A stretch of 64,000 bases of DNA. Origin: Candidatus Poribacteria bacterium. Its GTDB lineage: Bacteria; Poribacteria; WGA-4E; PCPOR2b. This document shows positions 1 through 64,000 of this stretch, piece by piece. Each line of letters opens with the position of its first letter. Positions within the stretch are counted from its first letter, which is position 1. Both the position numbers and the translations under genes were made by a program. Location: NCBI GenBank assembly GCA_965208325.1, contig OZ242326.1, positions 3,968,001 through 4,032,000 of the forward strand, given 5' to 3'. The notes below the pieces were generated by a model. That model searched no databases. It was given only the letters and a program-made list of their open reading frames with translations, and was not told the origin of the DNA.

Positions 1-573
1 GCAGCAGCAGCCGAGGAAGAACCTTTCAGAAAACACGTGAACGCGAACCGAGGCGAGTTCGATATTTCGTTCGAGGAATACCAAGAAATATTATCCAAAC
101 TCCTCTCGCCAGCCGTACCTTGGGACATCAACTTCAAGTATGCGCTGTTCGGGCTTGGCGTCCTGGTACTAAGTATTGCGGCCGTCTTTTTTGTTCGGCA
201 GATTCGCAGGAATCTGATTATTGAAGTGCGAGATGCGGCGGATGAATCCTCAATGGACGGGAGGCTCACGGAGCGCGCAGCGATTATCAAATCTAATGCA
301 GCAGCGGCGTCACATAACTTTAGGGATGCGCTCCGATTTCTCTATATATCGGCGATTTTGCACCTCCACGAAAAGGGCATACTGGTTTACGATAAAAGCC
401 TGACCAATCTCGAAAATCTCCAATCATTGCAGATGCATGCTGAGTTGCAAGACGCACTGCGACCGGCGGTACAGGTTTTTGATGATGTCTGGTATGGCTG
501 CAAACCGTGCGACGCGGATACCATCGGAAATTACCGAGTGCTGTTACAAAAGGTGTATTTATTGAGCGGATGA
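1..573 (+). CDS. DUF4129 domain membrane protein, 5'-partial
   Basis: Frame is open from base 1. A TM segment is followed by 'FRDALRFLY...L...KSLTNLE...F..VWYG', typical of DUF4129. Sits upstream of DUF4350/MoxR/DUF58. Confidence 0.8.
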   Translation, partial: AAAAEEEPFRKHVNANRGEFDISFEEYQEILSKLLSPAVPWDINFKYALFGLGVLVLSIAAVFFVRQIRRNLIIEVRDAADESSMDGRLTERAAIIKSNAAAASHNFRDALRFLYISAILHLHEKGILVYDKSLTNLENLQSLQMHAELQDALRPAVQVFDDVWYGCKPCDADTIGNYRVLLQKVYLLSG

Positions 574-1736
574 ATCAACCGTGCTCCTTTGACAAAGAGC
601 GTCCACGGATGACAGTCATCAGAATTTGCCACTTCAGTATTTCGCTGATTATACTCTCATTTTTTGGAGTTTCGTGCGATCAACTTTATCAAGGCAGTAC
701 ACTCTACGAAGTCTTGCGGGCGTTAGGATTCCGTGTGACGGAAATTAGCATAGATGAACCCGCCCGGCTGAATCGATTAGATGTACTATTTCTACAGCAA
801 CTAAATAAAGCCTTAGAGGAAGGGGAAATAGAGGAGATACACAAGTTCGTTGCAGAAGGCGGCACTCTGATTGCCGCGGGGGACACGTCAACCCTCGATT
901 CCTTGTTATTCGATTATGGATTAGAGATGCACGAGACATTGAAAACGCTGGAGACCTCGCAGCGAATCCCGGTTGCCCCGGTCTTTTCAGATCGTCCTGT
1001 CGATGAAATTTTCTCGAAAACCGAATATGCTTTCAGGTCAATCGAACGGGACATTACGCCGCTCTTCGGACGGGGAACGGATTATTCGGTAGTGACGTTT
1101 CGTGAAGGGGACGGACGTGCCTATTTCATATCATGCCCCTTTATTTTCGACGATTTCGGTTTAGGAGATGATCGGAATGCGACGTTCCTCTACAACCTCA
1201 TGACGACGTTGCCCCGCCGTGCGCGAATCGGGCTAGCTGAATCGCGCTACTACGCTTTTGGCTCAACAGACGCCGCTGATCCGCTAATCCACCTACTGTT
1301 CAAAACGCCGGTCGGTCTGGGCATTGTTTATGTTGGGCTAATTATCTTCCTGTTTTTGGTTCTCCGTGGGAAGAGATTCGGGAAGCCTCTAGCGGTTGAG
1401 GAGGCACACAGGCGTTTCGGTTCAGAATATGTCCTCGCTATTACCGCCCTTTATCAGAAAGGCAACACCCAATTGGCTGTTTTGAAGCAAATTCGCGACG
1501 CTTTTCGAACAGACCTCGCTGCACGGTGGGATATTAACCCGAAACTAGAGACCGCTAGCTTCGTGGAGGAGATTGCCAAACGGAAGCCGATAGATGCTGA
1601 CGAGCTTCGAGAGCTTCTGAAAAGACTTGAGCCGCATGAAGAAATATCCGAGGCGCATCTTCTCTCACTCGCCAAACAGGTTGAAGCCTTTTATGATAAG
1701 GAGAAAATCGGGCGTACACTTCTAATGCAGCGTTGA
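570..1736 (+). CDS. DUF4350 domain membrane protein
   Basis: ATGA overlap with the previous stop suggests a start at 570. GATase-like 'FVAEGGTLIAAG', 'DNATFLYNL', then a TM segment and 'RFGKP...EYVLAITALY'. Confidence 0.75.
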   Translation: MNQPCSFDKERPRMTVIRICHFSISLIILSFFGVSCDQLYQGSTLYEVLRALGFRVTEISIDEPARLNRLDVLFLQQLNKALEEGEIEEIHKFVAEGGTLIAAGDTSTLDSLLFDYGLEMHETLKTLETSQRIPVAPVFSDRPVDEIFSKTEYAFRSIERDITPLFGRGTDYSVVTFREGDGRAYFISCPFIFDDFGLGDDRNATFLYNLMTTLPRRARIGLAESRYYAFGSTDAADPLIHLLFKTPVGLGIVYVGLIIFLFLVLRGKRFGKPLAVEEAHRRFGSEYVLAITALYQKGNTQLAVLKQIRDAFRTDLAARWDINPKLETASFVEEIAKRKPIDADELRELLKRLEPHEEISEAHLLSLAKQVEAFYDKEKIGRTLLMQR

Positions 1737-1886
1737 ATGAATTTAGTCTATATCACGAGCAGTTAAGGCTGCTTAGAGGGGGTCGGGTAATCTCTCGATT
1801 TAGCATAATTACTTGCGTTCTGCTTTTAACCATGGAATTAAAGGTTTTCAGAACGGGCGCAAATATGAACGAAAGGATTACAACTC

Positions 1887-2717
1887 GTGGCAACTAAGAT
1901 AAAATCTTTATTTCGATTGCCAGCCCCGACCAAAGCGGACATTGATTCCTTTCATTATGACGGTTACATTGTGTACCCGGACATCCTTTCTGACGATGCG
2001 AGAAAAAACCTAATTTCGGAAATAACGGGATACGAGCCTGTGCAGCATTACCTCAATGCGATGGCGCCAAATTTCGTAGAACCGAACTCGTATTTCATTC
2101 GCCCGTGGAACGAACGCAAAATTTGTAGCGACCGGTTGATTGACGACCCCTTTATAACCTCGTTGTTACGATCCACTATCGGGGAAGATTATCATTTTTG
2201 TCATTCTGCCCTGAATATCGCACCGCGCGGCACCGGCGCGATACCGTATCATCAAGATCATCACCATTGGAGGCATGAAAATCCAATTAACCTGGCTGAA
2301 CGCGACAGATATTATGTGCAGATTTTGTATTATCCGAACGGGTTCACGCTCGGCGACCGCAATCTGAAGGTTATCCCTGGTAGTCACCGTGTTGCGCCGA
2401 CCGAAACCGCGACACCGGAACGGATGTTAGCGGGCGAATTCGACGTTGAGGCTGGACGCCAGCTAGGCGAGAAACGGCTATCGCTACCGCCCGGTAGCAT
2501 GGTCTATATTAACGCCCGAATTTTTCATGCAGTTGAGGCGAAGCCTTTAGATTCGCCTCAACCTTACCGAATCTTCAATATTGATATCTTCAAGGAAGCT
2601 GGGCCGCCGCACCGTTACACCCAAGAGATTCCACCAGAATGGATGGTGCGCGCCAACGCGACTCGTAGGAAGCTGTTTACCCGCGAGGCGTACACGGAGG
2701 GTTGCTGGGCTTCATGA
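1887..2717 (+). CDS. Phytanoyl-CoA dioxygenase (PhyH) family 2OG-Fe(II) oxygenase
   Basis: 'F..DGY', HxD motif 'YHQD', 'VIPGSH', distal His in 'IFHA'. Confidence 0.85.
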   Translation: MATKIKSLFRLPAPTKADIDSFHYDGYIVYPDILSDDARKNLISEITGYEPVQHYLNAMAPNFVEPNSYFIRPWNERKICSDRLIDDPFITSLLRSTIGEDYHFCHSALNIAPRGTGAIPYHQDHHHWRHENPINLAERDRYYVQILYYPNGFTLGDRNLKVIPGSHRVAPTETATPERMLAGEFDVEAGRQLGEKRLSLPPGSMVYINARIFHAVEAKPLDSPQPYRIFNIDIFKEAGPPHRYTQEIPPEWMVRANATRRKLFTREAYTEGCWAS

Positions 2718-2818
2718 TGCGTTAATGGGTAGGCTCTGGGAATCAATCTACCTGATAGCTTTACTGCCTGCTCCGGTAGGATAGATTACGATTGTTAGCA
2801 CAGAATGTTAAGAAGAGT

Positions 2819-3589
2819 ATGGCAACGACGAGTCCCAAGGCGTTTTTGATCGATTTGGATGGTACGCTGTATTTCAAGAATGAACCCTACCCTAAGGCAG
2901 TTCAAACCGTAAGGTATTTGCGACAGGAAGGGTATCAGATTCGATTTCTTACGAACATCACCGCCAAAACCCCGAAAATGCTGTATAGACAGATGTGCGA
3001 TATGGGGTTTGACGTACGTGAGCGTGAAATTTTTAATGCGAGCTACGCTTGCCTCCTTTATCTGCGGTCACAACCCCGCGCACGCTGCTACTTTATGGTG
3101 GATGATGCCGTTAAAGCGTATTTCCAAGAGATACCGACAGACTGTAATTCTCCCGATTTTGTCGTCGTTGGCGACTATGGACACAGGTTTGATTATAACT
3201 CTTTGAATCGTGCGTTTCGGTTGTTGATGCGTGGCGCCGAACTCATTGCGCTTCAAAAATCACCGTATTGGATTTCGCCGGAAGGGATGTTCTTGGATTG
3301 CGGCGCATTTTCGGCACTTCTCGAATATGCTTCAAATAAGACAGCGGCACTGATGGGCAAGCCGAGTGAGTTATTTTTCAAAATCGCACTTGATGACCTA
3401 CAACTTTCCCCAAGCGAAGTCGTTGTTGTAGGCGATGATATCGCCACCGACATCTTGGGAGCTGAAAGAATGGGACTGAGAAGTGTTTTAGTTAGGACTG
3501 GGAAGTTCCAACTCAATCAGGTGGCGCGCTCAACCGTAAAACCGACGTGGGAAGTTGATAGTATATCAAGTCTACTCCAGATGTTTTGA
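2819..3589 (+). CDS. HAD-superfamily IIA hydrolase (LHPP/NagD-like)
   Basis: Motifs 'DLDGTL', 'FLTN', 'GKPS', 'VGDDIATDI', 'VRTGKF'. Confidence 0.9.
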   Translation: MATTSPKAFLIDLDGTLYFKNEPYPKAVQTVRYLRQEGYQIRFLTNITAKTPKMLYRQMCDMGFDVREREIFNASYACLLYLRSQPRARCYFMVDDAVKAYFQEIPTDCNSPDFVVVGDYGHRFDYNSLNRAFRLLMRGAELIALQKSPYWISPEGMFLDCGAFSALLEYASNKTAALMGKPSELFFKIALDDLQLSPSEVVVVGDDIATDILGAERMGLRSVLVRTGKFQLNQVARSTVKPTWEVDSISSLLQMF

Positions 3590-3782
3590 AGGGGTTATGC
3601 GTATCCACCACAGTGGACGGGGAACAGGGAATCAATGCTTTTTTCCGCAGATCCGCAGATTGGAATCGCCGATAGCAACAGTTTGGATTGTTGATTACCC
3701 GGTTCGGGAAATTGGTCTAACGGCAGGGTGTGGATGAAATGCGGTTGCCGCTGATTTAATCCGGTTTCTGAATAGGAGAGTT

Positions 3783-4736
3783 ATGTCCAATTTAATTCAG
3801 AGCGTCTTTGAAAAGTTGAAACAGGAAGCCCAAAAAGTGATTGTTGGGCAAGACGAATTGTTTGAACTGGTGGTGGTGGGATTCCTATCCGGGGGGCACG
3901 TTTTGCTCGAAGGCGTTCCCGGCACTGCAAAAACGCTCGTAGCGAAAACATTGGCGATGGTGGTGTCCGGCGATTTCAGCCGCGTCCAATTCACGCCCGA
4001 CCTAATGCCGTCCGACATTGTGGGAACTAGCGTGTACGATTTAGCAACACATCAATTCAGCCTCAAGCGGGGGCCGGTTTTCACTAACGTTTTGCTCGCC
4101 GATGAAATCAACCGCGCCCCGGCGAAGACGCAATCGGCGCTCCTAGAATGTATGGAGGAGCGGCAGGTTAGCATTGACGGCGTCCGCCACGAACTGGCTG
4201 CCCCTTTTATGGTATTGGCGACACAGAACCCTGTAGAATACGAAGGAACCTATCCGCTCCCCGAAGCCCAACTAGACCGGTTTTTATTCAAACTACGAGT
4301 CGATTATCCGGGACGGGAGGTGGAGCAACAGGTTTTGATTAACTATCACAACGGCTTTAATGTTTCGCAACTCGCTGAAGCAGGCGTTGAAGGGGTCATC
4401 GACAAAGATTTACTCGGACAATGCCAAGCAGCCATTCAGGCGGTAACGGTTGAAGAATCTATTTTCGATTATATTGTCGGTATAGCCGAAGCGTCACGCA
4501 GTTCTAATGACCTCATTTTGGGCGGGAGTCCACGGGCATCCATTTCGCTGTTGTTGGGAAGCAAAACTTACGCGGCGATGCAGGGGCGAGATTACATCTT
4601 ACCGGATGATGTCAAGCGGTTAGCCGCGCACGTCTATCGCCATCGGATTATTTTGAAACCGGAAGCGGAAATTGAAGGGCTAACCGCAGACGATGTGATT
4701 GGTAGATTACTCGCCGAGTTGGATATTCCACGTTAG
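3783..4736 (+). CDS. MoxR family AAA+ ATPase
   Basis: '[13 protein letters not shown]', '[10 protein letters not shown]', '[18 protein letters not shown]', '[22 protein letters not shown]'. Confidence 0.95.
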
Positions 4737-4785
4737 TCGGTGTGCCTAGTTTAATCCGTGGTTGAGGCAAGCGGGAGGACACGCG

Positions 4786-6156
4786 ATGCGATTGAGCAAT
4801 AAACTACTCGGCTTATTACTCGCGTCAGCGATTCCAATTGTCCTTTACAATGTCTCCCCAAGCCTGTTGTTCGTTGATGCCGTTTATCTGCTGTTGCTGT
4901 TGGTTGTCTGCGTCATAGATTACGTAAAAACACCGCTATTTGCAAGGGTTGATGTGAGCCGCGAGATGAACTCCAAGTTTTCGTTGGGTGCGGAAAACGC
5001 GGTGACGCTGCGGGTTGTGAATCGTTCTCGATTCAGGTTGAGGTTGCGGCTGAAGGATGATTTCCCCCCAACGTTTCGGTTTAATCGCGTTATTCACGAG
5101 GTTTACATCGGTGCAGCAACCCAAGAACTCCTAACTTACCAACTCACGCCGCTGCGCCGAGGGGTTTACCATTTTGCGGACATCCACGTACAGAGTTGGG
5201 GGATTCTTGGGCTGATTATCCGGCAACGCCGGGTCGAGGCGGCCGCGGAAGTGAAGGTGTATCCCAATCTCCACGCCATTCGACAGTACGAGTTATTGGC
5301 TAGGCGCGGGATGCTCAGCCAACTTGGACTAAAAAATTCTCGGCAGTTCGGCGAGGGAACAGAATTTGAGCGTCTTCGCGATTATGCTCCTGATGATGAT
5401 ACCCGCCGCGTTGACTGGAAGGCGACTTCGAGACGCCAAAAACCGATTGTGCGGGAGTTTGAAACGGAACGGAGCCAGGACTTGATGATTATGTTGGACG
5501 CTGGCAGATTGATGGCCTCCCCCATTTTGACCGAACCAAACGAAGATGGGACAGAGGACGCGTTCAACACCGAGTCAATTCAGCAGTTGACGATGATTAA
5601 ACTCGATTATGCTATAAACACCACCCTTATGACAACGTACGTCGCATCACTCAAAGGGGACAAAGTTGGTTTAATCGCGTTTTCAGACTCCGTGCACCGA
5701 TACCTAGACCCGAAACCAGGAAAAAAACAGTTCCTCGCAATGCTAGAGGCTACTTACGCCTTGCAGGTACATGCGGTCGAACCGGACTTCGAGACTGCAT
5801 TCAAATTCTTGGCATCAAAACAGCGTAAACGGGCATTAGTTATCATTTTTACGGATATCTTAGATAAGGACGCAGCGGAAGGGTTTGTCCGTTATACAGC
5901 GAAACTAGCCAGACATCACCTTATCGCATGTGTAACCTTGACCGACTCCAGCATTGTTGCGCTCGCCGCACAGAAATTGACAAACTCCAAAATTGTCTAT
6001 CAAAGGGCGATTGCGGCAAAGTTATTGCAGGAGAAACAAGCGACCTTGCAAATCCTTCGCAGGGGTGGTATTATCGCGGTTGATGTTCCCGCACATCAGT
6101 TGACGATGACGGTCGTAAATAAATACTTGGAACTCAAGGCGAAGTCTAAAATTTAG
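4786..6156 (+). CDS. DUF58 domain protein (MoxR-associated, vWA-like)
   Basis: 'GEGTEFERLRDY.PDDD.RRVDWKATSR', 'LDAGRLM'. GGAGG RBS precedes ATG 4786. Confidence 0.9.
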   Translation: MRLSNKLLGLLLASAIPIVLYNVSPSLLFVDAVYLLLLLVVCVIDYVKTPLFARVDVSREMNSKFSLGAENAVTLRVVNRSRFRLRLRLKDDFPPTFRFNRVIHEVYIGAATQELLTYQLTPLRRGVYHFADIHVQSWGILGLIIRQRRVEAAAEVKVYPNLHAIRQYELLARRGMLSQLGLKNSRQFGEGTEFERLRDYAPDDDTRRVDWKATSRRQKPIVREFETERSQDLMIMLDAGRLMASPILTEPNEDGTEDAFNTESIQQLTMIKLDYAINTTLMTTYVASLKGDKVGLIAFSDSVHRYLDPKPGKKQFLAMLEATYALQVHAVEPDFETAFKFLASKQRKRALVIIFTDILDKDAAEGFVRYTAKLARHHLIACVTLTDSSIVALAAQKLTNSKIVYQRAIAAKLLQEKQATLQILRRGGIIAVDVPAHQLTMTVVNKYLELKAKSKI

Positions 6157-6292
6157 TTCGCTGCGGCGGGCGTATCTGCCATAAGAAATTAAGCGAATGA
6201 TTGTGGGGCACGTTGGTATTTGGCGGATATTGAAATGTAAACTTCCTACGCTGGCATTGATTTATCAGCTATTCGCAATCAAGGAGATGTAA

Positions 6293-7222
6293 GTGTTTCG
6301 AGAGAGTATCGGTCAATTCATCCCCGAACAGTGGGCGGCGCTGTATGTACCAAAAAACAAGGGGCTAAATGAATATGTGAACAGGCTCCTCAGAGAAATA
6401 GGTGTCCGTGATGCAGGTGAGTTTGATCGGACAGATATGAGCAAGGGAGTCATCAACATTGTGTCAGCTCGCGGAGAAGATGTGCCGCAACGCGTCGATG
6501 ATTGCATCCGGCGTGGAGAAACCGCCTATGGCCTCACCGGAGACGATCTGTTTGATGAATACATGTTGGGCGCAAGTAATTCCCCACTTGGAGTCCTGAA
6601 TACGTATGATTGGTTCGATTCAAGTGCTCAGTTTAATCGGCCTGCCTTGTGCTTGTTGAATCGCTCGGGATTGATTCCTGATTCTTCGCCGCCTGTGTCC
6701 ATTGCCGTAAACAGGAAATATGAACGCTCGTCACGCCTATTCCTGTCGCAGCGGCTACAATCAAGAGGAATTCAGTTCAGTGTCGCCGCATATGCTGGAG
6801 ACACTGAGAACACTGTGGTAGAAGGCACTCACGACTGGTGTGTTGAGGTCGTGTATCGCGGCGATAAATCACCCGATAGCGCGATGTCAAGAGCAGGTCT
6901 CAAAGTAGCCGAAGTTGTGCGGTTCAGCGATATCTCGTTGATTGGACGGAAAATCATCAATCCGTGGGAGGAGGAGTACCGTAGAATTGCCGCGGTTGCT
7001 GAGAACCCAACGGGTTCGTCTACATCAAAGCTTTTAAGGGACAAAAATGAGGTTTGTAAGAAATTTGGTGAGGAATCCGCCGAGTTTGTGAGAGCATTTA
7101 CGCAGGAGGCGGGAATGCCCGAAGAGTTTAACGATGTTGTGTATGCGTTGATGGTTGCGGCAGCAAAACTACAAATTCCCTGGGCAGAAATTGAGGCGGA
7201 CCTGAAATCTAGATGGAAATAA
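6293..7222 (+). CDS. Divergent short ATP phosphoribosyltransferase (HisG-like) fused to phosphoribosyl-ATP pyrophosphohydrolase (HisE-like)
   Basis: N-terminal ~220 aa follow the HisG pattern (VPK, RGEDVP, GLTGDD, KY, GDTE, EVVYRG, GLKV). C-terminal ~85 aa follow HisE ('GSSTSKLL...KKFGEESAE...EEFNDVVY.LMV......I.WAEIEADLKSR'). Confidence 0.7.
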   Translation: MFRESIGQFIPEQWAALYVPKNKGLNEYVNRLLREIGVRDAGEFDRTDMSKGVINIVSARGEDVPQRVDDCIRRGETAYGLTGDDLFDEYMLGASNSPLGVLNTYDWFDSSAQFNRPALCLLNRSGLIPDSSPPVSIAVNRKYERSSRLFLSQRLQSRGIQFSVAAYAGDTENTVVEGTHDWCVEVVYRGDKSPDSAMSRAGLKVAEVVRFSDISLIGRKIINPWEEEYRRIAAVAENPTGSSTSKLLRDKNEVCKKFGEESAEFVRAFTQEAGMPEEFNDVVYALMVAAAKLQIPWAEIEADLKSRWK

Positions 7223-7435
7223 GCTGTTTGTCTATTGATTGTAAAAGGAAAATACATTGTGCTGTCAGATTTTAGCAATATCGTGCCTTGGTCTTCAGCG
7301 GCGTCTCAACTCACATCAATGGCCTCAGCGGGCGGGGCAGGTTGACTCACCTACGATGCGTTGCATGCCATTGTCCATCATCGTGAAATACGTACAGCGA
7401 CTGCCATTAGAGGCGGTCAATCGTAAGGGAGAAAT

Positions 7436-7807
7436 ATGGAATTAGGTGCATTTTCAGTAAGTCTGAATGTCAAAGACATCCAGACTTCAAAGTCATTCTA
7501 TGAGAAATTTGGATTTAAGGTTTTTGGCGGCGATGTATCCCAGAATTGGCTGATTATGAAAAATCGTAGTTGCACTATTGGGTTGTTTCAAGGCATGTTC
7601 GATAAGAACATTCTCACTTTCAATCCAGGTTGGGATGAAAACGCCTCTAAACTAGATTCATTTATTGACGTAAGGGAACTCCAACGGCAGCTTAAGGCAA
7701 ATTGCATCAAAATAGAGACTGAAGCAAACGAAGAAACTTCAGGTCCGGCAAGTTTTGTCGTGGTTGATCCGGACGGCAACCCCATTCTTGTTGATCAACA
7801 TGTATAG
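7436..7807 (+). CDS. VOC/glyoxalase family protein
   Basis: 'LNVKDI..SKSFYEKFGF' and 'DPDGNPILVDQH'. Confidence 0.9.
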   Translation: MELGAFSVSLNVKDIQTSKSFYEKFGFKVFGGDVSQNWLIMKNRSCTIGLFQGMFDKNILTFNPGWDENASKLDSFIDVRELQRQLKANCIKIETEANEETSGPASFVVVDPDGNPILVDQHV

Positions 7808-7885
7808 GACTTTGATAGGCCTTCTGTTTAGTGTAATAAATGTGAATTGTAAACGACATAAGCCCGTGGGCAGGAGAATCCGACG

Positions 7886-8458
7886 GTGTACGAAACACAA
7901 ACCGTCATAGCAGAGCCAAATGTCACGATACGTCCATTGCAGCTTAGCGACGCCGAAGCAGTCCAGCGTTACGCTTCGGATGAGAGCGTAGCCGGTACGA
8001 CGACAATCCCCCAACCCTATCCCGAAGATGGGGGTGAGATGTTTGTCAAGCAGGCAGTGGAAGCGCACGCAAATGAGGAAGCGTTCTACTTTGGCATCCT
8101 TGCTGACGGCGAACTGATTGGAGCTATCGACCTTCGTTCAATTGAGTGCGAAAATCGTACCGTCGAATGTGGTTATGCAATTGCCGCTTCTCACTGGGGT
8201 AAGGGAATTGCCACCAGAGCCGTTGCGCTCGCACTCCGCTGCGCGTTTTGCGAACTCAGAGTGGATATTGTTTTTGCACACTGCTTGAAGCGAAACCCCG
8301 CATCGGCGCGTGTACTCGAAAAGAATGGTTTTCGGGAAACCGGGGATTTTGCGTCTAATTTACCCAAATTCAAGGATGAGCCATCTCGCGCATTTCAACT
8401 GACAAAGCAGGAGTGGTTTGCGAATCATCCTATGGAGCACAGTTGTGATAATGCCTGA
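7886..8458 (+). CDS. GNAT N-acetyltransferase (RimJ/RimL-like)
   Basis: 'HWGKGIAT' and 'NPASARVLEKNGF'. Confidence 0.9.
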   Translation: MYETQTVIAEPNVTIRPLQLSDAEAVQRYASDESVAGTTTIPQPYPEDGGEMFVKQAVEAHANEEAFYFGILADGELIGAIDLRSIECENRTVECGYAIAASHWGKGIATRAVALALRCAFCELRVDIVFAHCLKRNPASARVLEKNGFRETGDFASNLPKFKDEPSRAFQLTKQEWFANHPMEHSCDNA

Positions 8459-8675
8459 GTCGGCAACGACGCATGCATGCCTCTGATAGATTGGCAATTC
8501 ATTTATATTGGCATCGCTAGATTTGGAGCAATATTCGCCATGTAATAAAAATCAATTTAGTCTCTTTAGAAGCGCAACGGTTAGACATGGAGACGAACAA
8601 AAAGGAGAAAAATGCCGAGGGAAATAGATTCGGATCAACGTTTTCAGTGAATGAACTGCGCAAAGGAGCAAAAGC

Positions 8676-9164
8676 GTGATTTTTCGAATTTCAACAAAAA
8701 TAGGCAAGAAGATACACCTGACTCCGGACGAGATATTGCCGGTTGACCGCAATCCATTTGCGGATTGGTCGGCTCATTTGTTCACTGTCGACCGGATTCA
8801 ATTCGTGCTCATCACGAATACAATCTCACTCTATTCCATGGTCATGTTCGGACGAGGACTGAAGGACGAGCAATCGTTCCGGGGGCGGGTTACAGACTAT
8901 ATGAGTGAATTCATTCGCACTGCCGGACATGAATCCTTAGTTGAGGAATTTATCCTCCCGTCGATGGATACCGTCCGTTTTTCGAAAGCGTTAAACCGAT
9001 CAGTAATCGGCTCAATGAACGACTTCATTTGGCAGGCGAAGTACCATTTAACAGAGAACGATCTATCTCTCTTTGAAGTTGGGTTGCTCTTGAACGAAAC
9101 GCCCATGTCGTATTTGGATCGTAGCAGTCCAATGGATATCTTTCCGAAGCTTGCAAATACGTAG
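8676..9164 (+). CDS. Conserved hypothetical protein (DUF6933-like)
   Basis: 'DWSAHLF...LITN...LYS' and 'NRSVIGSMND...LNETPM' pattern. Confidence 0.6.
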   Translation: MIFRISTKIGKKIHLTPDEILPVDRNPFADWSAHLFTVDRIQFVLITNTISLYSMVMFGRGLKDEQSFRGRVTDYMSEFIRTAGHESLVEEFILPSMDTVRFSKALNRSVIGSMNDFIWQAKYHLTENDLSLFEVGLLLNETPMSYLDRSSPMDIFPKLANT

Positions 9165-9323
9165 GCAGTCGATAAAATCCCGCCTGCCTCCTAACCCGGG
9201 CGGGCACACCTAGTCCATAGGTTTGCGTTATGCTGTCTGCGGACGTTTAATCTTTGACATCACCTCAAAAATCGCAGAGGACTTTAAGCCAGCACTACTT
9301 CATCAAAAAAATGGTCCAAATCT

Positions 9324-10133
9324 ATGAAAGACTGTGTCAAAAGTCGGTCTGAAAGCAGCAATACCGCCCTCTACGATTATCCAGATTACTACGAGTTAGC
9401 ATTTTCATTTCGTGACATCTCGCAGGAAGTAACTTGTATAGAGCAACTGATTGAGCGGTACGCCAAGGCGTCAGTGCTGCGAGTGTTGGAGTTAGCCTGT
9501 GGTCCCAGCCCGCACCTTCAAGAACTTTGTCGAAGGGGCTACGAATATCACGGACTAGACCTTAGCGAAAACATGTTAGCCGCCGGTCGAAAAAAGGTTT
9601 CTGAGTGTGCATGGAGGGCAGTCTTTCACAGAGCCTCTATGATAGATTTCAACCTGCACACAACGTACCAGTTTGCATTCGTGGCGCTTGGTTCGCTATA
9701 CGCACGAAACACAGAAGAACTGTCTACTCATTTCCAATCAGTGGCACGCGCCCTTGAACCTGGTGGACTCTACTTGTTGGACTGGTGTGTGCAGTTTGGT
9801 CAATCGCCTGCAATTATAGAGGATAGCCAGTCGTGGCGGATGGAGAGGGATGGCATTGCAGTCAAAGTGAACGTCATATTGAGAGATGTAGATCCTGTTG
9901 AGCAGATTGTTCAGGAAGAGACGACCTTAAATGTGTCAGACCGCGGACAAACCTTAACGATATCTAATTGCGACCTCCGTAGGGTGATTTATCCGCAGGA
10001 ATTTCACCTGTTAATTGATGCTTTGGATGAGTTCGAGTTTGTGGGATGGTGGAACAATTGGGACTTGAACCAACCATTATCGCAGGTAACGGGTGAGATT
10101 AATCGGCCAATTGTGGCGGTTCGACGCGTCTAA
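9324..10133 (+). CDS. Class I SAM-dependent methyltransferase
   Basis: 'VLELACGPS', 'GLDLSENML', 'ALEPGGLY'. Confidence 0.85.
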   Translation: MKDCVKSRSESSNTALYDYPDYYELAFSFRDISQEVTCIEQLIERYAKASVLRVLELACGPSPHLQELCRRGYEYHGLDLSENMLAAGRKKVSECAWRAVFHRASMIDFNLHTTYQFAFVALGSLYARNTEELSTHFQSVARALEPGGLYLLDWCVQFGQSPAIIEDSQSWRMERDGIAVKVNVILRDVDPVEQIVQEETTLNVSDRGQTLTISNCDLRRVIYPQEFHLLIDALDEFEFVGWWNNWDLNQPLSQVTGEINRPIVAVRRV

Positions 10134-10272
10134 CGGATTTGAACAATTCAATCGCAAGAATACGCCGTCCGCCTGCCGCAACGCCACGCTGCAACGGTTC
10201 GTTCTTCGGCATTACGGCGACGAATTCGACACGTAGACAGTGAAAGCGATGGTTGTAATGTAGACCTGCGAC

Positions 10273-11214
10273 ATGCGAAGTTCATACACGAGCGAGCATT
10301 TCAACTTGGTTATCGACGCTGTGATGGATCGCGCGGATGATGTACGCGCTGTCCTGGCAAAGATGGGGCTTGACACCGCTCATCTAGGGACGGTCGAGCA
10401 TATTCGGGCAAAACATGGTAATCGCCTCTTTAGGATTGCGCTTGGAAGTTCCTCTTATGTATTAAAGGTATTCGGGAATCCGGAGACCTCAAGTGAGATA
10501 AGGGCGTATGACCTCCTGAGAAACCTTGGTGTTCCGACTCTTCGCGCCATTGCGGCCACAGATGATGCGCTTCTACTTGAAGATCTTGAAGTCAGCAGCG
10601 ATTTCAGACTTGCGAGCGAGGGTGATGTCGAAAAGCCTGAAGTTGGCGCTGCACTAGCGCGCTGGTATCGTACTCTTCACGACACAGGCTCAAGGCTACG
10701 GATATGCCTCACTGAGACTACATTCTTGCGCCGTGAGATTGAGGATTTGACTCCTACGTCGATTTTGGATTTAGCCGCGAAGATTGGCAGCTCAGATCGG
10801 TCAGAGTGGATTACTCTAACTGACAGCATTGACAGAATCAAAAACGCCGCGATGGCATCTGCTGAGACGTTGACCTACAATGACTTTCATTGGACCAATT
10901 TGGCACTGTCCCGCGCCGAGAAGCCAATCAGGGCTATTGTGTTTGACTATCATCTTTTGGGTCTAGGATTGCGATATTCGGATTACAGAAACGTGCTATG
11001 TTCTCTTGGGCAAAATGCTGCGGCTGCATTCCGTTCTGAATACGGTGAGACCGATCGGAGGGAGAAAGTTTTGGACGACTTGATGGCGCCTTTGTATGCT
11101 CTCGTGGTAGCCTTCCGCCGTCGCAAATTCCCTTCTTGGGCGGGGGCGCCTCTCGAACTTGTAAAAACGGGGGAGATTCACAGCAGATTTAAAGCGGTCA
11201 TGGAGATGCTGTAA
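10273..11214 (+). CDS. Aminoglycoside phosphotransferase/choline kinase-like protein
   Basis: 'YVLKVF', 'LLLEDL', Brenner-like 'YNDFHWTN', 'VFDY'. Confidence 0.75.
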   Translation: MRSSYTSEHFNLVIDAVMDRADDVRAVLAKMGLDTAHLGTVEHIRAKHGNRLFRIALGSSSYVLKVFGNPETSSEIRAYDLLRNLGVPTLRAIAATDDALLLEDLEVSSDFRLASEGDVEKPEVGAALARWYRTLHDTGSRLRICLTETTFLRREIEDLTPTSILDLAAKIGSSDRSEWITLTDSIDRIKNAAMASAETLTYNDFHWTNLALSRAEKPIRAIVFDYHLLGLGLRYSDYRNVLCSLGQNAAAAFRSEYGETDRREKVLDDLMAPLYALVVAFRRRKFPSWAGAPLELVKTGEIHSRFKAVMEML

Positions 11215-11319
11215 GGGAAGCTGCCAGACTAGTTTTCTCGACACGTGGTGATAGCGGGGGACCTACAATTGACGCCTGTACCTACCGCATGAATTAGCGA
11301 AACCATCAACCGAACTTGC

Positions 11320-12168
11320 TTGAGTGGACGGATGAGTTCAAATCACAGTTACTACAGTCCGGCGTGGGTAGCCGATTACTACGATGAATACGGCGAACAG
11401 GAATGCGAACGATATGATCGGAGACCCGCGAATGAAGTCAGTTTATTCCTCCACACGCATTATCTGAAAAAATTCGTAAAACCCGGGTCGCGAGTTTTGG
11501 ATGTAGGCGCCGGCCCTGGGCGTTTCACCCAAATTTTGGCTGATATGGGTTGCCGGGTTGTGGCGGCAGATATATCCCACGTACAACTCGATTTACATCG
11601 AAAATCTGCGGAAGCGCTGGGTTTTGAAAGTGCCGTGGAGGAACGCCTGCAACTAGACATTTGCGATTTGAGTTGTCTGTCCAGCGATTCGTTTGATGCC
11701 GTTATCTGTTACGGCGGCCCTTTAAGCTATGTCTTCGATCGTGCGTCAACTGCAATGTCCGAATGCGCTCGGGTTTGCCGGAAAGGCGGCCACGTTCTAG
11801 CCAGCGTCATGTCTCTTTGGGGCGCGGCTCATCGGAACTTGGAGATGGTGCTTTCGGTACCGTCGGAAAATAACCAGAAGATTACTGAGACCGGCGACTT
11901 AACGCCGGAGAATTGGAGTGATGTACGCCATCGGTGCCACATGTTTCGCCCCGACGAAGTGCGGCGGATGGTGCGCCAAGCGGAATTGGCGCTAGTTGCG
12001 ATATCCGCTTCAAACTGTGTTTCAAACTGTTGGGATAATCTACTCATTGACGTAATGGCAGATCGAGAAAAGTGGCAGGAACTCCTAAGAATGGAGCTTG
12101 CAGCGTGCAGCGAAGAGGGGTGTTTGGGCATGGGCTCCCACATCATTGTGGTTGGGAGAAAGGAGTAG
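11320..12168 (+). CDS. Class I SAM-dependent methyltransferase
   Basis: 'VLDVGAGPGRF', 'SFDAVIC', 'RVCRKGG'. Confidence 0.9.
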   Translation: MSGRMSSNHSYYSPAWVADYYDEYGEQECERYDRRPANEVSLFLHTHYLKKFVKPGSRVLDVGAGPGRFTQILADMGCRVVAADISHVQLDLHRKSAEALGFESAVEERLQLDICDLSCLSSDSFDAVICYGGPLSYVFDRASTAMSECARVCRKGGHVLASVMSLWGAAHRNLEMVLSVPSENNQKITETGDLTPENWSDVRHRCHMFRPDEVRRMVRQAELALVAISASNCVSNCWDNLLIDVMADREKWQELLRMELAACSEEGCLGMGSHIIVVGRKE

Positions 12169-12312
12169 GCAAGATTTAGGGTTTTATTGAACTCTATTCC
12201 CACTCATGATTCAATTCGCGTAATGGTTTCCAATTCCAAGTAAGCGGGGGACCACCTGCGTAAAGTTTAACTTGTTTGAAGGGTGATAACTCCTGCCAAA
12301 GCGGAGTTTCGG

Positions 12313-13041
12313 ATGTTAAAGCGGATTTCTTCTAATGTATATATGTGGTCCGAGGTTCATGGGGCGGCTAGAAATGAACCGTATATTTGGAACAGCTATC
12401 TGATTCAGGTGAAGGATCGGGGCGTTTTAGTCCTCGTGGATCCACTTCCGCTTTCCGATGAAGAAATTCGAGAAGTTGAAAAAATCGGTGCGCCCACTCA
12501 CATTCTGCTTACATGCAACTGGCACTATCGTGAATCGCATGTATTCAAGGGAAAGTGGGGTTGTGAAGTTCGCCTGCACGAAGACGGATTGGTGGACTCA
12601 GAGGTGCCTATAGACGGAACATTGCAGGATAGGGAGTTGTTGTGGAATCAGATGCAAGTGATTCATGTTCCGGATGTCGGTTGGGCGGAGGAAGTTGCGT
12701 TTCTGGTTAAGGGTGATGGAAATACCATGATTGTCGGGGATTTGCTCTGCGGTGGAAGAAAAGATAGAGGTGTTCCTGACGGTGAAGTTTGGATACATGG
12801 GCCTGAGTATAGCTTGGACCTTAAGAACGCGCGGAACTCTCTTCGGAAGCTGAGTGAATTCTCATTCGAGAAATTGTGTTTTGGTCATGGAACTCCAATC
12901 ACGCAAGCGGCCAGCGTGGTGTTCAACGAATTTATCGAAAATGATGGCGCATGGGAGAAGTTGAAAGTTGAAAAGTTTGAGAGAGCGGATGCTGTCTCGC
13001 GAGAATTTCTGAAGATCATGGAATCAAGAAAAGCACGTTAA
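12313..13041 (+). CDS. MBL-fold metallo-hydrolase
   Basis: 'LVDP', 'HILLTCNWHYR', 'VGD', 'FGHG'. GGAG precedes ATG 12313. Confidence 0.75.
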   Translation: MLKRISSNVYMWSEVHGAARNEPYIWNSYLIQVKDRGVLVLVDPLPLSDEEIREVEKIGAPTHILLTCNWHYRESHVFKGKWGCEVRLHEDGLVDSEVPIDGTLQDRELLWNQMQVIHVPDVGWAEEVAFLVKGDGNTMIVGDLLCGGRKDRGVPDGEVWIHGPEYSLDLKNARNSLRKLSEFSFEKLCFGHGTPITQAASVVFNEFIENDGAWEKLKVEKFERADAVSREFLKIMESRKAR

Positions 13042-13118
13042 GTAGAGATTCTCATGCGGGCTTTAATTGGGGTTCGTTCACCGTGACTGACTTGCTTGAG
13101 CTGTAATATTAGGCTATT

Positions 13119-13841
13119 ATGGAGAAAATCTACGGCAAACATTCAGTTAATGCGGTTTTCCGTACACGCCCCCGCGCTGTTCGACGCATCATTCTTCTAG
13201 CAGGTAGAAAGTCCTCGCTCAACGAAGAGTATTTAGAACATGCACACCGGCACAAAATTCAACCTGAGATATTGCCGCGGGAAAAATTCTTGCGCGCTAC
13301 AGAATTAACTGAAGACGACAAACACCAAGGTATTTGCATATTTACGGAGCCCAGGACGATTTACGGCGAGAAAGATTTGGAAATCCTTCGAGAAGGTCGG
13401 GTTATTCTTGCGCTTGACCAAGTTTCCAACCCTCAAAACTTAGGCACAATGCTTCGGAACGCGGCATTTTTCGGTGCAGACGCGGTTTTATTGTTACGGA
13501 ATCGCTCAACAGATATTACTCCGACCGTAACGCGAGTCGCGGTTGGCGCTGCGGAATTCGTGAAGATTTTCAAGGTGATAAACCTAGCGAGAAGTTTGGA
13601 CGCGCTAAAAAAAATCGGATTTTGGGTGTACGGCTTGGACGAAAGCGGACAGAAAACTCTGGCGGAGACAGATTTCGATGAAAAAACAGTATTTGTCGTC
13701 GGCGCAGAGGGAGAAGGACTTCGTCTCCGAACAAAGAAGTTTTGCGACGAACTTGTGCGTATCCCGGGCGGACAGCATGGCATTGAAAGTTTGAATGCGG
13801 GAGTTGCTACGGCTGTGGCACTGGCGGAGTTTTTTCGCTAA
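13119..13841 (+). CDS. rlmB: TrmH/SpoU family RNA methyltransferase (RlmB-like)
   Basis: 'IYGKHSV', 'HQGI', 'LDQVSNPQNLGTMLR', 'GAEGEGLR', 'ESLNAGVA'. Confidence 0.8.
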   Translation: MEKIYGKHSVNAVFRTRPRAVRRIILLAGRKSSLNEEYLEHAHRHKIQPEILPREKFLRATELTEDDKHQGICIFTEPRTIYGEKDLEILREGRVILALDQVSNPQNLGTMLRNAAFFGADAVLLLRNRSTDITPTVTRVAVGAAEFVKIFKVINLARSLDALKKIGFWVYGLDESGQKTLAETDFDEKTVFVVGAEGEGLRLRTKKFCDELVRIPGGQHGIESLNAGVATAVALAEFFR

Positions 13842-13964
13842 ATGAATGAATCATTTGAATGCGGCATTCTATCAAGCAGATTCTCGGATTTGATCGTAGC
13901 CAACCGAGGTTGGAGGATGGTTCACCCATCCCGCGAAGTATAGGTTCAGAAGGGGATAACGACT

Positions 13965-15698
13965 TTGAAAGAAACTCTACGGGGAAAAGATTCTTCGAGC
14001 GGCGATTCGCCGATGGACGCGGAAAGTATCTGCCAAGCAGCGCAGGCGGGTGACCTTCAGCGGGTTAAGGAAATTCTCGCTGTCAAACCCGAATTGGCCA
14101 CGCAGGATCTCGCCTCAAATAATGAGCACCAGCCGATCCATTTTGCGGCGGAAGAAGGCCACGCTGAAATCGTGCGCGTGCTTCTGGAAGCCGGTGCCGA
14201 TCCGCACAATGGCATTTATCCTCACCGTGAGGCAACGAGTGCGCTGACCATGGCGACAGACCGCGGGCACACCTCCGTCGTTGAGGTCATCAAGGAGTGG
14301 CTCAATGAACAGCATGGAACGACGCCAAAGGGTGAAGCCTTTGCCCAGGCCGCGGCGCGCGGCGATACTGAACGTGTCCGATTGATGCACGATGAGGATG
14401 CTGAACTAATCAATGCAACTGACATGGGCGGGGGAACTGCGCTTTTCAGAGCGGTGCATCGGGCTGATTTGCCGCTATTGCTTGAGTTGCTAGACCGGGG
14501 CGCGGACGTAGACTATCGTGCCGCGGATGGGAGCCGGCCGATTCACCATTGCCTCGCGCACAGTTGGAAGGTGCCCGACGCGATGTACAAAACCTATGTG
14601 CTTCTTGCGGGCGCCTTGATTTCCCGAGGTGCAGCGTATACCCTCTGGGTCGCCTGCGGCGTAGGCGATGTTGAAGGTGTTAAACGAATATTGGACGCGT
14701 GCGAAGACAGAAGTTCATTGTGCAAGAGTCGTGAGCCGTTTTGGAGCGACTATGAGAACCCGCTTGTCGTTGCCTGTTTTCAAGGACATGCAGCAGTCGT
14801 CCAGTTGCTCATTGACGCGGGTGTGGATCCAGATTCGCCATTTGAAATCGACGTCGCCGGCGAGAAGGTGAAGCAATGGGGCCATCCGCTCTGGATTGCG
14901 GCGAACCGCGGGCATTACGATGTTGTAAAATTGCTGCTTGAACGGGGTGCAAACCCAAACACGGCGGTCTATGCCGCCGGTAACGCTGTGTGTTGGGCGT
15001 ATCAATACGGGCACAAGCGCGTTGCCGATTTGATGTTTCAGCACGGTGCGGTTGCGGATCTGTTGAGCTATTGTCTGACAAACAATCTTCCCGCCATCTC
15101 GGAAATTCTTCATCGGGACACATCGGCGCGCGACGGAATACTGTGGGACGCAATCCTGGCGGGCAATGTTGATGTAGTTGCGATGGCGCTGCGCGGTAAC
15201 CCACAGCATGATGAAGCAAACGGATTCAAGCTGTTAGAAGCGGCGGTACGCGGCTGGCGGCTGGGCGACCTGAAAATCAGTAACGAGGGATTCGACCGCC
15301 GCAATGCCATTACAATTCTGGGTAAGTTACTTGAACATGGTGTCAATCCGAATCTGAGAAACCCACGAGATGAACGGTTCAATTTTACGATTTTGCATCA
15401 TCTTGCGGGCAAAAGCTGCAACTCCCGAACGTATGGGCATACGGAGGAAGAGGTCGTCGAATTCGCTCGTCTTCTGCTTAACTACGGCGCCGATGTCAAT
15501 GCCATAGAAAACAAACTCAAGTCAACCCCGCTAGGTTGGGCAGCCCGGTTCGGTTGCAAGGAGTTGGCCGCGTTCCTGCTTGACCGCGGCGCAGACCCCA
15601 ATCTAGCGGACGCGCCGTGGGCGCCACCATTGGCTTGGGCGAAGAGAGAGGGACATACCGAAATTGCCAAAATTCTCCATGAACATGGCGCGGCATAG
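13965..15698 (+). CDS. Ankyrin repeat protein
   Basis: Many ankyrin units, e.g. 'QPIHFAAEEGHAEIVRVLLEAGADP' and 'TPLGWAARFGCKELAAFLLDRGADPN'. Start may be ATG 14013. Confidence 0.9.
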   Translation: MKETLRGKDSSSGDSPMDAESICQAAQAGDLQRVKEILAVKPELATQDLASNNEHQPIHFAAEEGHAEIVRVLLEAGADPHNGIYPHREATSALTMATDRGHTSVVEVIKEWLNEQHGTTPKGEAFAQAAARGDTERVRLMHDEDAELINATDMGGGTALFRAVHRADLPLLLELLDRGADVDYRAADGSRPIHHCLAHSWKVPDAMYKTYVLLAGALISRGAAYTLWVACGVGDVEGVKRILDACEDRSSLCKSREPFWSDYENPLVVACFQGHAAVVQLLIDAGVDPDSPFEIDVAGEKVKQWGHPLWIAANRGHYDVVKLLLERGANPNTAVYAAGNAVCWAYQYGHKRVADLMFQHGAVADLLSYCLTNNLPAISEILHRDTSARDGILWDAILAGNVDVVAMALRGNPQHDEANGFKLLEAAVRGWRLGDLKISNEGFDRRNAITILGKLLEHGVNPNLRNPRDERFNFTILHHLAGKSCNSRTYGHTEEEVVEFARLLLNYGADVNAIENKLKSTPLGWAARFGCKELAAFLLDRGADPNLADAPWAPPLAWAKREGHTEIAKILHEHGAA

Positions 15699-15746
15699 CG
15701 CGCCCAAAGATTTTGCAGAATCGTTTGCGGAATATCGATTGACTAA

Positions 15747-15953
15747 GCGGCTGTTTGAAAAATCGGCAGCAAAGCCATTCTTGAGCGTTTGAGTCGTAAT
15801 GACCTGTCGCCCCTCTGGGGCTCTTGTTATATGGTGATTTGGAGATTCTATAAATCGAATTTAAAGCTATCTTCGATTTGACGATTGAAGTTCCCCTCTG
15901 GTGCTTTGGTTAAAGGAAACCGGTGCAGAGAAAATGAATTTTCAAACAGGTTT
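15747..15953. mobile_element. Putative MITE (non-autonomous IS derivative)
   Basis: 11-bp inverted repeat CTGTTTGAAAA (15751-15761) / TTTTCAAACAG (15939-15949). Each copy lies 4 nt inside a flanking TAA. No ORF. Confidence 0.55.
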
Positions 15954-16147
15954 TAAATCCGACTCCCACTGATGTTCCCTAGAATTAACTACGTCATCGG
16001 GAAGCGCGCCGGAATATGATTTTTCGGCGCTAGGCGATCGCAAACGGTGTGAACACTGCGTTTCCTGCTCCGGTAAACATTAGCCCTTCGTTCAACGGCT
16101 CACGGCTCGGCCATAAAAAAGTGATCCCACGGCTATTACAATTGGTA

Positions 16148-16501
16148 ATGTGCTATAGAATAGACTCGATAGTCAAGGTGATAATTGACAGACCGATGGG
16201 ATCCCGGCATCCCGAACACGGCTTTATCTATCCGGTTAACTACGGGTATGTTCCCGGAACACTCGCCGGGGATGGAGAGGAGCTTGACGCCTACATTCTA
16301 GGCGAATTTGAACCGCTGGATTCGTTCGAGGGGAACGTCATTGGGCTTATCGTCCGCAATGACGACGCCGAGAATAAGTTAGTTGTCTCTCGATATGTGG
16401 ACCGATACGGAGAAGATGAGATTAGGGCGCTGACCGAATTCCAAGAGCGCTTTTTCGATTCCCACGTGATTTCATTTGTTGAGAAGCCTGCAACGGGATG
16501 A
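16148..16501 (+). CDS. Small inorganic pyrophosphatase family protein
   Basis: 'IDRPMGSRHP...YPVNYGYVPGT.AGDGEELDAY' is the family I PPase signature. Confidence 0.85.
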   Translation: MCYRIDSIVKVIIDRPMGSRHPEHGFIYPVNYGYVPGTLAGDGEELDAYILGEFEPLDSFEGNVIGLIVRNDDAENKLVVSRYVDRYGEDEIRALTEFQERFFDSHVISFVEKPATG

Positions 16502-16622
16502 ATTTGCACCTGTGTTTAACAACGCTTCGGTAATCAGGAGAAGAAATCCCCATGTGAAGCGATGTTTGTGCGACTATAATTCGGTGGGAAAACTTTCGTG
16601 AGCAGGGAAATATGCGAATGAG

Positions 16623-17066
16623 ATGGAAGGGTTAAGTATTCGCAAGGCGTGCGCAATCGACAGCGAATTTGTGTTTGCTACAAAGGCGGAGGCATTCCGC
16701 GCATATGTGGAGCAGGTTTGGGGCTGGGACGAGAGCCATCAGAGAGAATTACACAATGCCCGGTTTGCTTCACATGATTTCAGCATTATCGGGTTTCGTG
16801 GGACTAACGTGGGTTACTTTGCAACGTTCAATACTTCTGAAAAGCTCACGCTGCATCAGTTGTTTATCCTTCCCGAATATCAAGGGAGAGGAATTGGGTC
16901 GGCGTGCATGACACGGATTGTCAACGAGGCTAAGATGGAACAAAAGCCCGTGATGCTTCAGGTACTAAAGATTAACACCCGTGCCATCACCTTCTACCAA
17001 AGATTGGAATTCAAAATCGCTGGTAAAAATTGTACACATGTTCGCATGGTGAGAAACCCTGATTAA
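16623..17066 (+). CDS. GNAT N-acetyltransferase
   Basis: 'PEYQGRGIG' and 'N.RAITFYQRLEF'. Confidence 0.9.
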   Translation: MEGLSIRKACAIDSEFVFATKAEAFRAYVEQVWGWDESHQRELHNARFASHDFSIIGFRGTNVGYFATFNTSEKLTLHQLFILPEYQGRGIGSACMTRIVNEAKMEQKPVMLQVLKINTRAITFYQRLEFKIAGKNCTHVRMVRNPD

Positions 17067-17231
17067 GCGGGATTGTTATCCTGCACTTAATTACTACATA
17101 AGTCGGGGCGGCGAGAACGTTGGATGACGACGGTGAGGGAATTGGCTGACGAAAGATGAATAACACTCAGGTGTTGAGGTGCTACACCGCTTGCGTTTCC
17201 TGTTCAGGTGCTTTCTTCACGAGGCACATAG

Positions 17232-17672
17232 ATGTCTGATAGATTCAAACTCATTGCAACCGTCCATGTCTTTCTAACGAAAAATGAAAGTGAAATTTTG
17301 CTCTTGAGGCGCTTCGATACAGGGTACGAAGACGGCAATTATAGCGTGATTGCCGGGCACATCAACGGTAACGAAGAGATTAAGGCAGCCGCAATCCGAG
17401 AAGCGAAGGAAGAGGCGGGAATCGAAATTCAGGCGTCGGACATCAACGTGGTCGGGGTTATGCATAGGAAGGGAGAGGATGAACGGGTGGATTTCTTTCT
17501 TGCTGCCGCTAGATGGAACGGAGGCATCGTCAATGCCGAACCGGAAAAATGTGACGATCTATCCTGGCATTCTGTCCACGATTTACCCGCCAATATGGTG
17601 CCTTATGTTAGGCAGGCACTCGAAAATTATCGGCAGGGCAAATTTTTTGACAGTTTCGGTTGGGAAAATTAA
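17232..17672 (+). CDS. NUDIX hydrolase
   Basis: Nudix box 'GHINGNEEIKAAAIREAKEEAGI' and 'NAEPEKCD'. Confidence 0.9.
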   Translation: MSDRFKLIATVHVFLTKNESEILLLRRFDTGYEDGNYSVIAGHINGNEEIKAAAIREAKEEAGIEIQASDINVVGVMHRKGEDERVDFFLAAARWNGGIVNAEPEKCDDLSWHSVHDLPANMVPYVRQALENYRQGKFFDSFGWEN

Positions 17673-17791
17673 GGAGCTCACACCGCTTCGTGAATCCGTA
17701 CTTTAGCCAAACTATAGATGCTTCGGGTACGGAGATGAGTAACGCGAGACCGATGATTGCAACCGATTTAAATATTTGTTAGGCGCTTTAC

Positions 17792-18565
17792 ATGAATATT
17801 ACTCATGCCGAAATAAAAGAATTTCAAACCGCCGGCCTTGTGACTTTGTCGCCGAATTTTCCTCGCGGATGGCTCGAAGCTGCAAATGAAGCTATAGATG
17901 CGCTCGACGATGCCGATTTCAACCCCGAAGACGGGAGAGGTTTAGCCGGTTGGTATATGGGCGGCGTCGTGCAACCCGAATTATTGAGGCTTATCTACGA
18001 TCCATTCTTCGAGGACGCTGCCAAGAGAGTCTTGCGTGCAGACGCAGTCGAATTAACGCTTGTGTCTCTGCGAGTGACGAAACCTAAGCCCAACGCGGCA
18101 GCGGCGCTTGAACCGCAACACGTTGATTTCAAGTGTGGAACAGTCTCTGCCGGAAGCACACCCGTTGCGATGCCCTGTGGCTTTTTCGTGTGGTTGACGG
18201 ATGTCCAAGCGGATAATTTCCCTTTGTATTACCTCCCCGGCAGTCATTTACAGGTGATGCACTACATGGACAATCATCCGGACGACAATAATCATGAGAT
18301 CCAACAAGTGCCGCCTAATCTCGAGTATGCGCCCGCGGTTCCGGTATTTGCGCAAAGTGGGCAAGTGTCCACGCTTTCAGGGACACTTGTCCACGGCGGA
18401 TCTGTAACGCCAGGGCATCGGGAACGTAGACTTCTCGTGATTGAGTTTAGAGCAAAAGGCACCGATTTTCCGTTGTACGCTCAGTTGGAGGAGCGCAGCA
18501 GAAAATACCTACAGGAGTTGAAGAATCACATGCCAACCGACAGACTGCATCTGCTTCCTGAATAA
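17792..18565 (+). CDS. PhyH family dioxygenase
   Basis: 'HVD', 'YLPGSH', 'LVHGG'. Confidence 0.8.
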   Translation: MNITHAEIKEFQTAGLVTLSPNFPRGWLEAANEAIDALDDADFNPEDGRGLAGWYMGGVVQPELLRLIYDPFFEDAAKRVLRADAVELTLVSLRVTKPKPNAAAALEPQHVDFKCGTVSAGSTPVAMPCGFFVWLTDVQADNFPLYYLPGSHLQVMHYMDNHPDDNNHEIQQVPPNLEYAPAVPVFAQSGQVSTLSGTLVHGGSVTPGHRERRLLVIEFRAKGTDFPLYAQLEERSRKYLQELKNHMPTDRLHLLPE

Positions 18566-18605
18566 ATCATGATATATTTTACTACAGCGCCGAAAATCTC
18601 ACGCC

Positions 18606-19067
18606 ATGAAAATGAAAATTGAAAATCGTGATTGTGTTTTTTGCAGAATCGTAAGTGGCGAGGCGGATTCTGCAACGGTATTTGAGGACGATGTGACGTT
18701 GGCATTCATGGACCGCCGGCAAAGCAACGAGGGGCACGTCTTGGTTGTTCCAAAACGTCATTACGAACAAATCTATGACGTAGACGATGACACTGCATCG
18801 GCGCTTGCCAAAACGGTGCGGAAGGTGGCGCGTGCTGTACGCCATGTCTATGAACCCGAAGGCTTATCCATTTGGCAGTCGAACGGCGCCGCGGCAAATC
18901 AGGAGGTGCCGCACGTTCATTGGCACGTTTTTCCGCGATACACAAACGATAGTCATCTTGTGGTTTATCCTGGGGGTACCTCCGGCAGACCGCGAAACCA
19001 ACCGGTAGAATTTCTAAGGAGGATTTCTGTGCCTTTGATAGAAGCACTTAAGAATGGCATCGCATAA
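18606..19067 (+). CDS. HIT family protein
   Basis: 'CVFCRI', 'GHVLVVPKRH', histidine triad 'HVHWH'. Confidence 0.92.
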   Translation: MKMKIENRDCVFCRIVSGEADSATVFEDDVTLAFMDRRQSNEGHVLVVPKRHYEQIYDVDDDTASALAKTVRKVARAVRHVYEPEGLSIWQSNGAAANQEVPHVHWHVFPRYTNDSHLVVYPGGTSGRPRNQPVEFLRRISVPLIEALKNGIA

Positions 19068-19216
19068 CTTTGAGGTTTAGTGCTATGCTATTGGTGCAGT
19101 TGTTTCCTACGGACAATCCCTCGACAGGTTTTTAATTCGCTTACGAGCAACACGCTAACCAACAATGCTTTTTCCCTCAAAAATGACTCGAACAGCCGAA
19201 CACATGGAGAACAGGT

Positions 19217-19915
19217 ATGAAAATCGGGTCAATTCATGACGCGGCAGCAAACGGCGATCTGGATGCGGTGAAGAGAATCGTTGAACAAGATTCGCAGGTG
19301 GTCAATCAAGATGACGAATATGAATGGCGCCCGATTTTCCACGCCGGACTAAGACGCCACTATGATGTTGTCAAATATCTGATAGACTCCGGTGCCGATT
19401 TGGCAGCTCATGATGGCTATGCCTTGCACTATGCGGGTGAAGTACCGGACAATAAGAATGTCGTATCGTTGCTCGTTTCCTATGGCGGGTTGGACGCACA
19501 CACCAAACCATCATCCGAGCCCGCTCGGCAGTTTATATATGCCGTGTTTTTAGCTAATGTGACGCGGGTAAAATCCATGCTCGGCGATCATCCAGAGTTA
19601 GCACAGGAGCGCTACGCCCGAGGCGATACGGCTATGCACCATGCCGCTCGAAACGGCGACATTAAAGTTGTAGAACAGTTGGTTTCTTATGGCGCGGACG
19701 TTAATGCACGATCAGATCACGAGCATTTTCCGTTGTACTGTGCAGCCGGTCATGGACACTTAGAAACCACCCAATATTTAGTAGAAAATGGTGCGGATTT
19801 ACGGGCTAGACTTAGCGATGGAAAAACAGTCGTTGAATGGCTAAGACAGTATGCGGACGCCGACAGCCGATTTAGGTTATGTCTGGATTTTTTGGAGGCA
19901 CAGGGCGCGACGTAA
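19217..19915 (+). CDS. Ankyrin repeat protein
   Basis: 'IHDAAANGDLDAVK', 'TAMHHAARNGD...GADVN', 'PLYCAAGHGH'. Confidence 0.9.
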   Translation: MKIGSIHDAAANGDLDAVKRIVEQDSQVVNQDDEYEWRPIFHAGLRRHYDVVKYLIDSGADLAAHDGYALHYAGEVPDNKNVVSLLVSYGGLDAHTKPSSEPARQFIYAVFLANVTRVKSMLGDHPELAQERYARGDTAMHHAARNGDIKVVEQLVSYGADVNARSDHEHFPLYCAAGHGHLETTQYLVENGADLRARLSDGKTVVEWLRQYADADSRFRLCLDFLEAQGAT

Positions 19916-20049
19916 TAGGGGCTTTCGGTGATTGTTAAACCGGCGTGTACCATGATCGGTTTCGGAGGATTGGGCTGACGTAATTTCTTACTGCTCTAGG
20001 GACTCTATGCGGCACACGAGTTTTGTAGAGATTCCCTGAGGAAGGTTTC

Positions 20050-20793
20050 ATGTCGATTGAATCTTTAGCCGACTTTGAAGGCATGTCACGGGTCGGAAAA
20101 GCTGTTGCGGCAACGTTGAAGGCAATGTCGGACTACGTTCGTCCAGGGGTTGCGACTGCGGAAGTAGATTGGGTTGGCGCGCAAGTTCTCAGGCAGCACG
20201 GGGCGCGGTCAGCACCTCAACTCATCTATGATTTCCCAGGTGTCAATCTGATTAGCGTCAACGATGAAGTCGTTCACGGTATTCCCGGCGATCGGCTTTT
20301 GCAAACTGGGGATTTGGTAAGCCTTGACGTTACCGCAGAGCTTGATGGATACATCGCAGATGCGGCTACAACCATTCCGCTCCCACCGTATTCTAGAAAG
20401 GCCGCGAAGTTGTGCCGGTGTGCGAAAACAGCCTTTGAAAAGGCGGCGACGGTTGCCCGCGCCGGAAGGCCTATCCATTGTATTGGAAAAGCCGTTGAAC
20501 GAGAGGTGGGGAGAGATGGATTCTCCGTGATTGAGGAGTTAGGAGGTCACGGTGTTGGCAGGCACATCCATGAACGTCCGTTCGTTGCCAACTTTTTCCA
20601 TCCAACCGATACACAGCCGTTGACGGACGGTCTGGTAATCACGATTGAACCGCTGATTGCCGAAGGTATGGGGAAAATTTTTGAGGACGATGATGGCTGG
20701 ACAATTCGAACAGTCGATGGCGGTCTATCTGCCCATTATGAACACACCGTTGTGATTAGGGAAGGTCAGCCAATTTTACTTACGGCGGCGTAG
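20050..20793 (+). CDS. map: Type I methionine aminopeptidase
   Basis: 'ISVNDEVVHGIP', 'GHGVG..IHE', 'ITIEP', 'SAHYEHT'. Confidence 0.93.
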   Translation: MSIESLADFEGMSRVGKAVAATLKAMSDYVRPGVATAEVDWVGAQVLRQHGARSAPQLIYDFPGVNLISVNDEVVHGIPGDRLLQTGDLVSLDVTAELDGYIADAATTIPLPPYSRKAAKLCRCAKTAFEKAATVARAGRPIHCIGKAVEREVGRDGFSVIEELGGHGVGRHIHERPFVANFFHPTDTQPLTDGLVITIEPLIAEGMGKIFEDDDGWTIRTVDGGLSAHYEHTVVIREGQPILLTAA

Positions 20794-20900
20794 CGGTTAA
20801 TGTTCTGTTGACGCTCGTTTCTTGCTGCGGAAAAAATGCGCTTTCGCCTTTCAGATTACGGCAGGAGTCACTTGAGAAATGGCGCACAAAAGGCTTCAAA

Positions 20901-21740
20901 ATGAAGACCAACAGTCCGTCCCGTGATGAAACCTACCTTCGAGCCAACCGCGAGAATTGGAATGAACGGGTCGAACATCACTACGGCACCAAGTATTACG
21001 ATGTTCAAGGGTTTCTCTCTGGCCGATGCACGTTAAAGCCGGTCGAACTCAAAGCGCTTGGTGATGTCGCCGGAGTGCGAATTCTCCATCTGCAATGCCA
21101 CTTCGGCCTCGATACGCTTTCACTTAGCAGAATGGGCGGTATTGTGACAGGTGTGGACTTTTCCGAGGCAGCAATTCAGAAAGCACGTGACCTTAGCGAA
21201 ATGACCGAGCTGAGTGCCGAGTTCCATTGCACGGATGTCCACTCTGTGTGGGATGTGCTGGATTGCGGTTCATTCGATCTCGTCTTTGCCTCTTACGGTG
21301 TGTTTTGCTGGATACGGAATCTCTATCACTGGTTTGCGGTTGCGAGTGCAATGTTGCAACCTGATGGCAGAATTTTCGTCGTCGATGGGCATCCGGTGCT
21401 CGACATGCTTAACTATGATGCCGCGGGCGACAGATTTTCGTTCAACGGGAACTATTTCCACGAGGAAGCCCCCGAACTATGCACTGTCAAGGAGTCTTAC
21501 ACCGGGGAAGGCGGCAGTCTGGTGAATTCTACGACCTACCAGTGGTATCACCACATGGGTGAATTTGCCACGGCGGCTGCATCCGCTGGTCTCATGGTCC
21601 ATTCCTTAACGGAGTACCCCTATTGCCATTTTCGCAAGTTCCCGTGCATGGTTCAACGCTCCGACGGCTATTGGGAGATTCCAAATCATAACTTGCCCGC
21701 CATGTTCTCTATGGATTGCAGGAAGGTGCCTAACGTGTAA
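20901..21740 (+). CDS. Class I SAM-dependent methyltransferase
   Basis: 'LHLQCHFGLDTLS', 'GVDFS', 'FDLVFASYGV'. Confidence 0.88.
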   Translation: MKTNSPSRDETYLRANRENWNERVEHHYGTKYYDVQGFLSGRCTLKPVELKALGDVAGVRILHLQCHFGLDTLSLSRMGGIVTGVDFSEAAIQKARDLSEMTELSAEFHCTDVHSVWDVLDCGSFDLVFASYGVFCWIRNLYHWFAVASAMLQPDGRIFVVDGHPVLDMLNYDAAGDRFSFNGNYFHEEAPELCTVKESYTGEGGSLVNSTTYQWYHHMGEFATAAASAGLMVHSLTEYPYCHFRKFPCMVQRSDGYWEIPNHNLPAMFSMDCRKVPNV

Positions 21741-21789
21741 CCGCACAGTTTTCGCTGCGGTGTAATCGTCGAGGACTCCCGCCGCATAA

Positions 21790-22665
21790 ATTTTTTCTCA
21801 CAACCCTCAAGGAAGCCTTAGACGGAAAACAATCCGGGTTGGGGACCTCATCCTCACTCGAGCGTCTCCTTCGCAGGAGGTGTTGGACGTTTTTCGTACC
21901 CCAAAGGCCGGTTATCAAGATTATACCGTTGTTGTGATTGATACGACGGACTTTGAAAATGGCGGGGAACTCAATATTGACATTAAAGTCGGTAGAAATG
22001 AAGGTGAAGGCGATTTTTATCTGTTTGACGGCGAAATTGTACATTTTTCCGATGAAAGAACACCTAAAAACATGCTTGACCGGACAGGTTGTGGGCCCGG
22101 CGAAACAGGGCAGATCACGCGTCGTTGCTACAACGGTCGGGTATTTAGGTTAGGCGCGACCGGACAGCCCGATAGAGAGGAACCGTATGTCAACGCTTTT
22201 CGCGCCGCAGTTTCCGTACGGGAAAATCTAGATGAGGAAAATTCAGGTGAGGACACTTCCGTCTCGTCTTCAGCTGAATTGCGCGTTGTACTCGACAGAA
22301 CGCAACCGGCACAAGAGATATTAGACATTTTTCGTGCATCCGGCAGCGGTTATCAAGATTACACTGTTGTCAATGTTGACACCACAGCGTTGGAAGACGG
22401 CGGCGCACTCGATATCTAAATCCGGGTCGGCGGTGTGGATGCGTCCGGTTCGTTCGACTTATTTGCTGGCGGCGCTAAACTCCCGAATGAACGGATACTT
22501 GAGTCACTTGTCTCGGCATAGGGCGTTAAACCCAATACATATACAACAATTAGGCATTGTTTTGAGCGCGGCGAAGTTTTTAAGCTGGGCGCCACCGGAG
22601 ATTGGTTCAGCGAAAAAGGGGACATGAACGCTTTCTACCTAATGATTTCTATAGAGATGAATTGA
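21790..22665 (+). pseudogene. Pseudogene of a protein with a tandemly duplicated ~115-aa domain
   Basis: Two homologous units ('LD.FR....GYQDYTVV..DTT..E.GG.L.I...VG...G.F.LF...VF.LGATG.....NAF'). Unit 2 is broken by in-frame TAA 22417 and TAG 22519. The 5' end is truncated. Confidence 0.7.
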
Positions 22666-22825
22666 AATTTAAAACACCACCAAACGGTACCATGCATAAT
22701 CATTGATTGAGAAGGCGCAATCAACGTCAAAGGCTTCATCGCCGGACCCTGTCGTCGTTGCCTTGGCTGTTGGTTGGCTTGAAGGGCATAGGTTGCGGTG
22801 AACCAGTCAGGAATTCGGTGGTTGC

Positions 22826-23404
22826 GTGGATAATCCAAATATTGTTATCATCGGCGGTGAATCTCAGGCTGGAACGTACGTTCTGCGGATTCACCTCATT
22901 GAGGACACTACATTACGATTCGGGCGATTCAAGCGTGGGAAGCTGATTTCGCTGCCCGCCGGTGAATATTGCTATGTCGGTTCCGCGCTCTCGGAGAAGG
23001 GTTCGACATCTCTGGCGCGGCGGCTGATTCGGCACGCAACTCGGAGTGGGGGTCAAGCACCGCACCGTATTCGAGATGAGATGATGCGCCGATGCGTTGA
23101 ATGCGGTATGGGAAACGGCTACCTGCTACCAAAGCACGGTAAAACCTTGTTCTGGAACATTGACTTCCTCTTGGATTTAGGTTCGGCGGAGATTGCGGGC
23201 GTCTACGCGGTTCGGTCAGGAAAACGATTGGAAAGCAGGCTTGCCCAACAACTTGAGCGGGATTCACACACGGAAGTCATCGAACGCGGCTTAGGCGCTA
23301 ACGATGTCCCAGGCAACACACATCTGCTGCTCGTCCGCGCGGAGGAGCCGTGGTGGGAATCGCTCGCTGTGCAGATTGCTAACATAGAGGAAGACAAGTC
23401 ATAG
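22826..23404 (+). CDS. GIY-YIG-like nuclease family protein (DUF123)
   Basis: 'GTYVL', 'G.YCYVGSA', 'RRLIRH', 'WNIDFLL'. Confidence 0.75.
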   Translation: MDNPNIVIIGGESQAGTYVLRIHLIEDTTLRFGRFKRGKLISLPAGEYCYVGSALSEKGSTSLARRLIRHATRSGGQAPHRIRDEMMRRCVECGMGNGYLLPKHGKTLFWNIDFLLDLGSAEIAGVYAVRSGKRLESRLAQQLERDSHTEVIERGLGANDVPGNTHLLLVRAEEPWWESLAVQIANIEEDKS

Positions 23405-23478
23405 TCGGCTTGCAGCGGACGATGGTTTTTCATCGGTATCCTGAGCAGGAAAAGAATTAGGCTCTGTTGGAGACATGA

Positions 23479-26280
23479 TCATTGGCTGACTAGATGGCTC
23501 ACGTCTATTTTCCAACACTGAAGGTTTGAATCACCCTGAGAAAATAAGAATGTTTTGCCGTTTGGCGACATATATATAGGATTAGCGTTTACCGGTATGC
23601 TAAAGGAGAACTCCTTGAAAATTGAGCCATCAAGCGAAACCCGCTGGAATTTACCGAGATACGCATATGCAAGGTAAGTCTTACTGTCAGGAGACCAACT
23701 TGATCTAACATATTTCTCTCGTATCTTTGTTGGATTTCCACCGTCTATGGAGGCAACATACTGTCCTTGGTGCGATATCGTGAATGTCAGTCGCTTCCCA
23801 TCGGGTGTCCAGGCAATCTCTTTTTCATGCTCTGGAGTGTTCGTAATTTGCTTGGGTTCTCCACCCTTTGCAGGAAGAACATACAAATCGCCTTCCATTT
23901 CAGCATAGTGAGATGATTTCTTCTTTCCCTTCAAACGAAAAAATGCCAGACTATTCCCTTTGGGCGACCAAGTTACTCCCTCAAATACTCCGGCTTCGGT
24001 CAGTCGTTTTACCTTACCGCTGGCTAGCGCAACGACGCAGAGTTGTACGTTATGACCGCTTAATGTATTAAGGAACGCAATTCGTTGTCCGTCGGGCGAC
24101 CACCGCGGTTTTCGGGCAGAGAAATTGCTGTGCGTTAACTGTTTGGACGGTCCACCTGACACCGGCATGATTTGAATGGTGGCTGCATTGTAAAGCCTTC
24201 CACCTTGAGGCATCGTTATGAACTTTCGCTGTACAAACGCAATCCGCTTGCCATCATTGGAAAAGGTTGATTCACCAAGCTCGATTCTCTTCGGGAGTGA
24301 AATAGGCACCGGTGTCAACTCGCCCGTTTCGACATTCAGGAGGCCGGGTTTTTGGTTGCCCGACGATGGGAGACATAAATGTTTGCCGTCGGCTAGCCAT
24401 TGTAAGGGTTCAGACTGCCACATTAAACTCGGGTCCAAGCTCATGGTTCGGTATTCACCGTTTTTGAGACTAAGAGCATAGGTTTTATTATTGAAAGACG
24501 TTTCCACCATGATAATTTCTCCTCCGGATATCCACCTAATTGGTCTGCCAAACATATCCGAATCAGATTTAACAGCCTTGAGAAGAATTGGTTTTCCCGA
24601 AAAATTTCCTTGCTTATCGACTCCAGAGGCGTAAAACCCTTTCTGACTGTTTAATCTTTGGGTGAAGTTGGAATAATAAGCCATCCACCGTCCATCGGGT
24701 GAATATACGAGCGGCTTTAGTGCAGAACCATCTACTACGATCCTTTGCTTACCACCGTCTAATGCTTGAATCCACCTACGGCTACCAATCCCAACGCCTC
24801 GTCGCGATAAATAAGTAATCCATCTTCCATCTCCAGACCAAACTGGGTTCATGTTATCTTTACCATCGGTCGTAAATGGACGAATCTTCCCCGTAGCGAT
24901 CGATAGGATGAAGATATCTGTGTTTTCTCCGTTAGCCCTTTCAAATGCGAGTTCTTTCCCGTCAGGCGACCAACTTAGGCCTTCTGGCCTCTTGTTGGAA
25001 CCGGATTGCGCTAGGAAACGAACTTTGCCTCCAGACACGGGAATAAGACATACGTCCATGTCTTCACCAGTTTCGGGACTCGTCCCAGTAGAAGGACTGT
25101 GACGATAAAACGCAATCCAGCGTCCGTCCGGAGACCACTTCGGTACATAATAGACCGTTGGAATACCTTCATCCACCAAAACCGTCGGATTAACCGGTAT
25201 ATCTTGTGATGCGGATGTTACGGGCAAAACCAAAAGACCACGTGGAGTTGAAGAAGGCCCCCAACTGAAGTAAGTCATTTTTGTTCCATCGGGCGAAAAA
25301 TCGAGATTCCCACTAGGATTGACTTCATCAGGAAGGTATACGCCCGTTAATGATACACCATTTTTCTGCGAAGATCTGAGTTGTCCATCTCTGGTTAGCA
25401 GTTCGCGCCGCTGCGGTTTTTGCCCAAAATCGCCATCTTTCCCTTCAGCACCGAGTATGGCGACCCGAGTCGCTTGCGCGTCTACGGGAAGATCGCCATT
25501 TTCGACAACCTTTGTTTTCAGAGGCAGAGAGCCGCCCAGCCATTCACCCACCGGATAAAGCGGGCTGTGCGGAATGCTCAAGCTCAATAGCAGGAGAATT
25601 ACCCCACCCGCGGCGGATAGCCCCAAGGGCAGCGCGGTCTTGTGGGGTGCTGTCTGAATCTTTGCGTTACTGATTAACTCTACCACACGGGCGGTGAATC
25701 CCGGCTGTAATTTTCTTTCGGCAAAAGCGGTGCGTATCATTGGAATCATCTCCTCACTTAAAATTGTTTTTAATTTTGCTCTGGCTCGCACGAGCCGCTG
25801 ATCGATGGTGTTTGGAGACACCCGCAACGTTTCTGCAATCTCCTTGCTTTTCATGCCAGCCATGTAACGGAGCACTAAAACTTGACGGTGCATCTCAGGG
25901 AGAGAAGCCAATGCTTCATGAAGCTGTTCGACTCTCACCGCTTCCGAATCGGCATCAACATCCGCTTGGTGATTGAGATTCCGAGCGAGAAGGTTCATGG
26001 TTTCAACCTGTTCTTTTTGGGCGCGGTAAAAATTCTTGCACCTGTTGGCGGCAATCGAATAGAGCCACGGATAGAAATTGTCCCATCGCCGCAGTGTAGA
26101 CAGTTTCTTATAGGCGTTGAGAAAGATATCTTGGGTTAGGTCCTCAGCGTCTTGAAACTGCCCGACCTTCGCGTAAACGAGTGCGAAGATACGCTCCTTG
26201 TATTTGTCAACCAACAGGGCAAATGCCTCAGTGTTGCCCGAAAGACATTGATGAACGATATTACCGTCTCTGGTGTGCAT
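23479..26280 (-). CDS. ECF sigma-70 factor fused via a TM segment to a TolB/PD40 beta-propeller
   Basis: Sigma region 2 'DAEDLTQDIFLNAY...FYPWLYSIA.N' and region 4 'LPEMHRQVLVLRY..GM...EIAETL', then a hydrophobic segment and many 'WSPDG' repeats. Confidence 0.9.
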   Translation of the reverse strand: MHTRDGNIVHQCLSGNTEAFALLVDKYKERIFALVYAKVGQFQDAEDLTQDIFLNAYKKLSTLRRWDNFYPWLYSIAANRCKNFYRAQKEQVETMNLLARNLNHQADVDADSEAVRVEQLHEALASLPEMHRQVLVLRYMAGMKSKEIAETLRVSPNTIDQRLVRARAKLKTILSEEMIPMIRTAFAERKLQPGFTARVVELISNAKIQTAPHKTALPLGLSAAGGVILLLLSLSIPHSPLYPVGEWLGGSLPLKTKVVENGDLPVDAQATRVAILGAEGKDGDFGQKPQRRELLTRDGQLRSSQKNGVSLTGVYLPDEVNPSGNLDFSPDGTKMTYFSWGPSSTPRGLLVLPVTSASQDIPVNPTVLVDEGIPTVYYVPKWSPDGRWIAFYRHSPSTGTSPETGEDMDVCLIPVSGGKVRFLAQSGSNKRPEGLSWSPDGKELAFERANGENTDIFILSIATGKIRPFTTDGKDNMNPVWSGDGRWITYLSRRGVGIGSRRWIQALDGGKQRIVVDGSALKPLVYSPDGRWMAYYSNFTQRLNSQKGFYASGVDKQGNFSGKPILLKAVKSDSDMFGRPIRWISGGEIIMVETSFNNKTYALSLKNGEYRTMSLDPSLMWQSEPLQWLADGKHLCLPSSGNQKPGLLNVETGELTPVPISLPKRIELGESTFSNDGKRIAFVQRKFITMPQGGRLYNAATIQIMPVSGGPSKQLTHSNFSARKPRWSPDGQRIAFLNTLSGHNVQLCVVALASGKVKRLTEAGVFEGVTWSPKGNSLAFFRLKGKKKSSHYAEMEGDLYVLPAKGGEPKQITNTPEHEKEIAWTPDGKRLTFTISHQGQYVASIDGGNPTKIREKYVRSSWSPDSKTYLAYAYLGKFQRVSLDGSIFKEFSFSIPVNANPIYMSPNGKTFLFSQGDSNLQCWKIDVSHLVSQ

Positions 26281-26824
26281 AAGCGTTCTCTCGTCATGAG
26301 ATGATTGTTACTGCACTATATAGAAACCGCTTACCCCGAATTCTGACATCGGGTTGATTTTTTCTTGAGGAGAAAGGTCGCAATCGCTACAGTGGAATTG
26401 AAAATGTTCCTGCGAATATTGTACCCTGTCTGAACCAGGATTGACAGGATGTTGCATCTGTTCACAAGGAATTGATTACGCAATGGTGAATATATTGAAG
26501 GGCAGAGTGTATACTTATTTAGGTTCATGTTTACGCGAGGAGGAATTGACTGATTGATAATCGAGGCTAGGAAGTCTCTCCCACAAACCAATGGGTAAAT
26601 GTATAATTTTTAGCCGCAACGGCTTCAAAAAGCATGCAATACAGATGTGTTCCGCGTACGGTATGGAAAAGAAAAAGGCGTCCGTCTGCCGTGAAATTGG
26701 GGCAAATGGACGCCGCGAGGTGTGCGATAGTCATGGCAACCAAGATTGATATAGCTTCTTTCTTGGTACTTTGAGTTTTATGTAATGGTCAATGGGCATT
26801 GGTGACACTATCGCGCTTGGTCTA

Positions 26825-26860
26825 GACCCCCTCTAACTCCCCCTTGGCAAGGGGGAGAAC
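26825..26860. repeat. Palindromic intergenic repeat (CCCCCTTGGCAAGGGGG hairpin)
   Basis: GACCCCCTCTAACTCCCCCTTGGCAAGGGGGAG. A partial reverse copy (TTAGAGGGGGTC) lies near 1773. Confidence 0.5.
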
Positions 26861-26989
26861 TCTTCGATGGAAACACTCGCGTACGTAAATTTTCGTTTTG
26901 ACTAATACTATACTTTGAGTTTTCCTGCAATCCGATGGGGAGTGTCTGGATATTGCACTGTGAGACGAGGGTTTATCGGCATCGTAGCC

Positions 26990-29155
26990 TCAATCATCAT
27001 CCGTTTCTAAATTCCACATTACCACCGTTCCCGCCGTTGACGCCGCAACTAGTTTTGTGCCGTCCGGCGAGAATGCAACGGAGGTGACTGGATGCGGATC
27101 GCCTTGTAATGAAGTGATGATATTGCCTGTCGAGGCCTCCCACAATTGGACGGAAGCCCACGATCCCGAGGCGAGTTTCGTGCCATCGGGTGAAAATGCC
27201 ACAGAGGCGATCCTATCCTCATGCTCGAGTGTAGCGATATTTTTTCCCGTTGAGATCTCCCACAGTTTGATTGTGTTATCCCATGACCCCGAGGCGATTC
27301 TTGTACCATCGGGTGAGAACGCCACAGAGGACACTCTATCCATGTGCCCAGCGAGCGTCGCGATATTTTTTCCAGACGAAACCTCCCATAGCTTTACGGT
27401 TTTATCGCCGGACCCCGAGGCAAGTATTGTGCCATCGGGTGAGAACGCGACGGAGGAGACCCTATCCGTATGCGCTGTGAGTGTAGCGACGTTTTTTCCT
27501 GTCGAGATGTCCCAGAGCTTAACGGATTCTGCGCCCGAGGCGAGAATCGCGCCGTCGGATGAGAACATCACACAACTGACCCAACCCGTGTGCTTTTGGA
27601 ATGCAGCAATCTCTTTTCTTGTCTCGACATCCCACAGTTGGATGGAAGCCCATGACCCCAAGGCGAGTTTCCTGCCGTCCATTGAGTAAGCAACAGAGTT
27701 AATCCACCCGCTATGCTTGAGTGTGCCGGTATTTAGTCCTGTCTCAATGTCCCACAGTCTGACACCTTGTGATGCCGGCAAAGGGATAGCGAGTTTTGTG
27801 CCGTCAGGCGAGAACACCGCAGCGTTGACTGAACCCGCGTGGCTGAAATTCGTGACGATATTTTTTCCTGTTGAAACATCCAGCAGTTCAATCGTTCCAA
27901 GGTCTCCGGTGGTATGCGCAACTAGCGCACCATTGGGTGAGAACGCGAGGGACTTGTACAATCCATCTCCTTGCCCTCGGAAAGTCTTAATATTTTTTCC
28001 CGACACAACCTCCCACAGTTTAACAGTTCCATTCACTGATCCTGAGACAAGTATTGAACCGTCAGGCGAAAATGCCACGGAGGATACGCGATCCTTATGC
28101 CCTTTGAGTGCGTCGATACTCTTTCTCGTTGCGACATCCCACATTCTGACGGTTTTATCACCGGAACCTGAAACGAATCTTAGACCGTCGGGTGAAAACG
28201 CTACGGATTTGATTTCATCTGTATGTCCTTTAAGCGTGGCGATGTTTTCTCCCGTTGTAACTTCCCACAGTTTGACGGTTTTATCTATTGACCCTGAAAC
28301 GAGTTTTGCGCCATCGGGCGAGAACGCCACAGATCTTGGCAACTCCGTATGCCCGGTGAGTGTGGTGATATTGTTCCCCGTTGCGACCTCCCACAGTTTG
28401 ACTGTTGTATCCACTGACCCCGAAGCGAGTTTCGTACCATCGGGCGAAAAGGCTACGGACCAGACTAAGCTCCTATGGCCGACAATCGTGGCAAAACGTC
28501 TTCCCGTTGCGACCTCCCAGAGTTTAATGTCATCATCGTCACCCGCAGCGAGTAGCGTGCCATCGGGCGAGAATGCCACAGCATGAAGCCAGCCGGACCG
28601 ACCGCCGGCGAATAGCGCGAGTTCACGAGATGTCTGCACGTCATAAAGCCAGACACCAATGGTCGTTGCAACGGCGAGATGTAATCCATCGGGCGAAAAC
28701 GCTATTACTCTGTCACCTTGACTAATTTTCCCTTTTTCAAAGCGGGCGATGGCATTTTCCGGCAAACCCCACGTCTGATATTCTTGAAATCCAACGGCGG
28801 CAGGTAACCTGGGCGGTTTTGGCCTCCGTCCAAAATCGTCATCTTCCCCTTTAGTACCGAGTATCGCAACTCGAGTCGCTTCCACGTCTACGGGGAGTTC
28901 ACCATCCTCGACAACCTGTGTTTTTAGCGGCAGCGAGCCACCCAGCCATTCGCCCACCGGATAAAGCGGGCTGTGTGGAAGGCTTAAACTTAAGAGCAGG
29001 AGAATTAACCCGCCCGCAGCAGATAACCCCAAAGGCAGCGCGGTTTTGTGGGGTGCGGTTTGAATCTTGGCGTCACTGATTAACTCTACTATATGCGCGG
29101 TGAATCCCGGTTGTAATTTTCGTTCGGCAATTGCTGTGTGCATCATTTGAATCAT
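26990..29155 (-). CDS. WD40 repeat protein with N-terminal linker/TM module shared with the adjacent sigma fusion
   Basis: About 13 'GH...V.SVAFSPDG..LASGS.D.TVKLWEV' repeats. The N-terminus matches the post-sigma part of 23479..26280. Start is uncertain (ATG 29155 or 29146). Confidence 0.85.
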   Translation of the reverse strand: MIQMMHTAIAERKLQPGFTAHIVELISDAKIQTAPHKTALPLGLSAAGGLILLLLSLSLPHSPLYPVGEWLGGSLPLKTQVVEDGELPVDVEATRVAILGTKGEDDDFGRRPKPPRLPAAVGFQEYQTWGLPENAIARFEKGKISQGDRVIAFSPDGLHLAVATTIGVWLYDVQTSRELALFAGGRSGWLHAVAFSPDGTLLAAGDDDDIKLWEVATGRRFATIVGHRSLVWSVAFSPDGTKLASGSVDTTVKLWEVATGNNITTLTGHTELPRSVAFSPDGAKLVSGSIDKTVKLWEVTTGENIATLKGHTDEIKSVAFSPDGLRFVSGSGDKTVRMWDVATRKSIDALKGHKDRVSSVAFSPDGSILVSGSVNGTVKLWEVVSGKNIKTFRGQGDGLYKSLAFSPNGALVAHTTGDLGTIELLDVSTGKNIVTNFSHAGSVNAAVFSPDGTKLAIPLPASQGVRLWDIETGLNTGTLKHSGWINSVAYSMDGRKLALGSWASIQLWDVETRKEIAAFQKHTGWVSCVMFSSDGAILASGAESVKLWDISTGKNVATLTAHTDRVSSVAFSPDGTILASGSGDKTVKLWEVSSGKNIATLAGHMDRVSSVAFSPDGTRIASGSWDNTIKLWEISTGKNIATLEHEDRIASVAFSPDGTKLASGSWASVQLWEASTGNIITSLQGDPHPVTSVAFSPDGTKLVAASTAGTVVMWNLETDDD

Positions 29156-29422
29156 CTCCTCACTTAAGTTTTTTTCAGTTTCGTTTTGGCTCGTACGAGT
29201 CTTTGATGGATGACATTCGGATGCCCCGCAACACCTCGACATTCGTGTCCATTCCATGATTTTAAACGTGTTCAGCAAGAAGCGCAGTGACGACTTGTCT
29301 TTCTTGGGCACAATGAAAATTCTTGCTTTGATTTGAAGCAATGGAATAGAGTCGCGGATAGAAATTGTCCCATCGGCGCAGGGTTGATAGATTTTTATAC
29401 GCTTCGAGAAAGCTGTCCTGAG
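29156..29422 (-). pseudogene. Decayed ECF sigma-factor domain
   Basis: Minus strand reads QDSFLEAYKNLSTLRRWDNFYPRLYSIASN, against QDIFLNAYKKLSTLRRWDNFYPWLYSIAAN in the intact copy. It then has a stop, a deletion of most of region 4 and frameshifts; PNVIHQRLVRAKTKLK is retained. Confidence 0.8.
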
Positions 29423-29565
29423 TATAGAAAGTGAATTTGCCGCTGTCGAATTTGACGTGACTACGGCAGGCGCCCTACTGTGGGTACGAACATTTGGGGC
29501 TTCGGTGTTAATGGTGGGGGTGAAACTTGCTACAGGAAGACGTGTTTGCCCTATATGCTAAAATG

Positions 29566-29626
29566 TCGCGATTCGGAGATCGCTCCTACCGTCGGAAAGG
29601 TCGCGATTCGGCGATTGCTCCTACAG
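29566..29626. repeat. Two REP-like palindromes (TCGCGATTCGG.GAT.GCTCCTAC)
   Basis: Direct copies near 29566-29589 and 29601-29624. Each is an imperfect hairpin ending in CTAC (GTAG on the minus strand). Confidence 0.6.
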
Positions 29627-30394
29627 TTCGCGGCTGCGTGGGTTTGTCTTTAGGACATAGAGTTCTTCGAGGAATACGTCGTAATCAATGTGTTTATGAC
29701 CGCCCATTTTTCGGGCGATAGGGTCTCCGATGGTGTGCGCTAATTTCAACCGGCGCGGTAACGGAAGGGTCCGACGACGTACGAGATACTCGCGTATCGC
29801 CGCTAGTTCAGCGTCGGAAACCTGAGCTGGTTGAATCCAGCCGGCATAGACAAAATTCGACTTTTGGATGGTCGGGGGATGTACTGGATTGGGAGAAGCC
29901 ACGGCGTCCTCTTTAACAACGAGTGTACCAGCCGCTAAATCGCCCAACCGCTGCCAATTTTTGTTAAATAGCATAGCGACTAGCCCGGCGCCGTAGCAGA
30001 ATGGCAGAAAATCGATAATTCGGACCAAGTTCCTTATAGCTGAATCTGAAAAGTTGATTGGGTATCCGTTCGTTTTTATAACCCGCAAACCGAGTGCGCG
30101 CTTGCCCGGAGACTGGCCATTTGTTGTAATCTCAAACGCGATATAGTAACCCCAGATGAGCGCGAATATGGCTATGCTGGTAATTGCCACCAGCCAATTA
30201 CCAAAATTTTCATCTAGAACTGCATGGGTACGTATGATAACATAGACACCTATGCAAATAAGCGGGATTAGCACGGCGATATCAACGAATGCGGCATAAA
30301 AACGGGAACCGATTCCTGCAATACTATAGTTGATTCTGATTTGTTCAGGGGTTTCAACATATAGACGGTCGTTAATCTCTCTTTTCGTAGTCAT
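29621..30394 (-). CDS. RDD family membrane protein
   Basis: 'ETPEQI...AGIGSRFYAAFVD', 'GQSPGKRALGLRV', 'QRLGDLAAGTLVV'. Confidence 0.9.
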   Translation of the reverse strand: MTTKREINDRLYVETPEQIRINYSIAGIGSRFYAAFVDIAVLIPLICIGVYVIIRTHAVLDENFGNWLVAITSIAIFALIWGYYIAFEITTNGQSPGKRALGLRVIKTNGYPINFSDSAIRNLVRIIDFLPFCYGAGLVAMLFNKNWQRLGDLAAGTLVVKEDAVASPNPVHPPTIQKSNFVYAGWIQPAQVSDAELAAIREYLVRRRTLPLPRRLKLAHTIGDPIARKMGGHKHIDYDVFLEELYVLKTNPRSREL

Positions 30395-30502
30395 TCGATC
30401 TCCAGAGACGTTTATAAGCGCAAATAATTACGCGCAAACCCGCGCTGCGCGGGGTCTACTGCGCGTTTCCCGCAATATCATCAACTGACGACGCTATAAT
30501 AA

Positions 30503-31483
30503 ATGACTTTAGAAGAATTTATTAACAAAAAGCAGCCAATCTGGTCAGAGTTGGAAGGGTATTTGAACCGCGGCCGGCGGGGCAATATCGGCAGCGCTAC
30601 GCCAACGCAACTCAATCGTTTGGGATATTTGTACCGCCGTGTGACCTCCGATTTGGCAATTGCCCGGCGCGATTTTCCAGACGACCGCTGTGTTTCATAC
30701 CTGAACACGCTGGCTTCCCGCGCCCACAGCGGCATCTACCAAAGCTCCCCCTTGAAAAGAAACACGATTCGCCAGTTCTTTAGCTCCGGGTTTCCGACGC
30801 TGTTTCGCAGCAACCTCCGTTTCATCTCGGCTGCGTTTTTGCTGTTTACGCTCGGGTTTGCCGCGACATATTGGATGGCGCTGGTGAACCCTCAAATTGC
30901 GGAAAAACTCGCGCCTGAAGACATTGTTGATACGATACACGAGAAGGAGATGTGGACGAACATTCCGGAGTTACAGCGAAATCTGTTTGCTTCATTTATC
31001 ATGACCAATAACATTCGTGTCGCGTTTTTGGCGTTCGCTAGCGGTATCATGTATATGGTCGGAACAGTTTATATTCTAGCCTTCAATGGTGTGCACATCG
31101 GCACGATTGCAGGGTTATGCCACGTGCATGGGCTCGCCCAGCCACTCTGGACGTTTGTGTCGCCGCACGGTTATATCGAATTGACGACAATTTTTATCGC
31201 GGGTGGTGCGGGCTTAAAAATGGGGTATGCGCTGATTGGCCCGACACTGTTTACCCGGAAACGCGCATTGACCGATGCAGCGAAAACCGCGGTCAAACTC
31301 ATCGGCGGCTGCGTTGTTCTGCTCGTCATCGCCGGCGTGATTGAGGGTTTTATCTCACCTTCAGGTTTACCGCCACCCGTCAAGGTCGGATTCGGATTCA
31401 CAACCGGCGTGTTGCTGTTCTCCTATCTCTTTTTGATGGGCAGGTCGAGAAAACCGTCGATACCGACAAATGCGGAAGATTAG
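30503..31483 (+). CDS. Stage II sporulation protein M (SpoIIM/DUF95) family membrane protein
   Basis: 'LYRRVTSDLA', 'IMTNNIRVAFLAF', 'PHGYIELT.I.IAGGAG', 'AGVIEGFISP'. Confidence 0.9.
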   Translation: MTLEEFINKKQPIWSELEGYLNRGRRGNIGSATPTQLNRLGYLYRRVTSDLAIARRDFPDDRCVSYLNTLASRAHSGIYQSSPLKRNTIRQFFSSGFPTLFRSNLRFISAAFLLFTLGFAATYWMALVNPQIAEKLAPEDIVDTIHEKEMWTNIPELQRNLFASFIMTNNIRVAFLAFASGIMYMVGTVYILAFNGVHIGTIAGLCHVHGLAQPLWTFVSPHGYIELTTIFIAGGAGLKMGYALIGPTLFTRKRALTDAAKTAVKLIGGCVVLLVIAGVIEGFISPSGLPPPVKVGFGFTTGVLLFSYLFLMGRSRKPSIPTNAED

Positions 31484-31533
31484 GTGTGTTTGACATATCG
31501 CCCGCTCTTGAACCTGGTAAGGAGCATTTTTAA

Positions 31534-32184
31534 TTGTCGAATACCACGTTAGACAGGGAATTGATGGCTTGTAGACCAGTCCCTGTGAATCCTAAATTCT
31601 TCAATCCAAACTGTACGCTTCCTTATGGTTTGGCGGTAGAACATATCCGTCAAGCAATGGAAGGTTTTGTTGATTTCCTAGGGTTTATTAACGCGCAACT
31701 TTACACGAAGGAGATTCCGCGCCTTGAAAGTTTCTTAATGCCCGCAAACTTTAGTAGCATCGTTGGCGAGTTCATCAACACCAACATACCGATGCATTGC
31801 TTTGACTTAGCGAAGAACCAGTATCACAATGGACATCCAGATTTGCTTCCAAAAACGATGTTTCCGAATAATGCGGTGCAGTATGCGCAAGAAGGCATCG
31901 AAGTTAAAGCGTCCCGTCATGCAAGCGGCTGGCAAGGGCACAACCCAGAATCCGTTTGGCTTATGGTGTTTTACTTTGACAGTAATACTTCACGCGATTC
32001 CATCAAGGGCGTCGATCCTAAGCCATTTCGATTTAAGGGAGTATTTATTGCCCGAATTGTAAAAGAGGACTGGACATTTTCGGGGCGTTCGGGTGCCAGC
32101 CGACGGACAATCACCGCTAGTGTAAACACAAGCGGGAGAGAAAAAATGATGGCTAACTGGGTATATAAGGACTTAACAGATTGA
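31534..32184 (+). CDS. Putative Type II restriction endonuclease (PD-(D/E)xK)
   Basis: 'GHPDLL...GIEVKAS' catalytic-like motif. Convergent with, and overlapping, a DNA methyltransferase gene. Confidence 0.65.
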   Translation: MSNTTLDRELMACRPVPVNPKFFNPNCTLPYGLAVEHIRQAMEGFVDFLGFINAQLYTKEIPRLESFLMPANFSSIVGEFINTNIPMHCFDLAKNQYHNGHPDLLPKTMFPNNAVQYAQEGIEVKASRHASGWQGHNPESVWLMVFYFDSNTSRDSIKGVDPKPFRFKGVFIARIVKEDWTFSGRSGASRRTITASVNTSGREKMMANWVYKDLTD

Positions 32185-33117
32185 CAGACTAAGTTGTACA
32201 TCTCCGGTGTTTAGATTCTCCAAAGCGGGTATCGCTTGCCGGCTCATTGTATAGTATTTGTCGTAGCATTCTACACCGATGCAGGAGTATTTGATTGCTT
32301 CTGCGGCAGCGACAGTGGAGCCGGAGCCCATAAACGGATCTACTACTATTCCTTCCCCAAGTGGTAGAGCGGAGTAAACCACCTGCCGCAAAAACGACTG
32401 TGGTTTTAAACTCGGATGATTGGCAATTCCGCGCTCCTTCTGTGAGGTGCGTTCGCTTTCTATTACATCTGTAAAGGGGTTTCCATCCGGTTTTCGGCGT
32501 AACCCTCCGGTTTGAAACTCTTCTAGACATTCGCTTACCGTCATTCCGTTTAGGAGCGGTTTTCGAAAAATCCCCCAAGGCTCGTAACAACTGCGCGGCA
32601 TCGTGCAAACATTAGAAAATTCTTTCTCTGCATTCTTAGGTCTGTCGCCGCCCCGCAGCGTTTTTACCAACCGGATTACTTGGCCCCTAAACTCAAAACC
32701 TGCATCTAAAATTGATGTAAACACTGTCTGCGATAGCAAGGCGTTTGAAGCAAGAAAGATGTGACCTCCAGGGCGCAAAATTTGGGAAACGAGCCGCGCC
32801 CAATCGAGAAAATGTTCTTGCAGCCGGGTTATTTCTTTCTGGTTGAGTGCTGTAAAACGCGGCAAAGGTGAGCGCTTGTGCCCATCAAAAGAGGGTGGAA
32901 TGCGCCAAACACCGCCGTTTCCATTTTCACGCTTTTCTAGCTGGTCGGGTTGGTATTCCTTTACACCATATGGTGGATCTGTTACAATTGCATGGATACT
33001 CTCTTTGGGGATTCTCGCCATCCATTCAAAACAATTAGCACAGATTATCACAGATTTTGCAAATGAGTAAGACTTGTAATCTAAAGCATAAAGCTGCTGT
33101 AGTCGATTTGTCGGCAT
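32173..33117 (-). CDS. Site-specific DNA methyltransferase, N6-adenine/N4-cytosine type (beta class)
   Basis: Motif IV 'TDPPY' precedes 'HPSLKP' and motif I 'DPFMGSGST'. Confidence 0.92.
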   Translation of the reverse strand: MPTNRLQQLYALDYKSYSFAKSVIICANCFEWMARIPKESIHAIVTDPPYGVKEYQPDQLEKRENGNGGVWRIPPSFDGHKRSPLPRFTALNQKEITRLQEHFLDWARLVSQILRPGGHIFLASNALLSQTVFTSILDAGFEFRGQVIRLVKTLRGGDRPKNAEKEFSNVCTMPRSCYEPWGIFRKPLLNGMTVSECLEEFQTGGLRRKPDGNPFTDVIESERTSQKERGIANHPSLKPQSFLRQVVYSALPLGEGIVVDPFMGSGSTVAAAEAIKYSCIGVECYDKYYTMSRQAIPALENLNTGDVQLSLSIC

Positions 33118-33126
33118 GGTTAGCTC

Positions 33127-33369
33127 CTACTGCTCGACTGGTTCGCCAAGGTTGTAAACGGGGCTAAGCTCTCGGATGACAGTTCCTATTTCTCGCCTCT
33201 CAAATTCATTTCCTCCCAATAATTTTTGAATGTCTGACAAACTGAGCAATATGACCTGCGGCGTGTTTCGGCGTTTTATCACATATCTGGTGTTGTTCTG
33301 GATGACATCATCAAGGATGCTGCCAAAATTGTTTTGAGCTTCAGTAGAGGGAATCGTTTTTGTAGTCAT
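33127..33369 (-). CDS. Phd/YefM family antitoxin-like DNA-binding protein
   Basis: 'KTIPSTEAQNNFGSILDDV......YVIKRRNTPQVILLS' is the Phd/YefM N-terminal fold. GGAGA RBS at 33376-33380. Confidence 0.8.
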   Translation of the reverse strand: MTTKTIPSTEAQNNFGSILDDVIQNNTRYVIKRRNTPQVILLSLSDIQKLLGGNEFERREIGTVIRELSPVYNLGEPVEQ

Positions 33370-33391
33370 ATCCAATCTCCAATTTTTCCAT

Positions 33392-33439
33392 ATTAGCTAA
33401 TTTAGCTATATTATAGCATGGACTTGATGCTTGTGTCAA
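33392..33439 (-). promoter_or_regulatory. Sigma70 promoter with tandem palindromic operator
   Basis: Minus strand: TTGACA (33439-33434), 18 nt, TATAAT (33415-33410) with an extended-10 TG. Immediately followed by the palindromes TAGCTA (33403-33408) and ATTAGCTAAT (33392-33401). Confidence 0.75.
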
Positions 33440-33581
33440 AGGTTTTGGAGAGGCAATTTTCAAAATCACCTGGCGCAGCGCAACGATTTACCGATGATCC
33501 AGCTATTCGCGGTTTTCATCGTAAATTGTCTCATTAGCCCACCACGCGAAATTCCTTTGAACGCCAGAGGGGCGGCGATAA

Positions 33582-35159
33582 ATGACAGATCGTAATCATC
33601 AACAGGATTTAGCGGCGCAGATTGAAAACTACTATCAGTCGGGTGAATTTGATAAGGCTTTAGAGTTTAGTGCGCGCGCAGTGGATTCTAATCCTGCGGC
33701 CTTGGATGTTTATGGTTTACGATGGAAACTCATAGCCAAAATGTTTTCAGAGGAGGACGCAAAAGAGAGGATTCACTTTGAAATCGAATCTCTGCTGAAG
33801 ACACACCTAGAAACCCCGGAGTTATTGGAGGCGGCTTACTGGGGATATAGGAACCTTTCCCATGACGCAGAGAATATCCCCAACAGTTTGTTTCATAAGA
33901 TGTTGCAATACCCCAGCACCAGAGGTTTTCAGATTGCATTGTTAGGGTTTGCTGAACAGAGCGAAGATGTCCGCCAAAAGTGGTATTATCACCAGCGCCA
34001 TATTGATACCTATGCCACCTCAGACGCCCCAGTATTATCATGGAATCTCATAGCATATGAAGAAATGCTTTGGTTAGCCGAAGAAAATCGCTCGCTGGCG
34101 AGCTATGACGAACTTGATGAACTTATTGACCGGTTCTTAAAAGTTCATCTTTCCCTTTGCAAAGAGACCCAACGATGGTTTGGATGGGCTTATACTGAAG
34201 CGGTAAAATGGCGGCTCAAGCTTAACGTCCGAATGGACAAAGCATTGGAAATCTTGAGACGTGCCGAAGCTAGATTAGAGGAGGAAGAGGAACGGGAGTG
34301 GCTCGTCGAAAATAACCGAGGATCTGTAGAAGAAGCAAATAGGGAGTTTTCGCGCTTGCGCGGAGAAATCCACTTGCGGCAGGAACGGTGGAGAGAGGCG
34401 CATGATGGGCTTTTAGCAAACGCGCCCGATTTTTTGGAATCGCTATGGGCTAGATTGAACGAAAATGCCGCAAATTACTTCTGGATGTTAGGGCGGTCAG
34501 CCGAAGGAATGCTAGAATGGCATAAAGCGAGGCGTTACTATGCCGATGCGCACTTTGCGCCTACCTCGCACGCCGAAAAAGGCCGAGCGGGATTGGAACG
34601 CGTTTATCGTCAAATGGAGCGAGAGGAAACTATTGATACGTTCGAGACTTTTCTCAAAGCCGCCGAAGCTGAGTATCGAATTCGAGAAGATGCCGACCGC
34701 GAGAAAATCCGTCAGAAACTTGTCATGAATAGACTAAATAGGAAAGTGCCGGATTTTTGTTTAGAGACTTTGGAAGGGGAGGAACACACGCTATCGGCGA
34801 TGCGAGGCAAGGTGATTTTGCTTGATGTTGGGGCTTCGTGGTGCGGGCCATGCAATGAGGCGATTCCGGAAGTCAAAATTGTCCACGAACGATTCAGTGA
34901 TACAGATGATGCCGTCGTATGGGGAATCAATGACGGTGAAACTCCTCAGCAAGTACAAAAGATTTTGGAAGAACATCAGCCACCTTGGCCTATGCTGCTG
35001 GACCCACGCCAGGAGGTGAGGAAGGCTTACCAGATTGAAAGAATACCATTTTTTATTCTGATTGACAAAGCGGGGGATTGGCAATACAGTTTTGAAAGTT
35101 CAAATCTCATAGGCGGTCAGCCGTTGATTTGGCTGGTTGGAGCACTGCTAGCAGATTGA
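33582..35159 (+). CDS. TPR-like helical protein with C-terminal TlpA/redoxin domain
   Basis: 'PDFCLETLEG...LSAMRGKVILLD..ASWCGPC' CxxC motif. N-terminus is helical and TPR-like. Confidence 0.8.
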   Translation: MTDRNHQQDLAAQIENYYQSGEFDKALEFSARAVDSNPAALDVYGLRWKLIAKMFSEEDAKERIHFEIESLLKTHLETPELLEAAYWGYRNLSHDAENIPNSLFHKMLQYPSTRGFQIALLGFAEQSEDVRQKWYYHQRHIDTYATSDAPVLSWNLIAYEEMLWLAEENRSLASYDELDELIDRFLKVHLSLCKETQRWFGWAYTEAVKWRLKLNVRMDKALEILRRAEARLEEEEEREWLVENNRGSVEEANREFSRLRGEIHLRQERWREAHDGLLANAPDFLESLWARLNENAANYFWMLGRSAEGMLEWHKARRYYADAHFAPTSHAEKGRAGLERVYRQMEREETIDTFETFLKAAEAEYRIREDADREKIRQKLVMNRLNRKVPDFCLETLEGEEHTLSAMRGKVILLDVGASWCGPCNEAIPEVKIVHERFSDTDDAVVWGINDGETPQQVQKILEEHQPPWPMLLDPRQEVRKAYQIERIPFFILIDKAGDWQYSFESSNLIGGQPLIWLVGALLAD

Positions 35160-35266
35160 AAACTCAAGACGTGTAGGTTTAGTGTGTATCCGATATAGGT
35201 GAGCAGCAGTCGCAATATCCACAAGTTGCCAACCGCTCTCTATGGTGACAGAGGAGTCCATCTCTC

Positions 35267-35746
35267 ATGAGACAATTTACCGATGCTGAAAAACAGCAGT
35301 TGCAAGCAAAGATTTGTGACCAACAAGAGCGGCGCAATTCGACGGTCAGAGAAATTGCCCGGCGGCGCGATGGAAAAAAACCGGAAACGCCCGCGTGGAA
35401 ATATGGTTTCTTGGGACTAATTGTCTGCTTCGTCGTCTTAAACGTGTATATTCTGCTGAAAGGTGAATTTTCGAGGTATGACCAATATGGCGGTGTTGCA
35501 TTCGTGCTTTGGGTGCTATTCGATCACATCGCAGTATACTTCACGAAAACAGGTTGGCAAAGACGCGTGATGACATCGGTTGCGCGGATTTGGTTTGTAT
35601 TCGTTTTAGTCTACGGAGTTTGGATTCTATCTACAATCTCCTTTCCATGGATGGCTGGTTATTTGGTTTTAATAATAATCTTTTTTGTAGTGTGGCCGGA
35701 TTCATTTTGGCGTGAGATTTTCGGTAAAAACTCTCGCTACAATTGA
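35267..35746 (+). CDS. Hypothetical membrane protein, paralogue 1 ('MRQFTDAEKQ' family)
   Basis: GGAG RBS, charged helical N-terminus and ~4 TM segments. Clear similarity to the next two ORFs. Confidence 0.75.
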   Translation: MRQFTDAEKQQLQAKICDQQERRNSTVREIARRRDGKKPETPAWKYGFLGLIVCFVVLNVYILLKGEFSRYDQYGGVAFVLWVLFDHIAVYFTKTGWQRRVMTSVARIWFVFVLVYGVWILSTISFPWMAGYLVLIIIFFVVWPDSFWREIFGKNSRYN

Positions 35747-35880
35747 ATTGATGTCGATGACTGAAACGAGGATCAAAATCAAAACAGTTACATGGATTAG
35801 ATTTTTTTTGCGCTTACACAGTTTGTGTATTGTGGCTGGTATTCGTTGCTCGACCACGGTGCCCTAGGAGGTCATTTCCG

Positions 35881-36360
35881 ATGAGGGAATTTACCGACGC
35901 AGAAAAACAGGAGTTAAAAGAAAAGATTAAAGACGAGCAAGAACGGCAAAAGCAATTAGCCGAACAACTTGCTCAACAAAAAGACGGAACGCCGCGAAGA
36001 AGTTCAACCGCGGGTAAATATGTATACCTCGGGTTTGTTCTGTGTCTGCTCGCGTTCAACGTGTTTATCCTGCTAAACTTGCGGCATATCGGTCTTGACA
36101 AATTTGGCGGTTTGATATTTGTGTTGTGGGCTTTATTTGATTGCATCGCAGTTTACTTCACGAAAGCGGGTTGGCAGAGACTCGTGATGAAAACCGTGGC
36201 TCAGGTTTGGTATGTGGTCATGTTTGCGTACGGGTTTTGGATTCTTGCCAAGGTGTCGTTCCCATTGTTGGCAATTTGGGCGGCTGTGATTGTCTTGTTG
36301 AGCGTTTGGCGGATTTCAATTTGGCGGCCAATCTTCGGCAAAAACTCGCGTTACCGATGA
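35881..36360 (+). CDS. Hypothetical membrane protein, paralogue 2
   Basis: GGAGG RBS then MREFTDAEKQ. Shares 'LFD.IAVYFTK.GWQR' and 'IFGKNSRY' with paralogue 1. Confidence 0.75.
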   Translation: MREFTDAEKQELKEKIKDEQERQKQLAEQLAQQKDGTPRRSSTAGKYVYLGFVLCLLAFNVFILLNLRHIGLDKFGGLIFVLWALFDCIAVYFTKAGWQRLVMKTVAQVWYVVMFAYGFWILAKVSFPLLAIWAAVIVLLSVWRISIWRPIFGKNSRYR

Positions 36361-36558
36361 ATGGGTGCCGATGGTTGAAACAGGAATTGTAATCAGGACA
36401 GTTGTATGAACTCGGAATGTATGAATATGTGGTTCTATCCATTGTGTATTGCGGCTCGTATTCGTTGCCTAACCAAACGTGGCGTAGGATAGACGATGTC
36501 CACATGTTCCACACTACAAATCAACAATTCTCTACTGTGCTAAAGGAGGTCATCTCCC

Positions 36559-37011
36559 ATGAGGCAATTTACCGACGCTGAAAAACAGATACTGCAAGCC
36601 AAGATTAAAGACGAACAGGAACGGCGCGATCAGGCGGTTAAAGAGATTGCGACAAGAATAAAAGAGGATGCGTTAAAGAACCGAGTAGTGAGCCGAACTC
36701 CGACCGCGTTAGCTTCTTTTACCCGGACAGTGCCCGTATTGGGTTCTATCTGGAAATATGGTTTCCTGGGGGTTATTCTCTGCCTCCTTGTTTTCAATGT
36801 GATTATGGTGCTATTATGGCGTGATGTTTCCTCTGACCAACTCGACCGTGTTATGTATGCTAATGTAGTGATTGCCTTGATGCTACTATTTAATCACGTG
36901 GCGTTTCACATCACGAAGAAGGGTTGGGCGAGCCGGGTGATGATAACAGTGTCAGCGATTTGGACAGTTTTTGGATTAGCGTATGTAATTTGGGCATTTA
37001 GAGTATTCTGA
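36559..37011 (+). CDS. Hypothetical membrane protein, paralogue 3
   Basis: GGAGG RBS then MRQFTDAEKQ; 'WKYGFLG', 'LFNHVAF..TKKGW'. Confidence 0.75.
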   Translation: MRQFTDAEKQILQAKIKDEQERRDQAVKEIATRIKEDALKNRVVSRTPTALASFTRTVPVLGSIWKYGFLGVILCLLVFNVIMVLLWRDVSSDQLDRVMYANVVIALMLLFNHVAFHITKKGWASRVMITVSAIWTVFGLAYVIWAFRVF

Positions 37012-37333
37012 ACGCCCAAACGGTTTTTGCCATCACGCCAGTTGAACCGAACCTAAGGCTATCTTTTTGTTGAAACAAATTGGTGACTGAAGTAGGATGT
37101 TATAGCCTGTTTGAATAATAAGAGGCAAAGCCGTTCTCAGTGGCTTTATCCCGTGCAAGGTATTTGGCTTACGGCGGCGAGTGCTGAAAAAGATTTATTT
37201 TCGAACAGGATTTTAATGGAACTGCGTTGTCCGCCAATTTATGGCGGCAACTTGTTTGATAGGACATTAAAACCCGGAAGTTGTTATACGAAACCGGTTG
37301 CGGCAAAACGAAGCTGCCTAGGAGCGTCGCATT

Positions 37334-38167
37334 ATGAAACTGTCACTTTCTTCACGGATTGCAGAATCGTTTTATGACAAAACGATAGCCACCCTGCCAT
37401 TTGAGGAGGTTGCGCAACTGGCGAAGGAGAACGGCTATCGTGCAATTTGTATGCGGGCGTCCGTAGCTGGCATACAGTCGTCAATAGACCGCGTCAAATC
37501 TGTGCGGCAAACACTCGACCAGCAAGGGCTTAGGGTATCAATGGTAACGGGTGACTTCGCCATTCCAGAGAATCTCGAACCTGGCCCTGGCGTACTACGG
37601 AACATTACCCCTTACCTTAATCTCGCTGAAGCGTTTGCGTGCGACCTGTTGCGGGTTTGCATGAAAAGAGAAGAGGACATCGCTTGGGCGCAGCGTGCAT
37701 CTGATGAAGCTGCGGAACGCGGCATACGCCTAGCGCATCAATGCCACGTGGCGAGTTTGTTCGAGACGATTGAAGGTTCGTTGGATGTGCTGGAGCGCGT
37801 GAACCGACCAAATTTCGGGGTTATTTATGAACCTGCCAATCTTAAGATGTGTGGCGAATCATACGGAATTGAAACGCTCAAGGCTTATAGACCTTATCTT
37901 TTTAATGTTTACCTCCAGAATTACCTGGACAATCCGGACGGTAAAGCGCACATTGAAACGTGGGTACGCGGAATGTTCTATTTTGACCACATTCCTCTGC
38001 ATGACCCCCGCGGGGTGGATTGGCGCCTGGTCTTTGACGCGCTGGATGCAGTCGGTTATGACGGATACGTCACCGTTCACCAAGCTCTCGCTGAAATCAT
38101 GGCACCGGCGGAAGCGGCGCAGGTGAGCGCGGACTTTCTGCGTTCGCTGCGAGAAGCTGACCTGTAA
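37334..38167 (+). CDS. Sugar phosphate isomerase/epimerase (xylose isomerase-like TIM barrel)
   Basis: 'V.RPNFGVIYEPAN' and 'GVDW..VFDAL..VGYDGYVTV'. Confidence 0.8.
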   Translation: MKLSLSSRIAESFYDKTIATLPFEEVAQLAKENGYRAICMRASVAGIQSSIDRVKSVRQTLDQQGLRVSMVTGDFAIPENLEPGPGVLRNITPYLNLAEAFACDLLRVCMKREEDIAWAQRASDEAAERGIRLAHQCHVASLFETIEGSLDVLERVNRPNFGVIYEPANLKMCGESYGIETLKAYRPYLFNVYLQNYLDNPDGKAHIETWVRGMFYFDHIPLHDPRGVDWRLVFDALDAVGYDGYVTVHQALAEIMAPAEAAQVSADFLRSLREADL

Positions 38168-38456
38168 ATCCTATCGGCTAACACACCTGCATGTTGCCTA
38201 TTACACCGACACGACTACGTGACAACCTTCAGCGGAGTTGTCCGGATGTAGACAACAATCTTGACATTGAGTTAATTAGGAAAGATGTCTATAGAAAGAT
38301 ACACCGCTTTCGACGTGAGATAATGTGGTGCTGTTGAACATTATTATGCCGATTTCGTACCGTGAGAGTTGGAGTTTTCACTTTCATTATCCAAACAACG
38401 TCACTCAATATCCGTTATCCGGGAAATCGCGGATTGCGAACTGAGGAGGAACAACA

Positions 38457-39278
38457 GTGAGAAAAGCACACAATCTATTGGTGTCGGTAAGTGTTTGTTC
38501 ACTTATGGTTGCAGTTACCTTTGTCGGTGGAGGCGGCGCTGAGATTGACACAGCGCATGTGGTTGGCGCTTGGCTGCTGGACGAGAACGAAGGTGGCGTT
38601 GCTAAGGACGCGTCCGGCGGCGGTAATGACGGCATGTTGCTGAAGGGCGCCAAGTGGGACGCAGGTAAGTTTGGGGCTGCGCTCTTGTTCGATGGCGTGG
38701 ACGATGCGGTGCAAATACCCAGCAGCGCCGGGGACAAGTTGAATCCCGATACGCAGATTACACTTGCGGCGTGGATCCAACGCCGCGATGCCCAGGAATC
38801 TCCGGGTTACATGATTATCGGAAGAATGGACACTGCGCAGTCGCGAACTTACTACCTCGCGTTCTGGCAAAACAGGTTCCAGATGGAGGTCGCGCACAAT
38901 GGGACGGTGGGTAACCGCACGGTGATGGAATCGATTGAAGAGATAGTCGACATGGAGTGGCATCATTTAGCCGGCACGTACGATGGCGAGAACATGCTAA
39001 TCTATGTCGATGGCGTTCCGGCGGGCAAGGCTCCGCCGTTTATAGCTGGCAAGGGAGGGATTCACCAGAATGACTCCGATGTTTACATCGGGTACGACAA
39101 GGTGGACGGCGGTTTGTACTTTGACGGCCTCATTGACGAAGTCATCATACTAAACATCGCACTGGCTGAGAAGGATATCGTCACGTTGATGGAGGACGGA
39201 CTCAGGCAAACGCTGTCGGTTTCGCCGCCGGGAACTCTCGCCATTCTTTGGGCAACTCTCAAACGCAGATTGCCCTGA
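38457..39278 (+). CDS. Secreted LamG/concanavalin A-like domain protein
   Basis: Signal peptide, 'GKFGAALLFDG', 'WHHLAGTYDG...IYVDG', 'FDGLIDEV', C-terminal 'VSPPGTLAILWATLK'. Confidence 0.88.
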   Translation: MRKAHNLLVSVSVCSLMVAVTFVGGGGAEIDTAHVVGAWLLDENEGGVAKDASGGGNDGMLLKGAKWDAGKFGAALLFDGVDDAVQIPSSAGDKLNPDTQITLAAWIQRRDAQESPGYMIIGRMDTAQSRTYYLAFWQNRFQMEVAHNGTVGNRTVMESIEEIVDMEWHHLAGTYDGENMLIYVDGVPAGKAPPFIAGKGGIHQNDSDVYIGYDKVDGGLYFDGLIDEVIILNIALAEKDIVTLMEDGLRQTLSVSPPGTLAILWATLKRRLP

Positions 39279-39542
39279 AATGCACGCTGTGTTGAGACAG
39301 AGACCTGCGTTTTTTTTCGGTGAAGCAGGCAGCCGTCTAGGAAGGAGGATAACGGCGCGATTGACCAGTCACTCACGGTTTTAATTTTGGTTGCGATAGC
39401 CAACCCGACAAGATGGGTACAAAGAAATTTGCGGCATGGTCGATACCAGAGCAAACTGTAACGATCGTCCTTGGCCAAGGAGCGGCAGACCTCGAAATGT
39501 ACGCATCAAGTGAATTGGTCAAATACCTAACTGGCTACCAGA

Positions 39543-40313
39543 GTGAACTCGGCGCACACACTTATTAAGGACTTCACAATATTTGTGGACAAGGAGGCAT
39601 TACCTAGCGTGCGTTCTATCGTAACAACATGGCAACGGAAAAACAACCTAGAGTCTAGAATCCAATCAGAGCCGGTACCAATTGTTTCAGACGCTGCAAA
39701 TTACGCGGATATTTGTTATCAATTATGCACAAGAGACAAGAAACTCGCCAAAGTGATTCATTTGGTAGGGCCATGCGGTTTGGCTGAAAACCGTGCCGGC
39801 TTTGATTTCTTGATTAATGCTATTATTGGACAACAACTGTCAAAGACAGCAGCAGATGCAATAATTAGGCGATTTCGAAAGTTGTTTACATCGGGACACG
39901 CCACGCCAAGACAGTTTATGTCTCTCCAGAGACAGGATGTGCTCGATACGGGAATCTCGAATCGGAAATACGATTACATTCTTGATTTAGCCCAGAAGAC
40001 TGACAGCAAGCAGTTGCGGTTTTCGCAATTACATCAAGAGGATGACGCCGCAATCCGCCGCTTGCTCAAGGAAGTAAAAGGCATTGGCGACTGGACTGTT
40101 GATATGTATTTGCTTTTTGGCCTCGCTAGGTTGGACGTGTTTCCTGTACACGATCTCGCTCTTAGAAATGTCATGTCTACCATTTACGATTTCAAGGCCG
40201 CTGATTTAGAAACGGCCAAGAAGATAGCACAGAAATGGAAGCCATACCGCAGCATTGGATCCTGGTACCTTTACAAGTTCCGGAACATGCAAACTCAAAG
40301 CCCTGCAACTTGA
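39543..40313 (+). CDS. DNA-3-methyladenine glycosylase II (AlkA/HhH-GPD family)
   Basis: 'AIIGQQLS', HhH 'VKGIGDWTVDM.L.F.L.R.DVFP..D', 'WKPYRS'. Start uncertain. Confidence 0.85.
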   Translation: MNSAHTLIKDFTIFVDKEALPSVRSIVTTWQRKNNLESRIQSEPVPIVSDAANYADICYQLCTRDKKLAKVIHLVGPCGLAENRAGFDFLINAIIGQQLSKTAADAIIRRFRKLFTSGHATPRQFMSLQRQDVLDTGISNRKYDYILDLAQKTDSKQLRFSQLHQEDDAAIRRLLKEVKGIGDWTVDMYLLFGLARLDVFPVHDLALRNVMSTIYDFKAADLETAKKIAQKWKPYRSIGSWYLYKFRNMQTQSPAT

Positions 40314-40826
40314 AGAAGCGTTACATTGGGCGATTGATACGAGAAATTCTCAACTCCGAGGGTGGCGCCGAGTATTTCAAGCTACATTCACGATTACGGA
40401 ACCGAGATCTTGAGGACATTTGATGAAGATTTGTCTGGCAACGCGGTTGGCGATTGAATTTAGCGAGGGTTGATATGCGCGATAAGGAAACGGTTGGCGT
40501 CAGCGGAGAGAACGGTTTTTTGGGTCAGATGGACCGTTTATGGCGAGGACGACGAGGCCTCCTTAAAACTCAAGACGGCAATGCGGGAGGGTTTTCACAA
40601 CTGGGCGCAATCGCCTATCGGACTTGTAAATGTTTCAATGGAAGCTTATCTATTATCCAAGCGCCTCGTTTATTACTAGCGCCATTCTGTCGGTTGACGG
40701 CGGTTACTCCGCCTCCCAGAGGATGCAGGTAGGGAATTGAGCGGCATTATTTCCAACCTTGCTCTGGTGATTTGTCCAGGTTCGCGACGGAGCATTCATT
40801 TAGAAAGTCAGCATTTGGAGAATAAC

Positions 40827-41996
40827 GTGAAGGTGAATCCACAACAATTATTGGACGACGGATACATCGTTATTCGGGAGTGTGTTCCGCGGGAACAATT
40901 GGATTCCCTACGCAATAATTATGAGACCTTAGTAAAACGTCAGGGCGGTGAATCTTGGTTAGCTGCGAGTGCTCAGCCGCGTCTTGAGGCGAATCGCTTA
41001 GTTGACGAAACCACTGCGGATACAGTTGAAATCTGGTTGCACGAAAACACCTTGGGTGTCAGTCAACAACTGCTGTGCCATCCAGAAGCGGGAGTCACTA
41101 GAATGTGGATGATGTGCAGCCCCACCCACGACCACGGACCATCTAATTGGCACCGGGATGTCCACCCCATTGATATGGCGCCGCTGCGCGCACTGCAGAT
41201 GGACATGGTAGAGAATATGCCGAGGTATCTTCAGTGGAACATCCCCCTCTATGACGATGACGTTTTTTGGGTGGTGCCCCGCAGTCATCGCCGCCTAAAT
41301 ACGGACGCGGAAAACCAGCAGTTACTTGATAATCCACGTGTCCCTTTACCGGATAGCGTCCCTGTAGACCTCAAAGCGGGCGATGGGGTTGTATACAGCA
41401 ACTTTCTATTGCACTGGGGCAGCAACTATAGTACGAAACTGCGGCGTACACTGCATGGTGGGCATTCCATTTTCACGTACTATCAAGATATGGGATTCAC
41501 AAGGTCACTTTCACCTACAGCGCGGGAAGCGTTTGAAGGTTGGGGGCGGAGAAGCGCAACACTACAGAACTTGACGGAATCAGCGCTTCGTGCAATCATC
41601 GACAGAGATGCGGGCGCATACATTGAAGCGCTCGAAGGAATCCAACCGGGCGCTGGGGCAATGGGCAAGCTGGTATTGACAATATTTCTCTGCAAAGCGG
41701 CGTATCACGTACACATCTTGAAACGTTCGGACTTTGATAGTCTACCCGATGAAGTTCGTAGACGTGCGGGAGAGGAACACATGATTACCCTCAATTGGGG
41801 ACCAGAATTCAGCAGTCGATTCTCGCAAGTCGAGTCTGATACGCTTTGGAAGCGGTTCGAGACTTTGGACGCGAAACTCCAGGGGGACGAGGAGCGCTTC
41901 GTACCGGGTTTTCAGTCTAGGCCAATGCGCTACTTTTTCGAAGAGATGCCAACTGATTTCGGTTTGGAGGAGTTTATTGGTAGTTGGGATACCTAG
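40827..41996 (+). CDS. PhyH family dioxygenase with C-terminal extension
   Basis: 'LDDGYIVIR', 'WHRD', 'VVPRSHRR', 'LKAGDGV.Y...LHWG'. GGAG precedes GTG 40827. Confidence 0.85.
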   Translation: MKVNPQQLLDDGYIVIRECVPREQLDSLRNNYETLVKRQGGESWLAASAQPRLEANRLVDETTADTVEIWLHENTLGVSQQLLCHPEAGVTRMWMMCSPTHDHGPSNWHRDVHPIDMAPLRALQMDMVENMPRYLQWNIPLYDDDVFWVVPRSHRRLNTDAENQQLLDNPRVPLPDSVPVDLKAGDGVVYSNFLLHWGSNYSTKLRRTLHGGHSIFTYYQDMGFTRSLSPTAREAFEGWGRRSATLQNLTESALRAIIDRDAGAYIEALEGIQPGAGAMGKLVLTIFLCKAAYHVHILKRSDFDSLPDEVRRRAGEEHMITLNWGPEFSSRFSQVESDTLWKRFETLDAKLQGDEERFVPGFQSRPMRYFFEEMPTDFGLEEFIGSWDT

Positions 41997-42047
41997 AACG
42001 CGATTGGGATAAACATCGAACAGTTTACCAAAGAAGGAGCTCTGGAA

Positions 42048-43193
42048 TTGAAAATCGTTAAGGTTGAACATTTTTTTCCGCGCCAGCGGGCACGTCTAGT
42101 TAAAATCACGACCGATAACGGCATTGTGGGATGGGGCGAAGCGACTCTTGAAGGCAAACCCAAGAGCACCAGAGCTGCTGTTGAAGAACTGGCGGACTAT
42201 CTAATCGGTAAAGACCCGCTTCGGATTGAGCACCATTGGCAATATATCTACCGGGGTGCGTTCTACCGAGGCGGGAGCGTGCTGATGAGCGCCTTGTCCG
42301 GTATCGATCAGGCATTATGGGACATCGCCGGGAAACACTACGGCGTGCCGGCCTACAAGTTGTTGGGCGATGCCGTGCGCGATCGCATCCGGGTCTATGC
42401 CCACTGGGGAATTGGTAGTATGACCGACGAAGGCAAAGCTCAGGCGCGAGAGCATCTCGAGGCGTTACAGAAGCAGGGAGGCTACAGCGTTTTCAAATCA
42501 GGTCCGGGCGGCAAGTGGCGGGGCCATGAACCGCCGGCAATGATTGACGCATTCGTCGAGCGGGCATATTTGATGCGAGAGTGGGTTGGGCCTGACGTGG
42601 AACTCGCCTTTGATTTCCACGGCATGATGACCCCCGCACTTGCAATTGAGATTTGTCACGAATTAAAAGGCATGCGCCCGATGTTCGTGGAGGAACCCGT
42701 ACCACAAGAGAACATTGATGCGCTGAAGTTAGTCTCGGACCGTGTCACCTTTCCGATTGCTACGGGCGAGCGCCTATTGTCGCGGTGGGAATTTCGGGAA
42801 ATCTTTGAGAAACAAGCGGTGGCTTATATCCAACCGGATGCCTCCCATGCCGGTGGCATCACGGAACTCAAAAAGATTGCCAACATGGCAGAAATCTACT
42901 ATATGCACATCGCACCCCACTGTGCGATTGGGCCGGTGGCGTTTTCCGCGTCGTTGCACGTTGATGCGGTAGTGCCAAACTTTTTGATTCAGGAACAGAC
43001 AGATTGGGTTATGGGCTCCGGCCTCTTGAAAGAAGATTGGCGAGTTAAAGATGGTTTCGTCGAGTTGCCAACGAAGCCCGGCCTTGGCATTGAGATTGAC
43101 GAAAAAGCGGCTGAACAGAATCTCGACATATACGTAGAAGAGTTGGGCGGCGAATTTTATCATGAGTCCGATGGCAGCTTGGTGGATTGGTAG
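42048..43193 (+). CDS. dgoD: Galactonate dehydratase-like enolase superfamily protein
   Basis: 'GWGEATLEG', 'SGIDQALWDIAGK', 'FDFHG', 'FVEEP', 'ATGER', 'APHC'. Substrate is not certain. Confidence 0.75.
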   Translation: MKIVKVEHFFPRQRARLVKITTDNGIVGWGEATLEGKPKSTRAAVEELADYLIGKDPLRIEHHWQYIYRGAFYRGGSVLMSALSGIDQALWDIAGKHYGVPAYKLLGDAVRDRIRVYAHWGIGSMTDEGKAQAREHLEALQKQGGYSVFKSGPGGKWRGHEPPAMIDAFVERAYLMREWVGPDVELAFDFHGMMTPALAIEICHELKGMRPMFVEEPVPQENIDALKLVSDRVTFPIATGERLLSRWEFREIFEKQAVAYIQPDASHAGGITELKKIANMAEIYYMHIAPHCAIGPVAFSASLHVDAVVPNFLIQEQTDWVMGSGLLKEDWRVKDGFVELPTKPGLGIEIDEKAAEQNLDIYVEELGGEFYHESDGSLVDW

Positions 43194-43282
43194 CGGGATG
43201 GGCATAGTACATATTGTGGAGAAAGAGATTGCCGAGACTACTGTCTCAGTTGTTTAAGGAGTCGGGATAATGGAAGGCTTCA

Positions 43283-43585
43283 ATGAACACACTACTTGAC
43301 CTCCAAAAACGAATTGCTGACGAACGCGAGAAACGTGGATTTGTTACGGATCCTGTCAAGCTGGCGGTGCTTTTGATTGAGGAGATTGGGGAAATTGCTT
43401 CGGAACTCAAACGGCATTGGTCTAAGAACTACGACGGAATTCGCGCCGACCGGCTTGAAGAGGAGATTGCAGACGCCTTTGTAATACTTGCGGCTTTAGC
43501 GAATCAATTTGATATAGACATTGAGGAGGCGGTGGAAAACAAGTTTTTCGACAAAGACGGTCGGAGAGAGTGGAAATCTGCCTAA
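43283..43585 (+). CDS. MazG-like nucleotide pyrophosphohydrolase
   Basis: 'LIEEIGEIA...EEEIAD....LAN..DID.EEA'. Confidence 0.85.
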   Translation: MNTLLDLQKRIADEREKRGFVTDPVKLAVLLIEEIGEIASELKRHWSKNYDGIRADRLEEEIADAFVILAALANQFDIDIEEAVENKFFDKDGRREWKSA

Positions 43586-43721
43586 TCTCTCTAAGATAGA
43601 GCTGGAAAACCAAATTGCATTCAGATTAGTCCGATGTTTTGTCTTCATCAACGTATGATATAGCGTTTCTCAAATCTCCCCTCTGGCGGGCGAATTCGTA
43701 CAAAAACCATAGGGCGTTTAA

Positions 43722-44348
43722 GTGGATATCGCTGTCAAAAAAGTCACTGCATTTGTCACACGGGAACGCAGTGGAGCGAAGGAGTTGCTCGTGTTTAAGC
43801 ATCCGTCGGCAGGCATCCAGATCCCTGCCGGAACCGTAGAAGACGGTGAATGCTTGGAAACTGGTGTAATGCGAGAAGTCTATGAGGAAACCGGTCTGAA
43901 GCTAGTCAAGATTGAGAAATTTCTCGGGTATGTTGAAAACGAGTTGGGAGAAAATGAGAGTGTCGTTTCGAAAACAACCCAAGTTTATATCAAGCCGCGT
44001 TTAAACTCGACCGTCTGCAACAAAGAGTTGGCAAGGGGGCTAACCGTAAATTACGATTCCACGCATAATGGCTTTACTCACATTTCATACCTTGAATACG
44101 ATAGGATTCCAAATCCGACATGCATCCGCTACGAGATAGCAGGATGGGTTCCGAGTAGAAACTTAAGTCCGCAAAAAGCGAGACATTTTTTCCAGCTTAC
44201 TACACTGGAAGAAACAGCAGATGGATGGGACGTGAAAAGCGATAGAGACCATATTTTCAAGGTGTATTGGTCACCGCTGTCGCCAAAGCCCCGAATTGTG
44301 CCGCCGCAAGACAAGTGGTTGGATTTCGTTTACGAGCAGTTACAATAA
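43722..44348 (+). CDS. NUDIX hydrolase with internal insertion
   Basis: Nudix box 'GTVEDGECLETGVMREVYEETGL' and 'LLVFKHP.AGIQIP'. Confidence 0.8.
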   Translation: MDIAVKKVTAFVTRERSGAKELLVFKHPSAGIQIPAGTVEDGECLETGVMREVYEETGLKLVKIEKFLGYVENELGENESVVSKTTQVYIKPRLNSTVCNKELARGLTVNYDSTHNGFTHISYLEYDRIPNPTCIRYEIAGWVPSRNLSPQKARHFFQLTTLEETADGWDVKSDRDHIFKVYWSPLSPKPRIVPPQDKWLDFVYEQLQ

Positions 44349-44452
44349 GTCGTTAATAGCTTCTTCGCAGCGTTAGATTCTAAGCAAACCTTCGGTTGGT
44401 TTGGAACCTACCCAATATTGAAGTGATACTAATTCCCAAGGAGAGAACGGGT

Positions 44453-46189
44453 ATGCCGTTTATGACTCGCCCCGTATTGACGGGGACACACGGCGTGGTG
44501 ACGGCGGGGCACTATCTGGCGGCGGCAGCGGGATTCCGTATGCTTGAGAAGGGAGGCAACGCGATTGACGCCGGGGTTGCTGCGGGTTTTGCGGTAAACG
44601 TGCTTGAACCGCAGTCAAACGGAATAGGCGGAGAAGCCCCTATATTAGTCTATTCGGCGCGCCAAAAACGGGTCTACGCAATCAACGGACAAGGATACGC
44701 CCCAAAAGCTGCCACAATTGATTGGTTCAAATCCCAAGGGATAAGATTAATTCCAGGCGATGGATTATTGTCAGCGACAGTCCCCGGTGCGTTTGGTGCG
44801 TGGTTAACAGCCTTGCAGCATTTTGGAAAACTGAGTCTAAAAGACGTGTTGACGCCAGCGATTGAATTGACCGAGGAAGGGTTCCCGATGTATTCTGAGC
44901 TCCACAATGCCATAGGCAATCTTGCGGATAAATTTCAGGATGAGTGGCCAAGTTCCGCTAGGGTCTATCTACCCCACGATCGTCCACCAATGGTTGGCGA
45001 ACTCGTCCGCAATTTGGACTGGGCGAACACGTTCAAGGCTGCAATTGATGTCGAGATCAGAAATCGGCATCGCGGACGCGAAATGGCAATTGAGGCTGCG
45101 CGCGATTACTTTTACAAGGGAGAAATTGCCGAACGAATTGTCGAATTTACACAGGGTACGAAGATTCGCGATGTTAGCGGTCAAGAAAATTATGGGTTGC
45201 TCGCGCCGGATGACTTCCAAATGTATCAGACAAAAGTCGAATCTCCATTAACATTGAGTTATCGCGGTTACGATGTATACAAATGCAACACATGGTGCCA
45301 AGGTGCGGTGTTTTTGCAGCAGTTGGGGTTGCTTGAAGGATTTGACCTTTCATCAATGGGGCACAATTCGCCCGACTACATCCACACCGTGGTTGAATCT
45401 GCGAAACTCGCCTTCGCCGATCGGGAGAAATATTACGGCGACCCGGATTTTGTCACGGTTCCGCTGGATCGATTACTCTCGAAAGCGTATGCCGCTGAAC
45501 GGCGCAGGCTCATCAGTGCGGAGGAAGCATCAATGAACCTCCGCGCCGGAGATTCGCCGCCGATTCAATTGGAATCCGAGGAATCACATCCGGATGTTTA
45601 TACGGGAGATACGACCCATCTGGACGCGATCGACCGTGAAGGTAACATGATTGCTGCTACCCCGAGCGGTGGATGGATTCCGTCCTCTCCGGTTATAGAT
45701 GGATTGGGATTTCCATTAGGGACACGCGGGCAGATGTTCTATCTGGATGCCAACCATGCGAATGCACTTGCACCGCGCAAAAGGCCGCGCACGACACTGA
45801 CGCCCTCTCTCGCAATGAAAGACGGCGAGCCGTTTATGGTTTTCGGGACACCGGGCGGCGATTGCCAGGATCAGTGGACGTTGCAATTTTTCCTCAACAT
45901 CGTCGATTTTGGTATGAATCTACAAGAAGCCATTGATGCGCCGAACTTTCACACGCACCATTTCCCCAATTCTTTTTATCCGCACAACGCCGAGCCCGGC
46001 AGCGCAGTACTTGAGGGTCGTATTCCTGATACGGTGAGGGTTGAGCTTGCAGAACGCGGGCATCAGATTTCGATTGCGGGAGATTGGAGCCACGGCAAGG
46101 TGCTGGGAATCGCCTTTGATTCGAAGACCGGCGTGATTTCCGCGGGTGCATCACCCCGTGCCCAGATAGCTTATGCAATGGGGCGTTGA
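44453..46189 (+). CDS. ggt: Gamma-glutamyltransferase family protein
   Basis: 'GGNAIDAGVA', 'GIGGE', 'ATVPG', autocleavage 'GDTTH', 'RPRTTLTP', 'GTPGGD.Q'. Confidence 0.9.
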   Translation: MPFMTRPVLTGTHGVVTAGHYLAAAAGFRMLEKGGNAIDAGVAAGFAVNVLEPQSNGIGGEAPILVYSARQKRVYAINGQGYAPKAATIDWFKSQGIRLIPGDGLLSATVPGAFGAWLTALQHFGKLSLKDVLTPAIELTEEGFPMYSELHNAIGNLADKFQDEWPSSARVYLPHDRPPMVGELVRNLDWANTFKAAIDVEIRNRHRGREMAIEAARDYFYKGEIAERIVEFTQGTKIRDVSGQENYGLLAPDDFQMYQTKVESPLTLSYRGYDVYKCNTWCQGAVFLQQLGLLEGFDLSSMGHNSPDYIHTVVESAKLAFADREKYYGDPDFVTVPLDRLLSKAYAAERRRLISAEEASMNLRAGDSPPIQLESEESHPDVYTGDTTHLDAIDREGNMIAATPSGGWIPSSPVIDGLGFPLGTRGQMFYLDANHANALAPRKRPRTTLTPSLAMKDGEPFMVFGTPGGDCQDQWTLQFFLNIVDFGMNLQEAIDAPNFHTHHFPNSFYPHNAEPGSAVLEGRIPDTVRVELAERGHQISIAGDWSHGKVLGIAFDSKTGVISAGASPRAQIAYAMGR

Positions 46190-46250
46190 TTGGGAAATGT
46201 AATTCTCGTTACACAAAATGATGGATTTTGGTTTTGTTGCACTGAACAAA

Positions 46251-46287
46251 TTAAAGAAACCGAGTTTTGAAGAAAAAACGCGGTTTC
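46251..46287. repeat. Dispersed palindrome GAAACCGAGTTTT-N-AAAAC(G/T)CGGTTTC, copy 1
   Basis: Near-identical copy at 51674-51710. Confidence 0.7.
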
Positions 46288-46360
46288 AAATAAGTGCCGC
46301 GATTTGGAGATTACCGCTACAGGATACAGGTGCGGAAGACTATTGCGCCCTATTCGGTCG

Positions 46361-47671
46361 CTTGATTGCGCGGTTGCGGTGTATGGAAAGTGTGATTGCA
46401 CAAGAGATTACGGCACACGGAGTGTGCCTACTACTTTATCGCGGCTGAAAGCCGCTCCCACAGTGGAGGGTAATTTGGAGGGTGGAAGGAAAGGGTTGCG
46501 ATTCTCGACGATACGGTCTGAACTGTGATTCGTGTGATTAAATGAATGGCTGTGATTAAGGGAGCGCGCAAACAGTCGGAAGTTGATGGTGTTGCGGAAG
46601 GTTACAAAAGCGTTGGGTTTCGCTACGCGTGAAATTTCACCAAGCATCTTTTGAAATTTGGAGCGGTAACTTGCTGCCGGCGCGGATTTGGATTGATCCG
46701 CTCTACCCAACCTACAAGAGCTTGATTGCGCGGTTGCGGCGTGTGGAAAGTGTGATTTCACAAAAGATTACGGCACACGGAGTGTGCCTACTACTTTATC
46801 GCGGCTGAAAGCCGCTGCCACAGGGGAGGGTAATTTGGGGGGTGGAAGGAAAGGGTTGCAATTCTCGACGATACGGTCTGAACTGTGATGCGTGTGATTA
46901 AATGATTGGCTGTGATTAAGGGAGCGCGCAATCAGTCGGAAGTTGATGGTTTTGCGGAAGGTTACAAAAGCGTTGGGTTTGGCTACGTCGTATCAATTTT
47001 AAACTGCCTCCACCCGTGAAAATCATACGCACAATGTTGCATTTCTGGCGGTAAGAACTATCGCCCTCCCTATTCGGTCGGTTGATCGCTCTACCCAACC
47101 TACAAGAGCTTGATTGCGCGGTTGCGGTGTATGGAAAGTGTGATTGCACAAGAGATTACGGCACACGGAGTGTGCCTACTACTTTATCGCGGCTGAAAGC
47201 CGCTGCCACAGGGGAGGGTAATTTGAAGGGTGGAAGGAATGGGTTGCGATTCTCTACGGTACGGTCTGAACTGTGATTCGTGTGATTAAATGATTGGCTG
47301 TGATTAACGGAGCGCGCAATCAGCCGGAAGTTGATGGTGTTGCGGAAGGTTACAAAAGCGTTGGGTTTCGCTACGTCGTATCAATTTTAAACTGCCTCCA
47401 CCCGTGAAAATCATACGCACAATGTTGCATTTCTGGCGGTAAGAACTATCGCCCTCCCTATTCGGTCGGTTGATCGCTCTACCCAACCTACAAGAGCTTG
47501 ATTGCGCGGTTGCGGTGTATGGAAAGTGTGATTGCACAAGAGATTACGGCACACGGAGTGTGCCTACTACTTTATCGCGGCTGAAAGCCGCTCCCACAGT
47601 GGAGGGTAATTTGGAGGGTGGAAGGAAAGGGTTGCGATTCTCGACGATACGATCTGAACTGTGATTCGTGT
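46361..47671. repeat. Tandem array of 360/388-bp mosaic REP-like units (3 full + 1 partial)
   Basis: Units start with CTTGATTGCGCGG at 46361, 46721, 47109 and 47497 and contain several palindromes. Confidence 0.9.
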
Positions 47672-47713
47672 AAATTTGAAATCCAAAATGGATCTTAATT
47701 GGAGGTGGAAAAG

Positions 47714-49186
47714 ATGTGTTTTAGTTATGAACCCCGCAAATTCAGGCGAGGACGAGAAATATTGGTTGTAATTTCTGTCATCTTTTGGTTAGTAACAACC
47801 TTTAACTCAGAGAGTTTGGCAGCACACAATTGGACAGAGCAGATTGCAGCTTTCAAGCCGATGGTTGTGAACGTGGAAACGTCATCGGAAGTTGTATTTG
47901 AAGCGGAATCGAAGGGTACGAACTTTGCCACGGGTTTCATCGTTGATGCGGCGCGCGGGATTATCGCGACTAACCGGCATGTCACCGGCAGCAGCCCATC
48001 CTACGTGAAAATCAACTTTTTCGACGGAAGTTTTACAGAAGCGGAGATTCTCTACTATGATCCGACCCACGATTTCGGGTTTTACCGAATCGATTCGGAA
48101 GAGGTACAGTTTGAGTTGCAGGCCGTGAAAACTAACTCGTGGCGCAGCCTAGCTTTGGGCGATGAATTGCTATTGATTGGGAACAACGAGAAGGAAGAAT
48201 ATTCAATCAAGTTTGGCAGAGTTGCAAATCTTAACGTCAACAAAGGCGATCGGCACTCAAGCTACATCCACGCGACGTTTGACCGCACGGGCGGAGCTAG
48301 CGGGAGTCCTGTCTGGAACACCAAAGGAGAGGTCATTGCCATCCATGCGCGCGGAACAGACACTTCAAGTTTTGAGCTGCCAATGGACTATTTGACCGAT
48401 GCCCTAACGAAAATCCAAAATCAGATTCCAATCCAACGCGGGGAAATCGGTGTGGATTTAGAACTTATCTCCATTGGTGAGGCGATTAAGCATTTCAGAC
48501 TGCCGGAGTCTTCGCGTGAAGAAATTGGACCATCAGAGACAGGGACACCTAAAGTCATTCAGATTGAATCAATTATTCCTCGAACAACCGGAGAGATGCA
48601 TTTACGGGCTTCGGATATTGTATATCGAATCAATGGAAAACTCATCCGTGATGAGCTATATACATTCGACGCTATTTTGAATGAGAGTGTGGGGCGGTCG
48701 GTGATGCTAGACATCTATCGTAACGGGGCGGCGATGTCGGTTGAGATGCCGGTCGAAGACCTCGAGTTGAAGAAAATTCGCCGGTTTGTCCGCTTTGCAG
48801 GTTCGATTGTTCACGATATTACACCTAGCCTGAGACGGATGCTCTACTTTGAAGCCGATGGTGTTTACTTGACACATGCGGTTGCGGGCAGCAGTTTTTC
48901 GCGCATCGGACTGCGCGAGCGCAATGGTAATTCAAAAGTGGTGATTTTGGAAATCAACGGGCGGCCAATTCGAGTATTGGACGACTTCATAGATGCCTGC
49001 AAGGAGATTTCGGATGGGCAACACACGTACATGGTCATCCGTGATTTCAATTTGTTTGACAGTTCACCGACTCCCAAGAGTGTGACCGTAAACCTGAAGT
49101 TCGGTCCGCTGCAGGTGTTCTTATGGAATGAGCAAATGCTTGACTGGGAAGAGGCGGGAATTGAAAACGAAACAGCGGCGCAATGA
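47714..49186 (+). CDS. Secreted trypsin-like serine protease with PDZ-like domains (Nma111/HtrA-like)
   Basis: Catalytic triad in 'ATNRHV', 'DPTHDFGF', 'GGASGSPV'; hydrophobic N-terminus. Confidence 0.85.
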   Translation: MCFSYEPRKFRRGREILVVISVIFWLVTTFNSESLAAHNWTEQIAAFKPMVVNVETSSEVVFEAESKGTNFATGFIVDAARGIIATNRHVTGSSPSYVKINFFDGSFTEAEILYYDPTHDFGFYRIDSEEVQFELQAVKTNSWRSLALGDELLLIGNNEKEEYSIKFGRVANLNVNKGDRHSSYIHATFDRTGGASGSPVWNTKGEVIAIHARGTDTSSFELPMDYLTDALTKIQNQIPIQRGEIGVDLELISIGEAIKHFRLPESSREEIGPSETGTPKVIQIESIIPRTTGEMHLRASDIVYRINGKLIRDELYTFDAILNESVGRSVMLDIYRNGAAMSVEMPVEDLELKKIRRFVRFAGSIVHDITPSLRRMLYFEADGVYLTHAVAGSSFSRIGLRERNGNSKVVILEINGRPIRVLDDFIDACKEISDGQHTYMVIRDFNLFDSSPTPKSVTVNLKFGPLQVFLWNEQMLDWEEAGIENETAAQ

Positions 49187-49198
49187 ACGCCTTGCGAG

Positions 49199-49945
49199 TC
49201 ACTGGATTTTCAACGATGTGACGTTTGATTCGAGTTCTGCCGTGCCCCTGAGAGAATTCATAGGCAGAAATATTTGGTCAAGTTTGCCCTCCATTTTACC
49301 TCGCATGAATTCAATCTCTTCCCGCAACTGAGCGACAGCCTGCTGTTTTTCGGAGGCGGGCAGTTTGGGTGAGTTTTGTATGGCTGCGATTTCACGTTCA
49401 TACTCAATGATTTGCGGCGACTGATCTTGCAGAGATTCTCGATAGACTTTCAGAATCATCCTTAACTGTAACGTATAATCGCCCGGATCCAATTTGTAAC
49501 GGGTATTCAGATTATCTAATACAGCCGTTCGCATTGTCCCCGCCTTCAAATCCGCGCCTCGAATGCAACTGACATGGCTACCCTCCCGCATCAAGGTTTT
49601 TGGTTTTTCATCCAAGGCAATTGAGCGTTTAGGTTTAACCGATTCACCCATCGCATTTTTTACGACCAAGTTTGTAAATACGCTTTCCCCTTCAACGGCG
49701 GCATATGGCACAAGCAAATCGAATTTCCCCACATGAATTTGCAGCTCAAGAGGGATGTTCTCATCAACGGAATAAATGGGTTTCGATGACGATAAGTGGA
49801 GTTCCAAAATTGTTGGCGGATTGACCGCCGAAGTGGTTTGAACCTGCACCGGCGTTTCGGACGCCCCACCCAAACAACCGATAACAACGACGCTGAAAAT
49901 GAAAAGAAACACATAGTGTACTTTTGGTTGAGGTTGAATTTTCAT
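49199..49945 (-). CDS. Hypothetical exported protein (possible lipoprotein)
   Basis: 248-aa ORF with AAGGAG RBS and a hydrophobic leader ending 'VIGC'. Confidence 0.6.
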   Translation of the reverse strand: MKIQPQPKVHYVFLFIFSVVVIGCLGGASETPVQVQTTSAVNPPTILELHLSSSKPIYSVDENIPLELQIHVGKFDLLVPYAAVEGESVFTNLVVKNAMGESVKPKRSIALDEKPKTLMREGSHVSCIRGADLKAGTMRTAVLDNLNTRYKLDPGDYTLQLRMILKVYRESLQDQSPQIIEYEREIAAIQNSPKLPASEKQQAVAQLREEIEFMRGKMEGKLDQIFLPMNSLRGTAELESNVTSLKIQ

Positions 49946-50008
49946 TGAGCTCTCCTTGTTTAAACCAGCATTCGCGCGGAAGTTCTACTGTTACCTTATT
50001 CCATACCT

Positions 50009-51451
50009 TTAGATAACAAACATTTGCATGAATTCGTTAACTGTTGCAGCTTCCAACCGTTTCTGGTCAAAGCAGAGATTCGCGATAGCTTCCACCCGCT
50101 TCGCAGGGAAACGGGACGCTAGGTTGGAGACAAATTTTTCCTCCAACAGTGGAATTCCTTCGTTTCGCCTCCGCCGATGACCTATTGGATATTCGACGGC
50201 GACCTTTTCAGTGGTAGAGCCATCCACGAAGCGAATTTGAAGGGCATTTGCGATAGAGCGTTTCTGGGGATCGAGGTAGTCTTTGCTGTATGCGGGCGAT
50301 TCCTCCACGACCATCCTTTCCCGTAAGGTGTTGATGAGGGGTTCGCGCGCGATTTTATCTTCGTAGTGGTCGGCGGTCAACTCTCCGTAGATAAGCCCAA
50401 CGGCTACCATATATTGTAGGCAGTGATCTCGATCCGCAGGATTGTTTAACGGGCCGGTTTTGTCAATTATACGAATCGCGGATTCGTGGGTCGTAATTGT
50501 AATTTCCTCGATTTCGTCCAGCCGATCTCTTACTTTATTATTCAGTTTAAACGCGCATTCGACGGCTGTCTGAGCGTGAAATTCTGCCGGGAATGAAATT
50601 TTGAACAGGATATTTTCCATTGCATACGTCCCATAAGGACGATTACGGATAAAAGACTGTCCGTTGAAAAGCACGTCGTAAAACCCCCACTTCGGCACAG
50701 ACATCGCCGAATTATACCCCATTTCGCCTTTCATGGCGGTCAGGGCGAGCCACACGGCGCGGCTTGCCGCGTCCCCGGCTGCCCAAGATTTTCTGGATCC
50801 GGTGTTGGGTGCATGGCGGTAGACCCGCAAATTTCCGCCGTCGATGAAGGCGTTGGACACCGCATTGATGATTTCGTCGGTACCTCCTCCTAGCATCTTT
50901 GTGACGACCGCAGTCGAGGCAATTTTAACGAACAGTACGTGGTCTAATCCGACACGGTTCAAGCTGTTTTCCAGCGCAAGTACACCCTGAATCTCGTAGG
51001 CTTTAATCATAAACGTAAGCACGTCGCGCATCACTAGGTGCGGCAGGCCTTCAGCCACGTTTCTGCGGCTGAGAAAGTCCGCGGTTGCCAAGATGCTGCC
51101 GAGGTTATCCGAGGGATGCCCCCATTCTGCCGCGAGCCATGTGTCGTTGTAATCCAGCCATCGAATAAGACAGCCGATATTGAACGCGGCCTGCACCGGA
51201 TCCAGTTCAAACTGTTGCCCCGGTACGCGGGCGCCGTTCGGAACGTGTGTGCCGGAAATTACCGGTCCCAGGTGTTTCGTGCATTCGGGATAGCGCAGGG
51301 CTAGCAAGCCGCATCCGAGTGAATCAATGAGACAGTGCCGGGCGGTTTCGAAGGCTAGCGAGCTTTCAATTGAGTAGCCGGTTACATACTCTGCGATATC
51401 AACGAGTATTGGGTCGGGTTCAGGGCGGTTTTTGGAAGATGAGGCAGTCAA
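50009..51451 (-). CDS. prpD: 2-methylcitrate dehydratase
   Basis: '[23 protein letters not shown]', '[18 protein letters not shown]', '[14 protein letters not shown]', '[10 protein letters not shown]'. Confidence 0.95.
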
Positions 51452-51521
51452 AAAACTATTCCCTTTCTGTTTTGGAACATGAATCTTTACGGGATTTATC
51501 TTGATATCCGGATTCTATATG

Positions 51522-51549
51522 ATTATACCAAAAATCAATGTGCTGGCAA
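51522..51549 (-). promoter_or_regulatory. Probable sigma70 promoter of prpD
   Basis: TTGCCA, 16 nt, TATAAT, with an extended-10 TG. Confidence 0.5.
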
Positions 51550-51673
51550 TCCAAAAATTACTAAAACTATGTTAGTCACGGAGATTGTTTACACATTGCT
51601 CAGGTATTTACAATTAGCGCATGGAAATGCGAGCCGTCGGGTATGGAGGCGCAGATTTCATATACTGCGCGGT

Positions 51674-51710
51674 TAAAGAAACCGAGTTTTGAAGAAAAAA
51701 ACTCGGTTTC
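51674..51710. repeat. Dispersed palindrome, copy 2
   Basis: TTAAAGAAACCGAGTTTTGAAGAAAAAACTCGGTTTC; matches 46251-46287. Confidence 0.7.
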
Positions 51711-51924
51711 ACATTACGTTGGAGCGGAAGCGCGTAGCGTATGGATAATACGGAATTTACTAAAAGGAGTGGAAATGGCAGGCGGCGCTTGATGTGCTAG
51801 AAGAGGAAACAACGCTGTATTTGAAATTTTTAATAGAGATGGAGGGCAGCTTATCTGAAGGATTGTGCGTCACTATCGGATGTTGGGAGGTATATTGTAG
51901 CTTCAAAGAACAAGCGTGCGGCAA

Positions 51925-53130
51925 TTATTGATCTAAAATATAATTTTTCGGGTTCATCCAACTTTTCTTTTTCGCATGATAGACACCGTAGTGCAAATGC
52001 GGACCCGTACTTACGCCAGTGTTTCCCACGTAGGCAATGACTTCTCCGCGTTTTACAACCTTTCCACGGCGAATTCCCTTTGCATACTTGTTGAGGTGTC
52101 CATACAATGTTTCCATTTGCCTAGCCTTGTGTTCTATCCGAATCACCCTACCGAGATACCGGTCCCGGGTGACCTTTGATACGACGCCATCAGCAGCCGC
52201 CAGCACAGGAGTACCCCTCCGCGCCCTAATATCCAGACCTCGATGAAATTGTCGTTTTTTCGTGATCGGGTGGGGACGCCATCCGAATTCCGATGAAAAC
52301 CAATACGGCTTCACCTCGATTCCTTCAGGGTATATGCTGAGTTTGCCTTTTGCCTTATAGACTGCGTAGGTACGGTTTTTTGCTTTATCAGCTATCCACC
52401 AATGGCTATCTTCTTTTTCAGTCGATATGGAAACATCTTGGGAAAGTGAGATTCCGTTGGATTTAAATGCCTGCCGCAACTGGTTTGAGATAATTTCACC
52501 GCTTAGATCGGTAGGGTTTTCCAAATTGACGGCAAACAGTAATTTGTCGCGCACTTCAATTGGCAAAATAGAGGGCATTTCATTGACGGCTTTCACAGCA
52601 TTTCCGACGTGACTATAAATTGGTTGAATTTCGTTTTTCAAGCGGAGAATTTGAGTGAATCTTGAATCACTCGCGGGGGAGTCTTCCGACAAGCCGGCTT
52701 CAATTTCTATGCTATGGTCGTCTTGTGGTTGTGATTTAAGAATAGATTCCTGTTCAATATCATCAAGTATTTCTGCATCAAATCCAGCACCACCTTGCCC
52801 GAGAATACCTTTCTCTGTGCTAATCCCTAAAACATGCCGTACTTTTTCAGCCATGTCCCGAATCTGCTGCATCTCGTTGTCTAGCGTATCGAGCCAGCTC
52901 TGTTGTTCGGTATTGAGCCGTTCGTTTTCCGAATTTGCGGATTGCAACTTACTATGGATAGCGTGTACCTTCCCTTTTGAATAAATGCCATAGAAAACTC
53001 CTCCTAACGCGCCAACCAATACAATAAAGGACAGAATTATCAACTTTCGGAAAATACGACGTTCAATTGCAAATTGGCGTATTGGCCCGTTGTCGGAAGA
53101 CATGATAACAATGGTATATATATCCTTCAC
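51925..53130 (-). CDS. M23 family metallopeptidase (TM + coiled coil) with inserted domain
   Basis: 'FHRGLDI' (HxxxD), 'TLYGHL', 'GNTGVSTGPHLHY'. Confidence 0.9.
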   Translation of the reverse strand: MKDIYTIVIMSSDNGPIRQFAIERRIFRKLIILSFIVLVGALGGVFYGIYSKGKVHAIHSKLQSANSENERLNTEQQSWLDTLDNEMQQIRDMAEKVRHVLGISTEKGILGQGGAGFDAEILDDIEQESILKSQPQDDHSIEIEAGLSEDSPASDSRFTQILRLKNEIQPIYSHVGNAVKAVNEMPSILPIEVRDKLLFAVNLENPTDLSGEIISNQLRQAFKSNGISLSQDVSISTEKEDSHWWIADKAKNRTYAVYKAKGKLSIYPEGIEVKPYWFSSEFGWRPHPITKKRQFHRGLDIRARRGTPVLAAADGVVSKVTRDRYLGRVIRIEHKARQMETLYGHLNKYAKGIRRGKVVKRGEVIAYVGNTGVSTGPHLHYGVYHAKKKSWMNPKNYILDQ

Positions 53131-53229
53131 GAATTTTCCCCCCTAATATTACGGTCGCGCAACCTGGATTTTGATAAGGACGAGTATTGCGGCAATTTTG
53201 GAATGTTACGATGCATGTTACAATGCGGT

Positions 53230-53258
53230 AGTATAGCACAGATTCTAAATTAAAGCAA
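53230..53258 (-). promoter_or_regulatory. Probable sigma70 promoter of the M23 gene
   Basis: TTGCTT, 17 nt, TATACT, with an extended-10 TG. Confidence 0.5.
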
Positions 53259-53619
53259 GCCTGTAATTCAAAATAATTGCGTCACAAAATTAACAGTTTT
53301 GGTCGACTTGTTTAATTATCCAAGTTTTATGCGCGTAACGGACAAAACGTGTGGTGCAGCAGTGAGGTTTCAGTAAACTAACAGTGACACACTATGGCGG
53401 CTATGATATACTATGCCATGTAGAATGCTGCCAATTGACGGCTATGGACATGGTCTGAGTTTGGTTAACATTTTGATGCCGTTTTATTGAATTCGCGCAT
53501 TGAGTTGGGCATCATTACAGCGGGTGAAGAATCCGATTTGAAAATTTCACTAACGTAAAGGAGAAAGATGTGCTAATCGTAAAATTCACAATCTGCGATT
53601 TTCAGGAGGAAGCAATTAC

Positions 53620-56600
53620 TTGATGAACCACTGTCATTTCCGGGCAGATATGAGCGCGGGTGCTTGCCAAACAGAGGTTGACTTTGTTCATCCTTGTTTC
53701 TCGCAATGGGCGGGTGTAGGGGTATTAATTCTATTTCTTTTGCTTAGTTGCGCTCTGTCTGATATATTCGCCGCAAACGGCTATGCGGCGGTTCAAGCGG
53801 CATCTGATTCCAATGGGATTACCGTTGAGTTTGACCTGCCCGAACTTGATGTGTCAACTGTAGCACATGATGGCGTTCAATATCGGTCAGTTCGCTACAA
53901 AGAGAGCGGGTTTACCAATGAAGCAGGCAACCCGCGACTGCCAGTTACACGTGCGATGCTAGGTGTGCCGCCTAACGCGAGATTTCATGTTGAAGTGACT
54001 CATGCGGCACAGCAGACACGACGCATCTCTCGTATATCTCCCGTCCCCCGCCGAGTTCCGCAAACAGGTTTAGAAGGCATCCAGAGCCTTGTCGATGAGT
54101 GGCGTGAAGATGGATCAGCCTACCAGAGTGGAACCGCCCATTATCCTGAATCGCTAGCGGAAATTGTTTACGAAGGCAACATAAGATCGCAGCGGGTTAT
54201 ATTACTCGAACTTCGCCCTGTCCAATATCAACCACGAACACGTTCATTAAGGATTTATCCACGCCTAGTGGTCCGCGTACATTTTGATTATGCCCCTAAT
54301 CGCCCCCGTGCTTCGGGTTTTTCCGGTTCGCCTACAAATCGGTCCCTTTCATTGAAAAGTTCGGATGAACCGGCAGTGTTCGAGCGAATGTTCCAACGGC
54401 AGCTATTGAATTACGATGAAGCGAGGCGATGGCGTGTCACAAGAGAACAGCGAATTGCGTCTGCGCCTTCACTCCAGCACCCAACTGTGGATGGCCGGTA
54501 CAAGATTCTCATTGACAAAACGGGCATATACCGCCTGACAAGTGAAGAATTGCTCCGGTCGTGGAATGTAGATTTGAGGGATATTGATCCTCGATATCTT
54601 CATCTGAGGCGTTACGACGCAGATCACGGCAACGCGGGTCAAGAAATTCCAATGTACATTCACGGTGAAACGGACGGGCGTTTCGATATCGGCGACTACC
54701 TAGAATTTTATGGCTTGGATGCCGCGAGTAGATATACGCGCTGGAATGTTTACTGGTTAACCGTAGAGCGGACACGCGGGAGGCGGGTCGCAGAAATTAA
54801 CGCACACCCTGGCGACCCGAGGGCGAAGACCGTACCGGTTTTTCGATCTAAGGTGGTTTTCGAGGAGGACCATCTTACTAGCAATCTGGAGCATGTTTCC
54901 CCGGCAGTTGTATCACCCGGGAACAAGCACGGTTGGTTCGAGTCCCTTGACTTTTGGTATTGGACGGGAATCAAAAACGCGGGGGACTACAATGACGATA
55001 ATTTAGAATTTCCACTCTATGACCTTACCCAGAGTTTTGTCCAACCTAGAATACGGGTTTTGCTGCAAGGGGGCGCCCCGACAAGGCATGAGATTCTAGT
55101 TTCAGTGAATGGGATAAGGATTGACAATGCGACGTGGTCTGACCAAAATGTTGCGTCGGTCGAACGCACACTACGTGCTTGGGACAATTTGCGGGATTTC
55201 ACCAAGAATGAACGGAATGTACTGACGATAACGCGGGTAGATACGACAACGGAGGATGATACGACCCGTTATCCCTACCATGCTTACATTAATTCCTTTG
55301 AAGTTGAATACACACGCCTGTTAAAGGCGGTGAACGATTACCTTGCATTCTCCTCCCCAGCTAGTACAGATACGTACGCTGTTCGCAAACACCGCACGTT
55401 GGAATACACAGTTCAGAGTTTCCTCTCGCCGGATGTGGAGATTTTTGAATACGACGGCGAGAATTTAACTGCAAAGCTGCAAAACCCCAAAATAGACAGA
55501 GTGCATCTGAATCGAGCCGACCGTGATCGCTTACGCCTAATCACTCAAGATAGCCGTGATATAGGAGAAGGGCAGGAACAGATTATATCTCTAGGGGATA
55601 TTCCACGCGCCGCTTACAATGCAACCTTCCACGCACCGGATTCTCACGACGCCAAATTCTTAGCCGTTTCGTCTGCGGGCGTGCGCAAGCCGGTTGATGT
55701 CGAGTATGTTCCTCCTACTGATTTACTATCACCGTCCAACGGTGCCGACTATCTGATAATTAGCCATCCAGTGTTTAGTGAAGCGTCCCATCAATTAGCT
55801 GAATGGCGATCGACTTCAAAAGGCGGCGGACACCGCGCGAAGGTTGTTGATGTTAACCAGATTTATAACACCTTCAGCAACGGCATGGTGGACCCGAAAG
55901 CCATTAAGGCATTTCTGACTTTCGCGTATAAGCACTGGGAACAACCAGCGCTCTCTTATCTTGTTATCATGGGAGATGGGACGTTCGATTACCGGGGCAC
56001 TGACGAAGAGATATATCCTGATGCTCCGGAACTGATGGGATATATCCCTACTCACTACATTTGGACAAGCTCATTTGGGCGAACGTCAATCGATCATTGG
56101 TATGCAACGGTGAGCGGGATTGACGAACTTGCGGATTTCTACGTTGGAAGACTTAGCGCAGAAACGCCTGAATCCGCCAATGAGATAGTCGAAAAAATCA
56201 TCAACTACGAGGGAACCAGACCGAACGGAAGCTGGCGGCGGCAGATTATCTCAGTTGCGGATGACGAAGTCAATAACTCTGGTGATTTCATTTTTAAGAA
56301 AAGCTTGACCGAAGTTGCGCAGAGCCACACATTACTGGGTTATGAAACAAAACGGATCTTTCTCGAAGACATTATTAAGGAGGTTAATGCGAATCCCGAA
56401 GCATACGGCAGCAAGCTGCCTAAGCACGTTGCGAAGGATTTGATTATCGACACAATGGGCAAAGGCGCGGTCATTGCCCAATACGCCGGCCATGGCGGAA
56501 GGATTGTATGGGCACACGAGGCTATTTTTGATAACGCGTCAGTCGACCGGGTCGATCAGACAGAGCATCTTCCGTTTATGCTTGTTTTGAGTTGTTATAA

Positions 56601-59600
56601 CGGTTACTTTGATGCGCCCGGCGAGCCGAGCATGGCTGAAAAGCTGCTTCGAAAGGAGAGGGGCGGCATAATCGGTATGCTCAGCGCCACTCGTTTGACG
56701 TACGGCAGCGGCAATGATACCCTCAATCGAATCATCTTCGATGATCTTTTTAAGCGCAATGTGCGCGGACTTGGCGAACTCAGCTTCGATTCAAAAGTGG
56801 AATTACTAATCCGTGATGGGATTGGCCAGATTGACGTGATGATGGAGTATACCCTCTTCGGCGACCCGGCGATGAATCTAGCAATGGCGGATTATGAGAT
56901 GCAACCCGAGGTTAAGACCAAAACGGTAGCGCCGGGTGAAACACTCAGAATCGCTCCGGGTGAGATTTTTGAAGTCGAATACAATCCTGGACGTAAACAG
57001 AAACAATTTACTCCATTGTCGGATTTTAACGGGACGTTACAAGTTAAAGCCGTGTTCCCCGGTACTTATAAACTTGTTGAGCGAGAGGAAGGCGTGGTTG
57101 AGGCTTACTCCGGCGATGTAGTTGTCACGCAGGACACAAGCGTCAGAAATGGTAAATTTCCCGAGGTTTCCCTGCCGATACCTAAGGGAATCAGCGCGGG
57201 AAATGCCCACGTTGAATATTACGCTCAAAACGCGTCTCACATTGCTGTTGGCGGTGATTCATTCACAGTGCTTGTGCCGAAAATCCTAGACATACAACCG
57301 GAGGTCGTCAGCGATACAACATTTCGTATTTCAGTACAAGTCTCCGACGAGATTGAAAGCCGGGGAATAAAGAATATCCGTTTAGACTGGCGAAATCCTG
57401 TTGCACGGGAATGGGTGGAGGTTACAATGCACCAGGCGCCATCGCGCGGCAAGGGTTGGTATACAACACCGAAGCCCTTACCTTTGTCTCCCAACGGCGC
57501 ACCGATTCGGTATGAAATCTTCGTGACTGATATTGACAATCACACCACAGTTTCCGATACACTTGAATTCCGCCCGTTCGTGTTCCCAAACATAAGAGTC
57601 GTTAGAGGCCAAACGTATTCAGATGGATTAATCTATTACGAGTATTCATATGAGGACGAGGCATGGACGTTAAACGTAGACATTGAACAGGTCGAAGACC
57701 TTGAGCTGAAGGAAAGTGTGGAAGTTGCTTTCTTTGAAGGCAATCCGGATCTTGATGAAGATTATGTTGTCGATTCACATGCTAGTTTGATAGGCAAGGT
57801 TTTGATTCGCCCTAACAGTTGGCAGCGCAGAAATCCGCTTGAACCACACAAGACCACCATCAACGGCAACGGCCAAAAAACTCCACTAGCGTTTACGGAA
57901 ACCCCGCTCAATACGAACTGGATAGCGACGGCGGCAATCCATCACGAACTGGAAATGGGCGTCCATGAAATATTTACGTGGGTTGATCCGGTATTTGATT
58001 CTGATGTGGAAACATCTCAGATTGAGTCCAAACAGGGCAAGCTGCGTGAAGGCGATGAGACTGATAACATTAACGGGCGCCGCATTTCAGTACAAGGAAT
58101 AGTTGTCGGCAAGGCGGATCGGCGTATCTTTAGTCAAGACGGCATCATCGATTTTCGCGTTCCGGCGCACAACGTCCCTCAACCCGCCGTGCTGACAATT
58201 GCCCCGCTCACCGGGAGGGAACAATTTACCTTCACGCAGCAACCAAATCTGAAGCCGATTGGGTTGCCGAACGGAAATGATGCAGTTGCCTACAATGCGG
58301 CGCTAGAATCTACGCCGTCGGGAGACATTCAATTAACGGCGCCAATTATAGCGGAACTTCGTTTTGATTTAGAAGCATTGCGGACGGCCGTCAGGGAAGA
58401 ACTCGGCTTAACAGAGATTTACAATCTTGAACCGGATCAGGTAAATGCCATTAACGAAGGGGCAGAGCAGCAAGCCAAGGAGATTGGCATGTACCTTTGG
58501 TTAAAGGGTTTGGAAAAATGGGTACGGTTAAATTCGGAGTTGGCCCTTGCCTCTAATACGTCCATGGAGCTGCAACAGGTACTATCCAGCGTGAGCGAAT
58601 CCAATCGCGGAAATGGAGAAATCAATGGCGTTCAAATCGCGCCGACGGGCGCCGAGTTGGGCAAATGGGTATTGGCTTTCACGTCTCCTAGCACATACCG
58701 CCTGATGGTTAGCAAGAACGAAGAGCCGTTAGAGATGGTCAATCCGAATCGCAATCTGGAACAATTCGTAGAAACGCCTGGGCGGCCGAGTTTGGATTAC
58801 GAAAATGACCTTAAAATCGGTGTAAGCCCGGGCGAAACTGATTTTGAATTTGGTGATATATTAACCTTCGAAATTGCGTTAATCGATAATGCGGACAGTG
58901 GATCTCCCGGCCTTTACGCTTCATCGTTCAGGGAGCGAAACAGTGGTACGGGTACAATCCAGTACATTCGTCTCGATCCGAATTCGTCCATCCCTTCAGA
59001 TCGATGGGTGATTCTGTTTATGGATTCAAATCGTTTTCGGGTGGAAGGAGAAAAGACCGGTATACTGTCAGAGAACGGCCGCCCCATCATGGGTAAAATC
59101 GGGGAAGAGTTTTCTTTTGCTGAATATGGATTGACACTCAGGCTTTTGGCAGGGGAGGGGAATTTTGAACCGGGTGACAGTTTTCGGTTCGAAACGAAGG
59201 GGGTAGGGCGGGTTCGAGCGGAAGTCCCGATACTCGGTAGGCTGGCATTGATGCGGAGCAGCGATACTATCCCGCCGGATCTTCAATTGACTGTCGGCAA
59301 GCAGAACTTTATTGATGGGGATCCGGTTTCAAAAGAACCGTTGATTCAAGCCACTCTGACTGACAACAGCGGTATTGATTACATCACGCGTGCGATTTCG
59401 TTAGAAATCAGCCAGGACAACCGAGAATTTAGGCTGATTCCACAAACGGAGTACCGCATGAGTCAACGCCCAGGTTCAAACCAAGTTGTTTTGAATTATC
59501 AATCTCCCGAATTAGAGCCCGGTACATACCAAGTTCGCCTTACGGCAAGTGATGTTGAGGGAAATGAATCAGTAGATGAGATTGAGTTCCGTGTGCACAA

Positions 59601-59898
59601 AATTCTTCAATTGCTCAGGGCAATGAATTTCGAGAATCCATTTCGCCATGAGACGACTATTACTTGTGAGCTTACTAGCGCTGCAGATTACGTGACCATG
59701 AAGATTTACAGCGTGTCGGGGCGATTGGTGCGCGAATTTGAAGAAGCAGCCCCCGCCGGATTCATGATGGTACACTGGGATGGGCTTGATGAGGATGGCG
59801 AAGAAGTAGCGAACGGGGTTTATTACTGCAAAATCCGCGTCATGATGTCTGGTCAAAGAGATCTCACGGATTATATCAAGATGATGAAATTGAAGTGA
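53620..59898 (+). CDS. Large C25 family cysteine peptidase (gingipain/PorU-like) with propeptide and C-terminal FlgD-Ig/sorting-like domain
   Basis: C25 propeptide 'GNPRLP', 'GADYLIIS', 'YLVIMGDG', 'YVGRL', catalytic 'YAGHG' and 'LSCYNG', 'TLFGDP'. C-terminal 'NPF...T.I...KIYSVSGRLVR...WDG.DE.G..VANGVYY'. Confidence 0.85.
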   Translation: MMNHCHFRADMSAGACQTEVDFVHPCFSQWAGVGVLILFLLLSCALSDIFAANGYAAVQAASDSNGITVEFDLPELDVSTVAHDGVQYRSVRYKESGFTNEAGNPRLPVTRAMLGVPPNARFHVEVTHAAQQTRRISRISPVPRRVPQTGLEGIQSLVDEWREDGSAYQSGTAHYPESLAEIVYEGNIRSQRVILLELRPVQYQPRTRSLRIYPRLVVRVHFDYAPNRPRASGFSGSPTNRSLSLKSSDEPAVFERMFQRQLLNYDEARRWRVTREQRIASAPSLQHPTVDGRYKILIDKTGIYRLTSEELLRSWNVDLRDIDPRYLHLRRYDADHGNAGQEIPMYIHGETDGRFDIGDYLEFYGLDAASRYTRWNVYWLTVERTRGRRVAEINAHPGDPRAKTVPVFRSKVVFEEDHLTSNLEHVSPAVVSPGNKHGWFESLDFWYWTGIKNAGDYNDDNLEFPLYDLTQSFVQPRIRVLLQGGAPTRHEILVSVNGIRIDNATWSDQNVASVERTLRAWDNLRDFTKNERNVLTITRVDTTTEDDTTRYPYHAYINSFEVEYTRLLKAVNDYLAFSSPASTDTYAVRKHRTLEYTVQSFLSPDVEIFEYDGENLTAKLQNPKIDRVHLNRADRDRLRLITQDSRDIGEGQEQIISLGDIPRAAYNATFHAPDSHDAKFLAVSSAGVRKPVDVEYVPPTDLLSPSNGADYLIISHPVFSEASHQLAEWRSTSKGGGHRAKVVDVNQIYNTFSNGMVDPKAIKAFLTFAYKHWEQPALSYLVIMGDGTFDYRGTDEEIYPDAPELMGYIPTHYIWTSSFGRTSIDHWYATVSGIDELADFYVGRLSAETPESANEIVEKIINYEGTRPNGSWRRQIISVADDEVNNSGDFIFKKSLTEVAQSHTLLGYETKRIFLEDIIKEVNANPEAYGSKLPKHVAKDLIIDTMGKGAVIAQYAGHGGRIVWAHEAIFDNASVDRVDQTEHLPFMLVLSCYNGYFDAPGEPSMAEKLLRKERGGIIGMLSATRLTYGSGNDTLNRIIFDDLFKRNVRGLGELSFDSKVELLIRDGIGQIDVMMEYTLFGDPAMNLAMADYEMQPEVKTKTVAPGETLRIAPGEIFEVEYNPGRKQKQFTPLSDFNGTLQVKAVFPGTYKLVEREEGVVEAYSGDVVVTQDTSVRNGKFPEVSLPIPKGISAGNAHVEYYAQNASHIAVGGDSFTVLVPKILDIQPEVVSDTTFRISVQVSDEIESRGIKNIRLDWRNPVAREWVEVTMHQAPSRGKGWYTTPKPLPLSPNGAPIRYEIFVTDIDNHTTVSDTLEFRPFVFPNIRVVRGQTYSDGLIYYEYSYEDEAWTLNVDIEQVEDLELKESVEVAFFEGNPDLDEDYVVDSHASLIGKVLIRPNSWQRRNPLEPHKTTINGNGQKTPLAFTETPLNTNWIATAAIHHELEMGVHEIFTWVDPVFDSDVETSQIESKQGKLREGDETDNINGRRISVQGIVVGKADRRIFSQDGIIDFRVPAHNVPQPAVLTIAPLTGREQFTFTQQPNLKPIGLPNGNDAVAYNAALESTPSGDIQLTAPIIAELRFDLEALRTAVREELGLTEIYNLEPDQVNAINEGAEQQAKEIGMYLWLKGLEKWVRLNSELALASNTSMELQQVLSSVSESNRGNGEINGVQIAPTGAELGKWVLAFTSPSTYRLMVSKNEEPLEMVNPNRNLEQFVETPGRPSLDYENDLKIGVSPGETDFEFGDILTFEIALIDNADSGSPGLYASSFRERNSGTGTIQYIRLDPNSSIPSDRWVILFMDSNRFRVEGEKTGILSENGRPIMGKIGEEFSFAEYGLTLRLLAGEGNFEPGDSFRFETKGVGRVRAEVPILGRLALMRSSDTIPPDLQLTVGKQNFIDGDPVSKEPLIQATLTDNSGIDYITRAISLEISQDNREFRLIPQTEYRMSQRPGSNQVVLNYQSPELEPGTYQVRLTASDVEGNESVDEIEFRVHKILQLLRAMNFENPFRHETTITCELTSAADYVTMKIYSVSGRLVREFEEAAPAGFMMVHWDGLDEDGEEVANGVYYCKIRVMMSGQRDLTDYIKMMKLK

Positions 59899-59979
59899 TG
59901 CAATACCTCTTTAGTGTTCCGGCGGTCCAAGGTGTTACGTAACTTAACGGGCGCCGGAATTTGGGGGTGATATTATACA

Positions 59980-60957
59980 GTGATAAATGAGAAAGTTGGA
60001 AAAGAGAGTGTTTTTGTTCATCGCATTGAAGATGAAATCGGGAAAGCCATCGTTGGACAGAAGTATTTAATAGAACGGTTGCTGATTGGGATGTTAGCCA
60101 ACGGACATGTGCTTTTGGAAGGCGTGCCGGGCTTAGCGAAAACACTGTCTGTCAAGACGCTGTCGCGGGCGATCGAAACAAGGTTTCAGCGCATCCAATT
60201 TACACCTGACCTCTTACCTGCCGATGTGATAGGCACGCTTGTTTTTGACCCAAAAGACAGCTCGTTCATCACCAAAAAAGGCCCTATCTTTGCCAATATT
60301 ATATTAGCCGATGAAATCAACAGGGCGCCCGCAAAGGTCCAAAGCGCACTCCTAGAAGCCATGCAGGAGAAGCAGGTAACGATTGGTGAGACGACGTTTC
60401 AACTCGACGAGCCGTTTTTGGTATTGGCGACGCAAAATCCTATTGAGCAAGAGGGTACTTACCCACTGCCGGAAGCCCAAGTCGATCGATTTATGCTCAA
60501 GCTGAATATCGGTTATCCCACCCGGGAAGAGGAACGGGAGATTATGGAGCGGATGGCTGTCACGAGCACAAACCTCGACATTGATGCGGTTATATCCCCA
60601 GCGGATATCCTCGCCGCGAGGAAAGTAGTCGACGAAATATACGTGGACGAGAAAATCAAGAACTACATCATTGACTTGGTATTTGCCACTAGGGAACCGG
60701 CATCCTACCATAGTCTTGGCGACTTGGATCGGCTCATCGAATACGGCGCTTCCCCGCGCGCGACCATCTATTTGACCATAGCTGCCAAAGCGCATGCTTT
60801 TATACGGGGGAGAGGTTACGTCACGCCTCAAGATGTCAAGTCAATCGGAATGGATGTGCTGCGGCATCGAGTGATCATCACTTACGAAGCGGAAGCAGAA
60901 GAGATGACCTCCGAGGATGTTGTCTCGAAAATCTTTAGCGAAGTGGAAGTGCCATAA
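59980..60957 (+). CDS. MoxR family AAA+ ATPase (second paralogue)
   Basis: 'LLEGVPGLAKT', 'QFTPDLLPAD', '[18 protein letters not shown]', 'YGASPRA'. Confidence 0.95.
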   Translation: MINEKVGKESVFVHRIEDEIGKAIVGQKYLIERLLIGMLANGHVLLEGVPGLAKTLSVKTLSRAIETRFQRIQFTPDLLPADVIGTLVFDPKDSSFITKKGPIFANIILADEINRAPAKVQSALLEAMQEKQVTIGETTFQLDEPFLVLATQNPIEQEGTYPLPEAQVDRFMLKLNIGYPTREEEREIMERMAVTSTNLDIDAVISPADILAARKVVDEIYVDEKIKNYIIDLVFATREPASYHSLGDLDRLIEYGASPRATIYLTIAAKAHAFIRGRGYVTPQDVKSIGMDVLRHRVIITYEAEAEEMTSEDVVSKIFSEVEVP

Positions 60958-61032
60958 GCGGGAAAGTTTTGCGGCAGCACCGTGACTTAATTGCGGCTTG
61001 CGGCCCGCTAAAGGAATCGTTGGTTCAACATT

Positions 61033-61812
61033 ATGAAACGGCTGCTTGAACTTAATGTTGTATTGATTTTTCTGTTTCTTTACGCGCCAATTTTGACGTT
61101 AATCGTTTTCTCGTTCAACACCTCTGAACCAACTGCGGCATGGGGACCACTGAGTTGGTACGCAAAGCTGTTTCAAAACCGCGACTTGTGGCACGCCTGC
61201 CGGATCAGCCTCATTGTAGCGGGGTGTTCAACCGCCATCGCAACAATTATTGGAACGATGGCTGCATTTGCCGTTGAGAGGTACCGTTTTCCGTTTCGAC
61301 TTGCCCTGACGAGAGCGCTCTTCCTGCCGATTATCATACCGGACATTGTGATGGCAATTGCGCTCTTGACGTTTTACGTTCAGGTTCACCTTCCGCTAGG
61401 ACTCGTTTCGATTGTTGTAGCGCACGTGGCGTTCAGTACCTCGTATGTTTTGATTGTCGTTCGTGCACGGCTGAAGGGATTTGACAGGTCCTTCGAGGAA
61501 GCTGCGTTGGATCTCGGCGCGAATAGATGGAACACGTTCCGGCATATCACCCTACCGCTCATTGCACCGGGTGTCGTTGGCGGCGCGCTGCTGGCGTTTA
61601 CGTTGTCAATTGACGATTTTGTGATCACATTCTTTACAGCAGGCGTCGGTTACACGACCTTACCCGTTCGCGTTTACTCGACGCTAAAGTTTGGAATCAC
61701 GCCGGAGCTCAATGCCTTATCAACGCTGCTGCTGTTGAATTCTATCTGTCTTGTTATTTTATCGCTGAAGTTTCAAGGAGGGAGTGGGAGGGAGGTAATG
61801 AATAATGAGTAA
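61033..61812 (+). CDS. potC: Polyamine ABC transporter permease (PotC-like)
   Basis: 'FLYAPI..LIVFSFN', EAA loop 'EEAALDLGA', 'AFTLSIDDFVITFF', 'GITPELNAL'. Confidence 0.85.
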   Translation: MKRLLELNVVLIFLFLYAPILTLIVFSFNTSEPTAAWGPLSWYAKLFQNRDLWHACRISLIVAGCSTAIATIIGTMAAFAVERYRFPFRLALTRALFLPIIIPDIVMAIALLTFYVQVHLPLGLVSIVVAHVAFSTSYVLIVVRARLKGFDRSFEEAALDLGANRWNTFRHITLPLIAPGVVGGALLAFTLSIDDFVITFFTAGVGYTTLPVRVYSTLKFGITPELNALSTLLLLNSICLVILSLKFQGGSGREVMNNE

Positions 61813-61907
61813 AGCGTAATGAGTAAAGCGTAATGAGTAAAGCGTAATGAGTAATGAGTAATGAGTAAAGCGTAATGAGTAATGAGTAATGAGTAATACG
61901 TAAGGGG
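61796..61907. repeat. Heptamer tandem repeat (TAATGAG/TAAAGCG), 16 units
   Basis: Directly visible 7-nt periodicity, every unit starting TAA. Confidence 0.92.
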
Positions 61908-61972
61908 TAAGGTCGGGGACGTACTCGTTTTCGGTCGACAGTTGAGCCACAAGAGAGAGCGGCGGCCTGTGG

Positions 61973-62884
61973 TTAGCGGTCTGTCGTATCCTGGTCACTG
62001 GCGATAATTTCTGTGCCGATTCCCTTTGAAGTAAAGACTTCCAGCAATATTGCGTGGCTGATTCTGCCATCAATGATGTGCGTCTTTTTAACGCCGCGAT
62101 TGAGCGCTGTGACGCAGGCTTCGACTTTTGGCAGCATACCGCTGCTGATGACACCGGCAGCGATTAGCTGCTCAATATCATCAACTTTAATTGTCGAAAT
62201 TAGCGTCGCCTCATCGTCCATCTGCCGTAGGATGCCCCGCTGATTTGTCAGCAGGATGAGTTTTTCAGCCTGAAGCGCCGCCGCAATTTCGCCCGCAGTA
62301 ATATCTGCATTGATGTTGTAGGTGCAGCCATCTTCCCCAACACCGCTTGGTGCAATCACGGGGACATACCCCGCCTTATCCAGGGCGATTATAACTTCAG
62401 GGTTTACCTTTACAATATCACCTACAAAGCCGAGATCGACAGTTGATGCGCCGCCATGCTCATCGACGATGCGGGCGACATGTTTTGATGCACGGATAAG
62501 GTTGGCATCTTTTCCACAAAGACCGACTGCGCTCCCGCCATGCTGATTAATAAGTGAAACGATTTCCTTGTTAATTGCACCAGCTAACACCATTTCAGCG
62601 ATCTCGATGGTTTCTCGATCTGTAACCCGCAGCCCCTGCACAAACTCGGCTTCTTTGCCAATCCTCTTCATCCACCCGCTAATTTGGGCGCCGCCGCCAT
62701 GGACAACGACAGGTTGCATGCCGATGTATTTCAATAATACGATGTCCTGCATGACGCTGTGCTTGAGCGATTCTTGCTCCATCGCAGAGCCGCCATACTT
62801 AATCACGATTGTCTTTCCCGAAAAACGGCGGATGTACGGCAACGCCTCAATCAGGATATCTGCTTTTTTTACGAGTTCATCCAT
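61973..62884 (-). CDS. argB: Acetylglutamate kinase
   Basis: 'EALPYI..F.GKTIVIKYGGSAM', 'VVHGGG', 'NINAD', 'GMLPKV', 'IIDGR'. Confidence 0.96.
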   Translation of the reverse strand: MDELVKKADILIEALPYIRRFSGKTIVIKYGGSAMEQESLKHSVMQDIVLLKYIGMQPVVVHGGGAQISGWMKRIGKEAEFVQGLRVTDRETIEIAEMVLAGAINKEIVSLINQHGGSAVGLCGKDANLIRASKHVARIVDEHGGASTVDLGFVGDIVKVNPEVIIALDKAGYVPVIAPSGVGEDGCTYNINADITAGEIAAALQAEKLILLTNQRGILRQMDDEATLISTIKVDDIEQLIAAGVISSGMLPKVEACVTALNRGVKKTHIIDGRISHAILLEVFTSKGIGTEIIASDQDTTDR

Positions 62885-62983
62885 CTCTGTGCTCCAATAT
62901 CCGTCATACCTGAGTTAATTGGGAGTTCATGATTTTCTAGTGATGTGTTTTTTTACTTACCGCCGGTCGTTGCCCGCTGGCCG

Positions 62984-64000
62984 TCAAGTTCGGTAGTCTG
63001 CGTTAATGCGAATATAATCGTAAGAATAGTCGCACGTCCACATGGTGACGGCCGCATCTCCAGCGTTCAAATCGACATCAATTGCCACGGTGTCCTTGGC
63101 GAAAAGATTAGTTGCCTTCTCCTCATCGAAGCCCGCGTCCATGCCGTGCTTGACTAGCTGGTAGCCGTTGAACCACACGTCAACCTGATACGGGTCGAAT
63201 TCTGCTTCCGATTTTCCAATCGCCATCAAAATCCTACCCCAATTCGGGTCCGCTCCAAAAACTGCGGTCTTTACGAGCGGCGACTCAGCGATCGCGCGGG
63301 CTACCATCTCTCCTTCGACTTCGTCCTTCGCACCTTTGACAATTACTTCAATTAATTTTGTTGCGCCCTCCCCGTCTCGTGCGATCATTTTCGCTAACTC
63401 TATACAAGCGAAATCCAAACCTTTTTGAAATTGGTCATAATCTTCGCTATCAACGTTTGATATGATTGGATTTCCTGCGGATCCGGTCGCCAAAATGAGC
63501 ACAGTATCGTTCGTGCTGCTGTCCGAATCGACCGTGATGCGGTTGAAAGATTTTGAAACAGCTTCGCGCAGCGCAGTCTGCAACGGTTCAGCGGAGATGT
63601 TCGCATCCGTCATTAGAAAACCGAGCATGGTGGCGAGGTGCGGAGCAATCATCCCTGCGCCTTTCGTCATACCGCCGATTCTGGCCTTTTTTCCTGCAAT
63701 CTCAATCTCAACCGCAAACTCCTTGGGGACGGTATCGGTTGTCATGATTGCGAGGGCGGCGTCATGTCCATTATCAGGCCGCAGTGTCCCCGCTGCGAGA
63801 CGAATTCCGTTGTCGATTTTGTCCATTGGCAACTGCACGCCGATAACACCCGTCGACGCGACTAACACGAGGCTTGGATCGATGCCGAGCGCGATTCCAG
63901 TCAACGCGGTCATCTGCCGCGCATTGGCTAATCCGAGGCCGCCCGTACATGCATTAGCATTCTTGCTGTTGATGACAATCGCTTGCGCTGTTTGGTCATT
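62984..64000 (-). CDS. argJ: Ornithine acetyltransferase/N-acetylglutamate synthase, 5'-partial
   Basis: 'NANACTG', 'STGVIG', 'IMTTDT', 'KGAGMI.P.LATML', 'STND', 'DGEGATK', 'NWGR'. Frame is open to the window end. Confidence 0.96.
   Translation of the reverse strand, partial: NDQTAQAIVINSKNANACTGGLGLANARQMTALTGIALGIDPSLVLVASTGVIGVQLPMDKIDNGIRLAAGTLRPDNGHDAALAIMTTDTVPKEFAVEIEIAGKKARIGGMTKGAGMIAPHLATMLGFLMTDANISAEPLQTALREAVSKSFNRITVDSDSSTNDTVLILATGSAGNPIISNVDSEDYDQFQKGLDFACIELAKMIARDGEGATKLIEVIVKGAKDEVEGEMVARAIAESPLVKTAVFGADPNWGRILMAIGKSEAEFDPYQVDVWFNGYQLVKHGMDAGFDEEKATNLFAKDTVAIDVDLNAGDAAVTMWTCDYSYDYIRINADYRT

Follow-up and report, generated by a model that had tools for sequence, protein, structure and literature searches.

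Organization of the locus

The window analysed here is a 64,000-nucleotide stretch of a Candidatus Poribacteria genome (contig OZ242326.1, positions 3,968,001 to 4,032,000), within which three genes form a compact module. On the minus strand, a gene of 80 codons plus stop (33127..33369) encodes a protein of the Phd/YefM fold, hereafter called Phd. It is followed on the same strand by the gene for a beta-class N6/N4 DNA methyltransferase of 314 amino acids (M; 32173..33117), which starts 9 nt past the Phd stop codon, the gap containing a GGAG sequence. On the plus strand, the gene for a Type II restriction endonuclease of 216 amino acids (R; 31534..32184) converges on M, and by their coordinates the two genes overlap tail to tail by 12 bp (32173..32184, both strands). 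A preliminary description of this DNA, made from the sequence alone, had already reported an approximately 80-aa Phd/YefM gene, a 9-nt gap, a beta-class methyltransferase and a convergent 216-aa gene overlapping the latter by 12 bp, and our domain searches, motif readings and coordinates confirm this order.

The methyltransferase was recognised by Pfam (PF01555, E 3.9e-18) and by PADLOC (MTase_II, PDLC03215, E 3.3e-102), and its translation contains DPPY at residues 47-50 and FMGSGST near residues 262-268, which is the motif order of the beta class. The nuclease is more divergent: R matched no Pfam family and, by sequence, no solved structure even at E 10, and its PADLOC match to REase_II reached only E 1.2e-4. 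In an alignment of 31 sequences, however, the catalytic residues D103, E123 and K125 are invariant, and the structural model of R (pLDDT 90.6) resembles NaeI (Z 9.7 over 148 residues, rmsd 3.7; Foldseek E 7e-5), SwaI (Z 7.0), the restriction endonuclease 3ndh (Z 6.7) and EcoRV (Z 5.9), with SfiI and BglI as further structural neighbours. Judged by these residues and this model, R is a genuine restriction endonuclease of the PD-(D/E)XK superfamily, of its EcoRV/NaeI-like branch, so that the nuclease fold supposed earlier for the 216-aa frame is borne out. A search for the recognition site through the avoidance of palindromes in the genome found several to be depleted (GGCC 0.38, GATC 0.47 and CAGCTG 0.40), with no single candidate among them.

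According to Pfam, the module is flanked by a SpoIIM-family gene (30503-31483) and by a gene for a thioredoxin-like protein with an AhpC-TSA domain (33582-35159), and the two small ORFs that overlie the Phd-M promoter have no Pfam match. Consistent with the preliminary description, no cognate toxin of the Doc, YoeB, RelE/ParE or VapC type, and no remnant of one, was found by Pfam among the ORFs adjoining the Phd gene.

The Phd/YefM-fold protein

The Phd protein matches PF02604 over residues 6-54 (E 7.8e-11, 42 bits against a cut-off of 29.8) and TIGR01552 with a score of 21.6 against a cut-off of 20.8. It matched no HTH family in Pfam, and a search against the sequences of solved structures returned a chance match only. 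Its structural model (pLDDT 77.9) consists of the elements E3-7, H8-13, H15-25, E28-33, E36-41, H44-52 and H55-68, the first six of which form the beta-alpha-alpha-beta-beta-alpha arrangement of the Phd/YefM fold. Among the Foldseek matches listed for this model, nearly all are YefM/Phd-type antitoxins, with E-values of 1.7e-3 and weaker (for example, 2odk_D with an rmsd of 1.7 over 52 columns and 3hry_B with 1.8 over 51), and they include the Phd and YefM chains of solved operator-DNA complexes. The modelled fold is thus that of a known family of operator-binding repressors.

Promoter and predicted operator of the Phd-M operon

The promoter of the Phd and M genes consists of a -35 hexamer TTGACA (33434..33439, minus strand) and a -10 hexamer TATAAT (33410..33415, minus strand) preceded by TG. 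Both hexamers match the consensus and, with their 18-nt spacer, give a score of 12/12; a promoter scan found no other perfect site within 31300-33700. One nucleotide past the -10 hexamer begins a predicted operator of 15 bp (33394..33408, minus strand), which consists of the half-sites TAGCTA (33408-33403) and TAGCTA (33399-33394) separated by AAT, spans the expected transcription start and is presumably bound by the Phd protein. The promoter and the TAGCTA repeats are present as the preliminary description gave them, on the minus strand, but its "two tandem palindromes" need to be recast: the two hexamers are there, yet they are better described as a single dyad of TAnnTA hexamers, given that in some relatives the operator reads TACCTA-tat-TAGGTA, in which each arm is the reverse complement of the other and neither is palindromic alone. 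A GGAG sequence, read as the ribosome-binding site (33377..33380, minus strand), lies 7 nt 5′ of an ATG at 33369. The ORF listing instead starts the Phd gene at a TTG at 33375; we favour the ATG because the homologues start with MTTKTIP.

Taken by themselves, the statistics of the window are weak. Promoter-like sites scoring at least 9/12 are not enriched (6 seen, 3.5 ± 1.7 expected), and TAGCTANNNTAGCTA with up to two mismatches is expected 0.88 times per window by chance. In the whole 4.7-Mb genome, the exact operator site occurs once, and just two more sites appear when one mismatch is allowed. It is the recurrence of the promoter and operator at the same position in 38 of 38 Phd-bearing loci, found by searching across genomes, that indicates that the arrangement is more than a chance product. 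In each of the 38 cassettes, a -35/-10 pair reaches a score of 9/12 or more (12/12 in 18 of them) and a dyad of TAnnTA hexamers lies directly 3′ of it; the operator keeps its position while its sequence varies (e.g., TACCTAtatTAGGTA), and the DNA 5′ of the -35 hexamer is unrelated from locus to locus. Across related loci totalling 417,677 nt, the tandem operator motif gave 17 strand-hits in 10 loci, exclusively upstream of Phd genes, with zero hits elsewhere and zero in loci that lack Phd.

Two other ideas about the operator were considered. With its AGCT core, the operator might have been the recognition site of the R-M system; this was rejected, as the operators of relatives (TACCTAtatTAGGTA and TGGATAgatTATCTA) contain no AGCT and one type of operator serves systems with different enzymes. 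By eye, Phd residue 10 (E, or T/A/I) seemed to vary together with the operator core, suggestively so in three of the four variant loci, but locus L043 contradicts this, and we make no claim of it.

Homologous R-M loci and their regulators

We surveyed 87 loci with homologues of R, picked as the best matches to the R of the window. A convergent M adjoins R in 85 of them, and in the other two the contig stops 53-91 nt past R. Phd homologues (56-95% identity) occupy the corresponding site in 27 of the 87 loci, in which the position, the strand, the 9-nt spacing and the promoter are shared across at least two phyla and down to 58% identity in R. In 61 loci the start of M is intact and 300 nt or more can be seen upstream; among these, Phd stands directly upstream of M on the same strand in 26 and is missing from 35, although the related loci in these counts are not independent samples. 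The Phd-methyltransferase synteny with a convergent nuclease is therefore conserved. Because 35 of the 61 comparable loci have no Phd, this R-M family can do without it; moreover, 26 of 61 overstates its share in the whole R family because the loci are the best R matches, more than 3243 R homologues having been found as compared with 241 Phd homologues.

Could Phd be merely a chance neighbour, that is, the orphan antitoxin of a decayed toxin-antitoxin (TA) locus with no role in the R-M system? Orphan antitoxins are common, and Phd homologues are publicly named "prevent-host-death", "Phd/YefM family antitoxin" or "type II toxin-antitoxin system antitoxin". Nevertheless, the synteny in 27 of 87 loci contradicts this explanation, the window locus retains no trace of a toxin and, as described below, the subfamily stands beside methyltransferase genes, never a toxin gene, in every intact case examined; we find it scarcely credible.

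What takes the place of Phd in the other loci? In eight loci, and on plasmid pACMV5, an Xre-type HTH gene (PF01381) lies immediately 5′ of R; the HTH C proteins of these sister loci match PF01381 with E-values of 5e-17 to 8e-18, and protein P0108 is a fusion of HTH and R. A conserved, repeated box of the GACTTATAG type is found 5′ of most of these Xre-type HTH genes. Such C-box-like repeats were seen in the HTH loci only. Several loci without Phd carry some other small DNA-binding protein directly 5′ of M, namely HTH_17, Cro/C1 HTH_26, MerR or HTH_3. Both flanks can be seen in 51 loci: of these, 19 possess Phd alone and 6 an HTH gene alone, 25 lack the two, and a single locus combines them, by virtue of a 34%-identity match on the opposite strand. 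Finally, the regulator labels interleave on the tree of R, where the distribution of Phd takes 8 parsimony changes, at least two of which are forced by well-supported branches. The regulator slot of this R-M family is interchangeable.

Portability of the Phd cassette

Close Phd homologues were found in 12 of 176 genomes of the phylum to which the window belongs. The cassette precedes four types of locus: an M of the window type; a different PF01555 M convergent with an R of the NotI family; paired PF01555 methyltransferases; and an M of the D12 class that converges with an EcoRV-family R. Its partner methyltransferases thus comprise PF01555 variants and PF02086. In 401 Chloroflexota genomes there were six Phd matches (E 5e-28 to 2.5e-39), with none between that range and the limit of 1e-10; all six are upstream of a window-type M, and the convergent R is recognisable in five, the sixth contig ending inside M. 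The 401 cyanobacterial genomes yielded only four weak matches, to the N-terminal domain, and in two of the four a YoeB toxin gene comes next. At the level of sequence, the Phd subfamily, which forms about 36 clusters at 50% identity, is sharply bounded and apart from ordinary YefM proteins, and in the intact cases examined it is always adjacent to a methyltransferase gene and never to a toxin gene. Searches of plasmid and phage collections and of viral contigs revealed no Phd homologues at the sensitivities used. None of the eight longest matches checked was a Phd-methyltransferase fusion; their extra domains look unrelated or like artefacts of gene calling.

The cassette is portable between unrelated R-M systems, and its promoter and operator move with the Phd gene. 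As the operator and Phd remain paired even where the methyltransferase is a different one, the Phd protein is the likely binder of the operator.

The layout of a small Phd gene, a larger partner 9 nt further on and an apparently autoregulated promoter is that of a type II TA operon, which raises the idea that Phd and M form a TA-like pair in which an over-active methyltransferase is the toxic partner. We know of no precedent for such a pair and consider it highly improbable, in that the partner methyltransferases come from different families and usually have a cognate, convergent nuclease beside them, which is the signature of an R-M system and not of a toxin.

A related proposal is that the locus is a hybrid of a TA and an R-M system. 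In the preliminary description, the protein would bind and neutralise the nuclease; more broadly, its C-terminal part might bind R (or M), either to inactivate it or to recruit it as a co-repressor, whether or not the protein also binds DNA. Beyond the DNA-binding domain, the protein has indeed kept the helix of residues 55-68 and a conserved PxYxLG tail. In the alignment of the cassettes, this segment reads ER..i..vIRELsPvY.LGe, with Y72 and G75 invariant and E57, E67 and P70 conserved in at least 90% of the sequences. In true Phd/YefM antitoxins, this C-terminal region is the part that binds the toxin, and solved complexes of this kind are among the fold matches of the Phd model. R-M systems are, in addition, described as acting as addiction modules (PMC3874152). 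An interface specific to one partner would, however, be expected to diverge, whereas the helix and tail are conserved across cassettes with four different enzyme sets, among them the unrelated nucleases of the window type, the NotI family and the EcoRV family. Direct neutralisation of the nuclease is unlikely for this reason, and the 35 homologous R-M pairs that do without Phd, others having an HTH C protein, further weigh against the hybrid, which we regard as very unlikely. A prediction of the complex of the nuclease with Phd, with alignments as input, scored 0.00, but was run with no controls and has no bearing on binding either way.

A model for the control of the R-M system

On each entry into a new cell, an R-M system must make its methyltransferase ahead of its nuclease. 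We consider it likely that the Phd-like protein is a non-HTH controller that autorepresses the strong Phd-M operon of a Type II R-M system. In the model that we propose, Phd and M would form one operon, transcribed from the consensus sigma-70 promoter, and the Phd-like protein, in the form of one dimer or two, would bind the 15-bp dyad and thereby block RNA polymerase. Because a newly entered cell would hold no repressor, the strong promoter should yield a burst of methyltransferase; as the repressor builds up, the operon would be throttled to a maintenance level. The earlier suggestion that a TA antitoxin-type protein has been co-opted as an R-M controller is well supported by the synteny, by the conservation and portability of the cassette, by the HTH C proteins of sister loci and by the fold of the nuclease. 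To call the module the best candidate for a new system was too strong: the R-M system itself is of the ordinary Type II, and what is new is the type of controller.

The least certain step is how R would be controlled. An operator-like site near or upstream of R is absent from every Phd-type locus searched, and a promoter scan of the locus found no sigma-70-like promoter between R and its upstream gene, so that any effect on R must be indirect. The overlap of M and R leaves no room for an intergenic terminator, and the M and R transcripts must therefore overlap; in loci L001, L003, L005, L006 and L007, the tails overlap by 4 to 15 bp. The sole terminator-like site on the minus strand (31469-31454) is beyond the 5′ end of R, and it is weak and no more than chance would give (1 found, 3.0 expected). 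With the genes tail to tail and no room for a terminator, early transcription of M should run antisense through R. While strong, this transcription would hold R down, and its repression would release R; the nuclease would then appear late, as any mobile R-M system requires. Such indirect control through convergent transcription is a possibility that we favour tentatively and would not call probable. A functional precedent for the model as a whole is Kpn2I, described as having a weak constitutive R promoter and a C protein that represses the strong M promoter (PMC6237814).

It is possible, if rather doubtful, that Phd only limits M: a simple negative-feedback repressor could keep M low enough to leave incoming DNA unprotected, with no role in the timing or release of R. 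All the evidence for autorepression of that operon applies equally to this explanation, as does the absence of an operator near R, and three relatives of the NotI-type system have retained Phd and M where R carries a frameshift (L101), has its open frame interrupted (L106) or is missing (L107, in which the Phd gene is itself truncated). On the other hand, in every locus inspected M and R overlap at their tails and there is no terminator, which means that transcription of M cannot avoid R. This explanation differs from autorepression with indirect control of R in the last, conjectural step alone.

Comparison with known regulatory systems

How does the proposed autorepressor compare with other solutions to the same problem? 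The textbook solutions are described as HTH C proteins, repressor domains fused to the methyltransferase and antisense RNAs (PMC12707154). The HTH C proteins of PvuII, BamHI, AhdI and Esp1396I resemble Phd in being small, dedicated transcription factors encoded by the R-M system, with their own operator at their own promoter, and in being autoregulated, as we infer for Phd. They are likewise exchanged between unrelated R-M systems and fill the same evolutionary slot; the homologous system of Acidiphilium multivorum plasmid pACMV5, in which an HTH gene and R converge on M, is the HTH C counterpart of the present locus, and sister loci within this R-M family carry an HTH C protein together with a C-box. 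The two kinds of controller differ, first, in fold (Xre-type HTH as opposed to Phd/YefM). Second, the C gene precedes R and is co-transcribed with it, whereas the Phd gene precedes M. Third, the C-box lies upstream of its own promoter, whereas the Phd operator lies downstream of the -10 hexamer and is unrelated to C-boxes in sequence. Placed over the start site of a consensus promoter, this operator implies repression only, whereas typical C proteins are reported first to activate a weak C-R promoter and then to repress it (PMC12707154).

The closest logic is that of Kpn2I, in which, as described, the controller spares the weak R promoter and represses the strong M promoter; C.Kpn2I is, however, an HTH protein, its gene is divergent from M and within that gene it also serves as a roadblock to elongation (PMC6237814), whereas Phd would be co-transcribed with M. 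In the SsoII and Ecl18kI methyltransferases, the fused DNA-binding domain is an HTH. This N-terminal domain is reported to autorepress the M promoter, R being relieved indirectly by interference between promoters or transcripts (PMC2760811, PMC3978073). At the present locus the DNA binder is instead a separate Phd-fold protein, and R and M are convergent, whereas R and M of Ecl18kI are described as divergent with the operator between them. In the convergent EcoRI and Eco29kI systems, as in our proposal, overlapping or opposing transcription is reported to restrain one gene (PMC12707154), but there no dedicated protein is described as setting the strength of the antisense promoter, as the repressor would here.

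Among TA systems, yefM-yoeB and phd-doc share with the Phd-M operon the N-terminal fold of the first protein, the small first gene of a two-gene operon and short palindromic hexamers that overlap the promoter, which in yefM-yoeB are paired palindromes with a TGTACA core. They differ in that the downstream partner is a toxin and not a DNA methyltransferase, and the Phd protein described here differs from theirs in a C-terminal tail that is conserved irrespective of the partner.

Implications

A search of the literature, which did not extend to REBASE, found no description of an R-M regulator of the Phd/YefM type. If our model is correct, a controller of the Phd/YefM fold would be a fourth, structurally unrelated solution to the timing problem of R-M systems, and the regulator slot of a single R-M family would have been filled repeatedly, by Phd, Xre HTH, MerR, HTH_17 and Cro/C1 proteins. 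The Phd-M pair would also be a concrete case of an antitoxin-type repressor without a toxin, and would bear on the exchange of parts between TA and R-M addiction modules.

In its most far-reaching form, the idea would be that Phd/YefM-fold proteins constitute a second, unrecognised class of R-M controllers, in which a self-contained cassette of promoter, dyad and repressor replaces HTH C proteins in front of unrelated Type II methyltransferases. The boldest version would add that the C-terminal helix and the PxYxLG tail are a regulated element, either a protease-sensitive degron or a site for a shared component of the cell or of R-M systems, through which stress or gene loss would shift the balance between M and R; the result would be a three-part addiction module linking the evolution of TA antitoxins with that of R-M regulators. 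We offer this as speculation and think it unlikely.

Two more practical points follow from the model. The cassette would be a compact, portable and self-limiting expression unit, and the naming of such genes as antitoxins in databases would both miscount TA loci and miss a regulator of R-M systems.

The locus and its nuclease-methyltransferase pair

All of the elements that the preliminary description had listed for this locus, namely a promoter, repeats, a Phd/YefM-type gene, a methyltransferase gene and a convergent open reading frame (ORF), were recovered at the positions it had assigned to them. On the minus strand, a sigma-70 scan returned a single perfect site, consisting of a -35 hexamer TTGACA (33439-33434) and, after an 18-nt spacer, a -10 hexamer TATAAT preceded by TG (33415-33410). 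One base past the -10 begins the predicted operator, which has two TAGCTA arms (33408-33403 and 33399-33394, minus strand) with AAT between them. The Phd gene follows (80 codons, minus strand, ATG at 33369, end at 33127), with a GGAG 7 nt 5′ of its ATG (33380-33377); its product matches Pfam PF02604 (Phd/YefM antitoxin) over the curated cut-off (E = 7.8e-11) and TIGR01552 barely over its cut-off. Nine nucleotides past the Phd stop codon, on the same strand and again with GGAG in front, begins the gene for M, a 314-aa N6/N4 DNA methyltransferase (PF01555, E = 3.9e-18; PADLOC Type II MTase, E = 3.3e-102) whose motif order is that of the beta class, with DPPY at residues 47-50 and the AdoMet motif towards the C-terminal end. 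The gene for R, a 216-aa ORF (31534-32184, plus strand), converges on M and overlaps it by 12 bp. The locus is flanked by a SpoIIM-family gene and a gene with thioredoxin-like/AhpC-TSA domains, and two short ORFs across the promoter had no match in Pfam. As had been claimed, no toxin gene lies beside Phd in the window, and space for a remnant is also absent.

Elsewhere in the window, the ORF list includes tandem paralogous ORFs of 159 and 176 aa (35267-35746 and 35830-36360, plus strand), both with an M(R)(Q/E)FTDAEKQ motif at the N-terminus and a hydrophobic C-terminal half; a sister genome (L005) has one such ORF at the matching place. A 783-aa ORF (26990-29341, minus strand) contains many ...SVAFSPDG...GS.D.T(V/I)KLW(E/D)... 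repeats that appear WD40-like by eye.

R belongs to no Pfam family, and a sequence search of solved structures gave no relative. More than 3243 homologues were found, typically at 65-90% identity and from sources that name Chloroflexota, Bacillota and Deltaproteobacteria. An alignment of 31 members has three invariant residues, D103 (in GHPDL) and E123 and K125 (in EGIEVK), a PD-(D/E)XK signature. The AlphaFold model of R is confident (pLDDT 90.6). Its best structural match is NaeI (Z 9.7, 148 residues, rmsd 3.7), followed by SwaI (7.0), the restriction endonuclease 3ndh (6.7), SfiI, EcoRV and BglI; every one of these is a Type II restriction enzyme from the EcoRV-like branch, and NaeI and EcoRV also took the top ranks in Foldseek. 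The nuclease candidate of the preliminary description thus has both a nuclease fold and the invariant PD-(D/E)XK residues. We surveyed 87 loci encoding R homologues, 7 genomic and 80 metagenomic, the latter being the best of 544 confirmed relatives. A convergent M lies directly beside R in 85 of them, and the other two contigs stop just past R. R and M are a bona fide Type II restriction-modification (R-M) pair.

Against a maximal-order Markov expectation, several palindromes are strongly depleted in the window's whole genome (observed/expected: GGCC 0.38, CAGCTG 0.40, GACGTC 0.46, GATC 0.47, CTCGAG 0.47), which suggests several R-M specificities, past or present; no standout candidate for the recognition site of the window's system emerged among them. 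One 286-aa R homologue (P0108) has an N-terminal Xre-type helix-turn-helix (HTH) domain and is a C-protein-nuclease (HTH-R) fusion. Distant R relatives (~31% identity), convergent with a DNA methyltransferase and annotated only as hypothetical proteins, occur on 4.9-kb plasmids such as L121 (NZ_CP011607.1), which are small, mobilizable and ColE1-like and are found in Klebsiella, Citrobacter and Raoultella.

Conservation of Phd with its promoter and operator

The preliminary description had proposed looking in other genomes for Phd and M with a convergent nuclease, and this arrangement recurs: in 27 of the 87 loci, M is directly preceded on its own strand by a Phd homologue (56-95% identity), and the spacing is mostly the 9 nt seen in the window. 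Because the surveyed loci are the closest relatives of the window's R, this share is inflated relative to the whole R family, and related loci are non-independent samples. Among the 61 loci that show the start of M and at least 300 nt upstream, Phd is present in 26 and absent in 35. Phd occurs, among others, on a Candidatus Poribacteria chromosome (95% identity, flanked as in the window), in Anaerolineae and in a Chloroflexus genome in which R is only 58% identical.

Within the window, promoter-like sites are not enriched and, allowing two mismatches, the operator pattern should turn up about once; because these statistics are modest, the case for the promoter and operator rests on conservation. 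We compared 38 cassettes (Phd gene, promoter and operator), comprising the window, the 27 window-type loci and 10 from other contexts. All 38 have a -35/-10 pair matching at least 9 of 12 positions, located 31-68 nt before the start codon, and 18 match at 12 of 12. The -10 is directly followed by two TAnnTA hexamers separated by 3 nt, of which the right arm, TTAGCTAAT, is best conserved. Sequences upstream of the -35 are unrelated between loci, so the promoter marks the boundary of the cassette. The tandem motif is confined to sites upstream of Phd genes (17 strand-hits in 10 loci) and was found neither elsewhere in 417,677 nt of related loci nor in any locus without Phd; the operator motif occurs once in the 4.7-Mb genome. 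Allowing one mismatch, the only two other dyad matches in that genome are at C1:758711-758725 and C1:3454409-3454423.

The two tandem TAGCTA-core palindromes noted earlier are present in the window, but in relatives the arms (TACCTA and TAGGTA in NotI-type loci, TGGATA and TATCTA elsewhere) are inverted repeats of each other rather than palindromes, so a single 15-bp dyad describes the element better. Since the methyltransferases vary while the operator and Phd co-occur, we infer that Phd, rather than M, is the likely binder of this predicted operator. No operator-like site was found upstream of R in Phd-type loci.

A portable cassette

A close Phd homologue is present in 12 of 176 genomes of the window's phylum. 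Two carry the window-type system. In seven genomes of one genus, Phd precedes a 357-aa PF01555 methyltransferase, unlike the window's M, convergent with a NotI-family nuclease (PF12183) that is intact in three, frameshifted or interrupted in two, cut by the contig end in one and absent in one. Single genomes have two PF01555 methyltransferases as a pair; a D12-class methyltransferase (PF02086) convergent with an EcoRV-family nuclease (PF09233, E = 3e-31); and a lone copy by a TnpB-type transposase gene, with M reduced to its first 25 codons. The cassette is portable between different methyltransferase and R-M loci.

In Chloroflexota, the protein was found in 6 of 401 genomes (E = 5e-28 to 2.5e-39, with a gap from there to the 1e-10 limit). 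All six copies precede a window-type M; a convergent R is recognisable in five, two of which are visibly decayed, and the sixth contig stops inside M. The 401 cyanobacterial genomes gave only four weak matches, to the N-terminal domain, two of them followed by YoeB toxins; these four are ordinary YefM proteins. A profile search of 1.84 billion cluster representatives returned only 36 clusters at E ≤ 1e-10, a word-indexed search returned 241 homologous proteins, every one named antitoxin by its source, and no homologue was found in plasmid, phage or viral-contig collections. The subfamily is small and sharply bounded, with a methyltransferase gene beside every intact case seen and a toxin beside none.

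Six loci hold copies in decay. The NotI-type R is divided over two frames in L101, and in L106 it aligns full-length with an open frame of just 192 aa; L107 has no R, a Phd gene cut to 56 aa and a partly missing operator; L103 keeps Phd and the promoter, with an M of 25 codons and an adjoining TnpB/IS605 gene; R is fragmentary in L114; and L115 has an in-frame TAG in Phd, with M and R broken.

The Phd protein and its predicted role

The Phd model (pLDDT 77.9) has a beta-alpha-alpha-beta-beta-alpha core, then a helix (residues 55-68) and a less confident tail. Nearly all of the listed Foldseek matches are antitoxins of the YefM, Phd or YefM-type RelB kinds, some of them chains from structures solved with operator DNA. 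Superposition of the core on them gives 1.5-2.9 Å, with E-values no better than 1.7e-3 for a protein of this size. Across 26 aligned members, S8, T9, Q12, N13, N14, F15, G16, V22 and R33 of the core are invariant. E57, E67, P70, Y72 and G75 in the C-terminal part are conserved too, across cassettes with unrelated partner enzymes, which speaks against a partner-specific, toxin-like interface. The alternative raised in the preliminary description, that Phd binds and neutralises the nuclease, is therefore very improbable. The tail may serve in oligomerisation, stability or the binding of a common partner.

The other reading raised there, that an antitoxin-type protein has been co-opted as the controller of the R-M system, is probably correct, given the conserved synteny, the portability of the cassette and the conservation of promoter and operator with Phd. 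Placing an operator across +1 of a consensus promoter is how a self-limiting operon is built: genes entering a repressor-free cell would be highly expressed, and expression would be throttled as repressor builds up. Here, this would yield an early burst of methyltransferase. The tails of M and R overlap, and the locus yielded neither a convincing terminator nor a convincing promoter for R; early transcription of M should therefore cross R antisense, and repression of the M operon should relieve R.

The closest described logic is that of Kpn2I, in which a strong M promoter is repressed by the C protein and R is transcribed from a weak promoter that does not depend on the controller (PMC6237814). 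Methyltransferases that repress their own promoters are also close to this scheme (PMC2760811, PMC3978073). The window's Phd resembles C proteins, the HTH controllers of R-M systems, in role but differs from them in fold, operator and gene position; it shares a superfamily with Phd/YefM antitoxins by fold but, because it has no toxin partner, lacks their defining context. In the available portions of two reviews of R-M regulation (PMC3874152, 2013; PMC12707154, 2025), C proteins are treated as a class of HTH proteins and a Phd-type regulator goes unmentioned, and a full-text literature search, with subscription journals and REBASE outside its scope, found no description of one. In our assessment, the R-M system itself is of an ordinary Type II kind; what sets it apart is a controller, probably taken over from antitoxins, that recurs as a portable cassette. 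The earlier suggestion of a new system is thus reduced to an unusual controller and does not extend to a new defence principle; the controller does add something clear and testable to the picture of R-M regulation and of orphan antitoxin biology.

Regulators in loci without Phd

Eight loci have an Xre-type HTH gene (PF01381) immediately upstream of R; a ninth match, in L037 (34% identity, opposite strand), is unlikely to be related. On plasmid pACMV5 of Acidiphilium multivorum, an annotated HTH regulator likewise precedes R (58.8% identity), and M is convergent. A repeated, conserved GACTTATAG-type box lies in front of most such HTH genes and by its appearance is a candidate for a classical C-box, the operator of C proteins. 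In several loci without Phd, the slot directly upstream of M holds HTH_17 (4e-9), Cro/C1 HTH_26 (2e-13), MerR (3e-14) or HTH_3 (1.5e-8) proteins, with ribbon-helix-helix, zinc-ribbon and MarR-like proteins as weaker candidates; regulators of many folds seem to be tolerated there. Examples of small DNA binders there are L056:5088-5327, L073:5097-5330, L074:2479-2721 and L087:4249-4782.

Of the 51 loci that could be viewed on both sides, 19 contain only Phd, 6 only an HTH-C gene, 25 neither and 1 both (the dubious L037 match). In a maximum likelihood tree of R (87 rows), one well-supported half contains 26 Phd, 7 HTH-C, 2 'none' and 1 'other' rows, and the opposite half 14 'none', 8 'other', 1 HTH-C and 1 Phd. 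The Phd label requires 8 parsimony changes, of which well-supported branches force at least 2; the labels are interleaved, which means that different regulators have replaced one another on a single R-M backbone.

In the cyanobacterial relatives L003:2756-3997 and L004:2801-3985, which are without the Phd cassette, a Uma2-family nuclease gene (PF05685) precedes R on the same strand and is itself preceded by a 153-aa ORF with a weak Phd/YefM match under the cut-off (E = 3.7e-5). Upstream of M in L004, an ORF pair resembles, by eye, an antitoxin and a RelE/ParE-type toxin.
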